Virus record (IMG/VR): IMGVR_UViG_3300024999_000057 | Location: 38,670 to 102,669 of that record | DNA from: a virus | DNA length: 64,000 nucleotides | Direction: 5' to 3' (one strand) | Shown: positions 1-64,000 of the stretch, piece after piece | Layout of the letters: each line of letters starts with the position of its first letter | Numbering within the stretch: the first letter of the stretch is position 1 | Program-made: the position numbers and the translations under genes | Notes under the pieces: generated by a model | What the model saw: only the letters and a program-made list of their open reading frames with translations | The model's database searches: none | What the model was told of the DNA's origin: nothing

Positions 1-1
1 A

Positions 2-127
2 GCCGCAGGACAAACCCTTACAGATAACTATGATTTTCATATAGTAATGGTTGACAACACGCATATTCAGCTCGGGATGCGGGGGTCTGATGGTGTTATC
101 CGCTCTGTCACCCTAGCACTCGCATAA
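2..127 (+). CDS. 3' end of a tail fibre/tailspike gene (partial)
   Basis: Open frame from the window edge ending ...GSDGVIRSVTLALA* (TAA 125-127), a C-terminus typical of phage fibre/spike proteins; followed by small chaperone-like ORFs. Confidence 0.5.
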   Translation, partial: AAGQTLTDNYDFHIVMVDNTHIQLGMRGSDGVIRSVTLALA

Positions 128-141
128 AAGGAGCCATAAAA

Positions 142-417
142 ATGGGCACACCCAACTATAACGAGAAGCCAGTTTCCGCTACCACTTGGGAACGCACATG
201 TGCAATCAGGATTGAGAACACCTACGGCCAGATGCCCTCCGTAATGACGGTTGAGGAAGTAATCACCGTAGATGCTGAAGGCGTGAAAGTTTCTGCCAAG
301 CCCAACGGGAACCTCTGCCTGACCTTCGACCCTGAGAATGAAGATGACATGTTCGTCTACAACCATCTGAACGCGAAGACAATCGCTGCTAGAGAAGCAC
401 GAGACCTCAACCAATAA
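142..417 (+). CDS. small tail-fibre-associated protein
   Basis: 91-aa ORF with AGGAG RBS; position directly after the fibre gene. Confidence 0.55.
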   Translation: MGTPNYNEKPVSATTWERTCAIRIENTYGQMPSVMTVEEVITVDAEGVKVSAKPNGNLCLTFDPENEDDMFVYNHLNAKTIAAREARDLNQ

Positions 418-428
418 AAGGAAATAAA

Positions 429-584
429 ATGAACTTTCAGATCGAACTCGCAGAAAATGAAATCAACTACATTTTAGCTTCTCTCCAAGAAAAGCCCTTC
501 AAAGAAGTCGTTGGGCTGATCGACAAGATCATGAAGCAGGCGAATGCTCAGTTGGCTGAAAAGAAGGTTGAGGAGCAAGAATAA
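429..584 (+). CDS. small coiled-coil protein, possible tail fibre assembly chaperone (not in ORF track)
   Basis: AAGGA RBS, MNFQIELAENEINYILASLQEKPFKEVVGLIDKIMKQANAQLAEKKVEEQE*. Confidence 0.6.
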   Translation: MNFQIELAENEINYILASLQEKPFKEVVGLIDKIMKQANAQLAEKKVEEQE

Positions 585-616
585 GAATTCAGATGTGAAT
601 CCTTGGAGGAGCCAGA

Positions 617-949
617 ATGAACCACAACGACACAATTGAGCAGGGCGCCACTTTCTATCGAGAGGTGGTCCTCTACACGGACATAAGCAAAACCACACCG
701 ATCAACCTCACTGACAAGACTCCCAGAGCCTCCCTCATGACTCAGAATGGCCTGCACGTGGCAGATTTCGGGTGCGCTGTTTTGGCTGCGTTAGAAGGCA
801 AGATCGCTTGGACCATGCCTCGTGCTACCACAGCCTCACTAGAGCCTAGGCAGTACCTCTACAATTTGGATCTTGACGACGCTGACGATATCACCACCGA
901 CCGGGCTTTGTCTGGGCAGATCACGGTGAAGACCGGGCAGGTGCTTTAA
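617..949 (+). CDS. virion structural protein (BppU N-domain-like)
   Basis: IEQGATF...YLYNLDL...LSGQITV pattern common in tail-associated beta proteins; GGAGGAG RBS. Confidence 0.55.
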   Translation: MNHNDTIEQGATFYREVVLYTDISKTTPINLTDKTPRASLMTQNGLHVADFGCAVLAALEGKIAWTMPRATTASLEPRQYLYNLDLDDADDITTDRALSGQITVKTGQVL

Positions 950-1176
950 TGATCGCCGTGGTCGCGGCTAGAGCCATCTTCGGGCTGATTTTAGCTGGGC
1001 TAATCCATGCGTCGGTGGTCTCGGAGGAAATCTATTGGGGTGTAAGAGCGCCTAGAGAAATTCATTCGCTGGTGCAAACTAGGCCTCCTGCCGTGACCGC
1101 TGAGGGAAACCTCTACGACGCAACAACCGGCGCGTTTCTATACGACGCAGTTACAGGAGCGCCTTTAATGGCTTAG
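949..1176 (+). CDS. hypothetical structural-module protein
   Basis: Start overlaps the previous stop; C-terminal LYDAxTGA duplication. Confidence 0.5.
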   Translation: MIAVVAARAIFGLILAGLIHASVVSEEIYWGVRAPREIHSLVQTRPPAVTAEGNLYDATTGAFLYDAVTGAPLMA

Positions 1177-1180
1177 TGAG

Positions 1181-3142
1181 GTGGAAATGTCGGTTCAACC
1201 AATTTCATTACAATCAGTTTTAGAAGGGGCTCCTATTGAAGAGAGCCCTGAAAGCGGGGATTACTTAGTCTCCGTGCGTAGTGGTGTCATCCACAAGATC
1301 GGCTATTCCTCCCTCACCTTGTCTCCCTCTGAACGTGCTGCCAACGGTGAAGTGACTCAGATCCTCGGCTACCTCGCTGAGTCAGGTGATTTTGATACCC
1401 CGACATTAGCTTTGATAGAAGAAAAACGCACTGCGGGTTGGCCTGACTATGCAATACACATTCGCATCATGGGTACATCTGTCGGGGGTCTTGGCACTTT
1501 TGTCGGGGTTTCTGCTGCAGCGAGTGTCGCTGAAATTTCTGGAGTAGGTGGATTAGCAGGACTAGGCTCTCTCGCGGGTATTTTTGTTTCGGCAGATGCT
1601 GCTGAAATTTCCGGCGTTGGTGTAGCAATTGGCCTTGGTTCTCTCACGGGTATCTCCGGGGCAATCAGTGTTGCTGAGATTTCAGGGGCAGGCATAGCAC
1701 TAGGCACCGGGAATCTTGCCGGTGTGCAAACCGCTTCGTCCATGAGTGATCTCGGAGGAATCGGCATTGCTGCTGGGGAGGGAATTGGGTCGGTTACCGG
1801 AGTCCTGGCTACATTGAGCGTGGCAGAACTTCTTGGCGCAGGAATCTCCTTAGGGATTGGGGCTTTGGCTGAAGTCGTTGTCGGAACCTCCGTAGAGGAA
1901 ATTAGTGGTTCTGGTGAAGTAGTCATTCTAGGAACGGGCGAACTAACAGATGTGAGTGCTGGAACCAGTGTTGCTGAAATATCCGGTACCGGTGTAGCAC
2001 TTGGGGCCGCTGATTTGACCAGTGTAACTGTATCCACAGTGGTCGCTGAAATATCTGGAGTAGGTGAGGTTGTGTCTATTCCCGGCATTGCCTCCCTGAC
2101 TGGAGTTACAACTTCATCGAGCAGTGGGACTGTGACTGGAGTTGGGGTTGTAGTTGGCATTGGGGCTGCTACTGGAGTGGCGGTTACATCATCTGTGGCT
2201 AGCGTCGGAGGGGTTGGTGCGGCATCCGCGCCCCTCGCACCTTCGGGCTTCTCCGTTTCTAACTCCCCCGCGCAGATTACGGCGGTATGGACAGACCTTA
2301 CAGGAGAAACGAGCTACGAACTGTTCTATTCAACCAACTCAGGACTCAATGAGGCGACAGACGGGCTATCCGGTTACGTCTCAACAGTTGCTTACCCTGC
2401 TACGCCGCAATCGGCTGTCTCAGGACATATTACAGGTATACCTGCGGGGTCTGTTCAGCACGTACTTAATGGGATGCTTACTCAGGGAACAACTTATTAT
2501 GTGAGAGTAGGTGGAAGAAACGGTACAGTGCTTGGCACTCTAGCCGCCGCGTCTAGTGCTGCTGCTGCTGCTATTCTGTATGATGCTTTTACAGGAGAGG
2601 GCGCGTTAGGTAGTAATTGGGGGGCTAACCCCTATACCGGTACCGCAACAAAAACAGGGGGTAAGTTAGTATCGAACGGTAATGCAATACAGCGATGGAC
2701 AGGCAGCTTCGGCTCAAATCAATTTTCACGCATTACTGTTGATACGCTAGCAATTTCAGATAGCAGTGCTTACGGGGTGACTGTCAGAGATAACGGGAGC
2801 AAAACGTATTATGCCCTACGCACATATTGGGAGTCTAGGGAGAGCGATGGCTATTGGTACGACACCTACGTATTTGACATCATAAAAATTGTAGGGGGTG
2901 CCTATATAGGTTCCTTGCTTAACATTGAAGGTGGGCCGGACGCAAACATCACTCTTAAATTGGAAATTTCAGGTTCATTGTTAACAGCATACTATTCAAC
3001 TAACAACGGGACGAATTGGACGTTAATTGACTCCGTTACAGATAGCGTGTCACCTATAGCAACAGGCAATCCTGGCTTCTATGTCTCGGCTACAGGCGCA
3101 ATACCTATAACATTAGATAATTGGTATGGTGGCACTCTATGA
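1181..3142 (+). CDS. tail fibre/adhesin-like protein with ~24-aa Gly/Ser/Ala/Val repeats, FN3-like domain and C-terminal beta (lectin-like) domain
   Basis: Repeated SVAEISGxG-x-GxGxLxGV units; APSGFSV...ITAVWTD...YELFYST...TTYYVRVGGRN FN3 pattern. Confidence 0.65.
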   Translation: MEMSVQPISLQSVLEGAPIEESPESGDYLVSVRSGVIHKIGYSSLTLSPSERAANGEVTQILGYLAESGDFDTPTLALIEEKRTAGWPDYAIHIRIMGTSVGGLGTFVGVSAAASVAEISGVGGLAGLGSLAGIFVSADAAEISGVGVAIGLGSLTGISGAISVAEISGAGIALGTGNLAGVQTASSMSDLGGIGIAAGEGIGSVTGVLATLSVAELLGAGISLGIGALAEVVVGTSVEEISGSGEVVILGTGELTDVSAGTSVAEISGTGVALGAADLTSVTVSTVVAEISGVGEVVSIPGIASLTGVTTSSSSGTVTGVGVVVGIGAATGVAVTSSVASVGGVGAASAPLAPSGFSVSNSPAQITAVWTDLTGETSYELFYSTNSGLNEATDGLSGYVSTVAYPATPQSAVSGHITGIPAGSVQHVLNGMLTQGTTYYVRVGGRNGTVLGTLAAASSAAAAAILYDAFTGEGALGSNWGANPYTGTATKTGGKLVSNGNAIQRWTGSFGSNQFSRITVDTLAISDSSAYGVTVRDNGSKTYYALRTYWESRESDGYWYDTYVFDIIKIVGGAYIGSLLNIEGGPDANITLKLEISGSLLTAYYSTNNGTNWTLIDSVTDSVSPIATGNPGFYVSATGAIPITLDNWYGGTL

Positions 3143-4884
3143 CCCTTGAACTGTCAGAACCCGTAAGGGTTGGTGATTGGGAGCCTTTCTATTGCGGCAC
3201 AGGTTACGCTGCTGATGGCTATTTCTACGTTTTTGGTGGAAATGCGACAGAAGAAGAGGGTGGTGCAGACAATTCCCCCTACACTCGTGTTGTACGATCA
3301 CTAAACTTGTTGGATTGGGAAGACGTAGTTAGAGGTACGTCCATTGATTATCGCGCCCCAGATTGTGGCAAAATCCATCTACCTGATGGTAGGTCCGGTT
3401 ATTGGGGTTGGTATTGCTATAGAGACAACAATGCACAACTATACGCTGAAAATGCGTTGTATTACTATTTCCAGGAAACACACACACCATCAATAGACGA
3501 CACTCTTTTCAGAAGGGTTGCTCCTACGTTATCAAATGGCGGAAATTACTTCTTTGCCGCAGGTTTGGCCGCACTTCCAATCATAAGAGGTGACTATGTT
3601 TATTGGTTATCATGGTTGGACCCTACGCAAGCCATTCGTGAAGCTGCCATACCCAACGCGACTACCGGGAATAGGTTACGTATTTGGAGAGCACCCGTAT
3701 CAAGCATAGGTCAAAATGACTGCTTTACTACTTACGCCGACATAGGCCCAATCCCAAACTGTTACATGAGTGAACCGGACTGGGTAGAAACAAATTCTGG
3801 GGAAATAATCATAGTAGTGCGGGTTGAATCAAGCAACGCAACAGGGGGAAAGAAGGGAACATTTATTACACGTAGTTCGAACTTCCTTAATTGGTCAAGT
3901 CCTTCTTTTTTATGTAATGGGTTCCCACCGCAGATATTCAAAGATTTTGACGGGACTATCTATGTTGCTGCTGCTGAACGGGGTTCGGGATATGGGGGAA
4001 ACAGATGGGATAGCACCTCCGGCAGTCAACAGGAGTGTTACGCTCTCACGTCAACTGATAACGGTGCAACCTTTTCAGCACCACAGGTCGTAGCGAACTT
4101 AAATGATGCCACAGGGGGGTATTCGTATTTTGGTAGGTACAAAAATAAACTAATTCACGGATTTTACCAAGACCCCTCAGGCAGCGAAGGACAGTATGTA
4201 CAGACGCAAGCTGACGCGGGCTTAAACATTACAATTAACGTAGTTGATTCACTTACATTACAAGCTACGGCAAACGGTCATGATATAACCGCTGACGGTT
4301 TGTGGTATAGCAGTAACCCCACAAGTGTCAAAGTTTTCAATGGGGTACTGACGCCTTTGTCAGATGGCAGTGTCACGATAACCTTCGACTATGCAGGATA
4401 CCTAGCCACAACTGAATATGCACCGCCCGGAGTTGGTACCTGCGTAGGAGTTACAACCGGAACAAGCACAGGAGTGCTTACAGGGGCCGGTATCACAGTA
4501 GGAACTGGGTCACTCGCCAGCACTTCAGTCTCAGCTTCCGCAGCAACAATAATTGGTACAGGCGCAATCCTTGGGGCGGGTAACCTCTCCGGGACAGCAA
4601 CCAATGCAACCACAGAGGCAGCAACAGGAAGCGGAGTTGCAATAGGCTTAGGACAACTCACTGAAATTTCCACTACAGCAACCACAGCTTCAATAGAAGG
4701 GATAGGCCAAGCAATTATCGAGGGGGCAGGTACTGCTTCAGGAGTCACAGCAGAAACCAGCGTGGAATCCGTGACTGGCACTGGAGTGACTGCAAGTTCG
4801 ATCAATCAAATCCGCGCCCCCAATAATCAGATCATCGACCTTCGGGATGTCAACAATCAACCCATAACCATGCAGTATTTATAG
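3139..4884 (+). CDS. receptor-binding/glycosidase-like virion protein (Asp-box/BNR beta-propeller plus C-terminal Gly/Thr/Ala repeats)
   Basis: ATGA overlap with the previous gene; Asp-box-like STDNGATF, RSSNFLNW, RSLNLLDW; C-terminal repeats like those of the upstream gene. Confidence 0.6.
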   Translation: MTLELSEPVRVGDWEPFYCGTGYAADGYFYVFGGNATEEEGGADNSPYTRVVRSLNLLDWEDVVRGTSIDYRAPDCGKIHLPDGRSGYWGWYCYRDNNAQLYAENALYYYFQETHTPSIDDTLFRRVAPTLSNGGNYFFAAGLAALPIIRGDYVYWLSWLDPTQAIREAAIPNATTGNRLRIWRAPVSSIGQNDCFTTYADIGPIPNCYMSEPDWVETNSGEIIIVVRVESSNATGGKKGTFITRSSNFLNWSSPSFLCNGFPPQIFKDFDGTIYVAAAERGSGYGGNRWDSTSGSQQECYALTSTDNGATFSAPQVVANLNDATGGYSYFGRYKNKLIHGFYQDPSGSEGQYVQTQADAGLNITINVVDSLTLQATANGHDITADGLWYSSNPTSVKVFNGVLTPLSDGSVTITFDYAGYLATTEYAPPGVGTCVGVTTGTSTGVLTGAGITVGTGSLASTSVSASAATIIGTGAILGAGNLSGTATNATTEAATGSGVAIGLGQLTEISTTATTASIEGIGQAIIEGAGTASGVTAETSVESVTGTGVTASSINQIRAPNNQIIDLRDVNNQPITMQYL

Positions 4885-4895
4885 GAGTTTCAAAA

Positions 4896-5330
4896 ATGGC
4901 ATACAACGCCGGAGTAACCCGTTATCAGAAGAAGAAGTGGATGGACGAGCTTGTGACCAAAATCGGTGCAGGTTCCCTCAAGATGTCCATCCACAGCACC
5001 ACTACCACCTGGGATGCTACTACCGATCCCTCAACCCCGCAGGTTTATGGTACTACGGGCGAACTGACTTCGACTGGCACCGGCTACACCGCAGGCGGCT
5101 ACGTGCTCACTGCAGCCAACCTCACTGCGAGCGGCAACGCCTACCAGCTTGATTTCGCAGATGTAGTTACCAGCGCAGGAACCATCGCAACCGGCACCTA
5201 CTGCGGTTGTATCTACGACACTACGGACTCCAGCCGTGTTCTGGCGATCTGCACCATGACCGTCACTCAGGCATCCGCTGGTGGTGCAATGACCTTCACC
5301 ATCCCGGCTAACGCCATTGCGCTGACCTAA
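4896..5330 (+). CDS. virion structural protein
   Basis: Thr/Gly-rich, GELTSTGTGYTAGG motif typical of small phage structural proteins; followed by a terminator. Confidence 0.6.
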   Translation: MAYNAGVTRYQKKKWMDELVTKIGAGSLKMSIHSTTTTWDATTDPSTPQVYGTTGELTSTGTGYTAGGYVLTAANLTASGNAYQLDFADVVTSAGTIATGTYCGCIYDTTDSSRVLAICTMTVTQASAGGAMTFTIPANAIALT

Positions 5331-5350
5331 TCAAATTCAGATGTGAATTT

Positions 5351-5382
5351 AGAGCCGCTCTTGAATTAGAGAGCGGCTCTTT
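5351..5382 (+). terminator. intrinsic terminator
   Basis: AGAGCCGCTCT / AGAGCGGCTCT stem followed by a short T run, next to an operator palindrome. Confidence 0.65.
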
Positions 5383-5394
5383 CAGGAGTAATAA

Positions 5395-5841
5395 ATGAAA
5401 CCCAAGTGGCTGGAAATTGCAGAAAAAGAAATTGGGGTGCAAGAAAAAAGGGGCGGCGAAAATCCAAGGATCATCAAGTACCACTCATCCACCTCGCTGA
5501 AAGCCAAGGAGGACGAAATTGCCTGGTGTAGTTCCTACGTAAATTGGTGTGTCACCCAAGCAGGTGTCAAAGGCACCAATTCGGCTGCTGCGATTTCGTG
5601 GTTGAACTGGGGTGTCCCAACAGAGCCCAAAGAAGGCGCCATCGTAATCATCAGACAGAAACAAAAGTCCAACGACAAAGCAACCGGAAGTTCTTCAGGG
5701 AATCATGTGGCTTTCTTCAAAGAGATAAAAGAAGGAAGGATTTTTCTTTTGGGCGGGAATCAGTCGGACCAGGTGAAAATTTCTAGTTTCGGTCTTGGGA
5801 GTTACGAGGTTCTTGGTTACAGGTGGCCTACTCAGGCTTAA
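5395..5841 (+). CDS. endolysin, TIGR02594/CHAP-NlpC-like peptidase
   Basis: PKWLEIAEKEIGV, DEIAWCSSYVNW (catalytic Cys), GNHVAF (His), LGGNQSD. Confidence 0.85.
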   Translation: MKPKWLEIAEKEIGVQEKRGGENPRIIKYHSSTSLKAKEDEIAWCSSYVNWCVTQAGVKGTNSAAAISWLNWGVPTEPKEGAIVIIRQKQKSNDKATGSSSGNHVAFFKEIKEGRIFLLGGNQSDQVKISSFGLGSYEVLGYRWPTQA

Positions 5842-5862
5842 TAAAATATTACGGAGATAAAA

Positions 5863-6220
5863 ATGAAAAAGATTATTTTGCTTCTGGCAGCACTTCTGGG
5901 TGCCCCCGCAGCCTTTGCCGCTTCACCGGGGGTTCCTCGAAAGGGACTTCAATAGTGCTGTCATCCAAGGAGGGGCGCCTAATGGTACTCTCTCGCAGAC
6001 CCTAACTATCAACTCCACGACCATTGATGGCACTAACTCGATCTGGTGGTCACTGTATCCGCCTACTGCTTGCAAGGTCCGGCTGATGCCTACTTCTGCG
6101 AAAGGATCTTACCCTCAATTCACGGCTCCTGTTGGGGTTAATCTCTCCAGATTTGTGAACAAGGCGACTCCTTTCATCAATTTCAGCGGATGTACTTCGG
6201 GAGAACTGCAGCGGAATTAG
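5863..6220 (+). pseudogene. frameshifted secreted protein gene
   Basis: GGAG RBS and signal peptide MKKIILLLAALLGAPAAFA stop at TAG 5953-5955; the body continues in the +1 frame to 6220; G5 tract at 5928-5932. Confidence 0.65.
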
Positions 6221-6233
6221 GAGCCTTGAATAT

Positions 6234-6404
6234 ATGAAATTATTTTTACTCCTTCCCCTTCTTACAGCCTGTTCCCTCAATTCAGTAGCGACTCCAAAAA
6301 CCATAGCCCTTGAAGCGGGAACCTCAGTCCGACACGACGTGGGCGATGTTCCCTCGAAGGTCAACACGATTTCCCTCAAGGCACTTTGGGAACTCAGAAA
6401 GTAG
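6234..6404 (+). CDS. small lipoprotein (not in ORF track)
   Basis: MKLFLLLPLLTAC lipobox, 56 aa. Confidence 0.6.
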   Translation: MKLFLLLPLLTACSLNSVATPKTIALEAGTSVRHDVGDVPSKVNTISLKALWELRK

Positions 6405-6415
6405 GAGGTAAGAAA

Positions 6416-6613
6416 ATGAACTTAAAAATTTTAGTGCTGGCTTCCATCCTCCTGCTTCCTGGATGCGCTGCCCTAGAAACCACTGTAGAAATCCTCGACA
6501 TTCTCGTACCCGACCCCGTTCCTGTCTGTGATAGAGATTCGGTTGGAGTTGAGGTTGGTGGGGAGCAGTGCTTGAAGCTCTCGGATGGGAGTTATGTTTG
6601 GAGGTCTAGTTGA
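6416..6613 (+). CDS. small lipoprotein, o-spanin-like candidate
   Basis: AGGAGG RBS, MNLKILVLASILLLPGC lipobox, two further Cys. Confidence 0.6.
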   Translation: MNLKILVLASILLLPGCAALETTVEILDILVPDPVPVCDRDSVGVEVGGEQCLKLSDGSYVWRSS

Positions 6614-7185
6614 ATCCCGAACTTATAAAAACCTGTGCGGTCCTCTGCGACCAAAGCTATTCAGATGTGAATCCAAATTTCGTCACTGTGGACGATTTAA
6701 GGTACGGGGTTTTTGAAACAGAGCACGGAAAAATAATCTGCATCCGGGGAACGGACAATCTGGAGAATTGGGGCGTGAACGCGAATGTTTTGCCCGCGAA
6801 GTCTTGTGGTGGTTTTCTAGCCCACAAGGGGTTCATAAAAGCCTACCGAGAACTCTGCTCGGGTGGGATGCCTACGACCAAAAATCCTTCCGTCATAGCA
6901 ACTGGGCATTCTCTTGGAGGCGCCCTGGCAACTCTGCTAGCAGAGCACACAGGGTGCAAATTAATTACTTTTGGATCACCAAGAGTTTATTGGAGATTTG
7001 GAAAAGCGCCTAAATTGGATTACATCAGGATAGTAAGAGACGACGATCCGGTTCCAGAAGTTCCCAAGTTCCTCTACAGGCACACCCAGGAACCTCTTGT
7101 ATTGAAAGACGGTGACCACAGGCATTTGCAAGTCAAGGATCATTTTATGAAGTCGTACCTTGAGGCTTTAAAGGAGTTAAAATGA
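6610..7185 (+). CDS. class 3 lipase (alpha/beta hydrolase)
   Basis: IRGTD, AHKGF, TGHSLGGALA nucleophile elbow, TFGSPRV, DDPVPEVP, terminal DHF. Confidence 0.9.
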   Translation: MNPELIKTCAVLCDQSYSDVNPNFVTVDDLRYGVFETEHGKIICIRGTDNLENWGVNANVLPAKSCGGFLAHKGFIKAYRELCSGGMPTTKNPSVIATGHSLGGALATLLAEHTGCKLITFGSPRVYWRFGKAPKLDYIRIVRDDDPVPEVPKFLYRHTQEPLVLKDGDHRHLQVKDHFMKSYLEALKELK

Positions 7186-7367
7186 AAGCGGGATTGAAGA
7201 AGAGAATTGTTGGGCACAAGTTGTCCTCCATTTTGGGAGTGGTAGGCGGGGCTGCGTTGGCGGGTGCTTCTGGTTATTATCAGGCGTCGGGTGGTTCTAT
7301 GGCAGACTGGAAGCCGTATGCAGTTGCGGCTGGGGTTTCTGTGGTAGGGCTGCTGTACAAGAAATAA
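7182..7367 (+). CDS. holin-like two-TM protein
   Basis: 61 aa, two hydrophobic segments, basic termini, last gene of the lysis cassette. Confidence 0.5.
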   Translation: MKAGLKKRIVGHKLSSILGVVGGAALAGASGYYQASGGSMADWKPYAVAAGVSVVGLLYKK

Positions 7368-7394
7368 AAAGTTCCTTCCTCCAAGGGGAACGAG

Positions 7395-7429
7395 AAAGGG
7401 CTCCTGGGTTGGTTACCAGGAGCCCTTTT
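7395..7429. terminator. bidirectional terminator at the +/- strand convergence
   Basis: AAAGGGCTCCTGG / CCAGGAGCCCTTT 13-bp stem between convergent gene blocks. Confidence 0.85.
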
Positions 7430-7441
7430 GGTTTTAGCGTT

Positions 7442-7609
7442 CTACATCCTCTCGTTGATTGCTTGCTGGATATAATCCAGGGTCGCTGCAATTAGCAGTT
7501 CGTTTGTCTCGGCGTCTCTGAGATCCGCGTAGATGATCCCTTGCCTTGTATCTTTTCCTCTTCGGAGGTTGGTGATTATGAGTTGGCGATTTTGGAGGTC
7601 TTTTGTCAT
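7442..7609 (-). CDS. hypothetical protein (55 aa, not in ORF track)
   Basis: MTKDLQNRQLIITNLRRG...; start abuts the nrdG stop. Confidence 0.5.
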   Translation of the reverse strand: MTKDLQNRQLIITNLRRGKDTRQGIIYADLRDAETNELLIAATLDYIQQAINERM

Positions 7610-8062
7610 TCAGAAGTCAACTCCCTTCTTGAAAATGTGTTGGTTGGTGGAAGCCAATTTAATCCCGTACTGTTCTTTCTCGCCCCTCAGGTTCTCCTCG
7701 TACCGACCGCACTTGAGGTAGGCCAAATATCGCTTAGCGAACTCTGGGACTTCCAAAGGCTTCAACCGGGTGAAGAGCCAGATATCCAAGCAGTGCCGGT
7801 CTAGGTACCACAGGAAGGTTTCGAGTTCTTCGTGGTCCTGATCGAAGGGTTCTCCTCCGAAGATCATGATGTTCTCGATGAGATCCGGGAATCTAGCAAC
7901 CTTGTCGTTGATTTGCAGCAAGGACTCCTTCCAGTCAACTCCCTGATTAAAATCCCAGCTTTCCGGATTGTGGCAGTTTTCACAATGAGGGCCTTTGCAC
8001 CCAGCCAAGTAAATATCTAGGCTTCTTGTTTCCAACGAGAACTGAGTTGTTAGGACGTTCAT
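7610..8062 (-). CDS. nrdG: anaerobic ribonucleotide reductase activating protein (radical SAM)
   Basis: GCKGPHCENCHNPESW Cys motif, GGEPF; adjacent to nrdD. Confidence 0.9.
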   Translation of the reverse strand: MNVLTTQFSLETRSLDIYLAGCKGPHCENCHNPESWDFNQGVDWKESLLQINDKVARFPDLIENIMIFGGEPFDQDHEELETFLWYLDRHCLDIWLFTRLKPLEVPEFAKRYLAYLKCGRYEENLRGEKEQYGIKLASTNQHIFKKGVDF

Positions 8063-8063
8063 T

Positions 8064-9962
8064 CTATATCCCTGAGTAAAATTGCCTGTGGGGGAAATCC
8101 TGCTCGCGCCTAACTTTGTGCCATGATTTAACCGAGGTCAGGAAACCCACAACGCGGGTCAGCTTGTCCACAATTTCTCCTCCGCATTCCGAGCAGGTCT
8201 CCGAGATCCCCACGGTCATGTGGCCGTTCTCGCATTTGTTCAGTAGGAAGTTGATCGCGAAGTAGATGACCCCAGCTTTAGCTGCAGCCTTAATCAAATC
8301 CACCACCAGCTTGGGATCTTCGATCTTCTGCTCCACGTTCAGGTGGCAGATGGAGCCCCCAGAGAAGTGCTTGTCGAAAAGCCCTTGGAGCATTATGCGA
8401 TCCAACAGGTCCGCCTCGACCGTAAGGGGGATAAACTGGTTGCTGTAGAGGTCGTAGCGACTATTGAACCCCAGCAACCGGTCCTTCTCCGCGAGCTTCA
8501 CCGAAACATTTTCTCCAGGGATCTGCTCGCAATTGTGGGGCGACTTGAGTTTCTTCTGCCACCTGTCGTTCTCGGAGTTGATCGTGTTCAGGATTGCCAG
8601 CACGAAATCCTGCCCGTCTCTGGTCATTATGTCATAGCCCATGATCTCACAGGCTTCGTTCAGGCCGTTAACCCCGCAGGTCGAGTATTGCTTGTTGAGG
8701 TCCATGAACCCATGAGAGTAAAGCGGGAGGTTCCCGTTCTCGATTCTCTTCTTGACGATGTGCCTTTTCGTGTTGTTGATTCGGGAGCACGTCCCAACTA
8801 ACCGCTCTACCTCGGAGAAGAATTTCTCGGGGTCCTTTTTATACCGGAAGGCCAGCTTCGGCATGTTGATGGTGACTACACCGAGCGAGCCGATTTTGCT
8901 GGAGCCAGAACCGAAGGAGTTGAAGTACTCGTTGTCGGTCTCGCTGCGGAGGCGGCAGCACGAACTGAGCGTTGACGATTTCCCGGTGTAGATGTTGATG
9001 AAGCCGAATTCGAGGTTCCTCTCCGCGACCTGGTTGAGGAAGGTCTCGTCGTGGATTTCTCCTGAATCATCTACTGCGAAGCACGCAGTCGTTACCGGGA
9101 ACGTAATGGCGGTTCTTCGCATTTCGGTGTTCATGACATCGAGGAAAAGCATCTGCAGCTTTTTCACGATCTCGATGTCTGGAGTGGTGCCGTCAGGGAA
9201 AACGTAGTTCGGACAGAGGCTCCCCAAGAATTCCTCGTCGTAAACCGAGACATTCGTGAAGGGGCTCTGGGATGCCCTGAGCGGCTGATTGACGGTGTAG
9301 ATGAAGGACACGAGATTCTCCTTCACATAACGCCAGCAATCCTCTTCGCTCGCGAAGCTGAAGTTAGCGTCCATCTTGGTTGCCAAGATGTTCTTGACGT
9401 AGTAGCTCATGACGATCAGGAGATCCGCAAGTCCTGCTGCTCCCAGCGTCGAATTGCTGGCGAGCACGACGAACTGCTCCAGTTGCGACTTGAAGCTGTA
9501 GAGGTACTTGGGAGGCACCGAGGTGATTTTGCTGATCATCGGGAGCCCGAGAAGCATCACGTCGTAGGTCGAGTAGTTGAAGCAGTAGGCTTGGGACGAT
9601 CCGATACCATGAACGTCATTCACGTAGATGTCCCCGCAGACCTGCATCTCGATAACCTCGTCAGATGTCTCCTTCCCGTAGAGCTTCTTGAAGTGCTTCC
9701 ACAGCATGTAGTAGGAATTCAGCTTAAGGAATGGCTTGGGCAACTCCGCGTTGTAGACGATGATGCTCATGTCGCCCAAGTTGGAGTTGGCGTCTATCGA
9801 GACATCAGCCGTAGTTTTAGCTGCGAAGAAATCCTTGGAGAACTTGGGGAGGTCGAGTTGCTTCCCGATCCCATCCATATCGAAAAGCTTTTGTGGATAC
9901 TTGGATTTGAGGAGATCCATCAATTCTTCGAACTGAGGGTCGTAACTGAAGAAGATATTCAT
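8064..9962 (-). CDS. nrdD: anaerobic (class III) ribonucleoside-triphosphate reductase
   Basis: QSPFTN, SSCCRL, GSLGVVTIN, EQIPGE, C-terminal CxxC and TRVVGFL glycyl-radical motif; no ATP cone. Confidence 0.95.
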   Translation of the reverse strand: MNIFFSYDPQFEELMDLLKSKYPQKLFDMDGIGKQLDLPKFSKDFFAAKTTADVSIDANSNLGDMSIIVYNAELPKPFLKLNSYYMLWKHFKKLYGKETSDEVIEMQVCGDIYVNDVHGIGSSQAYCFNYSTYDVMLLGLPMISKITSVPPKYLYSFKSQLEQFVVLASNSTLGAAGLADLLIVMSYYVKNILATKMDANFSFASEEDCWRYVKENLVSFIYTVNQPLRASQSPFTNVSVYDEEFLGSLCPNYVFPDGTTPDIEIVKKLQMLFLDVMNTEMRRTAITFPVTTACFAVDDSGEIHDETFLNQVAERNLEFGFINIYTGKSSTLSSCCRLRSETDNEYFNSFGSGSSKIGSLGVVTINMPKLAFRYKKDPEKFFSEVERLVGTCSRINNTKRHIVKKRIENGNLPLYSHGFMDLNKQYSTCGVNGLNEACEIMGYDIMTRDGQDFVLAILNTINSENDRWQKKLKSPHNCEQIPGENVSVKLAEKDRLLGFNSRYDLYSNQFIPLTVEADLLDRIMLQGLFDKHFSGGSICHLNVEQKIEDPKLVVDLIKAAAKAGVIYFAINFLLNKCENGHMTVGISETCSECGGEIVDKLTRVVGFLTSVKSWHKVRREQDFPHRQFYSGI

Positions 9963-10028
9963 TTATGCTTGGTGCTCCTGTGGTGTTTGAAATGAAAGGC
10001 TGGCAGTTCTCCACCAGCCTTTCTAAAA

Positions 10029-10466
10029 TTAAATTCCCGAATGGCCGAAGCCGCCCTGCCCTCTTTCCGATTCGCTCAGTTCGTCCACCTCTTCCCACTG
10101 GATCGTCTCGAACTTGTTCAGCACGAGTTGGCAGATCCTGTCGCCGGGATTGAGGGTGAACGGCTCGGTGCCGTGGTTGATCAGGATGGCACCTACGGTT
10201 CCACGATACGATTCGTCGATGGTACCCGGAGAATTAAGCACCGAAATGCCATGCTTCAACGCCAATCCCGACCTCGGGCGTACCTGTATTTCATACCCTT
10301 CGGGGATTTCCACACTAATCCCGAGGCTGACCAATTTCCTGTCTCGGGGCCAGAGAGTAAGAGGCTTTTCGATAGCAGCCCTCCCGTCACAACCAGCATC
10401 CCCGATTCGGGCGTACACAGGTACTCCGAAATCTGCCAGATTTTTAACCTTAACGGTTACAGGCAT
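10029..10466 (-). CDS. dut: trimeric dUTPase
   Basis: AGCD, RPRSGLA, GTIDESYRG, RICQL, RGQGGFGHSG motifs. Confidence 0.95.
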   Translation of the reverse strand: MPVTVKVKNLADFGVPVYARIGDAGCDGRAAIEKPLTLWPRDRKLVSLGISVEIPEGYEIQVRPRSGLALKHGISVLNSPGTIDESYRGTVGAILINHGTEPFTLNPGDRICQLVLNKFETIQWEEVDELSESERGQGGFGHSGI

Positions 10467-10736
10467 CTACGCTGCCTCCCTGTCCCGATCTTGATACTCC
10501 CTGCACCATGTCTGGGTCAGTGCATCGACTTCGAGGTCAACCTCAACGAATTCGTCGGAGTTCTTCTGGTACTCCTTCCACTTCTTGTAGTCGGCCTTGA
10601 TCGACTTCACGCTCACGTCGTACTTCTTGGCGAATTCAGTGAGGGCGTCCTTGATGTACGCGCCAATGTCCTTCTTCCTGGCTTCCTGTGCTTCGATGTC
10701 CCTGTAGAAGGGGATGAGTTCTTCGTGCTTAATCAT
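10467..10736 (-). CDS. dsDNA-binding protein (T4 DsbA/GapR-like)
   Basis: Helical 89 aa, RKKDIGAYIKDAL...AKKYDVSVKSIK pattern. Confidence 0.5.
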   Translation of the reverse strand: MIKHEELIPFYRDIEAQEARKKDIGAYIKDALTEFAKKYDVSVKSIKADYKKWKEYQKNSDEFVEVDLEVDALTQTWCREYQDRDREAA

Positions 10737-11007
10737 TGAAAATCTCCAGTTTCTCTTTGATGTTCAGAAGTTGGTCCGCTGCGTTGTGAAGTTTCACAAG
10801 CTGCTTGTCGATGATGTGGGTCATGTAGCGAGCCTCGTCAGAAGTAAAGAGAGGCTCGCAGCCAGGGCAATCGCCTTCGGCCTCTTCATGGGAAATGAAA
10901 AGGACCGGCCCAGTGCAGATAGGGCAGACGTACATGAAGCCATCGGGAACTTCGAATTCAACTGGTTCTGCTATCGGGTACTCGCATTTGCTGCAGTAAT
11001 ACGTCAT
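10729..11007 (-). CDS. zinc-ribbon protein
   Basis: Three CxxC pairs. Confidence 0.55.
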   Translation of the reverse strand: MTYYCSKCEYPIAEPVEFEVPDGFMYVCPICTGPVLFISHEEAEGDCPGCEPLFTSDEARYMTHIIDKQLVKLHNAADQLLNIKEKLEIFND

Positions 11008-11021
11008 TCTGACAAGCTCCT

Positions 11022-11642
11022 TTAGGCTACGCTGATTTCAGCGGGTTCGATGTTAAGCATGTGGACATCCGGGTTCGACGATGCCATGTCCGCGAGATGG
11101 ACGACGATTTCGTGGAGTGAGTACTCTTCAGGGAACGCTTTGACTGCGTGCGCCGGATTCTTCCTGATCGACCACCTACCCATGTGCCAGGCGATGCTTC
11201 CTGTGATGACAGAAAGCATCGGGACTTCCTCGCCCCTCTCTGCGTGGAACTCTCGCGCTGCTCTATGCACGAAGAGGGCAGAAGAAAAATCGTGATCCTT
11301 GGAGGTGTGCCTCTGCTTCACCTCGACGCCCTTCTCGTAGTCTGAGTATTTCAGGATGTCGTGGAGGAGGCACGCTGCGATCACCGCATCCATGTCGTCG
11401 TTCTCGAAGCCGTAGGCTCTCCCGAAACGAATCCCGAAGGAGACAGTGGATTTCAGGTGGTTGACCAAGCCGTAGGGCTCAAGCCTACTCTGTGGTGGGT
11501 GGTATTTACCGGTCGAACTGCTAGCTACCTGAGTCAGGTACGTAGGCGCCTTCATAAGTGTGAACGCCACGAAATCCTGGATCAGCGGATTTTTGATTTG
11601 CTTCAGTTCAGCTTCAACTAATTCGATAATTTCTTCGCTCAA
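11022..11642 (-). CDS. HD-domain phosphohydrolase (YhaM-like phage family)
   Basis: ASSSTGKYHP, GLVNH, LLHDILK, HMGRW, HLADM. Confidence 0.85.
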   Translation of the reverse strand: MSEEIIELVEAELKQIKNPLIQDFVAFTLMKAPTYLTQVASSSTGKYHPPQSRLEPYGLVNHLKSTVSFGIRFGRAYGFENDDMDAVIAACLLHDILKYSDYEKGVEVKQRHTSKDHDFSSALFVHRAAREFHAERGEEVPMLSVITGSIAWHMGRWSIRKNPAHAVKAFPEEYSLHEIVVHLADMASSNPDVHMLNIEPAEISVA

Positions 11643-11857
11643 TTTGTCTCTTTCTCCCTCACCTCAGCGACTCCGCTGAGGAAATCAATGTTGATGCAGG
11701 TGGTTCGTCCTGATTCAGTTTCGAGAGTCAGCCAACCCGCTTCTACTTGTTTCAGGACTCCTTCGTGCGGGACCAAGGAGCCGTACTTGTCGATCAACTG
11801 GACCTTCTTATTCAGAAGGGATTCGATCCCAGATTCAGGTTTCTTCTTCGGTGGCAT
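11639..11857 (-). CDS. small Sm/LSm-like beta-barrel protein (tentative)
   Basis: LLNKKVQL...EGVLKQVE..WLTLE...TCINIDFLSGV resembles the Sm1/Sm2 pattern. Confidence 0.4.
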   Translation of the reverse strand: MPPKKKPESGIESLLNKKVQLIDKYGSLVPHEGVLKQVEAGWLTLETESGRTTCINIDFLSGVAEVREKETN

Positions 11858-11984
11858 CCTCTTCCTCCTCTCCTTCCCAACACCAGGCGTCTTCAGGAAT
11901 CACCTGGTCCAAATTCAGTGTGCATTCGCCCCCGCCGTAATCGACGGGGGCCATTCTTGTGTACGGGCAATGCGAGTAGCACAT

Positions 11985-12272
11985 CTAGCGAACTGCCCTC
12001 CACTGGATTGTCGTGACTTCGACAGGCTCAACTTCAGTGACTTCGACTTCCTCACTCCAGTCCTCGCTGCAGTAATACCAGTCGGAGTGGTAACTCCCTG
12101 ACCTGGACTCGTAGAGGGAATAGTGTTTGTCCTCGAACTTGAAGATGATTTCCCTGCCTTGGTACTTGTAGTCCTGAATCCACTCACCCTCTTCGACGAT
12201 CTCGAATCCTTCTGGAACATCTTCTTTGGTGATGGCGAGCATCAGGTCTTTCGCGAATTTTCTAGTTTTCAT
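11985..12272 (-). CDS. hypothetical acidic protein
   Basis: 95-aa ORF with RBS, in operon context. Confidence 0.6.
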   Translation of the reverse strand: MKTRKFAKDLMLAITKEDVPEGFEIVEEGEWIQDYKYQGREIIFKFEDKHYSLYESRSGSYHSDWYYCSEDWSEEVEVTEVEPVEVTTIQWRAVR

Positions 12273-12546
12273 TTACTGCCTCCCACTGAAACGTTTCCTC
12301 GTTCAAGTAGACCTCGTAACCAGGAACGTCTCCTTCCCAATTCACGAGGAATCCTTTAGGCCTCTCGCCGCCATTCCAGCAGCCTACTTGGTAGAACTTC
12401 CCTTCGTGCCCGAAGACGATATAGGTGCCCTTGCCCTTGGGTTCTTCGGGGTCCCACGAAAACGTAAGCTCCCGAAGTTCATACCCTTCCGGAACGATCT
12501 GGCCTGCGAGGGCAATGATGTCGTCCTTGGGAAAATATTTGGTCAT
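12262..12546 (-). CDS. hypothetical protein
   Basis: Start MTKYFPK with GGAGG RBS overlapping the previous stop. Confidence 0.6.
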   Translation of the reverse strand: MTKYFPKDDIIALAGQIVPEGYELRELTFSWDPEEPKGKGTYIVFGHEGKFYQVGCWNGGERPKGFLVNWEGDVPGYEVYLNEETFQWEAVNEN

Positions 12547-13547
12547 TTGTCCCACCTCCACAATTTGGATTTGTTGTAGTCGAATTTGCCCTGTGTGAAC
12601 CCGATGGTCGCGAATCCGCGCACCCATTTCAGCCCGGTGGCTCTGTTGTTCAGGTAGTAAGGCTGGTCCATGCACGAGCAACCCGTTTCGATGTACGTTG
12701 CACCCATGCTGTCGTAGGAGCCAAGCTGGTGTGAGTGCCCGATCACAAAGGCGTTGAAGTCGATCCCCTGCTTAGATATGGCCCCTGCAGCACCAATTCC
12801 GGTCCTCATCGGGACTACCGTGAAGCGGGACGGGTGGGCGAAAATGGTGTCCTTAACCTTGAGCCACCAGTTGTGGGCGTAGTGTACGTTCTCAAAGTGC
12901 TCCGACACGTTAGCCAGCAGATCGGCCTTGATTAGGAACTTCATGCACTCGTATTGCAGGTTCCGCTGACAATAGCGCTCTACAACGTCATCGTGATTAC
13001 CTCGTACAAGAAGCACTTGCTCGAAGTTGCTGCTGAACCACTGGATCATTTTCACGAGTTGCCCGTACTCGATCTCAGGATCTACGTGGACATTTTTGGC
13101 GTGCTTGGAGAAGAAGTCGCCGTGCGTGATATCTCCGTTGAGTACCACAACCTTCACGCCGCGCTTCTGAGCCTCACGAACCGCAAACGTGATCATCTCG
13201 GTGTTGGCATAAGGGATCTCAATGTCAGAGAGCACCAGAATTTCAAACGTCTGGTACTTGCTGAGAATGTTGTCGATTTCCTCTTGGAACTGCTGGGCGC
13301 GGATGATGTTTCCGTACAACTTATCCTCGTTGAGGTAGTCGTCCGTCAGCACTAGCGCGTCTGCACTGTTAATTTTTGAAGCCTCGTACAAGCGCTTAGC
13401 TTCCTCCCAACTCCCGAAAACCCTCATGTATGGAGCTTCGGTCACGTTGAACTCGGACCGCATCTGCCTTCTGGTGGGAATTGCTCCGTGTCTGTCCTCG
13501 TACTGCTGGATCAGATCCAGAAGATACTCTTTCGTGTAACTACTCAA
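12543..13547 (-). CDS. metallophosphoesterase with N-terminal HTH
   Basis: SDIE, NGDITH, RGNHD, FAHP, GHSH; N-terminal ...RVFGSWEEAK HTH. Confidence 0.85.
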   Translation of the reverse strand: MSSYTKEYLLDLIQQYEDRHGAIPTRRQMRSEFNVTEAPYMRVFGSWEEAKRLYEASKINSADALVLTDDYLNEDKLYGNIIRAQQFQEEIDNILSKYQTFEILVLSDIEIPYANTEMITFAVREAQKRGVKVVVLNGDITHGDFFSKHAKNVHVDPEIEYGQLVKMIQWFSSNFEQVLLVRGNHDDVVERYCQRNLQYECMKFLIKADLLANVSEHFENVHYAHNWWLKVKDTIFAHPSRFTVVPMRTGIGAAGAISKQGIDFNAFVIGHSHQLGSYDSMGATYIETGCSCMDQPYYLNNRATGLKWVRGFATIGFTQGKFDYNKSKLWRWDK

Positions 13548-13555
13548 TTTGGCTC

Positions 13556-13981
13556 CTATTCAGATGTGAATTCATCTGGGCGAAATTCAGAAATAATAAG
13601 TTCCGCCCTTGGGTTTTCCTTGTCGATTCCGCCGAACTTGTACTCGATCTCCGGGATGAACGTGTAGTTATCGTCCTCCAGGAGCTTCAGTTCAATCAGC
13701 GCGTCATCTGCGAATTTCTGTACCACCGCTCCGATGTTTGCCAGATCGAACAGTCGCTTCGTCGAGTAGAAAATCGTGTAGGTGAATTTGTACGGAGGCT
13801 TGCCTAGCTTGCCCTCAGCCTTCTCGACTGCCTTCGCTACGATTTCCTTGTACAAGATCTTCAGCGCGTTGCTCTCGTGGTGCTGCCAGTTGCGGTAATT
13901 ATTTAGTCCGAGCGAATACTTCTTCCCTGGCTTCGTCTTCCTTGGGATGGTCACCGTTAGTGGTAATATCAGTTGATACAT
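13556..13981 (-). CDS. rusA: RusA-like Holliday junction resolvase
   Basis: RLFDLANI...KFADDAL...LEDDN...DKENPRAEL. Confidence 0.8.
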   Translation of the reverse strand: MYQLILPLTVTIPRKTKPGKKYSLGLNNYRNWQHHESNALKILYKEIVAKAVEKAEGKLGKPPYKFTYTIFYSTKRLFDLANIGAVVQKFADDALIELKLLEDDNYTFIPEIEYKFGGIDKENPRAELIISEFRPDEFTSE

Positions 13982-14477
13982 ACTTGTACGCCTTGCCCAG
14001 CTTGATTCTACTAATTGTGGTTTGGGTTACCCCAAATTGTTTAGCTAGATCCCTGCCGGTTCCGTTGATGGAGAAATCTGATTTTTTAATTATCAGCACT
14101 TGCTCCAAGGTTAGTTTGGTGTTGAAGTTTCTCTCGCCGGTAGCACTCCTATTTCTAGTAACTCTGTCGTTCACGTTGTCTTGAGTTGTCCCTATTAGAA
14201 GATGTTCGGGGTTAACACAAAGAGGGTTGTCGCACGTATGCCTAACAACTTTGCCCGTAGGATCTTCACCCTTCAGAAAAATAACGGATAGTCTGTGTGC
14301 AAGCCTGTATTTTCCCCAAAGTTTGTAGAATCCATACCCGTTACTATTAATTGTCCCTCTCCACCGCCAGCATTCATCCGGCCCTCTTTGCTCGATCAAC
14401 GTCTTGAATTTTTCTACAGTGTTACTTGGTCGCCCTACTTGCCCTCCAGGGTTCCTAATTCTCTTCGCTATCCTCAT
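13899..14477 (-). CDS. HNH homing endonuclease with C-terminal HTH
   Basis: CWRWRG, AHRLS, RHTCDNPLCVNPEHL, DNVND, LAKQFGVTQTTISRI; AAGGAG RBS before MRIAKR. Confidence 0.9.
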   Translation of the reverse strand: MRIAKRIRNPGGQVGRPSNTVEKFKTLIEQRGPDECWRWRGTINSNGYGFYKLWGKYRLAHRLSVIFLKGEDPTGKVVRHTCDNPLCVNPEHLLIGTTQDNVNDRVTRNRSATGERNFNTKLTLEQVLIIKKSDFSINGTGRDLAKQFGVTQTTISRIKLGKAYKYVSTDITTNGDHPKEDEAREEVFARTK

Positions 14478-15990
14478 CTCCTTTAATTTCCACTGGCAGA
14501 AATCGCCAGCATCCGTCTTCTCTCGCTTCGATCCGGTGCCCCTTGTATTTATAAGGCACCATCTCAAGCATTTCAGGTTCCCACGACGATTTCCGCCGTT
14601 TCTTGCTCATCACACCCTTGGCTACGATCCAGTTCCCAACTCCATTGTGCTCAAAATAATACTTCATGTTTTTGTCGCAGATCGCACAGATCCCGGCGCC
14701 ATGTGAAGGAGCATTTGTGCCCCCACAAAGGGTGCATTTTTCCAGCCGGGTGTGTTTTCCATGCAGCCTGTATCTTCGCCAAGGGGCCTTGTCCCAGAGG
14801 ATCTTCCTACCAACACCGATCTTGGTCCCGCCTACTTTCAAGTAGAGGAATTCCAAGAGCTTGCCTTTCGCCGGCTTGATGTTGTTCAGGAGAGCGTTGT
14901 CCCTTCCCGCGAAGCTGAAAGCTACTCGGAAGAGATCCCCGTTGAACCAAACTAAAAACCCTTTGGCGTTCCCGCCTACGTGCCAGAATCGTTCTACGAT
15001 TCCCACGGTCACCCTGACCTCAACCACATGAGATTCCCCGGTTCTGGCGGTATCCTGGTCGGTCAGCGTGAGGTACTCGCAATCCGAGTGCTCCATGACC
15101 TTGACGACTTCGCCCAAAACTTCCTCTTCCCGAAATGCGAGGCCCACATAATTGGGCGTGATCTGTGTCAAGAGGTTGTTGTCTTGAAACCTGCGCAGCT
15201 TCTCTACTCGCTCGGGAAACGGGGTCGTGGGCTTGCCATTGAGGGTCAAGGCAAACTCCTTCAGATTGTCGAAGTAATCGACTGGGTGAAACACGGTCCT
15301 TCCTGAATTCAACCGCCCCGCGTACCCCGTCAGGGTAAATCGTGGAGTTCCGATGTACTGCATATCCACGGGAAGTAATGGCTTAATTCCAACTAATTTT
15401 CCTGCTTCACACTCAAATGACCTAGTTGATCTGGGCTCCTTGGAAACCACCCCCAGCCTCATGTCGGGGGCCATAACAGCGGAGATGGCGACCGGGTAGT
15501 TCAACGCGGCGAAGCTTGTCTGGAGGGCCTCAGGTGCCTTATAAATTTCGAAGGTGTTAACCACACCAAGGTCGAGCGAGGTCTGAATCTCCATGACGGG
15601 CAATCCTTTGGTAAAACTTTTTGAAACTAGCGAGAGGTAAAACTCGCGGTCGATCCTGCTGGTCTTCGCTAGAAATCGAATTAACTCTGACTCCCTCGTG
15701 CGAGTCACAGTTTTCCGGTTGAAGAACCTGACGACTTCCAGAAATCCACCGAATGATGCCTCAGAAATTTCTAGTTCCGGGACTGAGTGGTACCTGGAGT
15801 CGTCGATGGCCTTGAACCGAAAATTCAACATGCAGAACCAGCAGGCGAAAGTGAGGAGCCATTCGGATTCCTCTGGAAGCTTCAGAACCCCCTCAGCGAA
15901 TTGCCTCCGTTTTTCCTTAGGTGACCTGAGTTCAACCAAGGAATTCCTGAAGTTCAAAACTTCTTCGATGTTGGAAAGTTCGATTTTCAT
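14455..15990 (-). CDS. inactive ATP-dependent DNA ligase paralog with C-terminal Zn finger
   Basis: Colinear similarity to the ligase at 28551-29948 with KxDG and EGxxxK lost; CTLC-x12-CAIC. Confidence 0.65.
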   Translation of the reverse strand: MKIELSNIEEVLNFRNSLVELRSPKEKRRQFAEGVLKLPEESEWLLTFACWFCMLNFRFKAIDDSRYHSVPELEISEASFGGFLEVVRFFNRKTVTRTRESELIRFLAKTSRIDREFYLSLVSKSFTKGLPVMEIQTSLDLGVVNTFEIYKAPEALQTSFAALNYPVAISAVMAPDMRLGVVSKEPRSTRSFECEAGKLVGIKPLLPVDMQYIGTPRFTLTGYAGRLNSGRTVFHPVDYFDNLKEFALTLNGKPTTPFPERVEKLRRFQDNNLLTQITPNYVGLAFREEEVLGEVVKVMEHSDCEYLTLTDQDTARTGESHVVEVRVTVGIVERFWHVGGNAKGFLVWFNGDLFRVAFSFAGRDNALLNNIKPAKGKLLEFLYLKVGGTKIGVGRKILWDKAPWRRYRLHGKHTRLEKCTLCGGTNAPSHGAGICAICDKNMKYYFEHNGVGNWIVAKGVMSKKRRKSSWEPEMLEMVPYKYKGHRIEAREDGCWRFLPVEIKGDEDSEEN

Positions 15991-18221
15991 TGCTGAATTG
16001 ATGTCGTTCCGTCCTCGTGTTTAGTAGCTCTGATTATGCTCGTGTAGGTCATCGGCAGCGCCAGTTCGGAGTGAGCGATAATGGCGATGCAGCGGCCCTG
16101 CTCCTTCAGGTAGCCCAGCACCTCAAAAAGTCCAGCCTTCCCCTCTTCATCCAACGACCCGAAGATTTCATCGAGGCAAAGCACGTTGAACGAAGAGGAG
16201 CCTGTGGCTTCCAAAATTTCCAACGTAGCGAAGAGGCAGGACATCTTGACCCTCGCCTTCTCACCCTCCGACCAGTTCGCCCACTTGACCGTCTTGTGGC
16301 TGTCGGTGACCGTGAATTGGACCTCACCATCTTCATCGAGATAGAAGACGCACGCGATTCTTCCCGAGGTGATCATCTCCGAATATTTCCGGATCAGGAT
16401 GTTGAAGCTCCTCAGGAACCTGTCGATTTTCCTGACTCGGTAACCCTTCGGCCCGAGGATTCCCAACCAATTCCTGATGTCCTCCAAGGTACTTTCTGCC
16501 TGAAACAACTCATTTCTGGAAGCGTCCAATCGGAGCAATAAATCCCGGTTGTTTTCCTCGACCTGACGATTAAGTTCTTTTCGGGCTCTCGATAAAGCGT
16601 TGTGGTCCTTGGCCTTGGTTACTTCAGTATCAATTTGGGAAACCTCGTTTTTTACTGAAATCAACTTAGAAACCAATTCGCCCAACTTCAAATCAATAGC
16701 CATCAAAACCAGAGGATCAACCTCAACCGCAGGACCAACTTCAGCTTTCAACCGGTTCAACTCGAACTGCCTCTGCTCGAACTGCAGGTGCTCCATCCCG
16801 ATTAATACCGCTTCCTGCAAGTTCAATTGAATCCGACGCTTGCGATCCTCGAAGCAACTCACATCAAGCTGAGCTTGATTCCCGTCGATCTTGGTATCCG
16901 GGTTGGCTTCGAGCTTTTCAAGCTCCTGAGTTTTCCTGGTGATTTCCTGCCAAGCCTTCTGGATGAGGCGGTACTTTGAGAGGGAGGACTCGCATTTTTC
17001 GATGAGAGCATTGTCGGCTTCGATCTGAGCAGAAAGCTCTTCGATCTGCCCTTCAAACTGCGTCGAGTCAACCGAATGTCCGCAGGTAGGGCAGGCACAG
17101 GACTTCGCGGAATTCTCAAGGCTCAGGCGCTCCGATCCCTTCTGACTTCGGGCAACCTGCGTCTTCGTCTTGAGGTTCTCGATCTTCCTCAGTTGCTCCT
17201 CAGCGAACTCTGCTTCAACTTCAGGAGTTTCCAATTTGGAAAGTTCTTCCCTCAATGGAAGCAGCCGCTCGATCTGAGGCTTGGCCTTTTCGTACCTAGC
17301 GAGAACCCCTTGAGCCTCTTGAAGCTTGGATTCGGTGAACCTGAGTTCTTCCTGAAGCTTAGTTGCTCTGCTTTGTGCGTCTTCCTTCGATAAAGAGGGG
17401 AGTTCGAAGGTTTTAATCTCGTCTTCTAACTCCTGAATCTTCTCTTGTGTCGCTTGGTTCGCCTCGGCTTTTTTCAATAGCTCTGTGAGATCGCTTCGAT
17501 CTCTGGAGAGTTCCAGTTGCTGAGCTTTCAAGTTATCAACTTCAACCCAAAGATTCTTCAGTCTGGATTCAAGCTCAGCAACCTCGACTTCCTCAAGTTC
17601 AGGCTGAGGATGAACCACGCCCTGCTCCATCAACTCGATCTGCTTCTGGAGCATCAGGATCTTGCCATGCTTTCCTGCGAGAGCCTTTTCCTTCTCCTTC
17701 ATCCGGTCGAATTCAGCGTCGAGTTCATCCAGGCGATTGACTCTGGAGATGAACTTTTTCCTCTCGCCATCGGAGGAGGATTCGAGGAGATTCAAGGAGC
17801 TTTTCGGGCTCTGGTAAACGAGATCCACGAAAGTTGAATAGTCGGTTTCGAGGACCTCTTCGAGGAACTTCAGGTTGTCCGGGATTCGCTTCAGGTGCCG
17901 CTTGTGCTTCGCTCCGTTGACCTCTTCGTAAATCTCGATCTCACCGGTCTTCTTCGAGTTCTTGACATACCACTCGGAAGCGCCCTTGGTGAACCAGATT
18001 TCGATCTCATAAGGCTGGCCTGTGATCTCGTTATTCACGTCGTCTACTTTGGTGCCCTTCGGGTTCTTGTTGAACAGGCCCTGGATCAGCGTCAGGAAAA
18101 GGCTCGTCTTGCTGGCGCCGTTGTTGCCGATGACCGAGTGAATTCCATTCTCGAACGTGAAGTCGAGGTACTTGTAGGCGAAGCAGTCTCGGGCCACTAC
18201 TCGGGTGAACTCGACTACCAC
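15987..18221 (-). CDS. sbcC: SbcC/Rad50/gp46-like SMC ATPase
   Basis: GNNGASKTS Walker A, coiled coil, CPTCG zinc hook, WSEGE signature, LCLDE Walker B, IIAH. Confidence 0.92.
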   Translation of the reverse strand: MVVEFTRVVARDCFAYKYLDFTFENGIHSVIGNNGASKTSLFLTLIQGLFNKNPKGTKVDDVNNEITGQPYEIEIWFTKGASEWYVKNSKKTGEIEIYEEVNGAKHKRHLKRIPDNLKFLEEVLETDYSTFVDLVYQSPKSSLNLLESSSDGERKKFISRVNRLDELDAEFDRMKEKEKALAGKHGKILMLQKQIELMEQGVVHPQPELEEVEVAELESRLKNLWVEVDNLKAQQLELSRDRSDLTELLKKAEANQATQEKIQELEDEIKTFELPSLSKEDAQSRATKLQEELRFTESKLQEAQGVLARYEKAKPQIERLLPLREELSKLETPEVEAEFAEEQLRKIENLKTKTQVARSQKGSERLSLENSAKSCACPTCGHSVDSTQFEGQIEELSAQIEADNALIEKCESSLSKYRLIQKAWQEITRKTQELEKLEANPDTKIDGNQAQLDVSCFEDRKRRIQLNLQEAVLIGMEHLQFEQRQFELNRLKAEVGPAVEVDPLVLMAIDLKLGELVSKLISVKNEVSQIDTEVTKAKDHNALSRARKELNRQVEENNRDLLLRLDASRNELFQAESTLEDIRNWLGILGPKGYRVRKIDRFLRSFNILIRKYSEMITSGRIACVFYLDEDGEVQFTVTDSHKTVKWANWSEGEKARVKMSCLFATLEILEATGSSSFNVLCLDEIFGSLDEEGKAGLFEVLGYLKEQGRCIAIIAHSELALPMTYTSIIRATKHEDGTTSIQQ

Positions 18222-18926
18222 TCCTCTTCCTCCTTTTTAAGCTTAATGGATTCAGTGCATTCAAATTGAGCGATGTCTTCAATTCCAAGCAAACACTCCG
18301 CGCACAATTTGTAAGTGGCACCAGGAGCTGATTGTCTCTGGATTTTAAAAATTATTTCTTCTGGCCCAGCACCACAATTATCACAGACCCCTAGTCCCAC
18401 TCCTCTTCCTCCTGAGGAATCGTGTAGGATTTCTCCTTAACGACCCTGCCCACGAAGAGGCCAAGGAAAAGGACTTGGAAGGCGAACCCCCTCAACGACG
18501 GAATGAAGAGGAAGGGGAAAATCATGTCGTCCAGGTAGCCCATCGCGGAAAACTCGAAGTCGATTCCGAAGAGCCTTAACCTGAGAGCTACGGTCCTGTT
18601 GGGCTCGTTCAGGGAACCTTCGATTTCAAATAAATCTGAGAATTTCATTTTAGTCCTCCGAACACAAACGACTCCCCGAAATCGGTAATCAAGATGTAAG
18701 TCCTACCAGGGCGCACGTAACACTTCTCCTCTAGCCACAGGCGCAGGAGCACGACAACTTCTTCCCAAGTTTCTGGTTCGTCAGTGTCGTAGTAAGAAGG
18801 CCACGGATTGAACCAATCAACCATCTGCATAACCACAGGCTTACTTCCGTCGAAGCAGAACCCCTCCGGGTATTCGAGGGGAAGTTCGAACACGCGGCAA
18901 AAATTTGTTTCTTCTGTGGGCCTCAC
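18215..18926 (-). CDS. three small hypothetical genes (18215-18400 Zn ribbon, 18391-18648 membrane, 18645-18926)
   Basis: Overlapping start/stop chain between sbcD and sbcC. Confidence 0.55.
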
Positions 18927-19297
18927 ACCACCTCCCCTGAGAAGAGCAACTTCTCAACTGAATCCCAGTCCACGAAAGGACGTTCGAATTCATCAAGCCC
19001 TTTGCAAAGGGGAACCCCTAAAGCCGCGTCGTCGATGTAGAGGTGTGCGTAGATTTTGGGGCTTTGGGTCCAGCGTTTCTGCCCCGGATTCTCGTTGATG
19101 CTCCAGAGTTCAATTTCGTTTTCCTTGAACCAAGCCACAGCGTCTTCCAATTCTTTGCCACTCCGCATCGTGTAGAGGATGAGTTGGTGGCCTTCGCCAG
19201 TGAGCTTTTTAAGAACGGGCTGCGCTCCGATTTCTCTCCCAATCTTCGGGTACTCGTGCGTTACGCAGGTACCGTCGAAATCAACTGCGATTATCAA
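18923..19297 (-). CDS. HAD-superfamily phosphatase
   Basis: IAVDFDGT, LYTMR, KIYAHLYIDD. Confidence 0.88.
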   Translation of the reverse strand: MIIAVDFDGTCVTHEYPKIGREIGAQPVLKKLTGEGHQLILYTMRSGKELEDAVAWFKENEIELWSINENPGQKRWTQSPKIYAHLYIDDAALGVPLCKGLDEFERPFVDWDSVEKLLFSGEVV

Positions 19298-20292
19298 GCT
19301 GCCTCCTTGTAGACCATCATCATCCGGTCGATTTTATTTTCGTCGTACCCAAGTTCCTTCAGATAGGAAGCCAGTTCCTCGTCGAGCGAGGCGTTGATGA
19401 TTTCTTCTTGCTCTCCTGAATCCTGAACCAAAACCTGCAAAGCCTCAGGCACCTTCACCAACTTGACGTTGGATTGAGGCGCTGAAATGGTCTTCAACTC
19501 AGGCACGGTGCCGGTGACCTCGATCCGGTAGAAGTCGGTTTCGTTTAAAGCAGGAAATTCCTCATCCGCTCGAATTCGGATCTGAATTAGTGAGGGCAAA
19601 TTTGTGGCTATTCGCTCGTACTTCGCGGTGCCCTTGTCAAGGGTCAGGAGGACAACTCCGGTATCGACCGAGGTTTGAAACTCCTTGTTGACCGGGTGGT
19701 TCGTGTAGACGAGCTTGCCTACTGAGTAGGGGGCGTGAATATCTGAACAAATAGCCAAATCGAAAGGCTCCAGCAAATGATCGACATCAATTTCCTCCTT
19801 GACGAACTGGTTGTAGTTGCATCGGAAGTGAGAGATCAAAATGTTCAGCTTGGTGCCAGTCACTGTGGGTCCAGAATAGGTGCCCAAGGAACAATGATTT
19901 ACAAAGTGCAGCGTGCAATTTTCGTCAGGCAGGTGATGAACCCAAGGCTTCGCTTGGTAATTCAGCTTGATCGTCTTGTCCTTGCCCATGTCCAGGTACT
20001 GGAAAGTGTCCTTGCCTGGCCCGATCTGTTCGTGATTTCCAGAGATCAAGTAGACTTCGATACCGGCCTCACGACACATCCTGAAGAAGATAAAAGCAAG
20101 CTCTTGCTCCTCAAGCTCGGGCTCACATTTCTCCCAAAGATCCCCTGCTATGATCAACTCCGCGTGGTTGTGCAGGCAGGCCTCGATCAGGAACTCGAAG
20201 AGTTGCATGTAGCGGTCGATCTGCCAAGCGAAGGGAGCCTCTTTGCGAAGCCAAATGTGCCAATCCCCGCTGCAAAGAAATTTTCTAGCCAC
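19294..20292 (-). CDS. sbcD: SbcD/Mre11/gp47-like nuclease
   Basis: GDWH, AGDLWE, SGNHE, SDIH; GTG start with GGAGG RBS; near sbcC. Confidence 0.88.
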   Translation of the reverse strand: MARKFLCSGDWHIWLRKEAPFAWQIDRYMQLFEFLIEACLHNHAELIIAGDLWEKCEPELEEQELAFIFFRMCREAGIEVYLISGNHEQIGPGKDTFQYLDMGKDKTIKLNYQAKPWVHHLPDENCTLHFVNHCSLGTYSGPTVTGTKLNILISHFRCNYNQFVKEEIDVDHLLEPFDLAICSDIHAPYSVGKLVYTNHPVNKEFQTSVDTGVVLLTLDKGTAKYERIATNLPSLIQIRIRADEEFPALNETDFYRIEVTGTVPELKTISAPQSNVKLVKVPEALQVLVQDSGEQEEIINASLDEELASYLKELGYDENKIDRMMMVYKEAA

Positions 20293-20695
20293 CCGACCTC
20301 CCCACTCCCATCGCACATTTTTTGAACTCCATTTCCTGCAACGGCTTCAACGTGGGATCACAAGGAAGGCTGGTAAGCCCGAAGCAGTTCAGCCTCACGT
20401 CGGTTTCGACCCAGACTTCATCTACGAGGCCTCCACGCATAACCTGATAACCAGGAACCACAAATCCTTCCGCCTTCTCCAAAAGCCCAACAAGAAGCTC
20501 GCCTTCGATGATCAGCTTGTTGTCCAAGACCTTCGCTGAGTCCACGAAGCCAACCTTGACGTGCTGGTTGAAACCATCAAGAATCGGAATCTCCTTCCCT
20601 TGTACGGCCTCAGCCATCTGGTAGAGAGCTTCAGGCGCAAACCTGTCTCCTTTGAGATCTACTGCGGTTGATGCTGCTTCTGCGATGAATCTCAT
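20285..20695 (-). CDS. degenerate HK97-type prohead-protease-like protein
   Basis: AASTAVDLKGDRFAPEAL...IPILDGF...KVGFV...LIIEGEL...VPGY...FGLTSLPCDP; catalytic His and Ser positions not conserved. Confidence 0.5.
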   Translation of the reverse strand: MRFIAEAASTAVDLKGDRFAPEALYQMAEAVQGKEIPILDGFNQHVKVGFVDSAKVLDNKLIIEGELLVGLLEKAEGFVVPGYQVMRGGLVDEVWVETDVRLNCFGLTSLPCDPTLKPLQEMEFKKCAMGVGRSGG

Positions 20696-20932
20696 TTAAG
20701 CCACCTCGTCTTCCGGCAGATCCTTGTCACAGCCGAACAAGGTGTCCATCCCGTACTCCTCATTGGCTTCGCAGGCAATGTCGCCCAGGATCGAATCAAT
20801 CTCTTCGAGAGCATCGGTGTCGATCTCGTCGAAATTGCGAAGGCCACATAGCCGGTCGAGGACGTAGGCCCGAGCCTCTTTGAGCCGCTCCGGGTCGATT
20901 GCGAGATGATAAATTTTGAATTCTTCGTTCAT
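20696..20932 (-). CDS. small acidic hypothetical protein
   Basis: AAGGAG RBS, start MNEEFKIY. Confidence 0.6.
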   Translation of the reverse strand: MNEEFKIYHLAIDPERLKEARAYVLDRLCGLRNFDEIDTDALEEIDSILGDIACEANEEYGMDTLFGCDKDLPEDEVA

Positions 20933-20944
20933 TTTGGATCTCCT

Positions 20945-21248
20945 TAAATTAGGCGGCAGACTTCCACGCGGTCTGCCAGCGCTGCCTGAATAACTACCGT
21001 AGAGTACAGGCTCCTCCCCTTTCACACGCTCAGGTCACTCATGTTAGGCTTGGGTACAACTACCGTAGAGCACAGGTTTGAGCTTCAAGCTCTCAGCAGC
21101 TGAGAACCTCAGAGGCTTGCGCTCCAAATCCGGTTGTACCAGCTACCAGCCTTAGCCAAATTAGGCCATGCCCTCAATGACGTGCTACTTGTCCGCGCTG
21201 CTTGCACCTCATGTTCCGAGGGAGAGGATCGGCGGGGTGATCTCGTTC
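20945..21248 (-). ncRNA. candidate structured non-coding RNA / leader
   Basis: ~300-nt intergenic stretch with many stems and a duplicated 19-mer (20992-21010, 21058-21076). Confidence 0.5.
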
Positions 21249-21458
21249 CTACAGAAAGGCCTGCTTCATTTTCTCAGCGAGCCTGGTTGCTTCCAGACTT
21301 TCACCAAGGTGCTTCTCGCGATCATTCATCAGATCTGAAATCTTGGTTTCGATACCATCTGCGATAGCGTCGTGCTTCGAGGAATGAAGTTCGAGTTCCT
21401 TGACAGCCTTCTGGAAGGTACCCATAATTTCGTCGATGGTTTTACTTTTGAGGAACAA
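21249..21458 (-). CDS. coiled-coil hypothetical protein
   Basis: AGGAG RBS, 69 aa. Confidence 0.6.
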   Translation of the reverse strand: MFLKSKTIDEIMGTFQKAVKELELHSSKHDAIADGIETKISDLMNDREKHLGESLEATRLAEKMKQAFL

Positions 21459-21580
21459 TTTATTCTCCTTTCCTGGTTATTTTTTAATCCATCTCCAAGC
21501 TACAACTACTCCGCAAGCGAAGCCACCTGAGCCAATAATCAAACACCCGATCACGAATGTGCTTACATCCACCAGCACAC

Positions 21581-21964
21581 TCATTTCACGGTGTCCTCAT
21601 CGGAGCAGCCCACGAGTTCCGGCTTGTATCCACAGAAAACCTTGACTTCCCTGAAGCCACCATTCTGCTGCGGGACCATGCCTACGGAGGTGACGAGGCC
21701 ATTGAAGTTGCTGTCGGAGGGCCTCACGTTGACGAGGGCGCCACGCTCTTTCGTCAGCACGATGTTGCCATCCGCTTCCTTGCGCTGAACAGGCCATTCC
21801 TTCTCGAAGTACCTCTTGGCGTTGATTTCAGCCAGCGTGCGCTCCTCTGCGGTCAGTGCATGGACGTTGGCTACGGTCGCTGCGACTTTTTCATCAGCGG
21901 ACTTTTTGCAGCCTGCGGAAAATGCAGCTACCACGATCAGCGCGAAAATTACGAGTTTGTTCAT
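21581..21964 (-). CDS. lipoprotein
   Basis: MNKLVIFALIVVAAFSAGC lipobox. Confidence 0.75.
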   Translation of the reverse strand: MNKLVIFALIVVAAFSAGCKKSADEKVAATVANVHALTAEERTLAEINAKRYFEKEWPVQRKEADGNIVLTKERGALVNVRPSDSNFNGLVTSVGMVPQQNGGFREVKVFCGYKPELVGCSDEDTVK

Positions 21965-22174
21965 TTTTTGGTCTCCTTTTTAATTTTTGGTTTTAGTTCC
22001 TGGTGCTCAGTATGTGCATCATGAGCATGTTGAAAGTTGCTTGAGAGTAATCCCCTTGGATCAGCGCCACAAGTCCTGCGATCCCAGACATGATTGCCAC
22101 AACCTGCGTAACCACTACCCAACCCGCTACGAGTAAATCTTTGGTTTCTTGTTTCAAAATTTTTACCTCTCCCA

Positions 22175-22221
22175 GAACAACTCCGCAGGCTCAGAGGAGG
22201 GAAAGGCCTGCGGAGTTGTTC
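22175..22221 (-). terminator. strong hairpin / terminator after the SSB gene
   Basis: Perfect 16-bp inverted repeat GAACAACTCCGCAGGC / GCCTGCGGAGTTGTTC. Confidence 0.65.
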
Positions 22222-22226
22222 ACTTT

Positions 22227-23156
22227 TTAGAAAACGATGTTGTCGAATTCGGCGTCTTGTGCTCCTGCACCCAAGCCACCAGAATTGCCAGCCCCTTTGC
22301 CCTCGATACTCATTCCGGCAGGCAGAGCTTTCTGCGCTTCTTCCTTGCGGGTAGCCGAGATCAGCTTGCGCTGAGTCTCGAAGCCCCTCACGGACTCGTC
22401 AACCGCCTTAACGGTCTCGGTCAGCAGCTTGCGCTCTTCGAGGGGATACGGGCGATCCTTCTGGAGGATTGGGGTTATGATCCAGTAGACGTTCGTGCCG
22501 TTGACCTGCTGCTCGGTGGTCAGGAGGGTCGGGAAGAAGTACAGCGGGAACTTCCCAGCCGAATCCAGGTACTGTTTGAAGGGCAGGAAGCTGGTGCCCT
22601 TGAAGTACATGATCGCGCCTTTTGTTTCCTCACCGATCTTCACCTCGACGAAGACCTGATACTGGCAAGTGCATTTTTCCGCCTTGTCAACGTCCTTCGC
22701 ACGGCGTGGGCATTTCCCGGACATGCACTCGAAGCCGAGATTGTCGCCTGCGGCTTTCTCGCCGGGATCGAGCACGAGCTGGCTCTGACAAATATGCTTC
22801 TTCACGTCCTTGACTTTGGTGCCATCCGGGAAGAAAGAAAACTTGGTCCCGAATTTGACCACGGTGATCTCCGGGTTAGCCCCGCAGTCGATGCCGATGT
22901 CTTCAACAATCGTGTTTTTCCCGTCCTGCTTGGTGATCTGGTTGTACACGAAGTTCCCCATCGGAACGGTGTTGCCTTTGGCGTCTTTAATCGGGAACTT
23001 GTTGATCTTGAGCGTCGGGGTCTTATCGAACGAAGCGTTGGTGGCCTGTCCGGTCGCACCAAGTATTTCCCGGATTTCGTCAGGAGTCATTCCTTCAAAA
23101 AGGTCTGCCAGATTTACAGATGCTGCTGCGTTAGTTTTTTCAGTTGCTTTTGCCAT
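22227..23156 (-). CDS. single-stranded DNA-binding protein (putative)
   Basis: Beta-rich core with Cys cluster, Gly-rich linker and acidic/aromatic tail AEFDNIVF; replication context. Confidence 0.6.
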   Translation of the reverse strand: MAKATEKTNAAASVNLADLFEGMTPDEIREILGATGQATNASFDKTPTLKINKFPIKDAKGNTVPMGNFVYNQITKQDGKNTIVEDIGIDCGANPEITVVKFGTKFSFFPDGTKVKDVKKHICQSQLVLDPGEKAAGDNLGFECMSGKCPRRAKDVDKAEKCTCQYQVFVEVKIGEETKGAIMYFKGTSFLPFKQYLDSAGKFPLYFFPTLLTTEQQVNGTNVYWIITPILQKDRPYPLEERKLLTETVKAVDESVRGFETQRKLISATRKEEAQKALPAGMSIEGKGAGNSGGLGAGAQDAEFDNIVF

Positions 23157-23235
23157 TTTGAGATTTTCCTTAAATAATTTGAGATAGTTGGGTTCCCTCC
23201 CTGATTTTTGAAATTCATTTGTGAATTGTTGGTGG

Positions 23236-23263
23236 AAAAGAGGAGCCCTCCGAAGAGGGCTCC
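23236..23263 (-). terminator. intrinsic terminator
   Basis: GGAGCCCTC-TTCG-GAGGGCTCC-TCTTTT on the - strand. Confidence 0.85.
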
Positions 23264-23271
23264 AATCAAAA

Positions 23272-23661
23272 CTACAGCGCGTCTACCATCGCCCTAAGCT
23301 GCTCAAGGGATGCACCCAGGAGCTTCTCGTCTTCCTTCTGGGCGATGATCGACATGAGTTTCTGCTTCTTCTCCTTGGACTCCTTGATCCTCTCAGCAGC
23401 CTCGGCCTCGTTCAGCCTGACTTCGATGACCCGCTTGATGACCTCGAACTTGAGTTGGAGTACGGCGTCGAGATTCTTGCTCTTGACGACGAAGCTCTCG
23501 GTGTCGCTGTCCTTCAGCTTGCGGTGTAGGTCCTTGGCAATATTGTCTAGGCAGGCGCCGTTGTTGACTGCGGTGAGTGGGAGATCCCATAGGTCCTCGG
23601 TGCTGAGGTTGCCCTTGGGAGACTCGAAGCGAATTTTCATCCTGCTGGCTTTTTCGAACAT
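23272..23661 (-). CDS. conserved phage protein, partner of the upstream YfaP-domain gene
   Basis: MFEKASRMKIRFESPKGNLSTEDLWDLPL start and coiled-coil C-terminus. Confidence 0.7.
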   Translation of the reverse strand: MFEKASRMKIRFESPKGNLSTEDLWDLPLTAVNNGACLDNIAKDLHRKLKDSDTESFVVKSKNLDAVLQLKFEVIKRVIEVRLNEAEAAERIKESKEKKQKLMSIIAQKEDEKLLGASLEQLRAMVDAL

Positions 23662-23672
23662 TTTTCTTCCTC

Positions 23673-25682
23673 CTAGAAGTTGATTTTGAGGGTGCGAGTG
23701 AAGCTACCCTTGACTCTGCAAAGTACGCTGCTGCGCTGCGTTGAGGAGAACCCGATGCCACTGAGTTGGTTCTCGGATTCCTCGACCTTCATCTTGGAAC
23801 CGACGACCTCGAAGACCTTCCGGTGCGCGTTCAATTCCTCGTTCAGGAACTCGTTGTAGAAGCCCCTGGCCTTGCCCTCGTTCACACACTGGTCGAGCAT
23901 GAAGAAGAAGTGCTTGTTGCCTACGCCGTGCCCGTCCCAGTGGTTCGGGGAGTGCATCAGGACGTTGACCTTGTGAAAGGTCTGTGTCGGGAGGCCCCAG
24001 ACGACTTTCGAGGTCTGCGAAGAAGGCAACGACTTGATGATCTCGAAGCCGTCCTTGTGGCTGTACTTGATCTGGGCGACCTCAACGTATTCGCCTGAGC
24101 GCATCGCCTTGGGGTAGACGAAGTTGTGGGTGGTTCCGCCGAACTCGATCTCCACCTCGAACCCAACGTCGCTGCTATTTCTCGACTGGTACTGGTTGAC
24201 CTGCAGCGTGTAACCGCCCTCGCGCATCCGGCGCTTGTCGGCGTAGTAGATGTTCTCAGCAGGATCGGTCCTCATCCCGTCTGCACCGTTTGCGTCCAGG
24301 TCGAGGCGCCCACCGTTCGGAGATAGCTTGCGACGATTCGAGTAGTAGATTCTCTGCCCGTTGGGCTCAACCATGTGGAAATCGAGGTCGTCGGTGTTGT
24401 TCCACGCCAGCCTGCAGCAGAGAGCCCCATCGACCTTCCCACCAGCCTTCTTGACGCGCTCCTTGATCGAGTCCGCCACATCCCCTGTGTACGACCACGA
24501 GAAGTTGTTCGGCCACTTGAACATGCCCTTGGCATCTGCTTCGATGGGTGCGATCAGGCTGACCATGTTCCCGGCGTGCTTGTTCTCAAGCAGGATCTCC
24601 AGTGACTCCACCTTCGGTAGAACATTGGAGATGAATTCTGTGATCCCGATTTCTTCAACTCGGTCGAAACTTTTCATGTTCTCGGGAACCGCACTAGCCA
24701 GTTCCTCGAAGACGTTCATCCGCTGCTTGGATTCACGGTTCGCGAACAGGATGTTGTTCACGGTGATGTCCTCGGTGACCGCGTACCTGCGTTGGAGGGC
24801 AGAGGTTAACCCGAGTTCCTCGATTGTCCTCTGTGCCTTCTCGATCATGCCTTTGGTGATCAGAGCAGTTGGGCGCTTGTAGTTGCTGGGCGCCACCTTT
24901 GCCTCGAACGAACCCACAGACGGCTCCAAGTCCTTGCCTTCGGAGAGGTCCACCAGCAAAGTCCCGATGACCGTGCCACGAATCTTGGAGACGGACTGCG
25001 GAACGCTCTTCAGCTTTGACCAGCAGAAGATGTCGTGCTGCGAAGACGGAAGCTTGGAGAATTCCTTCTTCAGCTTCAAGAAGCTCTCCACAGCGAACTT
25101 GTGCTCCTCGCCACGGTACAGCGAATTCTGAGCGATCAACTCCAGTACCGTGTCGATGGAATCCATCGATATTTCCTTGAGGCTCCTCAGGAAAACGTCC
25201 TTGGTGCTCCTGGACTCGGACAGTCTGGAGCCGATGTCGAGCCCTTTGACCACTCGGTCGGTCGGGACCTTGATGTAGAAGTGTTCCCAGGTAAGCATTT
25301 CTCCCGAATCTGCCTGCTGGAAATTTTTGTCAACCCCAGCTACGGACTCGGGGTGGAGGAAGATGTTGCTGATTTCACTGGACTTGACCAGATTGGACAG
25401 CGCATCCGCCACGACCTGATAGAAGCCACCCGGCTGCGCGTCCCAGATGCTGACCACTTTCCCGTCGATGATGGCAACTACGTCGCCAACCGCTCTGATA
25501 AAGGATCTACAGCAGGTGCAATCGTGCTCCGTGCGTTCTTTGTAGATCGGGTTAGTGCCCTCCGGGAAGCTGCTGAGGTAGGTCTCCCAGAGAAGATCCT
25601 TGGAAACCTCGGCGCGAAAAAGCTCGTGCTGCTTCATCAAATCGAACTGCTTTTGAACCGCTACCTTGAAATCGTTGAACAT
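23673..25682 (-). CDS. large conserved phage protein with a YfaP/DUF2135-like domain
   Basis: N-terminal HDCTCC; RLAWNNTDDLDFHMVEPNG...LDLDAN...PAENIYY YfaP-like motif. Confidence 0.7.
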   Translation of the reverse strand: MFNDFKVAVQKQFDLMKQHELFRAEVSKDLLWETYLSSFPEGTNPIYKERTEHDCTCCRSFIRAVGDVVAIIDGKVVSIWDAQPGGFYQVVADALSNLVKSSEISNIFLHPESVAGVDKNFQQADSGEMLTWEHFYIKVPTDRVVKGLDIGSRLSESRSTKDVFLRSLKEISMDSIDTVLELIAQNSLYRGEEHKFAVESFLKLKKEFSKLPSSQHDIFCWSKLKSVPQSVSKIRGTVIGTLLVDLSEGKDLEPSVGSFEAKVAPSNYKRPTALITKGMIEKAQRTIEELGLTSALQRRYAVTEDITVNNILFANRESKQRMNVFEELASAVPENMKSFDRVEEIGITEFISNVLPKVESLEILLENKHAGNMVSLIAPIEADAKGMFKWPNNFSWSYTGDVADSIKERVKKAGGKVDGALCCRLAWNNTDDLDFHMVEPNGQRIYYSNRRKLSPNGGRLDLDANGADGMRTDPAENIYYADKRRMREGGYTLQVNQYQSRNSSDVGFEVEIEFGGTTHNFVYPKAMRSGEYVEVAQIKYSHKDGFEIIKSLPSSQTSKVVWGLPTQTFHKVNVLMHSPNHWDGHGVGNKHFFFMLDQCVNEGKARGFYNEFLNEELNAHRKVFEVVGSKMKVEESENQLSGIGFSSTQRSSVLCRVKGSFTRTLKINF

Positions 25683-25719
25683 CTGAACCTCCTTTGTTTT
25701 GTCTTCAATCCATATTTGA

Positions 25720-25748
25720 ATTCTAATTCATTTCTGACTTTTTGTCAA
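25720..25748 (-). promoter_or_regulatory. sigma70 promoter TTGACA-17-TAGAAT with operator-like sites in the spacer, at +1 and upstream
   Basis: -35 at 25743-25748, -10 at 25720-25725; palindromes at 25708, 25726, 25756. Confidence 0.85.
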
Positions 25749-25780
25749 GATAAAAATTCACTTGTGAATACTTTCTGGTG

Positions 25781-25810
25781 AAAAGAGGAGCCTCCCGAAG
25801 AAGGCCCCTC
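25781..25810 (-). terminator. intrinsic terminator
   Basis: GAGGGGCCTTC-TTCG-GGAGGCTCCTC-TTTT. Confidence 0.85.
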
Positions 25811-25823
25811 AACCACAGTTCTG

Positions 25824-25852
25824 ACAATAATCTACTTCGGCCTAAATGTCAA
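25824..25852 (-). promoter_or_regulatory. sigma70 promoter TTGACA-17-TATTGT
   Basis: Same upstream context (operator + TTTTATC) as the 25748 and 54151 promoters. Confidence 0.65.
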
Positions 25853-25876
25853 GATAAAAAATTCACATCTGAATAT

Positions 25877-26971
25877 TTATTTGACGATCATCAGTTTTTC
25901 TGAAGCACGGGTATAGGCCGTATAGCGCCAGCGCCTGTGCATCTCCTCATCGTTCCCGAAAAGTTCCTCGAAGACCATAATCTTCGGCGCCTCTGAGCCC
26001 TGAAATTTGTGGCACGTTAAAGCGTAGCCGAAGTCGAATTGCTCAATGCCTCGCTGGTAATAAACCTGCCCACCCAAGAAAACCTGATCGTCGATGTCCA
26101 GGCACTCGTAGTGAATTCCATCGTCGTTCGTGAAGTCCAGATATTTTCCAATCGAGTCGTAGGACCCGCATGTCCCGAGCATCCCATTCACGAGTCCCAT
26201 CTCGTTATTATTTTTCAGGCAGATGAGCTTGTCGCCGGGTGCAGGGAGATCACCTTTAAATCCGAGTAATCCCCTGATTTCCTCGTTTAATTTCCTCCTA
26301 GTATTGTTGAACCCGCAGATCACTTGGTCAGCACTAAGCAAAAATTCATCAGCAACGCGGAACCACGGGATTACGAAGCACGTATCACCATGCCTCCCGT
26401 ACCCGATGTCCTCCCCAATCCGGATCGAATGAGCCAGGCGAATAATCGGGTTGTCCATCGCCTGGCGGTGGATCGTCTCTAGGCGATAATCCGGGTTGAG
26501 CATCAGGTTCGCCTGATCCTTGGACACAGGGGGAAGCTGAAAATGATCCCCGATGTAAAGTACCGGAATCCCGTAGCTTTCCAGATCCAACTTGATCGTG
26601 CCGCTCACCATTGAGGATTCGTCGCAGATGATCAGCTTGACCTTTTCAAGTTCCACGAAAGCCCTTCTGCAAAACGTGACCTTCCCTTGGTCATCAATTC
26701 GGGGCCGGTAGATCAACCCGTGGATCGTCGTAGCTGGGAGCCCCTTCTTCCTGAGGACCATCGCCGCTTTGCCTGTGTAGGCGACATATTTTATGTCCTG
26801 CTCTTCTAATTTCAGATCATCGACGATGAAATTCACGATGGTCGTCTTGCCGGTGCCTGCGTAGCCACCTAAAACGAAGGTGGTTTTGATTGTCGAGTCG
26901 ATTGAGTTGAACCAATCTTTAATCGCTTTGACAGCGCCAGCTTGCTCGTCGGTTAGGGTTATTTGTGCCAA
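25877..26971 (-). CDS. SF1B (Dda/RecD-like) DNA helicase
   Basis: GYAGTGKTT, DESSMV, GDHFQLPPV, HRQA, YALTCHKFQGSE, YTAYTRA. Confidence 0.9.
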   Translation of the reverse strand: MAQITLTDEQAGAVKAIKDWFNSIDSTIKTTFVLGGYAGTGKTTIVNFIVDDLKLEEQDIKYVAYTGKAAMVLRKKGLPATTIHGLIYRPRIDDQGKVTFCRRAFVELEKVKLIICDESSMVSGTIKLDLESYGIPVLYIGDHFQLPPVSKDQANLMLNPDYRLETIHRQAMDNPIIRLAHSIRIGEDIGYGRHGDTCFVIPWFRVADEFLLSADQVICGFNNTRRKLNEEIRGLLGFKGDLPAPGDKLICLKNNNEMGLVNGMLGTCGSYDSIGKYLDFTNDDGIHYECLDIDDQVFLGGQVYYQRGIEQFDFGYALTCHKFQGSEAPKIMVFEELFGNDEEMHRRWRYTAYTRASEKLMIVK

Positions 26972-27955
26972 CTAGAACCTCCCTGCGAAGGGCTGGAGCC
27001 AAAACGAAGCTTTTTCTGCGACTGCTACCTTGCCACATTCGAGGAGCCATTCTTTGACTTCGTGAACATCTGGAGAATTCGGATTCCCGAAGTTCTCCAG
27101 ATTCTCCTTCAGGTACGAGATCCCATCGACTCCGAAAATCTCCAGTTCAACTTCGGGCGTGTGGTGAAGGTCAGCCAGCTTCAGGTTCCTGTAGGCCGTC
27201 TCAAAATTCTCCCTGAGCCCAACCCGGACCTTCTCAGGCATCCTCGAAATTTGAAGCGAGTCCAATTGCTTCTCGACTTCCTGCATGGTCCCACATTGGC
27301 GGATCATCTTCAGGGCGAAGGTTTCACCGAGGCCTTTCACGGTCCAGTAGCCATCCGAGGTATCACCGCAGAGCCCCTTGACGTGGGCGAACTGCCAAGG
27401 CTCGATCTCGTACTGCTCCTGGAACGCCTTCAGGTTCAGCCAGAGTTTGGGCGGGATCTTCTCGCCTTGGCTCAAGGGCATAATCATGGGCTTTGCATAG
27501 CCCGCTTGTGCCACTCCGGGACGGAGGAGTTGTAGCATGTCGGCGTCGGTGGACAGCACCATCACGTCGAATTCTTCGAGATCAACATGGCGAACCACGA
27601 AGCTGATCACATCGTCGGCCTCGACCCCTTTGACCGAGAGGCAGGGAATCCCAACTTTTCTCGCGAGGTCAACGCAGTCAGGCATCTCCTCATTTCTGAA
27701 TCGTGCGTAGCGTGCGAGTTCAGCAGCGTCCCATTTCTTCCTGGTTTCCTCTCGGTTCGCCTTGTAGCCTTCGTAGATGCCAAGGCGGTACTTGGATTTC
27801 CCGCCCTCGCACGCGAACACAACTTTGTGGACCTTGAACTGCTCGACGATCTTTTTGATGTCGCTGAGGAATTTCCATGCTTTGTCAGGCTCTTTGAAAT
27901 GATACTGGCTGAAGAAAGAGTTGGCGAAGTCCACTAGGAGGATTCGTTTTTTCAA
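26972..27955 (-). CDS. 5'-3' exonuclease / flap endonuclease
   Basis: LLVD, YKANR, GVEADD, STDADMLQL, LCGDTSD, GLGETFA. Confidence 0.92.
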   Translation of the reverse strand: MKKRILLVDFANSFFSQYHFKEPDKAWKFLSDIKKIVEQFKVHKVVFACEGGKSKYRLGIYEGYKANREETRKKWDAAELARYARFRNEEMPDCVDLARKVGIPCLSVKGVEADDVISFVVRHVDLEEFDVMVLSTDADMLQLLRPGVAQAGYAKPMIMPLSQGEKIPPKLWLNLKAFQEQYEIEPWQFAHVKGLCGDTSDGYWTVKGLGETFALKMIRQCGTMQEVEKQLDSLQISRMPEKVRVGLRENFETAYRNLKLADLHHTPEVELEIFGVDGISYLKENLENFGNPNSPDVHEVKEWLLECGKVAVAEKASFWLQPFAGRF

Positions 27956-28547
27956 GCGGACTCCTCCCTGACTACCCTGATTTTGCCTGAGTACAGGTAG
28001 CTAAAATCTTCAGAGGTCAGCCCTCGACTGAACATATCCTCCAGCACCTTTTCTACAGCCATCTCAGCAGCCACCGTGATCATGACGATCAACTCTGAAA
28101 AATCGAAGGTATCTTTGGTTCCTCCGATAAGTTCCAGCAAAAGCTCAGGAGATTCTTCATAAAGTTTTCGCCGCCTCATTATTTCTTCTGTAGTCATTTC
28201 GACCTCCCCAGCATCTCCTCAGCCTTCTTCCTTCTACTCAACTCAGCCTCCTTCTCCAGTACCAAGTCGTGGACCTTGCTGATCACCTTTGCCTCCGAGT
28301 AATTCTTGTGGACCTTCCCGCAGCGGAGGCAGACTTTAGAGATAGGATTAACTGGGATTTGATAGTCGAGGTCACCGCACCAGGCATATTCGGGGATTGA
28401 AAGTTCACCTCGAAGCCATAAATCTCCAATAAGCCCAGTCTCAGTAGTGAACCCCAAGCTTGTCAAAAATTCCTTGACCTTTTCCCAGAGCAGAACTCTG
28501 TCACTCACCTCCTCCCAATCGTGGATTCCAATTCTGCAGAGATTCAT
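27952..28547 (-). CDS. two hypothetical genes (27952-28197, 28194-28547)
   Basis: ATGA overlap chain; the second has a CRIGIHDW...CLRC motif. Confidence 0.55.
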
Positions 28548-28550
28548 TTC

Positions 28551-29948
28551 CTAGCCCTCCACGTTGGTACAAGTCTTGTCATCCCGCAGCCGCTGCCACA
28601 CAGGGAATCTTAAAGAGCCGTCAGCCGTGACTTCCTGGCCTGAGACCTCACCGATGAGCCCGACGAGCCTCCCACACAAATGCTCCACCCACATTTCATA
28701 GCGTTGAGCATCATCAAATCCAGTCCCGCAGTCGGTCTTGATGGTCCCGCAGTCCGACGCCATCTCCACCCCGCCGAGCATTCCTTGGTACTTACCCTCA
28801 CCTTCATAGGCACCTACTATTCTGAGGTCCATAGTAAAAAACTCTTTTACTTTTAAGAGCTTGCTGCTCCTCTTGAACTCGTACTCGGAGTCAAGGAGCT
28901 TGACCATGACACCTTCGCCTGGATTTAACCGATACTCCACCTCCTTCCCCTTCGAATTCAGAACTGAATACTTCTCCCCACCTTTCGTCCTGACGCGGTG
29001 AAAAAGCTCCTTCACTTCTGCTTCGTTGTTCGCTAAGGCGTTCGGCAGCAGGATCAGGTTATTGAAGGACTTCTCCTGACGCTCGAAGAGAGCTGCGAGT
29101 TCGAGCTTTCTGTCGGACAACGGGGCTGATTTCTTCTGCTCGAAGAAAGTTTCGATGGGCAACAAATCCCAGCAGTAATAACCGAGGTACTCCCTCACTT
29201 CGTCCGAAGTAGTTGATTCTGCTCGGATTAGGGCCTTGCCTCCTTCATAAACCCAGTTCCCATCCTTGCACTTCAAGAAAGTTTTGTTGTCCGGGTTGAA
29301 TCTTTTAGCGAGAATTTCCCCGTCGAGAACAAAATCCGTTTCTGGTCTCAACTTCAGGATCTCCGCAGCGATCACTCCGCGCTCATCGAATTCATGCCCC
29401 TCTCTCGAAAAGAATGTCACCTTGCCATCTTTGCAGACCGCGATGCACCGGAGCCCATCGAGCTTCTCCTCCACTAAAACGGGATATTTCAAAGTGGGCC
29501 AGAGATTCTTCGGCGTCTTGCCCCCTTTGTAGATCGGCTGGGCGAGCATCACGTCGAACGTCGGAATCAGTTTGGGAAACGCGGCGTTAATCGTGGACTC
29601 GTCGATTCCGGCTTTCAGATCGCGAGTAACTATTTTTGCGACCCAGGACGCTCCCTCTTCGGTACATCTTTTCATCAGATTTCTGACCATGTTTTTCGCA
29701 GCGGTCGAGCCGGTTTCGTGCTTCGCAAGCAGAAGGAGCAGCTCTTCCAAGTCCTGTGTGATGTCGGGCTGGACCTCGTTGTAAGTTGAGGGGAACTCGA
29801 TCTGCTTGATCCGGTACGTGATAAACTTATTGTAGGTCAAGCTCAAGAGCTTCCTGAGATTCGGAGAATCGTTCCTTTTTAAAATCTCGATCTTCTCGTT
29901 TCTTGAAGCAGTTTCTTGGATTTGTTGAAAAACTTCAAACTCTTTCAA
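28551..29948 (-). CDS. ATP-dependent DNA ligase
   Basis: EEKLDGLR, FSREG, LDGEI, WDLL, EGVMVK, LLKVK, GTGF, LRFPVW; TTG start with GGAGG RBS. Confidence 0.95.
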   Translation of the reverse strand: MKEFEVFQQIQETASRNEKIEILKRNDSPNLRKLLSLTYNKFITYRIKQIEFPSTYNEVQPDITQDLEELLLLLAKHETGSTAAKNMVRNLMKRCTEEGASWVAKIVTRDLKAGIDESTINAAFPKLIPTFDVMLAQPIYKGGKTPKNLWPTLKYPVLVEEKLDGLRCIAVCKDGKVTFFSREGHEFDERGVIAAEILKLRPETDFVLDGEILAKRFNPDNKTFLKCKDGNWVYEGGKALIRAESTTSDEVREYLGYYCWDLLPIETFFEQKKSAPLSDRKLELAALFERQEKSFNNLILLPNALANNEAEVKELFHRVRTKGGEKYSVLNSKGKEVEYRLNPGEGVMVKLLDSEYEFKRSSKLLKVKEFFTMDLRIVGAYEGEGKYQGMLGGVEMASDCGTIKTDCGTGFDDAQRYEMWVEHLCGRLVGLIGEVSGQEVTADGSLRFPVWQRLRDDKTCTNVEG

Positions 29949-30130
29949 TTGGCCTCCAAAAGTACGCACATAGCCCCTACCATACTGAACGCTGCGGTTA
30001 TTCCGGCCCATACTTGCAAGCCACGCTGAACTGACTCACCGGTAACTGTGTCAGCACCCAGACTAAACCCGAAACTGACCAAGGCCCCTGCTCCCAGGAT
30101 GCAGGCCATCAACCCAATTTTCTTAATCAT
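29945..30130 (-). CDS. small membrane protein
   Basis: Two hydrophobic segments, GAGGAG RBS. Confidence 0.55.
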   Translation of the reverse strand: MIKKIGLMACILGAGALVSFGFSLGADTVTGESVQRGLQVWAGITAAFSMVGAMCVLLEAN

Positions 30131-30476
30131 CAGTAGTTCTCCTCAAGAATCTGCCTCAGTTCAGCCACCGCCATCTCAAAGGTCAGCCGATTGAGCTTGT
30201 CGTTGCTGTCCCACATGATGAAAGAAATCTTATCCCCGAACGGGTTCTTCCAAATCTCGTAGTAATCCGCTTCTTTAATTTGATTCATTTCCCTTTCTCC
30301 TTTAGCATTCCCCGCCCTCTTCCATAATCCTCTCCCAGAACACCGCTTGTCCGGTGTAGGGGCAACAGATTGGAAGTTCGGGATTGTCGTCGTCTACGTC
30401 CAGGACGCACATTGCGTCGCAGCAATCACAGATGAACTCGGTCATGCTGCTTCCTCAAATTCACTTCTGAATTCTT

Positions 30477-31022
30477 TCAGGCGCACGCTGCCTCCTGAGC
30501 CTCGGGTGAATAAGGCATGAATTTAACCTTCGCCTTTCTCACCGCCTCAGCCGCTTCTTCCACTGTGTCGAAGAGCCCGAGGTGCTTCTGCTTGTAGTCA
30601 AGCATGATGTAGGCTCGCCACTTCTTACTCTGAGTGTGTCGCGCTACTCCCTTGGCCCCACTGGTGTTGTTACGGTTGCGCCGGGTGCGGTTGTGGTTAT
30701 TCTGGGTGTGGTCGGCAATTCGCAGGTTCTCGCGGCGGTTATCCAAAGTATTTCCATTGATGCGGTCCACCAGTTCGCCTTCCTTAGCGTGCGCGAGCAG
30801 GCGGTGCATTGACAGATTTTGCTGCGGGTAATTACGAGGGGCTCTGCAGTAAGCGTAATAACCGCCTCTCCGCTTAGTCTTGTCATCTATGCACCATGAA
30901 ATATCCGAGATATTCACCGCTACAAAATCTTCCTCAGAAACAAGCGCCTCAAATTTCTGCCCGTTGAGTCGGTGGATGTGGATTGTGACCACTCCATTCT
31001 TTATTTCGTATTTATTCTTCAT
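30477..31022 (-). CDS. HNH-AP2 homing endonuclease (catalytic His replaced by Arg)
   Basis: MHRLL...VDRINGNTLDNRRENLR, SGAKGV, WRAYI, HLGLFDTVEEAA. Confidence 0.88.
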   Translation of the reverse strand: MKNKYEIKNGVVTIHIHRLNGQKFEALVSEEDFVAVNISDISWCIDDKTKRRGGYYAYCRAPRNYPQQNLSMHRLLAHAKEGELVDRINGNTLDNRRENLRIADHTQNNHNRTRRNRNNTSGAKGVARHTQSKKWRAYIMLDYKQKHLGLFDTVEEAAEAVRKAKVKFMPYSPEAQEAACA

Positions 31023-33826
31023 GCCGCTTCCAACTCCTCCATGTCCTCGTCTTCTTCCTCGTCAAGTTCCTCTTCATCTACCAAGGCAGTTCCGAAGTCC
31101 TCACTAAATTCAGCCCAGTTCTTGCCCCACTCTGCTTCAGCAGCCATAGGAATTGGACAGTTTTCCATTGGGGGCTGGGTCATGTGGTAAAGTAGACGGT
31201 CCCTAGCCTCTACCAGCCCGTCTCGGGACACTTCCGAGTAATTCGCGTCGTGACAACTCCCAATAAGAAGTACGTCACTTCCAGACTCATCAATCTCCTC
31301 CTGCAGGTTACAGATCGAAAGCAGCAGACTGACCGAAGCCGGATTCTGGATCGTGGCATTTATGGCCTGGCGTACTGCCTGGGCCTTGATGCCTTCGTCA
31401 TCCGAGTTAATCGCCGGGACCCGCCGCTTGTACCCGTAGTATGAGAGGGCATAGCCTTTTTCCAGAGTCGAAATCGTCATATCCTTGATGTACTGGTCCA
31501 CGCCCTTGTACTTGGCGAAGTACTCATCGAGGATCTGCTGCGCCATGTCCTTCGTGTACTCCTGGAGATCAAGGGTTTCCCCCTTGGACTTCGCAAGTTC
31601 TTGTCGCTCGATGATGGACTCGTTGACCTTCTTGGCGAGGGCATCAGGACCTCCACCGTAAATGGAGAGAAATTGTACGGTTTTGGAAACACTGTTTCTT
31701 TCGAACTCGTACTGCTTCTTCACATCGTTAGGTGGGCAGGTGATGTAATCGAACAACTCTTTCGCGATTGCGCCGTGGATGTCGATGCCCTGTTTGAAAA
31801 TCTCGATCAGCTTCTCGTCGCCCGAGACAATCGCAGCCCACCGCATTTCGATTGCAGAGAGGTCGGCACCCAGAAGAACTCTGCCTTCCGGAGCTTCGAA
31901 CATCTTCTTAATCGCTTTGACCAACTTCATCTTCCGCTCATCGCCGCGAGCCGGGAGGTTTTGGAGGTTCGGGTCGCGTGAACTGGATCTTCCGGTTTTG
32001 GCCCCGCAAGCGTTGTACGTCCCGTGGACCCTCCCATTCACCGTCTTGCTTAAAACCCCGATCACGTAAGTGCTCAAGAACTTGCACATTTCCGAGTAGT
32101 GCTGGATCTTCTGCAGGAACTCCTTGTGCCTGGGTTCGCTTCGCATCCAGATCGACATCGCTTCTTTGTCCGTCGCAGGAGCACCCTTCTTGGTGCGCTT
32201 CACGACATCCATCTTCATCACGTCGAAGAAGAGGACCTGCTTCTGAGGAACCGAGCCTAGTTTGAACACGATGGGCTGCTTCAGTTCGGTGATCCGCACC
32301 GTGCTGTCGGCAGTGGCCTTGTCGATTTTTTTCTGGAGGGAGACACGCTCCTTCTCCATCTGCTTGAGGAACTTCGGGTCGATCCCTTCATAGGGCTTTT
32401 CAAGCATCGCGAACTCACCGCGAAGCTCTTTCAGCTTCTCCAGGGCCTTCTTATTTTTGGTCTCGGTTTCCTTCTTCAGCTTGTTCTGAGTCAGGACCTC
32501 AACTGCCTTAGTTATGTTGGGCGCGGCCAGCAACTCCACTTCCATCTCAGCGATTTCTTTTTCAAACTTCTTCTGAAGTTCCCTGCCGTATTCCACGTTG
32601 ATCGGCCAGCCATTCAGTTCGAACCGAGTCAGCAGCCAGTTGATCCTCATGACCAACTCGAAGGTTTTCTCCTGCTCCTCCTTTTTCAACTCCTCCTTGA
32701 AGTGGAGGTAAAGACGGAAGGTAGCGTCCGAATCGCAGAGGGCGTATTGCGCCAGCGTCTCGAACGGAATCATCCCGTAGGAGAAAACCGGCTTGCCGGG
32801 GTTCTTCGTCGAGGGCTTTTTCAGGATCTTGTGCTTCTTGCAATACTCGTCCTTGAAGCGCTCCAGTTCCAACTCGTAGTCGCCCATGTCGGTGAGTTGG
32901 CAGGTAAGGTCTTTCAGGCCGTTCGGCGTATTCTCGTCGCACAAGAAACTGGCTATCATCGTGTCGAAGGAGCGCCCCTTCTGAAGTGGGACTCCCCAGT
33001 GATGGTTGATGAATTTGTCATCGAACTTCTTGTTGTGTCCGATAATCAGCTTGTTCGGGTCCGTGAAAATCAGGGTGATCTGGGCCTTGATCCAAGCCCA
33101 CTCTTCCTCACTCCACAGGTTCAGTACAGCGGGACATTCAGGCCCGTTGCAGGGAATCAGGTAGCTGTACCCCGGCTTATGCGAGAACTGGATCGTCGTG
33201 ATGCTGTCGATGTTGAAGTAGAGCCCGGTCGTCTCGGTGTCATAAGCGACCTCCCGGACCAGTGGAGAGGTGTAATGCTGGAAGAATCCTTGAAGCTTGG
33301 GGATTGAATCCAGGATCGTGTAGTGCGTCTCCAACTTGTCCGCTTCCCTGATCTCCGGGAACTCCTTCTCGACCACTGCTTGCTTGACGACCGAAGCAAT
33401 CACGTTCATAATTCCGGGGTCATGCTTCGCTTGCGCTGGGTTCGGGCAGGGGAGAACTTTCAGACCCGCGTACTTCTCCGAGATCAACGTCTTACCGAAA
33501 TACTTGGCAGCGCCCTTCCTTCCTGTGATCTTCTCGAAGGCGCCAGCTCCTACCGGGATGCAGACGTTGAAGCCGTAGGTCTCGATTAACTCATCAACGT
33601 AGGGCGCCTTGTATTTGTACTCAGTAGCCTTCGGCTTCGAGTCCTGCGTGTCCGCCAGGCACAAAGCCGAGACCTCTGAAAAGTCGAGCCCCGCGTCAAT
33701 AAATTTCTTGAGGAGGGGCTCGATGCCTTTTTGTGAAACCTTCCCGTCTTTGATCCAGTCCTTGTGTTGGGCGTTGTCGAAGACGATCAGGACCTTCTTG
33801 CTTTCACCTATTCTTGCGTAGATCAA
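31019..33826 (-). CDS. polA: family A DNA polymerase with N-terminal UDG-like and 3'-5' exonuclease domains
   Basis: DTETTG, HNKKFD, YALCD exo motifs; TGRSSSRDPNLQN, DLSAIEMR, KTVQFLSIYG, AINATIQ, CHDA; N-domain IPVGAGAF...PCPNPA. Confidence 0.95.
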   Translation of the reverse strand: MIYARIGESKKVLIVFDNAQHKDWIKDGKVSQKGIEPLLKKFIDAGLDFSEVSALCLADTQDSKPKATEYKYKAPYVDELIETYGFNVCIPVGAGAFEKITGRKGAAKYFGKTLISEKYAGLKVLPCPNPAQAKHDPGIMNVIASVVKQAVVEKEFPEIREADKLETHYTILDSIPKLQGFFQHYTSPLVREVAYDTETTGLYFNIDSITTIQFSHKPGYSYLIPCNGPECPAVLNLWSEEEWAWIKAQITLIFTDPNKLIIGHNKKFDDKFINHHWGVPLQKGRSFDTMIASFLCDENTPNGLKDLTCQLTDMGDYELELERFKDEYCKKHKILKKPSTKNPGKPVFSYGMIPFETLAQYALCDSDATFRLYLHFKEELKKEEQEKTFELVMRINWLLTRFELNGWPINVEYGRELQKKFEKEIAEMEVELLAAPNITKAVEVLTQNKLKKETETKNKKALEKLKELRGEFAMLEKPYEGIDPKFLKQMEKERVSLQKKIDKATADSTVRITELKQPIVFKLGSVPQKQVLFFDVMKMDVVKRTKKGAPATDKEAMSIWMRSEPRHKEFLQKIQHYSEMCKFLSTYVIGVLSKTVNGRVHGTYNACGAKTGRSSSRDPNLQNLPARGDERKMKLVKAIKKMFEAPEGRVLLGADLSAIEMRWAAIVSGDEKLIEIFKQGIDIHGAIAKELFDYITCPPNDVKKQYEFERNSVSKTVQFLSIYGGGPDALAKKVNESIIERQELAKSKGETLDLQEYTKDMAQQILDEYFAKYKGVDQYIKDMTISTLEKGYALSYYGYKRRVPAINSDDEGIKAQAVRQAINATIQNPASVSLLLSICNLQEEIDESGSDVLLIGSCHDANYSEVSRDGLVEARDRLLYHMTQPPMENCPIPMAAEAEWGKNWAEFSEDFGTALVDEEELDEEEDEDMEELEAA

Positions 33827-34038
33827 ACCTCTTCATCCTCCCAGCAACTTGCGTGAACCAACTGTCTCTTCGACCCGACCCGAAATCTCACCACCACTTT
33901 CCCTGAAATAACTTCCCCACACTTACTCCGATTCGAGTGCCCACCTGTGACGACCACAAGCGCCCTCACAATTGCTTTGTCCTGCTCCTTGAACGGCTGG
34001 TTGCAAACCGCGCAGACGTTAGAAAATCCTCCTGCCAT
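33823..34038 (-). CDS. small zinc-finger protein
   Basis: CAVC...HASC. Confidence 0.6.
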   Translation of the reverse strand: MAGGFSNVCAVCNQPFKEQDKAIVRALVVVTGGHSNRSKCGEVISGKVVVRFRVGSKRQLVHASCWEDEEV

Positions 34039-34066
34039 TTCTACCTCCCATTCAGATGTGAATTTG

Positions 34067-34549
34067 TTAGAGAGCCGTTACCACAACACCTAGCCCACTG
34101 GCTCTCAGGACATCGAGATTGTTTTCTCCGTAAGCGACCAAGCAGATTGGTGCTCCAGAATTAAACGGAGCCCTCTTACCGTCTACGTAGTGGAAATGCG
34201 GGCGCCCCTTGATGAACAGCACACCTGTCGCTTTGCCCCAAATTGTCTCGTAAAACATCGCTGTCTCAGTTCTAGCAGGAATTAAAGCGATGCCGTTGTT
34301 GTGCTGGGCCATCTTTCTGAGCCACTTCACTGCTTCCCTACCGAACGGTGGATTCAGCCATATTCGGCCCTGCCACTCTTGATTCAGCCCCTCTTGCTCG
34401 ACTGTATAATGTCGCGAAGCGGTAGGCCACGGTCTAACAATCGGAGCACAAGGGTCCAGGTCAAAGGTACCTAGTGGGGCCAGTATTTCGGGTGGAGTAA
34501 GCCACTCGTCGTTTTTCATTTTGGCGCTTTGGTGCGCAGATAATCCCAT
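34067..34549 (-). CDS. phage DNA N6-adenine methyltransferase (Dam-like)
   Basis: DEWLTPP, LDPCA, WLNPPF, LIPARTET, IKGR. Confidence 0.9.
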   Translation of the reverse strand: MGLSAHQSAKMKNDEWLTPPEILAPLGTFDLDPCAPIVRPWPTASRHYTVEQEGLNQEWQGRIWLNPPFGREAVKWLRKMAQHNNGIALIPARTETAMFYETIWGKATGVLFIKGRPHFHYVDGKRAPFNSGAPICLVAYGENNLDVLRASGLGVVVTAL

Positions 34550-34583
34550 TTCTACCTCCCATTCAGCTGTGAATTTGATTAGG

Positions 34584-34877
34584 CTAAATTTCTAACTCCC
34601 CAGACCTACGGGCCTCATCCAAGCGCGCCTGACCTTCTTCCTTCGTCTGCAAGCGAGGCCACCACAGCCCGTCTGGTACCTTGATCCCGGTCATCATCCC
34701 GACCGGGATAGGCACTATGAAAAGGTAATTCTCGGTGCAATGCTCGACGGCCTCTTCCTCGGTCTCGAAGAGCCCTTCCAGCATCCAGCCGTTTACCTGC
34801 CCATCGTCAGCGATACCATTTACGTGTTGCCCAACCGCGTACATTTTCCTGATCTCAGGATTTTCCCACCATTTCAT
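34584..34877 (-). CDS. hypothetical cassette gene
   Basis: Start MKWWENP lies inside repeat copy 3 with GGGAGG RBS. Confidence 0.65.
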   Translation of the reverse strand: MKWWENPEIRKMYAVGQHVNGIADDGQVNGWMLEGLFETEEEAVEHCTENYLFIVPIPVGMMTGIKVPDGLWWPRLQTKEEGQARLDEARRSGELEI

Positions 34878-34923
34878 TTCTACCTCCCATTCAGATGTGA
34901 ATTTGATTAGTCGCGGGTCAGCC

Positions 34924-36327
34924 CTACGCGAACAGGCGAACGAGCCACCCAAGGCCAAGCGCAACCGCAGGCTTCACCACCCCTTTGCAAGCAACGTGCA
35001 TCAGTGCTTCTTCTGGGCTTCTGTCGTTCTTTTTGTTGTCATAGGGTTGCGTCATGTAGGAGACGAGCAGCGACAGTCCTATTGCTGAGTTGATGGTCAA
35101 CTGTGACAGTCCGAACGTACCCACCACAAACCAGCCCCAGAGTATGCTCAGCGCGTACCCAGACCAGAGGCAGGACAGCCCGATAATCAAAACACTCAAA
35201 ACCAAATATCCAATTGCTTTCATATTTTTCTCCTTTTGTTTGGTCCTAAAAATCCCACTCCCGCTCTTCGATCTTGGCGCCTTTCTTCCTCAGGAAAGGA
35301 ATCAGCACATCCTTGAAGCACTTCGGGCAGATGTCCACCGTCAACTCGGTGCCCCAACCTCCCTCCGGGTAACTGGAGCCATCCTTCTGGCGAGCCGTCA
35401 CCTCGACCTCGACTTCATTCACCTCCCAGGAAGAAGAATCCCAATTACCGCGCTTGGCTACAGCACCGCAAAGGTCGCAGGTGGTTTCTTCCAAGTAGGT
35501 CTCGACGCCGGTTCTAGGCCGCGTTTCGTATTTTCTCATTTTGTCTCCTTTAGCCCAGATCAGTCAGCTTGAAGTCGTCGTTGGTGCGAGCGAATTGTCC
35601 TCGCATCCCACACCAAGTCTGGTAAGATTCAAGCCCGCCGAAAAATGTGGCCTCCTGACTCATCACGTCCTTAATCTCCGCGCAAGTCAGGTTCCGGTCC
35701 TCCCACTCGTCGCAACCAGAGCAGGAGCCGTACCAGTACCTGTAGGAGAAGACCCTGCCGTCAGCCAGCAGCACGTCGATGTCTACGTGCCCTTGGTAGT
35801 CGGACTCATAATCGAGGCGCAGAATCTCGATCCCCTTTAATTCTTCGATGACCTCTTGGAGGATCGAGGAGTACCTCGCGTCCTCCGTTGCTTCTACGAT
35901 GTTGAGCATTTTAGTTCCTCCCGAGGAAGATGAAAGTCTGGTCCGCGTCTTTGCAGAGGGATGCGTAGAAATCCCTCACCCGCTCATTCTTAAACACAAG
36001 CCGGGGTTCGTCTACGTAAATTCGGCTGTAGCGTTCCACACACCTCCTTGACTGGAACTCAGTAACCGTCTCAGCAACGTCCGAGTAGAAGCAGATCAGT
36101 GTGGGATCATGTACCACAATCAGGTCACCCGCCTGCGCTCTGGATTTGATGTACTCGGTTTTACCTGCTCGCCGGTTAGGGTTCGCAGTTACCGTAGCTA
36201 GTTCCATCGCATAACCCACAGGCCCTAGCGCACTGAACCACTTGTCATCCTTAAACCGCTCCCTGAATTGCTCATTTGCCTCAACCAGTAAATCGACCGC
36301 GCAACAAAATTTTTCGTAATGATCCAA
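34924..36327 (-). CDS. four small hypothetical genes (34924-35223 membrane, 35246-35539 Zn, 35550-35909, 35911-36327)
   Basis: Tandem ORFs, each with an RBS. Confidence 0.6.
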
Positions 36328-36330
36328 AAT

Positions 36331-37371
36331 TTACTCCCTCCTAATTTCCGGTTCGTACAACTCGTTCCCGCATTTCCCCTTCGCGTTGAAAGGGCATTTC
36401 CATTTTTTGCACTCGGCACCAAACTCGATTTTAAACTCCCAATTTTCGAGGAGACAGGTGGGGAGCTTGATGGAGCCTCTTCGCTCAACAGCCAGGTCCA
36501 TCTCCTCCTGAGTCAGATCGCCCATATCCTTCCCGGTTCCGTAGTAGATCGAAGCGTCGGCGCAGGTGACCTTGAACCAGGGCATCAGCGAAGCACAAAT
36601 TCGCTGAGTCGCTTGGTATCCAGGTTTGTCACAATCTGGGAAGAAGCAGACTTCCGTTGCCCCCATCGACAGCAAGAGCATGACCTTGTTTTTTGACCAA
36701 TTATTTACTCCGAAGGCACAAGTGGCTGCGTAGCCTTTGTCGATCCCGTTGATCGCATGAAAGTGGCCTTCCCCTAGTAAAATTAAGTCAGGCTTCATCG
36801 CCTTGATAATGTCGTGACACGCAATCCATTTTGATTTTACGAGCAGCCCTTTATTACGAATCCACTTGGGTTGCTCATCACCAAGAGCCCTAGCATCCAC
36901 TCCGATTAATTCCCCATTCAAATAAACGGGGAAGACGATTCTTCCAGCATAACGACCTCGACTACAACGTATCGCCCCAACCCGCCTGTAGGTCTCCAAG
37001 CTGATGCCTCGGTATCCGTCCTCGTCCCAAATTTCCCCACTCGGAAAAAATACCGACTGCTCCTCCTCGACAACTGGGAGGGATTCGGTCTTGCTCATTC
37101 TGGACAGAATCCCTCTTAGCCCAAGCCCAAGCTCCTGCATTTCATCTAGTTCTTCACCGAGGAGCCACCGGTGGAGTCCTGCTTCGTTCAAAGAGAACCC
37201 ACATGCGAAGCAATGGGCCACCCTTTTTTCGACGTTAATTCCTAGGCTGGGCTTATTATCCACGCCACCAGAATGCAGGTGCTGATGGGGGCAAACTACG
37301 GCCACTTCATCCCCGCCCTTGTGCTCGTAGTCGATGCCCTTGCTTTCTAGGAGTTCAAGGATTTCCATCAC
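36331..37371 (-). CDS. DNA primase (Zn finger + TOPRIM)
   Basis: CPH...CFAC, RIVFP, LGEG, FPDCDKPG, KDMGD. Confidence 0.88.
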   Translation of the reverse strand: MMEILELLESKGIDYEHKGGDEVAVVCPHQHLHSGGVDNKPSLGINVEKRVAHCFACGFSLNEAGLHRWLLGEELDEMQELGLGLRGILSRMSKTESLPVVEEEQSVFFPSGEIWDEDGYRGISLETYRRVGAIRCSRGRYAGRIVFPVYLNGELIGVDARALGDEQPKWIRNKGLLVKSKWIACHDIIKAMKPDLILLGEGHFHAINGIDKGYAATCAFGVNNWSKNKVMLLLSMGATEVCFFPDCDKPGYQATQRICASLMPWFKVTCADASIYYGTGKDMGDLTQEEMDLAVERRGSIKLPTCLLENWEFKIEFGAECKKWKCPFNAKGKCGNELYEPEIRRE

Positions 37372-37862
37372 GCAGCCTCAGCCAAGGTCCAGCCCTTAAC
37401 GATCCCCGCGTACCACTCGGTCTTGCCGTCTTTGTCGGTTGCGCCCGTGATCGCGCTAATCCGAAGGGGGCCGTTCAGGTACCGGGCGAAGTAATCGAGC
37501 CTGCTTTTAGCGCGGCTGCTTAATCCGGAGTATTGGACCGCGAAGTAATTTTGGCAGGCCTTCGCCCTACCCACAGGGCGGTAAATTTCTCCGTGCCACC
37601 TGCGCGACAGGACGTACTTCACCCACTCAAGCCCCTGCCAAACAGCACGCGGAACGTCCTTGTTGGCGCCGTAGTCGTAGACCACACACTCGTGTCCTAG
37701 CACAGCGGACATCAGGAAGTCGTCGGAGAGAGTCATCAAAATGTCTTCCCAGCGCTTCTGCTCGCAGGCCGTAGACTGGATTCGGATGAACCTAACGTCC
37801 TCCAAGCCGTAGTCCTGAATGGCTTGGATTCCGTTGGTCAGGTTGAGGAAATGGTGCTTCAT
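37368..37862 (-). CDS. conserved phage hypothetical protein
   Basis: HFLNLTNG, FIRIQSTACEQKRW; coupled to the primase by ATGA overlap. Confidence 0.65.
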   Translation of the reverse strand: MKHHFLNLTNGIQAIQDYGLEDVRFIRIQSTACEQKRWEDILMTLSDDFLMSAVLGHECVVYDYGANKDVPRAVWQGLEWVKYVLSRRWHGEIYRPVGRAKACQNYFAVQYSGLSSRAKSRLDYFARYLNGPLRISAITGATDKDGKTEWYAGIVKGWTLAEAA

Positions 37863-38063
37863 CCGGCTAAACCTCCCTTTTATACAAATCCACTAATTCC
37901 TCGGTACTCAGTTTCCCAAGGGCTTCCTTGTTCCAAGCCCAAGACTCGTTGTGCTGGTTCCCGGAGAACTTAGCGAATCCTTTGTTCTCCATTTGGCTTG
38001 CGTCAGCACAGTTTAGAAATGCCCTACCCATCACCGCGTGGATCATGAGTTGCTTTATTGGGT

Positions 38064-39467
38064 TCATGTGGCCTCCGCTTCTACTTCCTCTGTATCAACC
38101 ACTCCGGTGTCCTTTACGATGCCCTCTAAAATCTTGAAATCTAGCGTCTTGTTCTTGAAGATTTTCATGGAGCCGGTTTCGAGATTATCGACTCGGACGC
38201 ACACGCCTTCTCTGATATGGCTCTGGTCGATAGGATCTGCGATGTCCACTTTGTCAGTCAAAATTTCCACCCAATCCTTCAAGGCAACCACGTTATCCTC
38301 AGTTCGGACCAGTCGGGTTCGACACCAATCCGCCGCTTTTACCTCAGGCACATGTTTCACCCCAGCTTTCCTGCAGCGCTCCTTCACAACTCCCCAAGGC
38401 ATCTCCAGCATCCCGCCGTCTTCACCCATCAGGGCGATCCGGTAGACGTAGATCTCGCACTCGGCAGGCAAGCAGCCGTACTTGTAGGTCATGGTCTTAC
38501 CAAAGCGCTTCACGAAATCCTTACCCATCTTCAAGCAATCGACGGTGCTCATGATCGGCCTGCCTGATTCCTCGAAGCCTACGATCTCGTAGTACCAGAC
38601 CTCATTCTGCTTGAGGTGAGGCGCAAGCCGTTGGTGGCACTTCTCGCGGAAGTCCTTATCGACCTCATTGACTTCGCCTCGGACCTCGCCCTTGATCACC
38701 CTCCGCGTGCCGTAGACCGACTTCCAGATTTCGTAGGAAGGCCTTTCACGAAGTTGCTCCTTCTTCAGGTCCGACAGGAAGAAGTTGAAGAGGTGCTTCT
38801 CGGGACCGAAGAATGCGTCAGCGAATGCGAAGTAAAGTTCCTCACGCCATTTCAGCGGGCGCTCTTCTTTGACCCTCAGCTTCGAACTTCTGCCCGAGGT
38901 GCCGTGTAATTTAGCCGTCAGCGTCACCAGGCCCATCAACTCGTCAGGCCTTGCGTGCCTGAGTTGGTCGGTTTCGAGGTGCTCAGGGAACATCCTCTTC
39001 AATGACTCGTTCAGCTTGGGTGTTTTCGGCTTGTTTGCTGCGGCTGCTCTCTTGGTAGCCTCGGTCACGAACTTGTTGCAGATCGAGATTCCACCCAGTT
39101 CTACGAACTTGGTCCCGACTTCCAGCTTCTTCAGGTCGTAACCCGTGAAGGCCAGTGAGTGCAGCCCGATCACGAAAGCCTCCGACTTCTCGCCACGAAA
39201 CTTCTGAGCACGGACCCTGCGACTCGCATCGAAGTAGCCGCCTTTCCTCTCTCCGGTCTCTGGGTCCGTGTAGCCAACCAAATCGTTGGCCTTAGCGAAC
39301 ACCTCGGAGATCTGCCCGTCATCCGGGAACAGCACCACGACTTCGCCTTCCTTGGCCTCAAGGCCTACGATCACCTGGTAGCCGAGGCACGTAGCCACGT
39401 TCAGGCGATCAGCGTTCGAGTGCTTCCTCACATTTTCCAACTTCGAAATTACTGCGGTATAAGCCAT
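38064..39467 (-). CDS. RNA ligase, DRB0094/Rnl5-like
   Basis: N-terminal HSNADRL OB domain; TAKLHGTS motif I, YYEIVG, REGVCVR, FKNK. Confidence 0.85.
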   Translation of the reverse strand: MAYTAVISKLENVRKHSNADRLNVATCLGYQVIVGLEAKEGEVVVLFPDDGQISEVFAKANDLVGYTDPETGERKGGYFDASRRVRAQKFRGEKSEAFVIGLHSLAFTGYDLKKLEVGTKFVELGGISICNKFVTEATKRAAAANKPKTPKLNESLKRMFPEHLETDQLRHARPDELMGLVTLTAKLHGTSGRSSKLRVKEERPLKWREELYFAFADAFFGPEKHLFNFFLSDLKKEQLRERPSYEIWKSVYGTRRVIKGEVRGEVNEVDKDFREKCHQRLAPHLKQNEVWYYEIVGFEESGRPIMSTVDCLKMGKDFVKRFGKTMTYKYGCLPAECEIYVYRIALMGEDGGMLEMPWGVVKERCRKAGVKHVPEVKAADWCRTRLVRTEDNVVALKDWVEILTDKVDIADPIDQSHIREGVCVRVDNLETGSMKIFKNKTLDFKILEGIVKDTGVVDTEEVEAEAT

Positions 39468-39505
39468 TTCCCCTCCTATTCATATCTGAATTTGTTCGAC
39501 CAAAA

Positions 39506-39748
39506 CTACCTCACCGGAGCCGCGATGTCGCAGCCAGGGGTCTCGCTGTTGTCGAGCAGGATCACCGAGTTGCCTACTGTGTCGAGGCGCTGATCGTCGA
39601 ACCAGCGGCCTTCCTTGAAATCCCCAGCCTCGCTGACAGCAGGTGCAAGCAGTGTTTGGTTGCAGCCGCTGATGTACTCGCAATGCCCAGTAGCAATGCC
39701 GGTGAACCCGGTAATCTTGTCCTTGTACTTCATTCCCAAAATCATCAT
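39506..39748 (-). CDS. conserved small phage protein
   Basis: KDKITGFTGIATG...GC...WFDDQRL; flanked on both sides by operator palindromes. Confidence 0.65.
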   Translation of the reverse strand: MMILGMKYKDKITGFTGIATGHCEYISGCNQTLLAPAVSEAGDFKEGRWFDDQRLDTVGNSVILLDNSETPGCDIAAPVR

Positions 39749-39794
39749 TTTACTTCTCCTATTCACTTCTGAATTTGTTTAGGCGCAAAAGCGC

Positions 39795-40562
39795 CTAAGA
39801 CTTCAAATACTTAACCAACTCATCGACCGTCACTACCATCCCAGGGTCTTCCCATTTCATAGCAACCCCTGTCAGTTCGAAGTACCTCTTTTTGAACTCC
39901 ACAGGGTCCAAATGTGAACAAACTAACGTTGGCTTGCCTTCCGTCCTGCGGTGCTGGATCAGCATTCGCAGTACCGACTGACTAAACTCGGTGGTGTACT
40001 CCGTGCCAACCATGTACAGACAAAGGATTTCAGCTTTATCGGCTGAGGTCGCCACGTAATTATTCTGGTCCCACTTTTTGACTTCCTCCATGAGCTTCCC
40101 AAAACTAGTCATCTTGGCATCGACTCCGGATTTTATCGCTGCCTTAATCACGTTCGACGCGGCCTGAAGAGCAGCGGACTCAAACCCCGAGTGGAAGTAG
40201 AGGACCAACGGCTTTCCAAGGATTTTATTTATGTCACCCAGAATCAAATCGTAGGCGTTCACGGTCTTGACTCCCGCGACCGGCGTTTCATTATTCCGGA
40301 TGTACGGGACCGGGACTCCGGAGGCTTTCAGCTTCTTCTCGAAAAACTCTAATTCTTGCATGGTGCTCCAAAGGTGCTGGTCGATTTTCTCGATCAAACC
40401 AGGCAATAAAATTGGGACCTCAGTGAGGTCCCGGTAATTTTTTACCACTACCTTGAGATAAGGCAGCGGGATTCTGAGGTGGTGCTTGAAGGTTGAATGT
40501 TGTTTCCAGCCTAGGTAACCCAGCGGCTCGATTGGGGATTTGTTGTAACTAGCCTCTGCCAA
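39795..40562 (-). CDS. DnaC/IstB-like AAA+ protein with degenerate Walker motifs
   Basis: EILCLYMVGTE...LIQHRRTEGKPTLVCSHL matches the DnaC/IstB C-half; no GxxGxGKT. Confidence 0.6.
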   Translation of the reverse strand: MAEASYNKSPIEPLGYLGWKQHSTFKHHLRIPLPYLKVVVKNYRDLTEVPILLPGLIEKIDQHLWSTMQELEFFEKKLKASGVPVPYIRNNETPVAGVKTVNAYDLILGDINKILGKPLVLYFHSGFESAALQAASNVIKAAIKSGVDAKMTSFGKLMEEVKKWDQNNYVATSADKAEILCLYMVGTEYTTEFSQSVLRMLIQHRRTEGKPTLVCSHLDPVEFKKRYFELTGVAMKWEDPGMVVTVDELVKYLKS

Positions 40563-41958
40563 AGTAGTTCGCCACAGCGTCCTCTCGGGAGATGTCTAGC
40601 ATCTTGAGGCAGTGCTTCAGGAGAGTGTCGTTGTCCACGTCTTCCCCTCGGCAGAACTTGCAGGAGGATTCCTCGTCGGAATCTTCGTCTACTACATCGG
40701 GACACACGAAACCGTCCTTCTCGGCGCACTCATCGGAGCACCACTTCATGCAGCAGGCGCAACGGACGTAATCCCCACAATCCGGAAATGTCTCGCCACA
40801 CCTTTCACACGCATACCAATCAACGCTCATCTTTAACCTCCAAAATTTACTCGCACCGAAGCGCGGAAGTAATCCAGCCCAAGAGCGCCTAGCCCGAGGC
40901 AAAGCCCTGCGATTCCATAGAGGATGCAGGCTGCTATCAGCGAGACTACGAGTTCGCTAACGAATTTCTCGATCTTACCCAACATAGCCCCTCCGCGCTT
41001 CCAGAATGTGTGCCAAGCCAGGACGAGCGACCGTCCCGGAATCACCTACGGGAACCAGGATGCACTTCGGGATGACCCGCTTGAATCCCTGCAGGTCCTT
41101 GATTACTCTGGCCTTGTGCATCTGCTTGGCGAATTTTATTTCAGCTTTGTCGTTGGAGAGGATGGAGAATCCACAATGCCTGCAGAAAAAATTATATTTC
41201 ATTCGAGATAACCTCCTCGACCATCCAGGAGGAGAAAGTATAGCCACCGCCCTCTTGCTCGAACCAAGTATAGGTTTGCTCATCTTCCTCTTCGTGGTCC
41301 CAGGTATTAGCCACGATCAGGTCTTTCCCACAAAACTCCTGCATCTCCTCAACAAACGCGGGTCCGCGATCAATTTCCACGTAGGCCTCTGCATAGAATT
41401 CTGCGTTCTCCTCAAGCAGCTTCTCCCAACTCTTGATCCTAACTTTGTCTCCAGCTTTAATTTCCATCTCCTGCCTCCTTAAATGGCCTGAATCCTGTCA
41501 GACTCAGGGTTTGCTTGTAGATCCTTCCGGTCGAGTTGCATTCGTCGCAGGGCTCTAACCAGCGGTTGTACTCGCGGTGATGGTAGTCAGCCAACTCCTC
41601 GCGCTGGATTTCTCCCGTGCCTCCACACCTAGCGCACAGTGCGATCTCCTCCTTGATAAAAGGTCGCAGGTCGCCTCCTCGATTTACTGACTTGTGCAAG
41701 TCTGCTGTGGGCTTATCCTCAGCAGCCAATCCCAACCTAAACACGCTTCCTCCTCTTTTTCCTCAGCGATAGTGGCAGCACCAATTCAGGTGCCCCATAC
41801 TTCTCCGTAATTTTTTCCTCAGGCTGAAATTTTAGAAGTTCCTGGTACTTCCTTGAATATTCAGGGCACTTCGATTTCGTGCCCGTCTTGCACATGTAGA
41901 CGCAGACGGTCGCATCCTTGGTCCCTCCACATTTCAGGAGAGGGCATCTCATTTGCAT
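40549..41958 (-). CDS. cluster of small Cys-rich/hypothetical genes (40549-40830, 41192-41467, 41457-41744, 41737-41958 and others)
   Basis: Tandem short ORFs with CxxC motifs and RBSs. Confidence 0.55.
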
Positions 41959-42122
41959 TGGGTCTCCTCCGAGTTGGGGAGGGGGCAGTGCCAGGAGATC
42001 TCATTCGTGTTGTGAATGTCCTTCCCGCTATTAGAGCAGTAATCCGCGCCGTAACCTTTTTGCCGATTAGGGCAGTTGTAGCAGCACCAGACGTGCTCGG
42101 TGTAGACTTTCAAGATTCCTCC

Positions 42123-43466
42123 TTAAAAACTTATGTCTAAAAATTTCGCCCGATCAAAAGCCCGTAGCTGCTTGAAGTTGGACAAGGGCTCTCCTGGGAT
42201 CGTCCGGTAATTCCTAAATTTAGCGAACTTGTTGGTAACGGTCCCGAGTTCAAGGTCCTCTTTGTCTTGGCTCATGAACAGCGCCAAGTCCGCGTCGTTG
42301 ATAATGTTTTGGGAAAAGCGGATCTTGCCTTCTTTGGAGTCGAACTGCAGGGGCGTGATGACGATGCAGTTTCCCCTCCTGGCGAAGGTCTTAAGGGCCT
42401 TTGACATTTCAAGATAGCGCTCCCAGCTTTGAAGTCCTCGGTGCCCTGCACCTGCCGGGATGATAGTTATGTAGTCACAAATATAAATCCGGACGCCCTT
42501 CGTGCTCCTCAGCAGTTCCATCTCCACCAGTAGGTCATCGAAGTTCGGAGCGTGGTCGTAAATATAAAATCCTTCCGGTTTCCGCTCGAATCGCAGAGCC
42601 GCTTCCCGGATGAATTCTTCCTCTGATAAACCAGACTCAAGGCTCTCCTCCACAAAATTCACATCTGAATTGATGAAGAGGAATTTCAACTTCGCAACCC
42701 TAAGCTTCCCCCGCTCTTCCCTCGTCAATTCGTCAGAAATAATGTTGCCGAGATCCACATCAGATTCGTGCGACCAGATCCTCGCCATGATCTCTTTCTT
42801 GCCCTGCTCCCAACTCCAGTAGGCAACGCCCTCGCGGTACTTGTTGTACTGGTGGATGCCGATGGAATGGGCTCGGGTCGATTTCCCCGTCCCGGTGTCG
42901 CCACAAATCAGAACCAACGAACCAAGAGAAATCCCATTCCTGCGGTCGATATCCGGAACTCCGGTTGTGCGCCACTCGAAGCTAACGTCTGCGCCCGCAA
43001 GGGCGAGCATGTCGGAATTCAAAATCTCGTTATCGCCCGTCAGAAGGATCTGCTCCTGCAACCCGCTAAAAAGCGCGAAGGCCTTCTCTGTGTCCCTTGC
43101 TTCAGCGGCGTGGGCGATATCTTGGAGACCCAGAAGCAAATGTCGCATCTTAACTTGGTCCGTCAACTCGGCCATGAGCATATCGTCGGTCAAGCCAGCG
43201 ATGTCCCTTTCTTGGATCTGATCTAGGAGAGCCATCAGGTACCGCTGCTTGTCCGCTGTCGAGCACTTGGAGGCTACATTGCTCCTGAGAACATCCCAGC
43301 CGATGAACTGGCCCGTGTCTACGAAGAATCTCTTAACTAGAGAGAAAAGCTTGGCAAGCTCCTCGTTGCCGAAGTGCCTCGGGGAAAGCCTGACCAGCAA
43401 TTCCGGATTTTTGTCTTGGAGCACCTTCTTGAGCGCGTTGAGTTCCAGTTGAACCGAGGCGCTCAT
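42123..43466 (-). CDS. dnaB: DnaB-like replicative helicase
   Basis: GDTGTGKST, YWSWEQ, YICDYI, PLQ, NDAD, KFRN. Confidence 0.9.
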   Translation of the reverse strand: MSASVQLELNALKKVLQDKNPELLVRLSPRHFGNEELAKLFSLVKRFFVDTGQFIGWDVLRSNVASKCSTADKQRYLMALLDQIQERDIAGLTDDMLMAELTDQVKMRHLLLGLQDIAHAAEARDTEKAFALFSGLQEQILLTGDNEILNSDMLALAGADVSFEWRTTGVPDIDRRNGISLGSLVLICGDTGTGKSTRAHSIGIHQYNKYREGVAYWSWEQGKKEIMARIWSHESDVDLGNIISDELTREERGKLRVAKLKFLFINSDVNFVEESLESGLSEEEFIREAALRFERKPEGFYIYDHAPNFDDLLVEMELLRSTKGVRIYICDYITIIPAGAGHRGLQSWERYLEMSKALKTFARRGNCIVITPLQFDSKEGKIRFSQNIINDADLALFMSQDKEDLELGTVTNKFAKFRNYRTIPGEPLSNFKQLRAFDRAKFLDISF

Positions 43467-44426
43467 TTAGTAAGCCCTGAAAGTTCTGGCGCCAGTGTTG
43501 AAACAGCCCTTTACCTGAGCGACTTCTTCGTCCTTCACCTCCGGAGTGTCGTAGGCGTCTTCGAGAGTTTTGATCGACTGCTTGATGCAGGCTTCCGCAG
43601 GTTTCACCCGTCCGCCTGAAAAGTTCCAAGTGACTCCATACTCTGCCGGGTCCAATTTAGAGTCGTCCTGAATTTCAGCCTTATCCTCCACAGGTTTCAA
43701 GCGGTTTGTTGCACCGAGGTCCAGGTTCGATTCAGCGAGGTTGAGCCCTTCGTAGTTGCCTAGCGCGTAACTCCCGAAGTCGGCGATATCCTTGATAATT
43801 TTGGACACGTCCGCGTGGTAGTAGGCGCCAGGTTCCTCAGCCTCTTGAATCCGGCTGTTGAGGGTTTTAATTAATTCCTTTATGTCCCACACCCCAGCCT
43901 TTTCCTTCTCCTCCTGCTCCAAGTTCCTGATCTCACGATCCAGATTATCCTCAGGATCTTGCGTAGTAAGTACGGAGGAGTCGGACTTACTAGGATCATT
44001 CCTGGTGGAATCGGAGCAGTAGGCGATTCCACCAAGCTCAGTTCCTAGTCTCATTCCGCCACCTCTGGGGATTGTCCCTACGTGACCTCCAGTGCCTGTT
44101 AGAACTTGATCGGGTGAAGGAGTCCATCCCCCTTTTGTTGCATCACGGGTAATCCAATCCAAAAGTGATTCCTGTGAAAAGTTCACCTGCTTCTCAACCC
44201 CCTCCTCTTCCTCGATCATCCCCAGCCAGCGCTCCAGCGTCATGATAACTTCGCGGATGTCCTGCTTGAGTGGCTTGACTGATTCACCAGCCCGAAGCAG
44301 CTTCTTGAAGGCGTGCTGGTGGGCCGGGTGGGTGATCTTGTTGTAGACCTGCATGATGCGGTAGGGGTCTAGCCTGATCCCCTTGAACTCGTAATCGTAG
44401 TGCGCGTCCAGCGCTTTTTCTTCCAT
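43467..44426 (-). CDS. DUF3310-like N-domain protein
   Basis: HY...DPYRI...HAFKKLLRAG...QDIREVI. Confidence 0.6.
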   Translation of the reverse strand: MEEKALDAHYDYEFKGIRLDPYRIMQVYNKITHPAHQHAFKKLLRAGESVKPLKQDIREVIMTLERWLGMIEEEEGVEKQVNFSQESLLDWITRDATKGGWTPSPDQVLTGTGGHVGTIPRGGGMRLGTELGGIAYCSDSTRNDPSKSDSSVLTTQDPEDNLDREIRNLEQEEKEKAGVWDIKELIKTLNSRIQEAEEPGAYYHADVSKIIKDIADFGSYALGNYEGLNLAESNLDLGATNRLKPVEDKAEIQDDSKLDPAEYGVTWNFSGGRVKPAEACIKQSIKTLEDAYDTPEVKDEEVAQVKGCFNTGARTFRAY

Positions 44427-44669
44427 CTAGTCCTCCGTAGCAAATTCGATTTCGTATTCGGTTACGCTCTCGCTGTAAACCTTACTGTTGCACAAGTTCA
44501 GAAGTTCGTAGGGGAACTCGTGGCTGTCTTCAGCGTCAAACACCTCGCAGATGGTACCCACAGGAATCCCATGTTCTTCAGAGCCCTTAACGATAACTAC
44601 CCGATCTCCAACCTTAAATTTCATCCTGCCTCCAATTCACTTCATCATTTTTAATTCACACCTGAATTC

Positions 44670-44698
44670 AACTTAGCACGAGCCAAACGGCGTGTCAA
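44670..44698 (-). promoter_or_regulatory. sigma70 promoter TTGACA-17-TAAGTT (extended TG) with operator over +1
   Basis: -35 at 44693-44698, -10 at 44670-44675, palindrome at 44654-44667. Confidence 0.75.
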
Positions 44699-46022
44699 GA
44701 GAAAAATCAGGGTTGCCAATAATTTTGTATCCAAGTCCTCGGTACCGCCTCAGCCGATTGCCTGCGAACCTCCAGGATAAACTGCCTCGGTCGTAGAGAT
44801 CGTAGACAATTGGGGTTGGTTTGCCTTCCAGCGGTCTAACTATGCGGCCAACCAACTGGGTGACAGCCGCTTCATTGTTGACTGGCTTTGCTAAAATAAG
44901 AACGTTAAGTGCAGGTAAATCAACACCTTTTTCTATCTTCTTATCTGCGAAGATGACCTGGGTGACTCCCGAAGCCAGCCCTTCCCTCAACGCAAGATCC
45001 TGCTTCTGCGTAGTCGAGCCTACGTACAAGACGGCTGAGCAGAACTCGCTGGCTTTGCTGTGGAGGTACGCCAGAGACTCGGTTCGCGCCCCAACGAAAA
45101 GGACCTTCCTTCCCAAACTAACCTGCTCCCGGATCAGGTTGATAATCCGCTCGTTCCGCTTGTCGTTCTGAGAAAGCTCCGTCAAGATCTTGGAGAAGTC
45201 GTCGGGGTTATTCGAGCACCAGCCAACATCAGTCGGGATGAACCGGATCTCCGGGATCAACGCCTTCTGGTCCACCATCTCCACCGAGACATCCGCTACG
45301 AGGTCCGTCAGCACCTCCTCAGAAAACCCCTTTCGCATCAAGGTAGCTGTGGTCCCGATGCGGTAGAAGTTATTCAGTCCGAAGAGGATCATGCGGTATG
45401 TCTTGGCTGCGTCTCCGTGGAACTCGTCGAGTAGGCAGGTGCCAAAGGCGTCCTTGATTTTCGGGAGCCAGTCCTTGTGCTTATTTAAAAGCTGGAAGGT
45501 GCAAATCAGCACGTCTGCGCCGAGATCTTCCTCCTTCCTGAGGATCGTCGCCTCCCTACCCCAGACCAACTCGAAGGCCTCCTTCCACTGATCCGCTAGA
45601 TTGCCTTGGTCCACCAGGACCAGAACCCTTTTCCCTAGACGCCCGGAAACCCACGTCATTACTACTGTTTTTCCGGTCGAGCAGGCAGCTCTCAAAAGCG
45701 AGTACTGGTTCTTCTGAGTGAAGGACAGAAGTTTGGGCGCTGCCTCAACCTGGTGCTCGCGGAATTTGAACGCAGGATTCAAACAAAAAGGTTCCTTCAG
45801 CCCGCCCCCTTTACTTCGCTCATCCACCAGTTCCTGCCCAGTCAATACCGACACAAGCCCAAGCTTGGTAGCATTCAACGGGAGGTAAGCAACTCCATCC
45901 CGATAAATATAATTTTGGATCACCTCCCCGTTTCGATTTTCATGACTGTACATTTTCAGGACTTCTAGCTTGTGAAAATCCTGAAGTTCAACTCGGGCCA
46001 AATTTCTTATCAGGATGGGCAT
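44673..46022 (-). CDS. SF2 DExH helicase (T5 D10/UvsW-like)
   Basis: FREHQ, ACSTGKT, LDEFH, TAT, KGVDLP, QLVGRIVR. Confidence 0.9.
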   Translation of the reverse strand: MPILIRNLARVELQDFHKLEVLKMYSHENRNGEVIQNYIYRDGVAYLPLNATKLGLVSVLTGQELVDERSKGGGLKEPFCLNPAFKFREHQVEAAPKLLSFTQKNQYSLLRAACSTGKTVVMTWVSGRLGKRVLVLVDQGNLADQWKEAFELVWGREATILRKEEDLGADVLICTFQLLNKHKDWLPKIKDAFGTCLLDEFHGDAAKTYRMILFGLNNFYRIGTTATLMRKGFSEEVLTDLVADVSVEMVDQKALIPEIRFIPTDVGWCSNNPDDFSKILTELSQNDKRNERIINLIREQVSLGRKVLFVGARTESLAYLHSKASEFCSAVLYVGSTTQKQDLALREGLASGVTQVIFADKKIEKGVDLPALNVLILAKPVNNEAAVTQLVGRIVRPLEGKPTPIVYDLYDRGSLSWRFAGNRLRRYRGLGYKIIGNPDFSLDTPFGSC

Positions 46023-46624
46023 TAGTAGGTGGTCACTTTGGAGATTTTTTCGGCCTTTGCTACTTCACGTGCCACGACCCTGCCTGTACCGCATCCGCTT
46101 CTAGCGGAGCATACAGACGCCGCAGAATTGTATGCGACTCGATTGGGGTGGTTGCTCGCAACTTCGCCCTGGATATCCACTCCGTAGAAAACAGGAGCCC
46201 CTCCAATAGTGAACCCCACAAACGCAAGGTCAGGTTTTCCATCTGCAGGTATCCAACTCCCTTCCGCGTAGCGAAGAACGCCGTAGTATGTGTGACCATC
46301 CTGGCCGTACCCCGATCCAACACAATCTACTGGGCAGTCAAACAACAAGACGTGTGGCTCCTCCCTTTCCTTGTAAGCAGCGACCGAGACCTCAAGCGGC
46401 ATCGACGTGGTGATCATCTGAGGAGAAAACGGGCGCCCGAAAGTAAGCTGCCCAACCCAGATCTTCCGGTGCTTGATCATGTCCGCAAGATCAGCGTCGT
46501 CCAATTCCCAGCACGACCAAGTTGTTCCTGCTTCATCGTCGCACCTGAGCGCAGGCAGATCCAGGTACTCGGGCTGATCCTTGCCTAAAATTATGTTCTG
46601 TCCTTTAAAACTTGTAGGTTTCAT
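46022..46624 (-). CDS. hypothetical protein
   Basis: GKDQPEYLDLPA...SCWEL phage-type N-domain. Confidence 0.6.
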   Translation of the reverse strand: MKPTSFKGQNIILGKDQPEYLDLPALRCDDEAGTTWSCWELDDADLADMIKHRKIWVGQLTFGRPFSPQMITTSMPLEVSVAAYKEREEPHVLLFDCPVDCVGSGYGQDGHTYYGVLRYAEGSWIPADGKPDLAFVGFTIGGAPVFYGVDIQGEVASNHPNRVAYNSAASVCSARSGCGTGRVVAREVAKAEKISKVTTY

Positions 46625-46726
46625 TTCTACTTCCCCTTAAACCTAAATTTTCCAACCTGATATCCGGCGAAGCCACCAATCAGGAGCCCCAGGGCCAATA
46701 TACAAGCGACCACGCTTTCCATATGT

Positions 46727-47539
46727 CTAATCCCACGACGAGCTGCTGGAGCCAGAGTCAGAAGGGGAGCTGGAAACCGAAGGAGCGCTGTCTTCCCACG
46801 AAGATTTAGCCGCAGAAGATTTATCCTCCCAAGAAGAGACCTCCGGTTCACGCTCAACGACCCTCTCTTGAACGATGTGCTTCTCTTCGACCACCTTGTG
46901 AGCGTGGTCATGGGAGTTGGACAGCATCGAGCCGAGCACCACTCCAGTCAAAAGATCGTGACTACCGCCGTTGTTCACTACGGTGGTGTGGCTAGGAGCT
47001 ACGTAACCCGCGACAGGGGCAGGAGTAGAAACAGAAGGGACGTAAGCAGCCCTCGGTTGGTACGCCGGTCGATACTCGCGGGCCACAGGAGCGGCAAGAG
47101 GGCGCTGCACTGACGCTTTCTTCCTCCTGAAGTAGAAGAACGCTCCGACACCTCCACCAGCAATAAGCAGGAAGATCAGGAAGTTCCTGAGGAAGTGGCC
47201 CTCGATTGCCTCGATCTTCTTGGTTTGGGGCAGGAGGGCCTCTTGGAGGTTCTCGACGTTGCCTGATGACGCGAAGCTGAGGCTCGGATCGAGGCCCTTC
47301 GCCATATCCAGTGCGAGACTTGCCTTGTCCTGATTCCCGGCGCCTGCCTGCGCCTGAGCCATCGCGTAGTAGGCCTTAGCCGACTTCGGATGGTTCTGGA
47401 TGATGACAGTCAGACCTTGGACTGCAGCGGCGTAGTCTTGTTTCTTGATGAGCCCTTGGATCTGGTCGAAGGTGGCTTCAGCGTAAGCCGACGTGCTGAA
47501 GATCAGAAGTGCTGCGACTGCGAAAAACAATTTTCTCAT
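46727..47539 (-). CDS. exported TPR protein with a TM anchor and low-complexity cytoplasmic tail
   Basis: Signal peptide, HPKSAKAYYAMAQ TPR, TM helix, GVVLGSML, Ser-rich tail. Confidence 0.75.
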   Translation of the reverse strand: MRKLFFAVAALLIFSTSAYAEATFDQIQGLIKKQDYAAAVQGLTVIIQNHPKSAKAYYAMAQAQAGAGNQDKASLALDMAKGLDPSLSFASSGNVENLQEALLPQTKKIEAIEGHFLRNFLIFLLIAGGGVGAFFYFRRKKASVQRPLAAPVAREYRPAYQPRAAYVPSVSTPAPVAGYVAPSHTTVVNNGGSHDLLTGVVLGSMLSNSHDHAHKVVEEKHIVQERVVEREPEVSSWEDKSSAAKSSWEDSAPSVSSSPSDSGSSSSSWD

Positions 47540-47577
47540 TTTACTCTCCTTTGATTTAGCCCTGGTAGGGCTTTGGT

Positions 47578-47988
47578 TTACCTCATTGATTGAACCAAGT
47601 TGTGGCTGCAGTAGCCTTTCCGGGCCACGCTTCTAGCTTCGTTCCCACTGATGAAATGCCCACCCAAATCCCATTCTTGGATCAGGTCTCGCAAATAACC
47701 GTAACTGATTCCTAAAATATGAGCAGCGTCCCTTCTAGTGAATTTCTCAGAAGCCACCTGAATAACATCCTCTTTGGAAACACACCTTGGGCGGGGTCTG
47801 ACATCTGGGTACCAGTGCCCCATACCTAACATATTGATTACCCTACGAAAATGGTCCTCGGCAATCCCTAGTTTCCTAGCCGCTTCCCTCTGGTTCACCC
47901 CAGCCACACTCACACAGTCGGCGTAGGTGATCCCACAGAGAGGGAAGATGGTTCTGCTTGTTTTGGTCACAATCAGATCCCCTTCCAA
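47578..47988 (-). CDS. tandem HTH DNA-binding protein
   Basis: NQREAARKLGI and TRRDAAHILGISYGYL. Confidence 0.7.
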   Translation of the reverse strand: MEGDLIVTKTSRTIFPLCGITYADCVSVAGVNQREAARKLGIAEDHFRRVINMLGMGHWYPDVRPRPRCVSKEDVIQVASEKFTRRDAAHILGISYGYLRDLIQEWDLGGHFISGNEARSVARKGYCSHNLVQSMR

Positions 47989-49084
47989 AAATAAAGCGGG
48001 ATTCCTACGATGAAACCCAGGAGCGCAAAGTTTGAGATGATGCCCTCAAGAGCCAGAAGCAGCCATAGAAAAACATTTTTCTTCCCGACTAGGACCATCG
48101 CCTCCTTGCCTTCTTGCACCCAGTTAAACCCGCGCCCGAGTGTCTTTTCCGCTGCATAGCGGAGCAGCAGCCCGACCGGAATCATCCCGATGATTATTAG
48201 CAAGCAAATTAAATAAACCGGCATTCAAACCTCCATTTCTATTCAGATGTGAATTTGTTAAAGTAAAAGGTCTTCCCTGAAGTCGTCCTTGAGGATGTCC
48301 TTTTTGAGTTCTAGGTAACGCCAGAACTCGCCTGAGTTCATTGCCATCAACAAATCTGCTCGGTTAAAAGCTTCAACTATTTTGGTGTTCAACAGAAACA
48401 TCGCCTACTCCCATTCCAACTTGATGTCTTGAGTCCCGCAGCCAGAGTGCTCCAGTAGGAAGTCCGTCATTCCTGGAAACCCACCCCACCAGCCTCCTCC
48501 TGCGTTCCTCCCAAGCTTAATCCTTTCACCACATCTGGTGCAGCGGAGGTAGACGTACTCCTGATCGCGGAGCAGCGGGACATCCCCACATTCCTCGCAG
48601 AGGTATTCCTGCTTCACCTGGCCTGTAACCACCGGGCAATCCTTGTCACCGTACTTGCAGCCATGGCGGGTGCAGCAGTGAGTTGTGTGGACTCCAATTT
48701 TATCTGGTTTCATTTTTATTCCTCCCTTCGAATCTCGTATTTCACCATCCAGGTTGGATCTTTTCAAATTTAATTGCCATTGTTGGCTCCTTATTTGTAC
48801 CTCACGACTGGTTCTGCAGCATCCTCTTGACACTTCATCGGTATTAAAGATTGTCCCTCTCGCATCACCTGAATCCCGGTCACGTTGTCCTCGAAGCCGT
48901 AATTACCGTTATCGACTCTACTAGTGACCGCCAGAAATTGTAAGCCGAATTTGCAGAACGGCCTAACGAAAATTGTAGCTTGTGTGCCTCCTCTTTCGTC
49001 ACCTACTCGACGAACCTCAGTCCCTGCCTGAGCAACTCCAGTGCCGAGGCACCAGATTATAAAAGCTGCTGCGAAAATTCTCAT
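47973..49084 (-). CDS. small hypothetical genes (47973-48224 membrane, 48405-48713 Cys-rich, 48791-49084 secreted)
   Basis: ORFs with RBSs; hydrophobic or Cys patterns. Confidence 0.55.
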
Positions 49085-49094
49085 CTTCTCCTCC

Positions 49095-51107
49095 TTATTC
49101 CGCCGCTTTAATATTCAGCAGCGGCCTGATGTGGTCGATCACACTCACGGTGACTCCCTCCTGCTTTGCCAGCACGTAATTGATGTCCTTGTAGGCGGCG
49201 GGCGCCTCATCCAGGATTGAGCGGTTGGTGGAGCAGATGATGCCTTGCATCCCGTCCTTGAACTCCTGATAATCCAGCGTCTTCTTCGCTTGGTTCCTTC
49301 CCATGACCCTACCGCAGCCGTGAGATGCCGAGGAGAGATAATAGGACTCGCCCAAGCCTTCCGTGATGTACACGCCATCTCGCATGTTGGCTGGGATCAC
49401 ACCAAGCTGCCCCAGGTCCGCAGGAGTCGCTCCTTTGCGGTGCAGGACGCCCTCAGGAGTTACGACGGCGTGATTGTGGTTCTCGTTGATGACGCGGTTC
49501 GCTAACTGGTTAGGGTGCAGCCCTAGGCATTGTAGCACTTGGGTCATCATCCGCAGCCGATTCTCCAGTGCCCACTCCAGAGCGAAATTCATGTCCTGAA
49601 GATAAGCCTGTCCAAGCTCAGACTCCAGAGGGAACAACCGGCCCTTCTTCATGTACCAACCGCCGATTGTATGGCCTACGTTCCTGGACCCCGAGTGAAT
49701 CGTGACGCAGAGGTTGCCCTTCTGGTTCTCGCCAAGCTCTATGAAATGATTTCCGCCACCTAGCGTTCCGAGTTGGGTGCCAACTTTAGCCTGGACTCGC
49801 TGGTGCGTGTTAACATCCATCACGTCTGAAAACAGCACCCAATCGTAGCCTTGGTCCTTTGTATGTGAGGAGAACCCCGTAGGAATCACCTTCAGGATGT
49901 CGTTGTAGATGCCTCGGAGGGTAGTCACGCTCGCAGCCTTGATGCCTGTGTCTAACGAGCACATTCCACAGTTTCCAGTGATAAAAATCTTGTTGTTGCG
50001 CCTAGCTACGAAATATCCCGAAGGAACCGTGAAGCAATATTCTTTACCGTCTTGAGACGACACGAAGTTAATCGCCTCGTTTTTGGTTAGTCCCACATAC
50101 TCGTTTTTGGTTTTGTAAACCCACCAAGTTGAGTTCCAATCTTTCCCCTCGTAAGAGTGGCAGTGTATGCCAGTTCTGGCCCCCGCCACCGTAAAGGCAT
50201 ACTGAATTAAATCCGCATTTTGCTTGCAAGTAGCGGAAAAAGCTTCGTGCTCACCCACTGTACCATCCCAATGCAAACATTCTTCTGCAATAATTCTGAG
50301 TTGCGCTTCGCTACTTGCCCAGAAAATAGACAGGTCCTTAGTGACTCGATAGTCCCTGAAGTATATGTAGGTGCTGCCATCCACACCTACGGTTAACTCG
50401 TAATTTATTCCCGCCTGGTTAAGCAGTTCCTGGGCTCTAATTATTTTCCTCTCTTTTCTGAAGTGTAGTTCAGTGGTGCCTTGCTTTCTTATGTGCCCAT
50501 CCGCACTCACCATGACAATTACCCTGAGGATAGCATCAGTCATATCCAAATCAGGATTACTTAATTTGAACGTGGTTTTTATTCCGCCTTGTAGTCCTTT
50601 ACCTAGAGACCTGTGCTTTTCCACTAGTTCTTTAGTTGCATACACTTTGGGCTTATACCCCCGCGACTTGTATCCATGCCAGAACAGCACCTTGTGACCC
50701 GAAGACAGCATTTGATCCATGCCATCCTTGTGCCACAGATGGTAGAAGCCCTCTGATGGTTGCACCACATAACGCTGGGGTACTACAAACGATGCTTCAT
50801 CGGTAGTCGGGTTGTACTGAAGTACCTCGCCACCCCCGTATTCTGAAATTTTAACCCAACCACTAGGAGACAAAAACTCAGTGTCCTTATCAAGGCACCC
50901 GATATCGTATCCGACGAAAGAAGGAGAGATCATCCCCTCTAAAAGAGCGACTCCTCCAATCGGCAGGTCGTAACCTGCATGGACATCCGGCATGATCGCC
51001 AGCTTCTTCAGGCAATCCAATTCCAGTACATCAAAAATCTGCTGCTGAGCAGACTGCTCAATTTCCTCCAGTGGAACCGTCGAGAACAACCTGTTGAGCT
51101 TGCTCAT
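49095..51107 (-). CDS. rtcB: RtcB RNA ligase interrupted by an intein
   Basis: MPDVHAGY, GYDIG|CG, GTLGGGNHFIE, HSGSR, NHNH, HRKGA, SHGCGR, DEAPAAYK. Confidence 0.95.
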   Translation of the reverse strand: MSKLNRLFSTVPLEEIEQSAQQQIFDVLELDCLKKLAIMPDVHAGYDLPIGGVALLEGMISPSFVGYDIGCLDKDTEFLSPSGWVKISEYGGGEVLQYNPTTDEASFVVPQRYVVQPSEGFYHLWHKDGMDQMLSSGHKVLFWHGYKSRGYKPKVYATKELVEKHRSLGKGLQGGIKTTFKLSNPDLDMTDAILRVIVMVSADGHIRKQGTTELHFRKERKIIRAQELLNQAGINYELTVGVDGSTYIYFRDYRVTKDLSIFWASSEAQLRIIAEECLHWDGTVGEHEAFSATCKQNADLIQYAFTVAGARTGIHCHSYEGKDWNSTWWVYKTKNEYVGLTKNEAINFVSSQDGKEYCFTVPSGYFVARRNNKIFITGNCGMCSLDTGIKAASVTTLRGIYNDILKVIPTGFSSHTKDQGYDWVLFSDVMDVNTHQRVQAKVGTQLGTLGGGNHFIELGENQKGNLCVTIHSGSRNVGHTIGGWYMKKGRLFPLESELGQAYLQDMNFALEWALENRLRMMTQVLQCLGLHPNQLANRVINENHNHAVVTPEGVLHRKGATPADLGQLGVIPANMRDGVYITEGLGESYYLSSASHGCGRVMGRNQAKKTLDYQEFKDGMQGIICSTNRSILDEAPAAYKDINYVLAKQEGVTVSVIDHIRPLLNIKAAE
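49971..50897 (-). mobile_element. 309-aa intein with LAGLIDADG homing endonuclease
   Basis: Starts CLDKDTEFLSPSGW, ends YCFTVPSGYFVARRNNKIFITGN before extein Cys; SADG and HWDG blocks. Confidence 0.92.
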
Positions 51108-51145
51108 TTTCTCCTCCTTTAAAATTCACTTCTGAATTCCTACTC

Positions 51146-51182
51146 CAAAAGGAAGCGGCCCACAAAGAACCGCTCCCTTCCA
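51146..51182 (-). terminator. intrinsic terminator
   Basis: GGAAGGGAGCGG...CCGCTTCCTTTT on the - strand. Confidence 0.6.
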
Positions 51183-51183
51183 A

Positions 51184-51540
51184 TCAACCCTCAATAATGT
51201 CCGAGATCTCCTTCAGAACCTTCTTACCTTTAGGAGTCAGGTAAACCGCGTTCGCCTTCCGGTCGAAGGTATCGGGGCGCTGTTCGACCAACTCGTAACC
51301 CGCTTTCCTCTTAGCTCCCGTCTCGGATTCCACCAGGTAGACCGAAAGTTTTTTCACGTTTCGAGAAACGGTGCCTTGCGGCCACCCAAGTTTATCCGCT
51401 ATTTTCGGCTGGGTGATCCCATCCTCCTCAGCTATCGCTAAGAGCAGCATGACGTGCTGCAGCGGAAGTTCAGCGAAAATTTGCTCCAGCACATGCTGCG
51501 ACTTCTTGAATTTCATGAGACCCTTAGTTAAGCCAGCCAT
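51184..51540 (-). CDS. MarR-like winged-helix regulator
   Basis: LLLAIAEEDGITQPKIADKLGWPQGTVSRNVKKL...DRKANAVYLTPKGK. Confidence 0.85.
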   Translation of the reverse strand: MAGLTKGLMKFKKSQHVLEQIFAELPLQHVMLLLAIAEEDGITQPKIADKLGWPQGTVSRNVKKLSVYLVESETGAKRKAGYELVEQRPDTFDRKANAVYLTPKGKKVLKEISDIIEG

Positions 51541-51631
51541 TTCGTTTACCTCCTTGTTTATTTGGTATTTTTAAGTTAGCAATTCAAATTAGAATTTGCA
51601 TTCGATTGTGAATTGCCTAGCTTAAAAATTT

Positions 51632-51982
51632 TTAGGCTGAGGTTTTAGCCATCAGCTCCTTGAAAATCTTTTTACCCTTGACGGATAGAACCACTACGCG
51701 CTCCCGTCGATTCCCCAAACTGACCTGCAGGCGAATCAACCCAAATCCCATTTTTATGGCCTTTCCTGCCCCGTTGTGGCCTACATAAGCAGGACCCAAT
51801 AACCGCAGCATCTTGGTCAGGGTACATCTGCCAATTCGAGAAAGGTCCTTAAGTTCCGAGATCGTAATGCCCTCGTTTTCAGCCACTAGCAGAAATAAGG
51901 CCGCAAATGCTGGCGAAATGCCCTTGATTCTCTCCTTGACCAACTCCTGGAACTGCTCCGCATGATCAGGGTCGAGAGTCAT
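51632..51982 (-). CDS. MarR-like winged-helix regulator (paralog)
   Basis: LFLLVAENEGITISEL...NRRERVVVLSVKGK; GGAGG RBS before MTLDP. Confidence 0.75.
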   Translation of the reverse strand: MTLDPDHAEQFQELVKERIKGISPAFAALFLLVAENEGITISELKDLSRIGRCTLTKMLRLLGPAYVGHNGAGKAIKMGFGLIRLQVSLGNRRERVVVLSVKGKKIFKELMAKTSA

Positions 51983-52091
51983 TTCGCCTCCGCTTTTGGT
52001 ATCCATCCATTTGTGATTAAGAATACACATCTGCTTCGGAGGTGTCAAGTGGTTTCATTCAGATTTTCAAAACAAGGAGGTTCGAAATGTC

Positions 52092-52793
52092 CTACGCTTG
52101 CTTGGGAGGGCGCAGCCCGCACGAATTCTTCTCGGGGCAAAACCCAAGCGCCAGACATTTGGGACCAGCACCCTTGAATAAAACTGGGTGCACCTCCAGG
52201 CAAATCTGAAGCATCTGATTTGCTACCTCTCGAATCTCCCACTGAGCTTTAGAGCAGCAGCGCTCTCCGAAGAAGTGAAGCAACTGTCTTGCATTCATCG
52301 TCACCAGCAGTTGGGTCGCTGTAGCTTGTGGTAGGATGTAGCGGGCGTCTTCGGGAGGAACTCCTTGGTCCAGTAGGTCGAGGTAGGCGCGGTGGGCGTA
52401 GTCCAGAATCTTCTCTACGCTTATCGGAAATGGTATCCTGATATTCACCCGCCGCCCCTTGATCTTCTCAGGAACCACCACCTTGAAATTCTCTCCGACC
52501 TTCGTGTACCTCCCGGATTTGACTGAATATGAAGTTCCAACTTTGTGCCTCACCATCTGAGTCTCAGTCACGCGGCTGATCCCAGAAACTCCGAAGGTCA
52601 CCGAGAAGTGCTCCGCGATTGACTGGTGCCCGTAGCCCATGACCTGATCCATAATCGCCTCGTCGCCATCAAAGGGCTCTAAGATTTCAGCCACAGTTTT
52701 GGTCGAGGTGCAGAGTCTAGCGGCTTTAGCAGGAACCATCCGGTCCTCGGTGCAGGTCACCAGGACCACCTCAGGTTTTACTTGCTCGATCAT
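52092..52793 (-). CDS. thyX: flavin-dependent thymidylate synthase
   Basis: GHQSIAEH, ISR, VRHKVGTSYSVKSGRY, EDARYILP, MNARQL, AQWEIR. Confidence 0.95.
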   Translation of the reverse strand: MIEQVKPEVVLVTCTEDRMVPAKAARLCTSTKTVAEILEPFDGDEAIMDQVMGYGHQSIAEHFSVTFGVSGISRVTETQMVRHKVGTSYSVKSGRYTKVGENFKVVVPEKIKGRRVNIRIPFPISVEKILDYAHRAYLDLLDQGVPPEDARYILPQATATQLLVTMNARQLLHFFGERCCSKAQWEIREVANQMLQICLEVHPVLFKGAGPKCLALGFCPEKNSCGLRPPKQA

Positions 52794-53074
52794 GCAGCCA
52801 TCTCCTCTACCACAACTCCCGTCGAACTCCACTCACGATCATCCGAGCCGATTTCGTAGTTCATGTCAATCCACTTCTTGAATCGTGCTGCGAGGATTTC
52901 TCCGAAGTGGTGCATCAAAATCCGCTGGCCTATTTGTACCGGGTGCTGGGTGTTGAATGGCTTCTTCGCCTGTTCCACCAGCGAAGGCCCATACAATCTG
53001 ATTTCCCAGTGGGTGTCTTCGTACTTGATCAACTTTTTTATCTCGTCTGCAAATCTCCACACTTCGATGTGCAT
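52790..53074 (-). CDS. hypothetical protein
   Basis: GGAGG RBS preceded by an operator. Confidence 0.6.
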   Translation of the reverse strand: MHIEVWRFADEIKKLIKYEDTHWEIRLYGPSLVEQAKKPFNTQHPVQIGQRILMHHFGEILAARFKKWIDMNYEIGSDDREWSSTGVVVEEMAA

Positions 53075-53107
53075 TTACTTCCTCCTAGATTCAGATGTGA
53101 ATTCCAT

Positions 53108-53713
53108 TTAAAAATGTCGATATTCCCTAGCCAATTTCAACACTTTTCGTGAATACTTCGGGTTCCGCCTGCCCCTCTCAAATGACCCAGTGCCTAAGTT
53201 GTAGACCTGCAGGCCGTTCCGGACCCCGTACTTCATCGTGTACTCTTTTAAAAGTACAGCAGAGCACCTGATGTTAACCTCGGGATCATACTTTTCAGAC
53301 TCCTTCGTAATTAGGGGGAACCTATCGGCATGAGCTTTGAAATCTACTTGCCCCGAGCCTTTAGCGCCGGTCCTGCTTCTTGCAAATGGGTACCCCTCAG
53401 ATTCGGCAGTGATTGTCCCGACTAATAAACTCAGGTCAAGATGCTGCTCTCTTGCGGCTTTGATCGTAGCTGCTGCCTGGTACTCAGCAAGCTCGGACCA
53501 AAGCCTTTCGTTCTTCTCCATGTACCAAAGCTTCAGCCTTTGAGTCGTAGCATCAACTTCATGCTTCCTCCCTTCAAGCAAAACTTGGGCTTTTTGATCC
53601 ACCTTCCTAACATCCAAGAGCGCCTTGGTTGCGACCGCCGTTGCTGCTGCAGTTAAAATCACCAGCAGAACTCCGATCTGGGCCAGGTGAGCCACCCGGA
53701 TTTTAAGCCTCAT
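53108..53713 (-). CDS. membrane-anchored lytic transglycosylase (SLT domain)
   Basis: ITAESEG, SRTGAKGSGQV, DPEVNI, YNLG; N-terminal TM. Confidence 0.85.
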   Translation of the reverse strand: MRLKIRVAHLAQIGVLLVILTAAATAVATKALLDVRKVDQKAQVLLEGRKHEVDATTQRLKLWYMEKNERLWSELAEYQAAATIKAAREQHLDLSLLVGTITAESEGYPFARSRTGAKGSGQVDFKAHADRFPLITKESEKYDPEVNIRCSAVLLKEYTMKYGVRNGLQVYNLGTGSFERGRRNPKYSRKVLKLAREYRHF

Positions 53714-53858
53714 TCAAAACTCCTTTTCTCAAAACGTACTCCTTGTCAATCAACTCTCTGAGGATCAGGGATTTGTTGGATTTCCCTGTGCCTAGCCTAA
53801 CGAGTTCATCCAGTTTTTTCGTAGTGTCCTCGTCGAGAGCGATGCAATGCTTGACCAT
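53703..53858 (-). CDS. ribbon-helix-helix (CopG-like) regulator
   Basis: KHCIALDEDTTKKLDEL...NKSLILRELID. Confidence 0.7.
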   Translation of the reverse strand: MVKHCIALDEDTTKKLDELVRLGTGKSNKSLILRELIDKEYVLRKGVLNEA

Positions 53859-53899
53859 CACTTTTAAATCACCTCCTTTTAAATTCAGATATGAATTTG

Positions 53900-54082
53900 T
53901 TAGACGAAGAACCACGCGAAAGCGGACTTGATGATGCTCAGCGTGACTTCGTGGAAGATCAGCCATTTGATCCAGACGATACCCCAGAACAAGAAATCCA
54001 TGATTGTGAAGAAGACGCTCTGGTGGATGTGGTAGCCAATGATCGCTGTGATTGCTCCGATAAGGGTGTAGCTTACCGACAT
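53900..54082 (-). CDS. small membrane protein
   Basis: Hydrophobic 60 aa, first gene after the promoter. Confidence 0.6.
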   Translation of the reverse strand: MSVSYTLIGAITAIIGYHIHQSVFFTIMDFLFWGIVWIKWLIFHEVTLSIIKSAFAWFFV

Positions 54083-54122
54083 AATTTTGCTCCCGTTTAA
54101 AATGATTTTTAATTCAGATGTG

Positions 54123-54151
54123 AGTATATACCATCTCTAACAATAAGTCAA
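54123..54151 (-). promoter_or_regulatory. sigma70 promoter TTGACT-17-TATACT bracketed by two operators
   Basis: -35 at 54146-54151, -10 at 54123-54128; palindromes at 54112 and 54159. Confidence 0.85.
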
Positions 54152-54187
54152 GATAAAAATGCACTTGTGAATTTATCTCAGAATAGC

Positions 54188-54211
54188 AAGGGCCTCGATT
54201 AAGAGGCCCTT
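54188..54211. terminator. hairpin / terminator upstream of the promoter
   Basis: AAGGGCCTC-GATTAA-GAGGCCCTT. Confidence 0.6.
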
Positions 54212-54714
54212 CAGGAAGATTGGATATTCAATTGTGGTCCTGCTCAAACAAAAATGCTACACGCTCCAGGGGTTGTTAGGGCAAGAGCCATCTTCGTGAT
54301 CATCGCACAAAGTCTCTTGCAGCGAGTCCTTGTGATCGTCCGTGAGCATTTCTGCTACGGCTTGGAGTTGGTTGAGGTGGCGAGGACAATTTTCACAGGT
54401 AGGCAAGTGGGGCATTAAAATCTCTCCTAGTGCATTGAATTTGTGGTCGTTATACCACAACGCAAAATTATCAAAAATCAATGAAAGGTCAAACGGTTCT
54501 GCTTGCTCAGTACCTATTCAGAAGCGTATTACTTTTCAGGTAAAAAGGCAAGAGAAATCTTAGTTTCGTGTCAATTTTCTTAGTTTAAACTTAAAGAACC
54601 AATAATTTCTTGGGCTTACCCCTGAGCCAAGTTAATTACTACTAAAATGGTGATCAATATTAAATTTTAAATACTATTTAATTACCGAAGTATACCTAAA
54701 AAATCTAATTAATC

Positions 54715-55392
54715 CTACCCAATCCTCACCAGCAGATTCTTGACGCCCTGTGAAGTCCAGACCTTTTTCTTCCTGGGAGTCTGGATTCCTGCTTCAGTCA
54801 ATTGCTGAGCCAAGGCGGTTAAAGAGGTGATTCCTTGGTTCTGGAATTTGATTATTTCAGGTTTCAATTTCTCGGCGCGAAGATCCGCTTTGGTCCGGTT
54901 CTTGAGAGAGCCTTGGATTCTGCCATCTCCAAATTTGGCTTCATCTCTGTTCAAGTGGCACGCCTTGCCCAGTTGAACTCCCTTGGCCTTAGCCGCCTTC
55001 AGGCCGTTCTTGGTCCGCTCCCTGATCCTCTCCAACTCGTACTCAGCTACGCAGCCGAGCACGTTCAGTACGAACCTGCTTGTGTTGGGGAAGTCGCAGA
55101 TGATGATCTCGACTCCGGAATCCAGGATCACGGTGAGGAACGAGAGGCTCCTCGAAAGTCTGTCAAGTCTTGCTGTGATCAGCCTGCAGCCGGTCAACTC
55201 GCAGTAGTTCAGGGCCTCCTTGAGAACCGGTCTTTCCTTGTTGGAGCCAGATTCTACCTCGGTGTACTCCTTGATGACTTCGAGATTGTGACGGGTTGCG
55301 TAATCAGCAACTATGGCTCGCTGAGCGTCGAGTCCGTGTCGCTCTGACTGTCCTTTGGTTGAGACACGGCTGTAGAAAATGCACCGTTCCAT
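54715..55392 (-). CDS. small serine recombinase (resolvase/invertase family)
   Basis: YSRVST, ESGS..RP, LDRLSR, AEYELERIRERT, AKGVQLG, C-terminal DNA-binding segment. Confidence 0.93.
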   Translation of the reverse strand: MERCIFYSRVSTKGQSERHGLDAQRAIVADYATRHNLEVIKEYTEVESGSNKERPVLKEALNYCELTGCRLITARLDRLSRSLSFLTVILDSGVEIIICDFPNTSRFVLNVLGCVAEYELERIRERTKNGLKAAKAKGVQLGKACHLNRDEAKFGDGRIQGSLKNRTKADLRAEKLKPEIIKFQNQGITSLTALAQQLTEAGIQTPRKKKVWTSQGVKNLLVRIG

Positions 55393-55402
55393 TTTAGACC
55401 TC

Positions 55403-58066
55403 CTAACTTATATTCCCATCTCGATAAAGTATTCTGGAGGAGCACGCAGGGCACTCAATGGTGGGCACCCAGTCATCTCCATCCCAAGCAGCAACTCCTG
55501 ACTTGACGCTGCCGTCTTCTTCGTCCCAGATATCTGGCTCAGGTATCCTGTCTCGGTCTAGAACTATGCCGCAATTACCGCAGGAAGTTAGGTTCACTTT
55601 TGGGCCTCCTTCTGTTGATTCTCCCACCAATCATCAAAGCCCTGCTCCGTGTTGCTTCCAGGCTGGTTGTACCACCAGCGGAAGAAGTCGCAGGCGATTT
55701 GTTTGTGGATCAATTTGTCGGCGCCGACAAATTGATCGGGGTTGGTTATGGCTTGGCGGCTGAGCCTAGCCCAAGCAGAGCCCTCACAGCCCACCTCGAA
55801 GTCATCGGCACAAAGTGCTGCAGCCCGCTCCAGCCCTCTTGCCTCGCCTATAGCAAGGGCGGCGTTGAAAGCTTTCAGTGTCTCGGGGTGCCTCTCCACA
55901 TACTTACTGGCCCCCAATTCCGACATCTCAGCGTGGACAGCAAACCACTGGTTAAAGTCCATTTTTTATTTCTCCCTCCCACATTTCAGGCATTCGTATT
56001 CAGGTTCTCTCAGATCAACTCCTTCCCGAATAACGGCAAACGAGATCAGAGAAGCGGCTAATTGAGTGAAGAATCCGGTCTTGGGTAATTTTCTGTGAAG
56101 CGTGCCGGTTCTACAGTTAGGGCAGTAGTGGGTCATTTGGTGACCCTCTCCGCAGCGAGTACCGCATGAATCCTTCGCGCTAACTCGATGTTCAAGTTGT
56201 CTCCGTCACAGTCTATTTTGAGACAAAACTGCTTGGATTCTTCAAGAAGCTCTTGCAGCACCTTCTCGCGCTGCTCGGCGGCTTCGGCGCGGGTTTTGAA
56301 CCTTTCATAGCTGCCTAGGATACTATTCTTAGCCATCTCGGAAGCTAAAAGCTCCTCCCTTGCTTGCTTGAGGTCAGCTTCTACCTCAACCACCGCCTGC
56401 TCATACCTCGCCAATAATAAACAGAGGTTGCTCCTGTTTTCATCCAGTAGTGCAGGCATGATAGCGAGGGTTATGTTCTGGCGCTCTTCGGCGGTCAAGG
56501 CATCCGTTCGAGTAACGTCGAACATCGTGATCGCTTTTCTGGCTGAAGCGAGTTTGGACTCGGCGGCTTCTGCGCGGCACTCTGGACAGCCCTTTTCCTC
56601 ATTTATATTTTGATACCCATGATGCCCACACCAGCCAACTTTGTAGGCGACCCCAGAGTAGCAAGTCTCGTCAATGATGAATCCCTGAGCCTTCATTTCC
56701 TCTTCCTCTGTTTTCATTTTATAAACCCTCCTTGCGACAGATTAAGTCGCTACTTAATTCCCCTAGTCAAAACTCCGTGAACAAATCCTTTAAAATAGTC
56801 GCCTGAGATCCCATTATGGGGCGATGACATCTCCTTGAATTTGAACAAAATTTCTTCCAAGGTCAGCCCAGCCATCTCCTCTGGGCTTACCTCTTTCTCC
56901 ACTCCAGTAGCAGATTTAGGTTCTTCTGGTAGCAGATCCGTTGCAGTCACAGGTTCTCCCAAATCCTTTACTCCGATGACTCCCATCTCCTGCATTTTGG
57001 TCTGAATCACCTCCAGGAATTCCATTGTGGCACTTTCGATAACAAATCTAGGGAACAACGACTGGAAGATCCGCCAATGAGCAGAGCGAGCGCCTCCTCG
57101 CTCCTTGAAGGGGTCTTTGCCTTTCTTGTAGGCCACGAGTACACCCTTCGAATAAATGTCCTCTGTAGACCCATTCAGGGCTTCAGAATCGGCTAATGAG
57201 AAGATGTAATGGTTGCCTAGAGGATCTCTAACTTTAGCCAGGATCAATTCACTGATTGGCTTCGCTTCCAAGTCGTACTCCTTCGGGTGGCCGATGTGGT
57301 AACTCCCACAGATTTCACATTTGTAGGGCTCGATCTTCTCCCCAGATTTTGTTGAGGATTGCTCTGCTTTCTTCTGGGCGGTTGAAAGCAGAGCGTATTT
57401 AATTTTGGGCTTACACATTCGGAGTGCACGTTCTTGGAGTTCGGTCATTTTAGGGCCTCCTTTATAGGCTGTGCAGCGGGATCACTAGCATGAACAGAAG
57501 AATCGCGAAGGGAATCCCGAACAGGCCATATTCGCTGTACCCGGAAAACGGGTAGTACTCGGGATTAGGAGGCGACCATTCCTTCTTCGGCTCCTCTTCG
57601 ATGCTGTGGTAGATGGCATTGGCTTTTTCGGTCAGCTTAGGGTTGGGCATTTTAGGGTCTCCTTTAGTATCGGATTTTGAAGTCGCAGTTAGGGCACTCG
57701 TAAAAACCTGCGTTCTCGTTATAAACCAGCAGCGTTTTGCAGTGCTGGCAACGGGGCGGCTTGAATGGCTCGAACATTTTATTCCTCCTATTTGTCGGTA
57801 GTAGGGCCTGTAAGAAGGGCCGCCATAATCCTGTAGGTACCAGTGAGATCCAGGTAGACCATCCCAGCAGCCATAGCTTCGTAAGGGTTGTCCCTCTCCA
57901 ACATTTCAGCCATCCCATTCACGCACTCCCAAGACTCAGGACTATCGCAGCCCATCTCCCGGCAATGCTCGTAGGCTACTTGTCTGCGCACCATAGGGAC
58001 AGGTCTGCCTATATTTGCAAACGAATCAAGGGGCTGGGTTCTCTTCTGGTTCATGAATTCGGCCAT
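55403..58066 (-). CDS. cluster of accessory genes (55403-55630, 55594-55962, 56133-56717, 56750-57448 with YKCEICGSYHIGH Zn finger, 57462-57650, 57788-58066)
   Basis: Tandem ORFs with GGAG/GGAGG RBSs. Confidence 0.6.
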
Positions 58067-58098
58067 TTTTTGGGCCTCCTTTTCTTAGATTAACGTGG

Positions 58099-58127
58099 AT
58101 TTTAATTCACTTCTGAATTTTTGTCAA
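58099..58127 (-). promoter_or_regulatory. sigma70 promoter TTGACA-17-TAAAAT with a perfect operator in the spacer
   Basis: -35 at 58122-58127, -10 at 58099-58104, palindrome at 58105-58118. Confidence 0.88.
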
Positions 58128-58128
58128 G

Positions 58129-58302
58129 CTAAAAATCCCAGTTCCTCCCAGCATCTTCGTTCAGAACGAAGAGGATTTCCAGCTCCTCCCCACACTCCGG
58201 GCAGTCCTGATCCGCCGAAATGAAGGAGCAATCTGAGGCAAGGACCAGGTTTTTATTAATGGAGTACCAAGAAATCTCGTTGCCGCAGTTAGAGCACTTC
58301 AT
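58129..58302 (-). CDS. small zinc-ribbon protein (not in ORF track)
   Basis: MKCSNCG...CPECG, 57 aa. Confidence 0.55.
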   Translation of the reverse strand: MKCSNCGNEISWYSINKNLVLASDCSFISADQDCPECGEELEILFVLNEDAGRNWDF

Positions 58303-58379
58303 ACAACCCCCTGTTTTGTTTAGGTTCTAGTGTGAGAATTCACATTTCAGAACATTAAAGAATTATAATAAAAAAAGAC

Positions 58380-58475
58380 TTGACAAACTATTAGAAACCG
58401 TGGTATTTTATAAACCGGCGCTAGCCGATGAAGTTATAGGTTTATACCCCTAGTAACTGGGTAGGGATTAGCGAG
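58380..58475 (+). repeat. antisense promoter plus conserved 36-nt element, copy 1
   Basis: TTGACA..TGGTATTTT then GTTTATACCCCTAGTAACTGGGTAGGGATTAGCGAG (58440-58475). Confidence 0.75.
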
Positions 58476-58514
58476 CCTTTTACCAGAATAGTACTTGACT
58501 AATTCGATAAAGAA

Positions 58515-59353
58515 TTAATCCCTCGCTACCGAGTAGCAAACCGATTCCCAGTTGAAGGTTAATTCGAGTTCCATCGCTCCATTCTCCCAGGTCCAGAACT
58601 TGAGTTGGAATCCTCCGATTCCTAGCCGGTTGTACACCAGATGATTTGGAGCCTGGAGGATCTCCTTCAGCCTGGAGAACATCGAGCAGCAAGAGGAGCG
58701 CATCGCGCCGGTCGTAGGAACCTGAGATTCTCCGTTGGGTCCCTGATTCACCCAGGTCCACCTAGTAATCAGCATTAGGGCTCTCACCTTTTCGAAGTCG
58801 AATTTTTCCATGATTTCGGTGAAGGTATTTTCTATGTTTTGGATTTGAGTTGCGTTCATTATTTTAATCGGTTATCGTCCAGGAACCGCAGGAAGCGGTA
58901 TCCAATGTGTAGGTGTCTCGTCGTAGAAAACGCTACCGTGGACCTCGAAGCACTGATCCGGGATGTTCCAGATCATCACGAAAGGCCTCTTCAGGTGAGG
59001 ATCATAGCCGAGGATGTGGCAGTCCTTCGGAGCCGTCTCGATTGGTTGCCAGTTCATTTTTATGCCTCCTCAGCTTTTTTGATAGCCTGCTCGGCGATAA
59101 CCAGCAGGTCCGAAATATCGTTGGTGCTCATCGGGCCGAAAGCCTCCATCCCCAAAAGCCTGGCGTGAAGATCCTTCAGAGCATCCAAGAGAGCAGGAGC
59201 CTGGGAGATTAGGAGGGCGTTGGCCTCGGTTTCTCCAAGGACAAGGTAGGACAAGTTGCGCACCACCGCCACTCCCCGCCCTGCTCCCCATATCGTAGCG
59301 TATTGATTTCCATGCCCTGTTATCTCCCAAGGCCTCTTCGTGTGCTTGCTCAT
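58515..59353 (-). CDS. three accessory genes (58515-58859, 58872-59057 DUF551-like, 59060-59353)
   Basis: WQPIETAPKD...PTHWIPLP; MSKHTKRPW...ANALLISQAPALL phage families. Confidence 0.65.
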
Positions 59354-59396
59354 TTCCTACCTCCAATTATTAGAGAAAAATAATTTAATTTGCCAC

Positions 59397-59490
59397 TTGA
59401 CAAATCCCAAAAGTGTGGTACACTTAAAATCGCCGAAGGCAAAAGAAGATTATAGTTTATACCCCTAGTAGTTGAGTAGGGTTTAGCGAG
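59397..59490 (+). repeat. antisense promoter plus conserved 36-nt element, copy 2
   Basis: TTGACA..TGGTACACT then GTTTATACCCCTAGTAGTTGAGTAGGGTTTAGCGAG (59455-59490), 32/36 identical to copy 1. Confidence 0.75.
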
Positions 59491-59543
59491 GATTTGCTCT
59501 CTACTAAACCCTACTGATTTGGTGTACAATTATTTCCCTGGAT

Positions 59544-60690
59544 TTATCCCGTCACATTTAGGCCGATGAAATCCGGCCTGGATAACTCCTTCAACTTGTC
59601 AGCCACTTCCTTCGTCCCGAACTCATGGGTCCAGACGGGCCGACCGAAAAGCTCCTCGGCGTAAGCGTGCATGGCTGCGAAGCTACCGAGTAGGAATCCG
59701 GTGTAGGCTGAAACGATTGCTGCTTCTCTTTTGGTCATCTTTCAAATCTCCTTTTCCGCATTCTCTGTGGATACATCCAGAAAAGTGAATACACCTTTAG
59801 GTAAATTTTTCATTTTTAGGTCTCCTAGTTGAGCAGGCAAGCCTGCAAGAGTTCAACCAAAATTCTGAGTTGTTCGGGATCGAGGTTCATTCGGAGACCT
59901 CCTTCGGCGGATCAGGAAGGGGCATCCAGTGAGTGACCTCGTTGGTGATGCACCAACCTTCGGAGTCGGTGATGGTCCACGCTGATTCGCAGCCAGGCCA
60001 CACTTCGCAGTATGCCACGCAGATGCTTCCCGACTTTCTGTAGACAAGCACAGGGTAGCTTCGTAATGGCCCATCCCATTCCTGACGTAGTTCAGGCGGT
60101 TCATTAACGGGTTTCCAGTTTGTCTGACTCATTTTATTACTCCTTTCGTGCGTAAACCTCGCCGTCGATCACGACTTGATAGTTTTCGAGCCAGTCAGCC
60201 TCAGCCAGCCCTATCATGGAGGACTTGATTTGCGAGATGCTCGCAATGTGAAACTCCCCTTTGAATGGGAACTGGTTGTACTTACCGGGATCTCCGAGTA
60301 TTTCTACGTAAGCATAATGGTCGGTCATCTCGTCCTCTCCTTTTACCTGAATTTCGAGCGCTACACCACTTTAAATGGCACTTATAGCACAAGTGAATGG
60401 GAATGTATACGTGAATTTTAGTTTGGCCTTTGTAGGGCATCCTCGTTCGTTTCTTCCTCCCAAATCCTCTGCAGGTCGTCATCCTTGTGCCTGATGTACT
60501 CGACACCATGTGTGTTCAAGAGGAGGTTCAAATTATTCATGAGTGCCCTAACGTGTGCTTCCCGGCCTCCTGAGTTGTCGCGGAACCACTCCAGTTCCTT
60601 CCTGATCTGCTTCGCCAGCACATCCGGATCACCTACCTTATTGAGCCAGGTCAGCCGGGTTTTGATCGTTTTGATTGATGGGATGTTCAT
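59544..60690 (-). CDS. small accessory genes (59544-59738, 59887-60132 DUF551-like, 60137-60328, 60418-60690)
   Basis: ORFs with RBSs; VTHWMPLPDPP. Confidence 0.6.
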
Positions 60691-60722
60691 TTTATTTCTC
60701 CTTCAAAAATGTGAGATTTCAC

Positions 60723-61355
60723 TTAAACCCGCTCGCCGTTTTCGTAGAACTCGTACTCGTTGGCCCTGATTGCATCGTCAAGCTGCTCGTCGGAGTTCAG
60801 GTAGTCGTTCTCGGTGCTGAGTTGTTTATAAATCCAGTCCATGAAATCCCGGAGGCAAGATGCCACCTCCTCTTCAGCGGACTCAGACACGTCTTTGTAA
60901 TCGAGGCGGCTTACCTCGATGGTCGTGCTGCGTGAATGGCTGTAGTGGCCTGTGTGTTTCACCGTAGCGTGAAGTTGGTAAAAGTTAGCCTTCTGGACTT
61001 CCTGCAGTCGGGCCACGATCCGATGTAGATTCTCGTCCACAGGAGCGTAGGCTTTCAGCTCCTTCAACGCTCCTTTCTTGTAGTTGTAGTAGCCTTCGAA
61101 GCAAGCGCCATCTCCCTGCGAGTAGAATCCGGACCACCAGATGTTAGGCTCCTGCCTGGTGCCTCCTCCGTAGAGTTGCACGGAGTGGGTGGAAAACTCG
61201 ATGCCGAGGATCTCCCCTACACGAACCGCGTCTTCGATTACGTAGTCATAATCGTTCTGGTCGATTAGTTCCCTCCACCAATCCCGTGCCTTCTCCTTTG
61301 CTGATTCGGAAAGCTCGTCGAACTGGTAGGCCAATTTTGTTATTTCTCTGGGCAT
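60723..61355 (-). CDS. conserved mobile-element protein (family often labelled antitoxin of TA stability system)
   Basis: YQFDELSESAKEKARDWW, SGFYSQGDGACFEG, ANEYEFYENG. Confidence 0.65.
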   Translation of the reverse strand: MPREITKLAYQFDELSESAKEKARDWWRELIDQNDYDYVIEDAVRVGEILGIEFSTHSVQLYGGGTRQEPNIWWSGFYSQGDGACFEGYYNYKKGALKELKAYAPVDENLHRIVARLQEVQKANFYQLHATVKHTGHYSHSRSTTIEVSRLDYKDVSESAEEEVASCLRDFMDWIYKQLSTENDYLNSDEQLDDAIRANEYEFYENGERV

Positions 61356-61394
61356 TTCGTGCCTCCCTTAAAATGTGAATATTCACTTCTGAAT

Positions 61395-62433
61395 TCATAC
61401 CTTCCAAACTTGGATGGTAAATTGCTTGTCCTCCGGGAACCTCTGCTTCATTTTTTGAACTGCCTCTTCCTCTGAAGCAGCGTCGATGTAGTAGCCTTGT
61501 CTTGCTGAGGGATCTTTGTGTCCGGGGCATCCGGGATCGTAGCAATCGGGACGTGTTAGGCGGAATTGAGTCATTTTATTTCCTCCTTTTAAATGTCGAG
61601 AAATCCAGGGCCATTCCCTTCTTCGTCCTGGAGTATCCATGCGGTGGTGCCGTCGTCGAACACGAGGGCGTAGAAAACATCCCCTCCAAAGTCATCAGCT
61701 CCGTCGTCCTTAACAATCCGGACAACCCGCTTGCCCATGAGTTGACCGTAGTGTCTCATGTAAGGGTCCGAGGCCAACAAAGCAGCCTCCATCGGGTCTC
61801 CTACTTCAGGGAAGGATTGATTAACGCGGCCAATAAATTCCTTCATTGCCTCGGCCTCTTCATCGGTGAAAATCCGCTCGCCGGTCTTGATGTCCACTAC
61901 ATCGAACGGATCGTCCTCGAAGTGGTACATCTTGCCCAAGTCCTGCAACTCTTCGCAGAAGCTGTAGAAGGTCTTTTTGATGAGCGGGTTGCAGCGGTTG
62001 ATTGCTTCGATTACTTTGGACATTTTATTTCCTCCTTAAATGTGAGATTTCACTTTTTGGTTCGCTCAGTCAATTCATCGACCACCAGAATATTTGCGAA
62101 GTAATCCCCTTCATTCCCTGCGGATGAATACTTTTCCTCCACGAAATCGTCCTCTTCAAATCCCTGCTCCAGAGCGTCCCTCCTGAGTTCCTCGATGTAC
62201 TCCGGATCTGCGAAGTAGCCTTTGTAGCCCTTGTCTTTGCAGTAGTCGGCTATGGCGTCATGACAGGCGCTGAGATCTGAGCTCCCGTGAATCAGGAATC
62301 CAGCCGAGACATAGCAGCCGGTATCAAGCCAGATGATGTAGGTATTGGGCCAGAAATGCTTGTCCTCGGGATTTACGTAGTCGATGGCTCTACGGTAGTC
62401 TTTTAATCTGGTGGCGAAGTCTTTGCGGTTCAT
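61395..62433 (-). CDS. three accessory genes (61395-61574, 61589-62023, 62050-62433)
   Basis: Each has a strong RBS and junction motifs. Confidence 0.6.
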
Positions 62434-62775
62434 AATGCCTCCCCTTAAAAAATGTGAAATCTCACTTTTCCTACCTAAACATCCAGCTACACAAAACCAA
62501 CCCGCTAATCACAACCATCAAAACCAGGATCTGTCCAATGATAGTTTCTTCGTCTCTTTTGGCTGCGAGTTCGGCACGTTGTTTTAAAACGGTGTGAGAA
62601 ACGTAGTTCACGAAACCACCTCCACTCTCTCGCTACGAAGATCGACCCAAGCCAATCCATCGTTAAACTGCACCAAAACCATATCCGCCAATTCTTCAAG
62701 GCAGGTTCCACATCCGGTTCCTGCGACGAAAACTTGTTTATTTTTCATTTTTAGTTCTCCTTTAAATGTGAGAAT

Positions 62776-63456
62776 TCACTTTCTTCCCATTACCATCTTC
62801 ACGGCTTCATCCGCCAGTTTCCCGAAGTCAATCTCAGGAGCATACGCCGCCGCATACGCCGCCGCCCTCGCCGCATACGCCGCCCTCGCCGCATACGCCG
62901 CATACGCCGCATACGCCGCCGCCCTCGCCGCATACGCCGCCGCCCTCGCCGCATACGCCGCCGCATACGCCGCCGCCCTCGCCGCATACGCCGCCCTCGC
63001 CGCATACGCCACCGAAGGATTCTTCAGATACTCCTTCGCAGCTTCGACAGCTTTCCGAGGCCTGTCGTCTCCAGGCATGACATCCTCGAAGTGGTGCAAA
63101 ACCACCTCAGCACATAGGATAGCGAAGGCGACCCGAACCAGCTGTTCCTTCTCCGATCCTACCCACTTAGGCAACTTCAACTCCTTCACGACTTCCTGGG
63201 TCAAGCTACCTACTTTCCCGAAGTCGTGACAAACTACGGCGCCTTTAATCTCCCAAAGTTTTGGGTTGCTAATATCCGCATGAATCGGGTTAAGGAGGAA
63301 CACCAGGTTCTTGTTCCTGTACGCATGGAGCACGTCGGAGGAACAGAGTCGCGGATTATCCTTTTTAGGCTTGGTGTGGATCTTTTCGACTTCGCCGTAG
63401 GGGTAGCCGTTGTAGGTGGTTCCGTCTTGATTAGTGAGTTTGAATAATTTCTGCAT
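62776..63456 (-). CDS. Imm5-like domain protein with Ala/Tyr/Arg low-complexity repeat
   Basis: LCSSDVLHAY, CAEVVLHHFE...DDRPRKAVEAAK, AAYAAR repeats. Confidence 0.65.
   Translation of the reverse strand: MQKLFKLTNQDGTTYNGYPYGEVEKIHTKPKKDNPRLCSSDVLHAYRNKNLVFLLNPIHADISNPKLWEIKGAVVCHDFGKVGSLTQEVVKELKLPKWVGSEKEQLVRVAFAILCAEVVLHHFEDVMPGDDRPRKAVEAAKEYLKNPSVAYAARAAYAARAAAYAAAYAARAAAYAARAAAYAAYAAYAARAAYAARAAAYAAAYAPEIDFGKLADEAVKMVMGRK
62840..63010. repeat. coding tandem repeat (GCCGCATAC / GCCGCCCTC units)
   Basis: Directly visible 9-12 nt units. Confidence 0.95.
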
Positions 63457-63664
63457 TTTGATCTCCTTTAGGTTAAAATGTGAGAATTCACTTTTGCCTT
63501 CAAATCCACTTCTGAATTTATCAGGGCATGAAAATAGCCACGGTGTAGTGATAGCCGTAGTTCATGTACCAATCCCAGGTCGTTTTGATTCGTTTGGTTT
63601 TGCCTGATTTTAGTTTGACTTCGCAGATGATGGACATTTTTAGTCCTCCCTAAAATGTGAGATT

Positions 63665-64000
63665 TCATATTTCCTGACTAGGCACCCACTCGTAAATAAC
63701 TTCAGCTTTTTCCCCGGCGTGAAGCCTCCAAGTCTTGCCGTCGAAACTTGGTACCACTCCCATCTCCCACAATTTCTGGCAAGGCTCCCAAGGGTTAGGT
63801 CCTAAGTTTTCCACGTATTTCCATTCGGTTATTTCAGGAAAGAACGAGGCAGTATAGGCCCACACCGAGTCCCGCACCGAGTCCCGCACCGAGGCCCCCA
63901 CCGAGTCCCACACCGAGTCCCACACCGAGTCCCACACCGAGTTCCGCACCGAGTCCCACACCGAGTCCCCCACCGAGGCCCACTTTTGGAGTAATTCAAT
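63665..64000 (-). CDS. SVWD/SVRD-repeat protein (partial, 5' end outside the window)
   Basis: Frame open to the window edge; LWEMGVVPSFDGKTWRLHAG C-terminus. Confidence 0.7.
   Translation of the reverse strand: MELLQKWASVGDSVWDSVRNSVWDSVWDSVWDSVGASVRDSVRDSVWAYTASFFPEITEWKYVENLGPNPWEPCQKLWEMGVVPSFDGKTWRLHAGEKAEVIYEWVPSQEI
63859..63983. repeat. 12-nt coding tandem repeat (CCCACACCGAGT)
   Basis: About 10 near-identical units. Confidence 0.95.

Follow-up and report, generated by a model that had tools for sequence, protein, structure and literature searches.

A short near-palindrome before the ribosome-binding sites of a phage accessory array: a probable regulator site associated with cassette exchange

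Why do the genes of a leftward accessory array in an uncultivated virus carry the same short palindrome in front of their ribosome-binding sites, and is it read as DNA, as RNA or as a joint for recombination? The question arises in a window of 64,000 nucleotides (positions 38,670 to 102,669 of the IMG/VR record IMGVR_UViG_3300024999_000057; coordinates below are those of the window unless the genome is named). An earlier note had counted eight copies of the palindrome there, seven of them within about 3 kb. To our knowledge, repeats at gene starts are a familiar feature of phages (stoperators, SAS/ESAS, cluster O dyads and PeSLs), and a mechanism is known only for the stoperators.

Form and placement of the repeated motif

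The repeat, called motif 2 here, reads AAGTGA-N4-TCACATTT on the coding (minus) strand, corresponding to the 18-mer AAATGTGA-N4-TCACTT on the plus strand, and consists of a near-palindromic core (GTGAR-WW-YTCAC) with A/T-rich flanks. The eight copies were recovered as six perfect 18-mers in a single orientation (0 mismatches; 60707, 61371, 62038, 62450, 62764 and 63476), one degenerate copy with two mismatches at 63653 and one reversed copy at 58328-58347. The window has 10 strand-matches to TGTGA-N4-TCAC where 0.43 would be expected; a count of 10 was reached in 0 of 100 shuffles. When the search was extended beyond the window to the whole 102,669-bp contig, at up to one mismatch, no 18-mers were found other than the six (a reversed control gave 0 matches), and a two-mismatch regex scan of the minus strand added the 63653 copy alone; further copies are present in related contigs. 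One other GTGA-N4-TCAC, at 10785, lies within a coding region and lacks the flanks of motif 2. Two types can be distinguished, a junction type (AAGTGAAATCTCACATTT) and a promoter type (TGTGAGAATTCACA).

At every junction copy the order on the minus strand is motif 2, an AGGAG-like sequence and ATG, as the earlier note had read it, with the motif just 5' of the Shine-Dalgarno (SD) sequence; the 18-mer and the ATG are separated by 14–19 nt in this genome and by 13–23 nt in its relatives. It was likewise correct that the motif contains the TGA stops of the open reading frames ending at 62050, 62776 and 63665.

Following transcription, the first copy (63653-63670, minus strand) is the degenerate one, ATATGAAATCTCACATTT on the coding strand; its TGA ends a repeat-protein frame and it precedes the SD and ATG of a 38-aa gene (63521-63637). 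The next (63476-63493, minus strand; AAGTGAATTCTCACATTT) stands before a 226-aa Imm5-like gene (62776-63456) and is the upstream limit of a cassette that the related contigs G001 and G002 lack. A copy of a second palindrome, motif 1, with one mismatch lies close by, at 63504-63517. The downstream boundary of the inserted cassette is an identical 18-mer (62764-62781, minus strand), which gives the 226-aa gene its TGA and is followed by a pair of 46-aa genes (62608-62748 and 62471-62611). Then come the copy at 62450-62467 (minus strand; AAGTGAGATTTCACATTT), before a 127-aa gene (62050-62433), and the copy at 62038-62055 (minus strand), which supplies the TGA of that gene and precedes a 144-aa gene (61589-62023) and then a 59-aa gene (61395-61574). 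At 61371-61394 (minus strand) a motif-2 copy (61371-61388) precedes a 210-aa gene (60723-61355; phrog_5162), whose place is taken by an unrelated gene in G001 and G002. The last junction copy (60707-60724, minus strand) stands before a 90-aa gene (60418-60690), and homology to G001 resumes exactly there. The reversed copy (58328-58347), palindromic and of the promoter type, lies between a minus-strand 57-aa Zn-ribbon gene (58129-58302) and a plus-strand sigma70-like promoter (58380-58409); a copy in the same place is conserved in G002 and in L212. Searched against Pfam, PHROGs and PADLOC, the array proteins were mostly unknowns (besides the Imm5-like protein and phrog_5162, DUF551 and DUF7736 were found) and none matched a defence system.

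The minus strand from 60.4 to 64 kb was scanned and showed no promoter-like or terminator-like site. Another reading is that motif 2 is itself a promoter, recognised by an RNA polymerase or sigma factor that the phage encodes or modifies, and giving one transcript per cassette. Each cassette does have its own copy in a directional setting, TTCACA within the motif resembles a -35 hexamer, and the genes of the phage include one for a small sigma70 region-4 protein (genome 9822-10205). However, nothing is conserved at the -10 distance except the SD and start region, and a core that occurs in either orientation is not promoter-like. Additionally, there is no room for an SD-containing leader, because the motif ends 13–23 nt before the ATG. 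The promoter reading was rejected on this geometry and is considered very improbable.

Copies in related phages and the exchange of cassettes

Related IMG/VR phage contigs (G001, G002, G003 and G004) carry 5–13 copies each, on one strand and in the same motif-SD-ATG context; 8–10 are junction copies in G001 and G002 as against 7 here, and these counts are not independent since the copies are partly orthologous. In GenBank phages, a megablast search with 24 kb gave no match. A scan of genome contigs for the motif with GGAG returned single chance matches and the end of an unrelated multi-copy element in Anaerotalea alkaliphila, so it yielded neither a prophage array nor a clue to the host.

The earlier note had proposed a gene-by-gene cassette joint, and the comparison with relatives supports this: gene gain, loss and replacement among this contig, G001 and G002 have their breakpoints at motif 2. 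Inside the arrays, 18 of the 31 ends of blastn homology blocks lie within 25 nt of a copy, where 10–16% would be expected (p = 1e-5, 5e-4 and 0.012). Two motif-2 copies, identical 18-mers, enclose the inserted 226-aa Imm5-like gene where the relatives have a single copy, and the 210-aa gene replaces another gene between copies with respect to G001 and G002. Junctions are apt places for cassette exchange because each carries the same 18 bp and a similar ribosome-binding site.

Could the motif be a recombination joint and nothing more, that is, the target of a site-specific recombinase (attC-like capture) or a neutral short homology spread by cassette duplication? The coincidence of breakpoints with the motif, the cassette flanked by direct copies and the lack of promoters in the cassettes all suit this idea, and a serine recombinase is encoded at 54715-55392. 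On the other hand, the syntenic region of G002 lacks an equivalent of that resolvase gene, no integrase of the integron type was seen, the phage integrase is distant from the array, beside the attachment region, and 18 bp is far shorter than attC. Moreover, the 14 specified bases of motif 2 are almost invariant whereas the flanking genes are 70–90% identical, and the regulatory copies outside junctions, a pair at a fixed spacing of 51 bp (below) and the conserved reversed copy are left unexplained. A joint without a regulatory role is thus improbable.

In the relatives, the control region that heads the array holds 2–4 of those regulatory copies. The head is absent from this contig, since it falls in a gap of about 3.5 kb between the contig's two ends, and its make-up is deduced from relatives that are 80–90% identical. 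In G001, G002 and G004, copies 51 bp apart flank a conserved 33-bp element containing TGTTACAAAAT; others are found close to a second promoter, TTGACT-N17-TATAAA, and at the apex of a hairpin of 12 bp in a 5'UTR. A putative promoter between two head copies fails a consensus scan. An Atlas search with the conserved 142-aa protein beside the array head returned only unnamed viral clusters. Rfam at gathering scores gave nothing in L121 or L122, and at E up to 1 it gave nothing at 57.5–64 kb of the window and only sub-threshold long-hairpin artefacts in the upstream non-coding region of G001.

A DNA site or an RNA element, and its candidate readers

The core of motif 2 is largely indifferent to strand. 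An asymmetric 12-bp core is present on the coding strand as GTGAAATCTCAC seven times and as its reverse complement six times, three more core pairs occur in both orientations, and GTGAG is never found on both arms; at the junction occupied here by the 62450-62467 copy, the core is flipped between this contig and G001/G002. As RNA, the motif would form a hairpin with a stem of 4 bp and -3.1 kcal/mol, in-context folds are no stabler than shuffles for most copies (z about -1.8 to +0.9) and the SD is not sequestered. Several copies carry ATGA..TCAC or GTGA..CCAC, which break the stem without a compensatory change. The two-orientation core together with this weak, uncompensated hairpin points to double-stranded DNA read by a dimer.

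An RNA-level role must nevertheless be weighed, in which a GUGA/UCAC hairpin 5' of the SD would control translation as an operator or enhancer (recognised by S1 or by an RNA-binding protein of the phage) or serve as an RNase E-type processing site. Its attraction lies in the fixed place, 13–23 nt ahead of the ATG and without exception on the transcribed strand, with the same flanks (AAGTGA...TCACAUUU), in the upstream stop codon within or adjoining the motif, and in the ACAUU after the stem, which by inspection we take to resemble the RN|WUU preference of RNase E. Additionally, the SAS/ESAS repeats at gene starts in cluster K have been proposed to act in translation (PMC3203893). Apart from the weak fold, however, the loops come as reverse-complement pairs, which is sensible for DNA but not for RNA, and the copies upstream of promoters as well as the reversed 58328 copy would fall outside the array mRNA. 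Processing of RNA at the hairpin, as entertained in the earlier note, is not favoured given the 4-bp stem of -3.1 kcal/mol and its uncompensated variants, and the RNA reading as a whole appears rather unlikely. A symmetric dimer alone, on the other hand, leaves unexplained that junction copies always keep an A before GTGA and an A after TCAC, the flanks A-GTGA...TCAC-ATTT having one orientation; these directional flanks may stem from concerted evolution, or from a role that depends on orientation or is played at the RNA level.

If motif 2 is a DNA site, its reader is most likely a dimeric regulator, encoded by the phage or by its host. The second regulon suggested by the earlier note gains indirect support here, from the strand-symmetric core and from the head, promoter and 5'UTR-hairpin copies of the relatives. 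CRP-type operators have the dyad TGTGA-N6-TCACA; a CRP-like identity was rejected because every junction copy has a spacing of N4 and one upstream palindrome has N3. The only regulators seen in the phage are MarR-like, RHH-like (a 52-aa protein, 53703-53861) and sigma-r4-like. Operators of the MarR family are (pseudo)palindromes of 16–20 bp, bound by a winged-helix dimer and often located near the regulator's own gene. The form of motif 2 fits such an operator and two MarR-like paralogs, both conserved in G002, are present in tandem, but motif-1-like sites alone adjoin their genes and no motif-2 copy is nearby. With these sites on either side, paralog A (51184-51540, minus strand; 118 aa; MarR_2, 1.2e-8) is a candidate for reading motif 1. 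Paralog B (51632-51982, minus strand; 116 aa; 29% identical to A), a candidate reader of motif 2, has no Pfam match, and its weak best PDB matches are to the MarR family; an AlphaFold model from five sequences (pLDDT 47) was of insufficient quality to search for similar folds. In a set of 5.8 billion proteins, paralog B is represented by only 5 clusters; an identical protein is encoded on a 110-kb contig and another relative is 48% identical. A co-occurrence search found no phage with the regulator and without the motif or vice versa, the loci recovered being of the same clade or short of the array.

The two motifs share a half-site. Motif 1 (ATTCAC..GTGAAT), confined to the same phage clade, has at least one GTGAAT arm in nearly all copies; it also makes up the spacer of an 11/12 sigma70 promoter (58127-58099). 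As noted earlier, motif 2 carries the same half-site in the opposite arrangement (GTGAA-NN-TTCAC), and the fusion at 61371-61394 is real: ATTCAGAAGTGAAT and AAGTGAATATTCACATTT have AAGTGAAT in common, motif 1 occupying 61381-61394. The everted form ATTCAC-NN-GTGAAT is spread genome-wide whereas the inverted form is found only in the accessory array. It is conceivable, albeit doubtful, that the two geometries each serve one of two paralogous mini-MarR proteins, giving two independent roadblock networks in which the array site is also an integrase-free capture joint; every captured cassette would then automatically come under the array's regulator.

The model that is favoured, with roughly an even chance of being correct, combines an operator and stoperator-like roadblock site with a PeSL-like joint for homologous recombination. 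In this small clade of temperate phages, copies are placed at the control region heading the leftward array, and each cassette has one copy ahead of its first gene's ribosome-binding site, in a polycistronic array that otherwise seems to have neither promoters nor terminators. Bound at the head, the regulator would block initiation, and at the junctions it would form roadblocks by which the genes of the array are silenced one after another, as with the stoperators of cluster A mycobacteriophages; homologous recombination between copies would add, delete and swap cassettes, as PeSLs do in T4-like phages. Three properties coincide in this one small element: the features of a regulator site, a strict position before the ribosome-binding site, and clear breakpoints where close relatives have recombined. 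Should binding be confirmed, the motif would offer a compact case of regulatory DNA that promotes the modular exchange of accessory genes as well, and its 18 bp would be a handle for finding the hypervariable early/accessory arrays of the clade in metagenomes; the immediate impact is limited by the small size of the clade and its lack of cultivated members.

Comparison with known systems

Integron attC arrays resemble this array in their promoter-less cassettes of one or a few genes, the imperfect palindromes between them, the single upstream promoter and the variable content. They differ in that attC measures 57–141 bp compared to 18 bp for motif 2, which lies at the 5', ribosome-binding side of the cassette; no integrase was found at the array in G001, G002 or G004, nor any IntI-type integrase. 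Cassette exchange is better explained by short-homology recombination than by integron-type capture.

The SAS/ESAS of cluster K and the 17-bp dyad of cluster O mycobacteriophages (TGTTCGG-N3-CCGAACA, present more than 30 times) are gene-start repeats of the non-structural arm, mostly in one orientation and sometimes containing the upstream stop codon (PMC3203893; PMC4351075). Their sequences and host clade differ from those of motif 2, as does the restriction of the latter to a mosaic array; moreover, SAS is asymmetric and includes the SD, unlike motif 2, which lies upstream of it.

Cluster A stoperators (L5 gp71, TipsytheTRex repressor) repeat a promoter site more than 10 times in the short intergenic spaces of long operons, their orientation correlates with the direction of transcription and they are proposed to silence elongation gene by gene (PMC9283540). 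Motif 2 is similarly found at a promoter region (head copies from relatives) and in short intergenic spaces of an operon. However, stoperators are asymmetric 13-bp sites, bound by a monomer (HTH and Stoperator domain) and distributed genome-wide, whereas motif 2 has dyad symmetry and is restricted to a single accessory array; a genome-wide role of this type fits motif 1 better in this phage. As to orientation, the flanks of motif 2 keep one direction at junctions, and its core occurs in both.

PeSLs of T4-like phages are short regulatory repeats that flank small ORFans in hyperplastic regions; the insertions, deletions and replacements that distinguish close relatives are explained by recombination between the repeats (PMC2839356; PMC4122927). 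Motif 2 likewise flanks ORFan cassettes in a variable region where indels and replacements are explicable by recombination between repeats; unlike PeSLs, which comprise a strong sigma70 promoter and a terminator stem-loop, its junctions have neither and consist of 18-bp dyads fused to ribosome-binding sites. Motif 2 is most likely, judging from its sequence and context, the DNA binding site of a regulator, a new form of a type of element already known from phages.

Motif 2 in the phage genome

Motif 2, a short palindrome (core GTGAR-WW-YTCAC) found before the RBS at junctions of an accessory-gene array, is real, conserved and strand-oriented, a dyad marking both the starts of cassettes and the breakpoints of recombination in this array. 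TGTGA-N4-TCAC has 10 strand-matches where 0.43 are expected, and the 18-mer AAATGTGA-N4-TCACTT (plus strand) is perfect at 60707, 61371, 62038, 62450, 62764 and 63476, in one orientation throughout. At up to one mismatch these six are its only copies in the whole contig, where the reversed-18-mer control gave none; a further copy, at 63653, has two mismatches, and one at 58328-58347 is reversed and fully palindromic. On the coding strand, each copy at an array junction reads (A)AAGTGA-N4-TCACATTT followed by a few A/T bases, an AGGAG-like sequence and ATG, with 14–19 nt from the 18-mer to the ATG in this phage and 13–23 nt in its relatives. The earlier note held that the motif supplies the stop of the upstream gene at 62050, 62776 and 63665 and that it is fused at 61371-61394 with motif 1, its sister palindrome; both observations stand. 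The upstream stop codon falls inside or beside the motif, and in three cases in this phage it is the motif's own TGA. The genome has just one other GTGA-N4-TCAC, at 10783-10798 within a coding region; this perfect 16-bp palindrome (TTGTGAAGTTTCACAA) is without motif-2 flanks and could be a chance occurrence.

The contig (G000; 102,669 bp, with the window at 38670-102669) is recorded in IMG/VR as linear and 91% complete, and megablast gave no match among GenBank phages. The phage is temperate, carrying a tyrosine integrase at genome positions 6928-8166, and from about 46 kb rightward to the contig end its genes all lie on the minus strand. A serine recombinase (225 aa, 54715-55392, minus strand; Resolvase domain, 1.6e-28) is missing from the syntenic region of G002, a related contig, and looks like an accessory insertion. 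Both contig ends are collinear with another relative, G001 (G001 7049-7393 with G000 102306-102650, and G001 10939-11201 with G000 1-264), which places them about 3.5 kb apart; this stretch is therefore absent from the assembly, which probably broke at tandem repeats. Repeats of 24 bp occupy genome positions 1-100 at the contig start, 12-nt in-frame repeats (63860-63990) lie inside the array ORF that runs off the contig end, and GCCGCATAC-type in-frame short tandem repeats (62840-63010) lie inside a 226-aa array gene.

Cassette joints and the array head

In a pattern scan of IMG/VR, multi-copy motif 2 turned up in only a handful of contigs, all from a single group of samples: G001 (32 kb), G002 (82.6 kb, 73% complete), G003 (a near-duplicate of G002 in the array region) and G004. 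Each relative has 5–13 copies (up to two mismatches) on a single strand, with the motif-SD-ATG arrangement kept; those of G002 are restricted to 43.7–55.2 kb. The proposal that the motif is a gene-by-gene cassette joint is supported by comparing gene order with these relatives, in which an insertion, a replacement and block ends all fall at motif-2 copies. When the array genes were called and compared all against all by BLASTP, conserved and unique genes were seen to alternate between copies. In blastn comparisons homology blocks begin and end at copies, 18 of the 31 block ends inside arrays being within 25 nt of one against 10–16% expected (binomial p of 1e-5, 5e-4 and 0.012 for the three genome pairs). 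An Imm5-like gene (226 aa, 62776-63456; Pfam 33 bits) is present with one motif-RBS unit in G000 and in neither G001 nor G002, and an identical 18-mer lies at each of its edges, against a single one in the relatives. The slot of a 210-aa gene (60723-61355; phrog_5162) holds an unrelated 177–188-aa gene in G001 and G002, and homology between G000 and G001 restarts at the first base of the 60707-60724 copy.

The stretch absent from G000 has a common layout in G001, G002 and G004. Tandem 24-bp repeats lead to a conserved 142–144-aa gene without assigned function, a terminator and roughly 450 nt of non-coding sequence, followed by an N3-spaced palindrome (AAATGTGAAGTTCACATTT), a second terminator, two motif-2 copies exactly 51 bp apart that surround a conserved 33-bp element containing TGTTACAAAAT, and a hairpin with a T-run before the first cassettes. 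Additional copies in G001 adjoin a TTGACT-N17-TATAAA promoter, and in G002 a perfect 12-bp hairpin of the 5'UTR carries one copy at its tip. The non-coding region (locus L122 9740-10160, minus strand, with equivalents in L121 and L211), kept in the three relatives between terminator and array head and falling within the contig gap in G000, has many apparent stems; Rfam returned no match to it, only long-hairpin artefacts below threshold.

Duplex DNA or RNA, and candidate readers

No promoter-like or terminator-like site was found on the minus strand of 60.4–64 kb, and the array therefore resembles a single transcription unit that is read from its head. Motif 2 is most probably an operator and roadblock site, the reading that ranks first and to which we give an even chance. 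An RNA-level role ranks second and appears unlikely: the core hairpin is weak (-3.1 kcal/mol), the 62-nt contexts fold no more stably than shuffles and leave the SD unsequestered, and variant copies (ATGA..TCAC or GTGA..CCAC) disrupt the 4-bp stem with no compensatory double change seen among them. Among 37 distinct copies read on the coding strand, the asymmetric 12-mer GTGAAATCTCAC occurs seven times and its reverse complement GTGAGATTTCAC six times, three more such reverse-complement pairs are found, and no copy has GTGAG in both arms; G000 carries the core in the opposite orientation to G001 and G002 at one orthologous junction. Such pairing of loops fits a duplex-DNA reader with two-fold symmetry and does not fit an RNA loop. 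Every junction copy has an A before GTGA and an A after TCAC, and copies near promoters are symmetric (T...A). The fixed A flanks argue against a purely symmetric site and may reflect an orientation-dependent role, ATG avoidance or recombination homogenisation.

Two strong sigma70-like promoters on the plus strand (58380-58409 and 59397-59424; 10 of 12 matches, each with TG) oppose the all-minus gene flow. A similar hairpin-prone element of about 40 nt (tatacccctagta..gggtagggattagcgag) follows each, and these elements are candidate antisense or small RNAs; at locus L212 a motif-2 copy lies beside the counterpart of the second promoter.

The genome has 34 TTCA-N4-TGAA cores of motif 1 (ATTCA-N4-TGAAT), and a GTGAAT arm is present at least once in nearly all of them, which allows motif 1 to be expressed as ATTCAC-NN-GTGAAT beside GTGAA-NN-TTCAC for motif 2. 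The two thus have a half-site in common that they arrange in opposite ways, one everted and one inverted, a relation the earlier note had recognized. Over the whole genome, all 7 GAAG-core copies of motif 1 read ATTCAGAAGTGAAT on the coding strand, and 10 of the 14 GATG-core copies read the same way, so that motif 1 is also oriented, its GTGAAT arm adjoining the SD. Three motif-1 copies at 34036-34910 are each followed by an identical gggaggtagaaATG start region and a single gene, the same cassette-like layout as in the motif-2 array.

Two tandem wHTH genes, MarR-like candidate regulators, were confirmed in G000: paralog A (51184-51540; MarR_2, 1.2e-8) and paralog B (51632-51982), which is 29% identical to A (E 8e-10), has no Pfam match and finds MarR proteins as its best, weak, PDB matches. 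Both are kept in G002 (88% identity for A, 63% for B). Motif-1-like sites lie between and after these genes, and no motif 2 was found near them. The paralog B family comprises five clusters among 5.8 billion proteins, and the two motifs are restricted to one and the same small clade. The remaining candidates for DNA binding are a sigma-r4 protein (genome 9822-10205), Zn-ribbon proteins and an RHH protein scoring below threshold (53703-53861).

Comparison with known systems

An integron reading was rejected for lack of IntI and because so short a site does not fit, and a CRP-type site because of the spacing. In Anaerotalea alkaliphila contigs (L145, L150, L151 and nine other loci) an unrelated multi-copy element (TATAATTCATAAGTGAAGTATCACATTTGGAGCAATC...), with which many of these contigs terminate, ends in the 18-mer plus GGAG; the match is coincidental and says nothing about the host.

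Motif 2 is similar to the SAS/ESAS repeats of cluster K and to the dyad of cluster O, the roles of both still to be established. In T4-like phages, ORFans are shuffled by recombination between repeats called PeSLs (PMC2839356); motif 2 acts like these in evolutionary role but without their promoter and terminator. In cluster A mycobacteriophages, one repressor site, the stoperator, serves to stop elongation and is present both at a promoter and in many intergenic spaces (PMC9283540). Their network is, by analogy, the closest known system in terms of function; motif 2 lacks the features that define stoperators, an asymmetric site and a monomeric reader.

Follow-up and report, generated by a model that had tools for sequence, protein, structure and literature searches.

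The question raised by this locus is why a region whose genes all lie on the minus strand should contain, twice, a promoter that faces the other way. Two similar blocks are present, about 1 kb apart, and each is made up of a + strand sigma-70 promoter of the extended −10 type, followed by a small GC hairpin and then a core of 36 nt; no + strand gene lies 3' of either copy. The explanation that we favor, and to which as a complete statement we give an even chance of being right, is that the two blocks are paralogous + strand genes for small non-coding RNAs, antisense to the minus-strand early mRNA. The parts of this statement differ in strength: it appears fairly probable that the units are real + strand small-RNA transcription units, and we propose more tentatively, leaning toward doubt, that antisense pairing with the early mRNA is their main action.

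Only a small number of the small RNAs encoded by phages are understood, and hardly any of them come from uncultured phages. The pair described here is of a kind already known, that of phage antisense and small regulatory RNAs; its less common traits are the occurrence as a paralogous pair and the tightly constrained core that the two members share. With boundaries that are clear at least for copy 2, conservation in four phages and the constrained 36-nt core, it is a well-defined candidate for testing how a large temperate phage might use RNA to tune or silence its early operon.

The phage and the setting of the two units

The window analyzed here is a stretch of 64,000 nt, bases 38670-102669 of a 102,669-bp IMG/VR phage contig with an estimated completeness of 91% and a G+C content of 50%. 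The contig encodes a DNA polymerase, helicases, ligases and an RtcB-like protein, and also a portal protein and a tyrosine integrase; a match to the large terminase is weak and below threshold (E 7e-4). Since an integrase accompanies the portal and replication gene set, the source is, judging by gene content, a large temperate phage. Its polymerase, portal protein and integrase are all at most ~31% identical to those of the nearest cultured phages. Genes are on the + strand up to ~46 kb of the contig and almost only on the minus strand beyond that point, a split that the GC skew tracks. Both units (unit 1, 58380-58484, + strand; unit 2, 59397-59525, + strand) sit in non-coding gaps of the all-minus-strand early region, where the neighboring genes are:

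58129-58302, minus strand: 57-aa zinc ribbon gene downstream of copy 1, absent from one relative (L028)
58515-59353, minus strand: three genes bracketed by the copies (58515-58859, 114 aa; 58872-59057, 61 aa; 59060-59353, 97 aa), functions unknown
59544-59738, minus strand: upstream 64-aa gene, DUF7736, whose stop is ~20 nt beyond the terminator tail of predicted RNA 2

The proteins encoded by these neighbors gave no functional lead in Pfam or PHROGs. An earlier, sequence-only reading of the window had described the promoter, hairpin and core of both copies, their bracketing of three genes, and the absence of a + strand gene after either one. All of these features were found again, at the coordinates given in this and the following sections, and the three bracketed genes are all on the minus strand.

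Conservation in related phages

A protein-guided scan identified a syntenic relative in IMG/VR (G001, 82.6 kb; L004 and L029) with 75-85% nucleotide identity, and a metagenome scan with the 97-aa protein family added two contigs, L028 (2.3 kb) and L030 (39 kb). Both units are kept in all four phages (the window, one IMG/VR contig and two metagenome contigs), each of which has exactly two, in the same places and in the same orientation. Whether more copies exist genome-wide, a point raised by the sequence-only reading, has a simple answer: a core search of the whole contig with two mismatches allowed recovers exactly 2, the same two that occur in synteny in each relative, and a profile of the eight copies gave no further match in 807 kb of phage DNA.

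Among the four phages, unit 1 has a mean pairwise identity of 0.85 and unit 2 one of 0.88, against a range of 0.61 to 0.85 for the four flanking genes. Identity that matches or exceeds that of the flanking genes, in units where no reading frame is conserved, points to selection on the units. No ORF within the units is common to the four phages, and on this basis they are non-coding; a small peptide or type I toxin encoded in the gaps was rejected on the same grounds, the 59-aa TTG frame of the window being broken in the relatives. At gathering thresholds there is no match to any Rfam family in the whole window, and at E up to 10 the interval 58250-59650 yields three chance-level matches (E above 2), none of them on the promoter, hairpin or core, so that the comparison with Rfam suggested earlier produced no family for either unit. 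Scans for tRNA and tmRNA in turn gave nothing.

Indels of 1-2 nt between the units of different phages likewise speak for a non-coding character. Gene content beside the units is variable: G001 lacks the 61-aa bracketed gene and has an extra 101-aa gene adjoining copy 1, and L030 carries an insertion of ~870 bp between direct repeats of a ribosome-binding-site-plus-promoter segment. This insertion includes an extended run of G and is possibly chimeric, a product of assembly.

Promoters

Each unit begins with a promoter preceded by an A/T-rich tract, as follows:

58355-58379, + strand: A/T-rich, UP-element-like tract before the copy 1 promoter, nearly invariant in the four phages
58380-58409, + strand: copy 1 sigma-70 promoter; −35 TTGACA (58380-58385), 18-nt spacer, TG (58401-58402), −10 TATTTT (58404-58409)
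59373-59396, + strand: A/T-rich tract before the copy 2 promoter, 80% A+T, nearly identical in G000 and G001
59397-59424, + strand: copy 2 sigma-70 promoter, kept in 4/4 phages; −35 TTGACA (59397-59402), 16-nt spacer, TG (59416-59417), −10 TACACT (59419-59424)

A strict search for TTGACA with an extended −10 on both strands of the 102,669-bp contig returns 3 sites, two of which are those of these units. In a promoter scan of 56-64 kb both are among the three best sites, and they are the only ones with TG. The 20 nt upstream of the two promoters are 80-85% A+T, the highest values among the ~13 intergenic sigma-70-like sites of the contig, and the 20 nt before the −35 of copy 1 (85% A+T) rank at the top of all of its sigma-70-like sites.

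In the eight copies from the four phages, TTGACA, TG and positions 1, 2 and 6 of the −10 are invariant (8/8), while the spacers and the middle positions of the −10 are variable; as an example, the −10 of copy 1 is either TATTTT or TATCCT. Working sigma-70 promoters keep their key positions, and their spacers and middle −10 positions are free to vary; since the same division between invariant and variable positions is seen here, the conservation pattern fits the one expected of such promoters. The 17-mer of the copy 2 promoter with its extended −10 precedes ordinary genes in at least 4 unrelated IMG/VR phage groups, and is therefore a sequence used as a promoter elsewhere.

Hairpins, terminator and predicted RNAs

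Downstream of the promoters the following structures and predicted transcripts can be recognized:

58416-58427, + strand: copy 1 5'-proximal GC hairpin, 4-bp stem and 4-nt GCTA loop, identical in the four phages
59432-59440, + strand: copy 2 5'-proximal GC hairpin, 3-bp stem, loop GAA, or GCGA in two relatives
59475-59525, + strand: copy 2 intrinsic terminator, 12-bp stem, small inner stem and T-rich tail (59516-59525)
58415-58484, + strand: predicted RNA 1, start placed from the −10, 3' end undefined
59431-59522, + strand: predicted RNA 2, promoter to terminator, about 85-95 nt

In the small hairpin of copy 2 the stem is kept and the loop varies in length and sequence among the phages; when the + strand is read, the loops of the 5' hairpins are of the stable GNRA or GNNA kind. 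The perfect downstream pairing that the sequence-only reading had seen in copy 2 is a 12-bp inverted repeat, 59475-59486 with 59504-59515. All of its pairs (12/12) are kept in 4/4 phages, and one has changed on both sides, from A-U to G-C, a compensatory change that belongs to a small number of covariation events, as two of the four phages are nearly identical in these units. The remaining differences in the terminator are confined to the loop or bulge and to the small inner stem, of which G001 has one pair broken and one turned into G-U. A run of Ts lies 3' of the stem on the + strand only (five Ts in G001, weaker in the window); the same hairpin has no T-run when read on the minus strand. 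Together, the signals of copy 2 predict a + strand RNA of the size listed above. In copy 1 no terminator that is recognizable or consistent was found in any of the four phages; a run of four Ts is present at 58478-58481, with no convincing hairpin ahead of it.

The + strand RNAs fold only modestly better than their shuffled versions (z −1.5 and −2.2), and the minus strand of copy 2 reaches z −4.2, so that folding energy alone does not pick the strand. When the window is folded, copy 1 pairs over a long range with the 3' end of the 114-aa gene; this pairing was rejected as an accident of a gene-deletion junction, since in G001 the 101-aa gene lies between the two pieces.

Transcription itself and the ends of the RNAs, as we infer them, would be the following. 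Host RNA polymerase would read each unit from a strong sigma-70 promoter, made up of the A/T-rich tract, TTGACA and the extended −10. The resulting RNA would have a short GC hairpin with a stable loop at its beginning, then an A/U-rich linker and the conserved 36-nt core. RNA 2 would stop at the intrinsic terminator, the 5' arm of which is the 3' third of the core, and the 5' two-thirds of the core would be left single-stranded. RNA 1 would start near 58415 and, having no clear terminator, probably ends by Rho or by decay.

The 36-nt core

The cores of the two units are placed as follows:

58440-58475, + strand: copy 1 core, 36 nt, with an internal inverted repeat of 5-6 bp and a variable centre of 7-9 nt
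59455-59490, + strand: copy 2 core, 36 nt

They differ at 4/36 positions, in agreement with the identity of 32/36 noted at the outset. By our own arithmetic a 32/36 match has a chance expectation of ~2e-6 in 64 kb; an exact 16-mer repeat would not by itself be significant. The inner inverted repeat of the core occurs nowhere else in the contig. The two blocks ATACCCC and GTAGGG are invariant in 8/8 copies, and the 7-9 nt between them vary freely. The arms of the core are able to pair (5-6 bp), and no compensatory changes in support of a local stem were found among the copies; in copy 2 the terminator stem takes up the second block, and the first one is left unpaired.

Of the 28 columns in the 5' part, 9-16 differ between the paralogues, versus 5-10 of the 38 columns in the core, and in the core the differences between paralogues are no greater than those between orthologues. 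Since the core is kept by paralogues whose promoter spacers and hairpins are no longer alike, a shared sequence-specific partner is indicated: so sharply constrained a core suggests an additional partner common to both units, either an RNA target or a protein. At the 5' edge of the core, two or three variable positions carry matching letters in both copies of a genome but other letters in other genomes. This matching, in a comparison that amounts effectively to three independent genomes, could be due either to gene conversion, the copies being 1 kb apart, or to selection for matched sequences.

Two other readings of the core were considered and rejected. Its inverted repeat resembles the core site of a site-specific recombination system, but strand exchange is hard to reconcile with centres that are not the same from copy to copy or from phage to phage; and as a mimic of an anticodon loop it would be expected to keep its loop letters, which are not conserved.

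Proposed pairing with the early mRNA

Among the readings offered from the sequence alone, that of a pair of paralogous sRNAs has emerged as the best supported, on account of the conserved promoters, the strand-specific covarying terminator of copy 2, the non-coding character of the units and their presence in four phages. The RNAs may pair with the polycistronic minus-strand early mRNA in both intercistronic gaps; complementarity would be complete at the locus from which the RNA itself is read and ~89% at its sister, and the paired mRNA might be marked for cleavage or blocked, as with lambda OOP or P22 sar. Since no minus-strand promoter or terminator is evident in the gap of copy 2, the early mRNA probably extends across it. 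When both strands of the phage were scanned with RNAduplex, the only strong targets were the RNA's own locus (−56 kcal/mol) and the sister locus (−36 kcal/mol); the next-best targets, at −26, are inside coding regions and have energies that look chance-like, as judged without a shuffled control.

Lambda, P22 and P1 are temperate phages with antisense or immunity RNAs, and because the present phage has an integrase, RNAs of this kind are a natural fit. OOP and sar offer the closest likeness: a short RNA read from a constitutive sigma-70 promoter against an early operon of a temperate phage, with an intrinsic terminator and full complementarity to the opposing mRNA. However, OOP covers the 3' end of cII, and sar the ribosome-binding site of ant, whereas the RNAs predicted here cover intercistronic gaps and no ribosome-binding site; moreover, there are two paralogous copies with a common 36-nt core, and there is no sequence or Rfam similarity to OOP or sar. 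The putL/putR sites of HK022 and the nutL/nutR sites of lambdoid phages are likewise two paralogous RNA elements with small hairpins just downstream of early promoters, but they precede operons that need antitermination, while the present units have no + strand genes after them and copy 2 is succeeded by a terminator. A purely cis-antisense role does not explain the likeness of the two cores, for which gene conversion between copies 1 kb apart could account.

Alternative explanations

The first alternative places the function of the blocks at the level of DNA, as face-to-face promoters or operators in which the core is a protein site; we regard it as unlikely. On the minus strand the core lies just upstream of a −10-like box without a −35, and the two together would make an activator-dependent promoter for the downstream minus-strand genes, which the + strand sigma-70 promoter would oppose by occupancy or collision. 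Part of what the sequence-only reading had proposed in this sense stands, since 4/4 copy-2 units keep the minus-strand TATAAT box; the opposing transcripts would share ~12 nt at their starts, precisely over the small hairpin. A protein site would also agree with conserved core arms around a variable centre, with the lack of compensatory changes in the arms, and with the fact that copy 1 retains the core without a terminator partner. The rest of the proposal does not hold up as well. The minus strand has neither a −35 nor a TG, the box of copy 1 is TATAAC in two phages, with loss of the critical last T, and the box that the sequence-only reading had named first is not conserved, changing to forms without a proper last T. 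The spacing from core to box varies by 1 nt, and the genome contains only two such sites and no further half-site pairs. Finally, a face-to-face arrangement leaves unexplained both the T-run found on the + strand only and the covarying 12-bp stem.

Both of these features are accommodated by paralogous antisense RNAs, of which a more ambitious version can be formulated: the pair could be an RNA immunity or attenuation device of a large temperate phage, or else the core could act as a decoy, directed at a defence protein of a host that has not been sampled. We consider this distinctly unlikely. As an immunity device, the operator-free promoters would be constitutive and the 36-nt core would pair with the early transcript at two sites, while the recognition letters would change jointly at both loci between phages and so define immunity types, as with P1/P7 c4 or P4 CI, but by way of RNAs from the opposite strand. 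In the c4 and CI systems (Rfam C4) short recognition sequences recur in the genome and change together between heteroimmune relatives, to which the core variants common to both copies within each phage bear some likeness. On the other hand, c4 and CI are processed from a sense transcript, and the sequences with which they pair are inverted copies located on that strand, whereas the repeats here are direct and the RNAs antisense; the Rfam C4 model gave no match to the units with E values up to 10 admitted. Should the matching of core variants within a genome reflect selection, it would represent a new route to RNA-based immunity specificity; if it does not, the pair would be one more antisense regulator of the OOP and sar type.

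It is highly unlikely that the units are recombination modules with no RNA role of their own, that is, homologous intergenic blocks that serve for swaps of gene cassettes and are kept alike by gene conversion. The model for such modules is provided by the PeSLs, promoter-stem-loop motifs of T4-type phages (PMC2839356, PMC4122927). The present units resemble them as repeats of an early promoter and a stem-loop, situated in intergenic gaps of a variable region with gene indels adjoining. The PeSLs of T4-type phages reportedly share the orientation of their flanking genes and are numerous. Here, in contrast, there are only two copies per genome, both are antisense to all of their neighbors, and each has in addition the conserved 36-nt core. 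Thus gain or loss of adjoining genes, as expected of a PeSL cassette, is seen (the 101-aa gene of G001, the loss of the 57-aa gene in L028, the insertion in L030), while co-orientation and many copies are not, and the insertion in L030 is weakened as an example by its possible chimeric origin. The core variants common to both copies within a genome are also in keeping with conversion between modules, but recombination alone gives no account of the selective retention of the key promoter positions, the stem pairs and the strand asymmetry of the terminator.

A very remote prospect is that the units mimic an RNA of host defence, as a solitary CRISPR repeat (Racr) or a type III pseudo-antitoxin (ToxI-like) that would titrate Cas or toxin proteins. 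Racr-type RNA anti-CRISPRs of phages are said to have been described by Camara-Wilpert in 2023, and a ToxI-like pseudo-antitoxin in a phage by Blower in 2012, so that both types of mimic have precedents. The likeness to Racr RNAs and to the pseudo-ToxI of phage TE lies in a solitary, phage-borne unit of ~36 nt with a small hairpin and its own promoter; in addition, the minus strand resembles the end of type I-E repeats, as the sequence-only reading had remarked. The search for a model from which the core might be copied runs against this idea. In 185,579 species genomes, among which the host may be missing, a strict core pattern turned up no array of the CRISPR or ToxI type; a degenerate pattern, built from the positions invariant in the four copies known at that time (they are still invariant in all eight), found in the same genomes five single chance sites in unrelated contexts and again no array. 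Tandem core matches beside a toxin gene in bacteria, as would be seen for ToxI, were absent from both the strict and the degenerate scans, and in IMG/VR the core matched only the relative G001 and, by chance, one site inside a coding region. Furthermore, the minus-strand letters that recall a type I-E handle are not the same in the four phages, and the promoter drives the strand opposite to the one on which they are read; the suggestion of a CRISPR-repeat mimic finds no support here.

That the units are promoters of a replication origin or of primers, the transcripts of which would open the DNA or prime its synthesis, is scarcely conceivable: promoters without a downstream gene do lie here beside A/T-rich DNA, and promoter-dependent origins exist in T4 and T7, but this suggestion of the earlier reading finds no support in the cumulative GC skew, which is at best uninformative, as it falls steadily through the region with no turning point; there are no iterons and no copies beyond the two, and the terminator of copy 2, at ~90 nt downstream, argues for a discrete RNA.

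Gene content beside the two units

The relatives of this phage differ by the presence or absence of single genes that either directly adjoin the two predicted plus-strand small-RNA units (copy 1, window 58380-58484; copy 2, window 59397-59525) or lie between them. The genes concerned are:

L004:4358-4663, 101-aa gene, found only in G001 (the syntenic 82.6-kb IMG/VR relative, which includes L004)
Window 58872-59057, minus strand, 61-aa gene, present in the window and absent from G001
Window 58129-58302, 57-aa zinc-ribbon gene, absent from L028 (a metagenome contig of a relative)

On L030, also a metagenome contig of a relative, a stretch of about 870 bp (L030:2068-2990) separates the 97-aa gene from copy 2; it has direct repeats of a segment consisting of a ribosome-binding site plus promoter at both flanks, and includes a run of about 27 G. 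This stretch either entered as a cassette, by recombination at the promoter, or is a chimera produced in assembly.

Promoters and palindromes

The 17-mer of the copy 2 promoter, followed by TGnTAnAAT, is found again upstream of genes on IMG/VR contigs L115-L135, which represent four or more unrelated phage groups. It may be a common promoter cassette or reflect convergence on a host consensus. Elsewhere in the contig, a tandem pair of sigma-70-type promoters is located on the minus strand at window 25748-25880; within about 45 nt downstream of the upstream member (-35 at 25852), and ahead of the second promoter, there is a GC-rich hairpin with a T-run. The arrangement may represent an attenuator or yield a tiny RNA.

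A 14-bp palindrome, ATTCA-N4-TGAAT, occurs about 47 times in the whole contig when up to one mismatch is allowed. Examples in the window are at:

587, 5335, 13558, 25756, 34050, 39478, 48241, 51124, 53089, 58105, 61381

The palindrome is almost always intergenic, being placed 0-5 nt 5' of a ribosome-binding site, or within or just upstream of sigma-70-type promoters; none is present within 60 nt of copy 2. It appears to be either an operator of genome-wide use or a hairpin in RNA.

Lifestyle, possible RNA repair and contig ends

To the left of the window the contig carries:

Contig 6928-8229, minus strand, tyrosine integrase

The presence of this gene shows that the phage is temperate. Near it, at contig 8668 (minus strand), is a sigma-70-type promoter with a terminator-like hairpin, the 5' arm of which is formed by the promoter's spacer. 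Two ligases are also encoded by the phage (window 38064-39467 and 49095-51107), namely an RNA ligase and one of the RtcB type to which a PhoH-like domain is fused, a combination that suggests an RNA-repair kit directed against tRNA-cleaving defences of the host.

Repeats are found toward both ends of the contig:

Contig 1-96, at the contig start, four tandem 24-bp repeats
Window 62822-63028 and 63844-63999, minus strand, near the contig end, two ORFs made of 9-12 nt tandem repeats

Both ORFs encode low-complexity proteins, and the last one (63844-63999) is truncated by the contig end.
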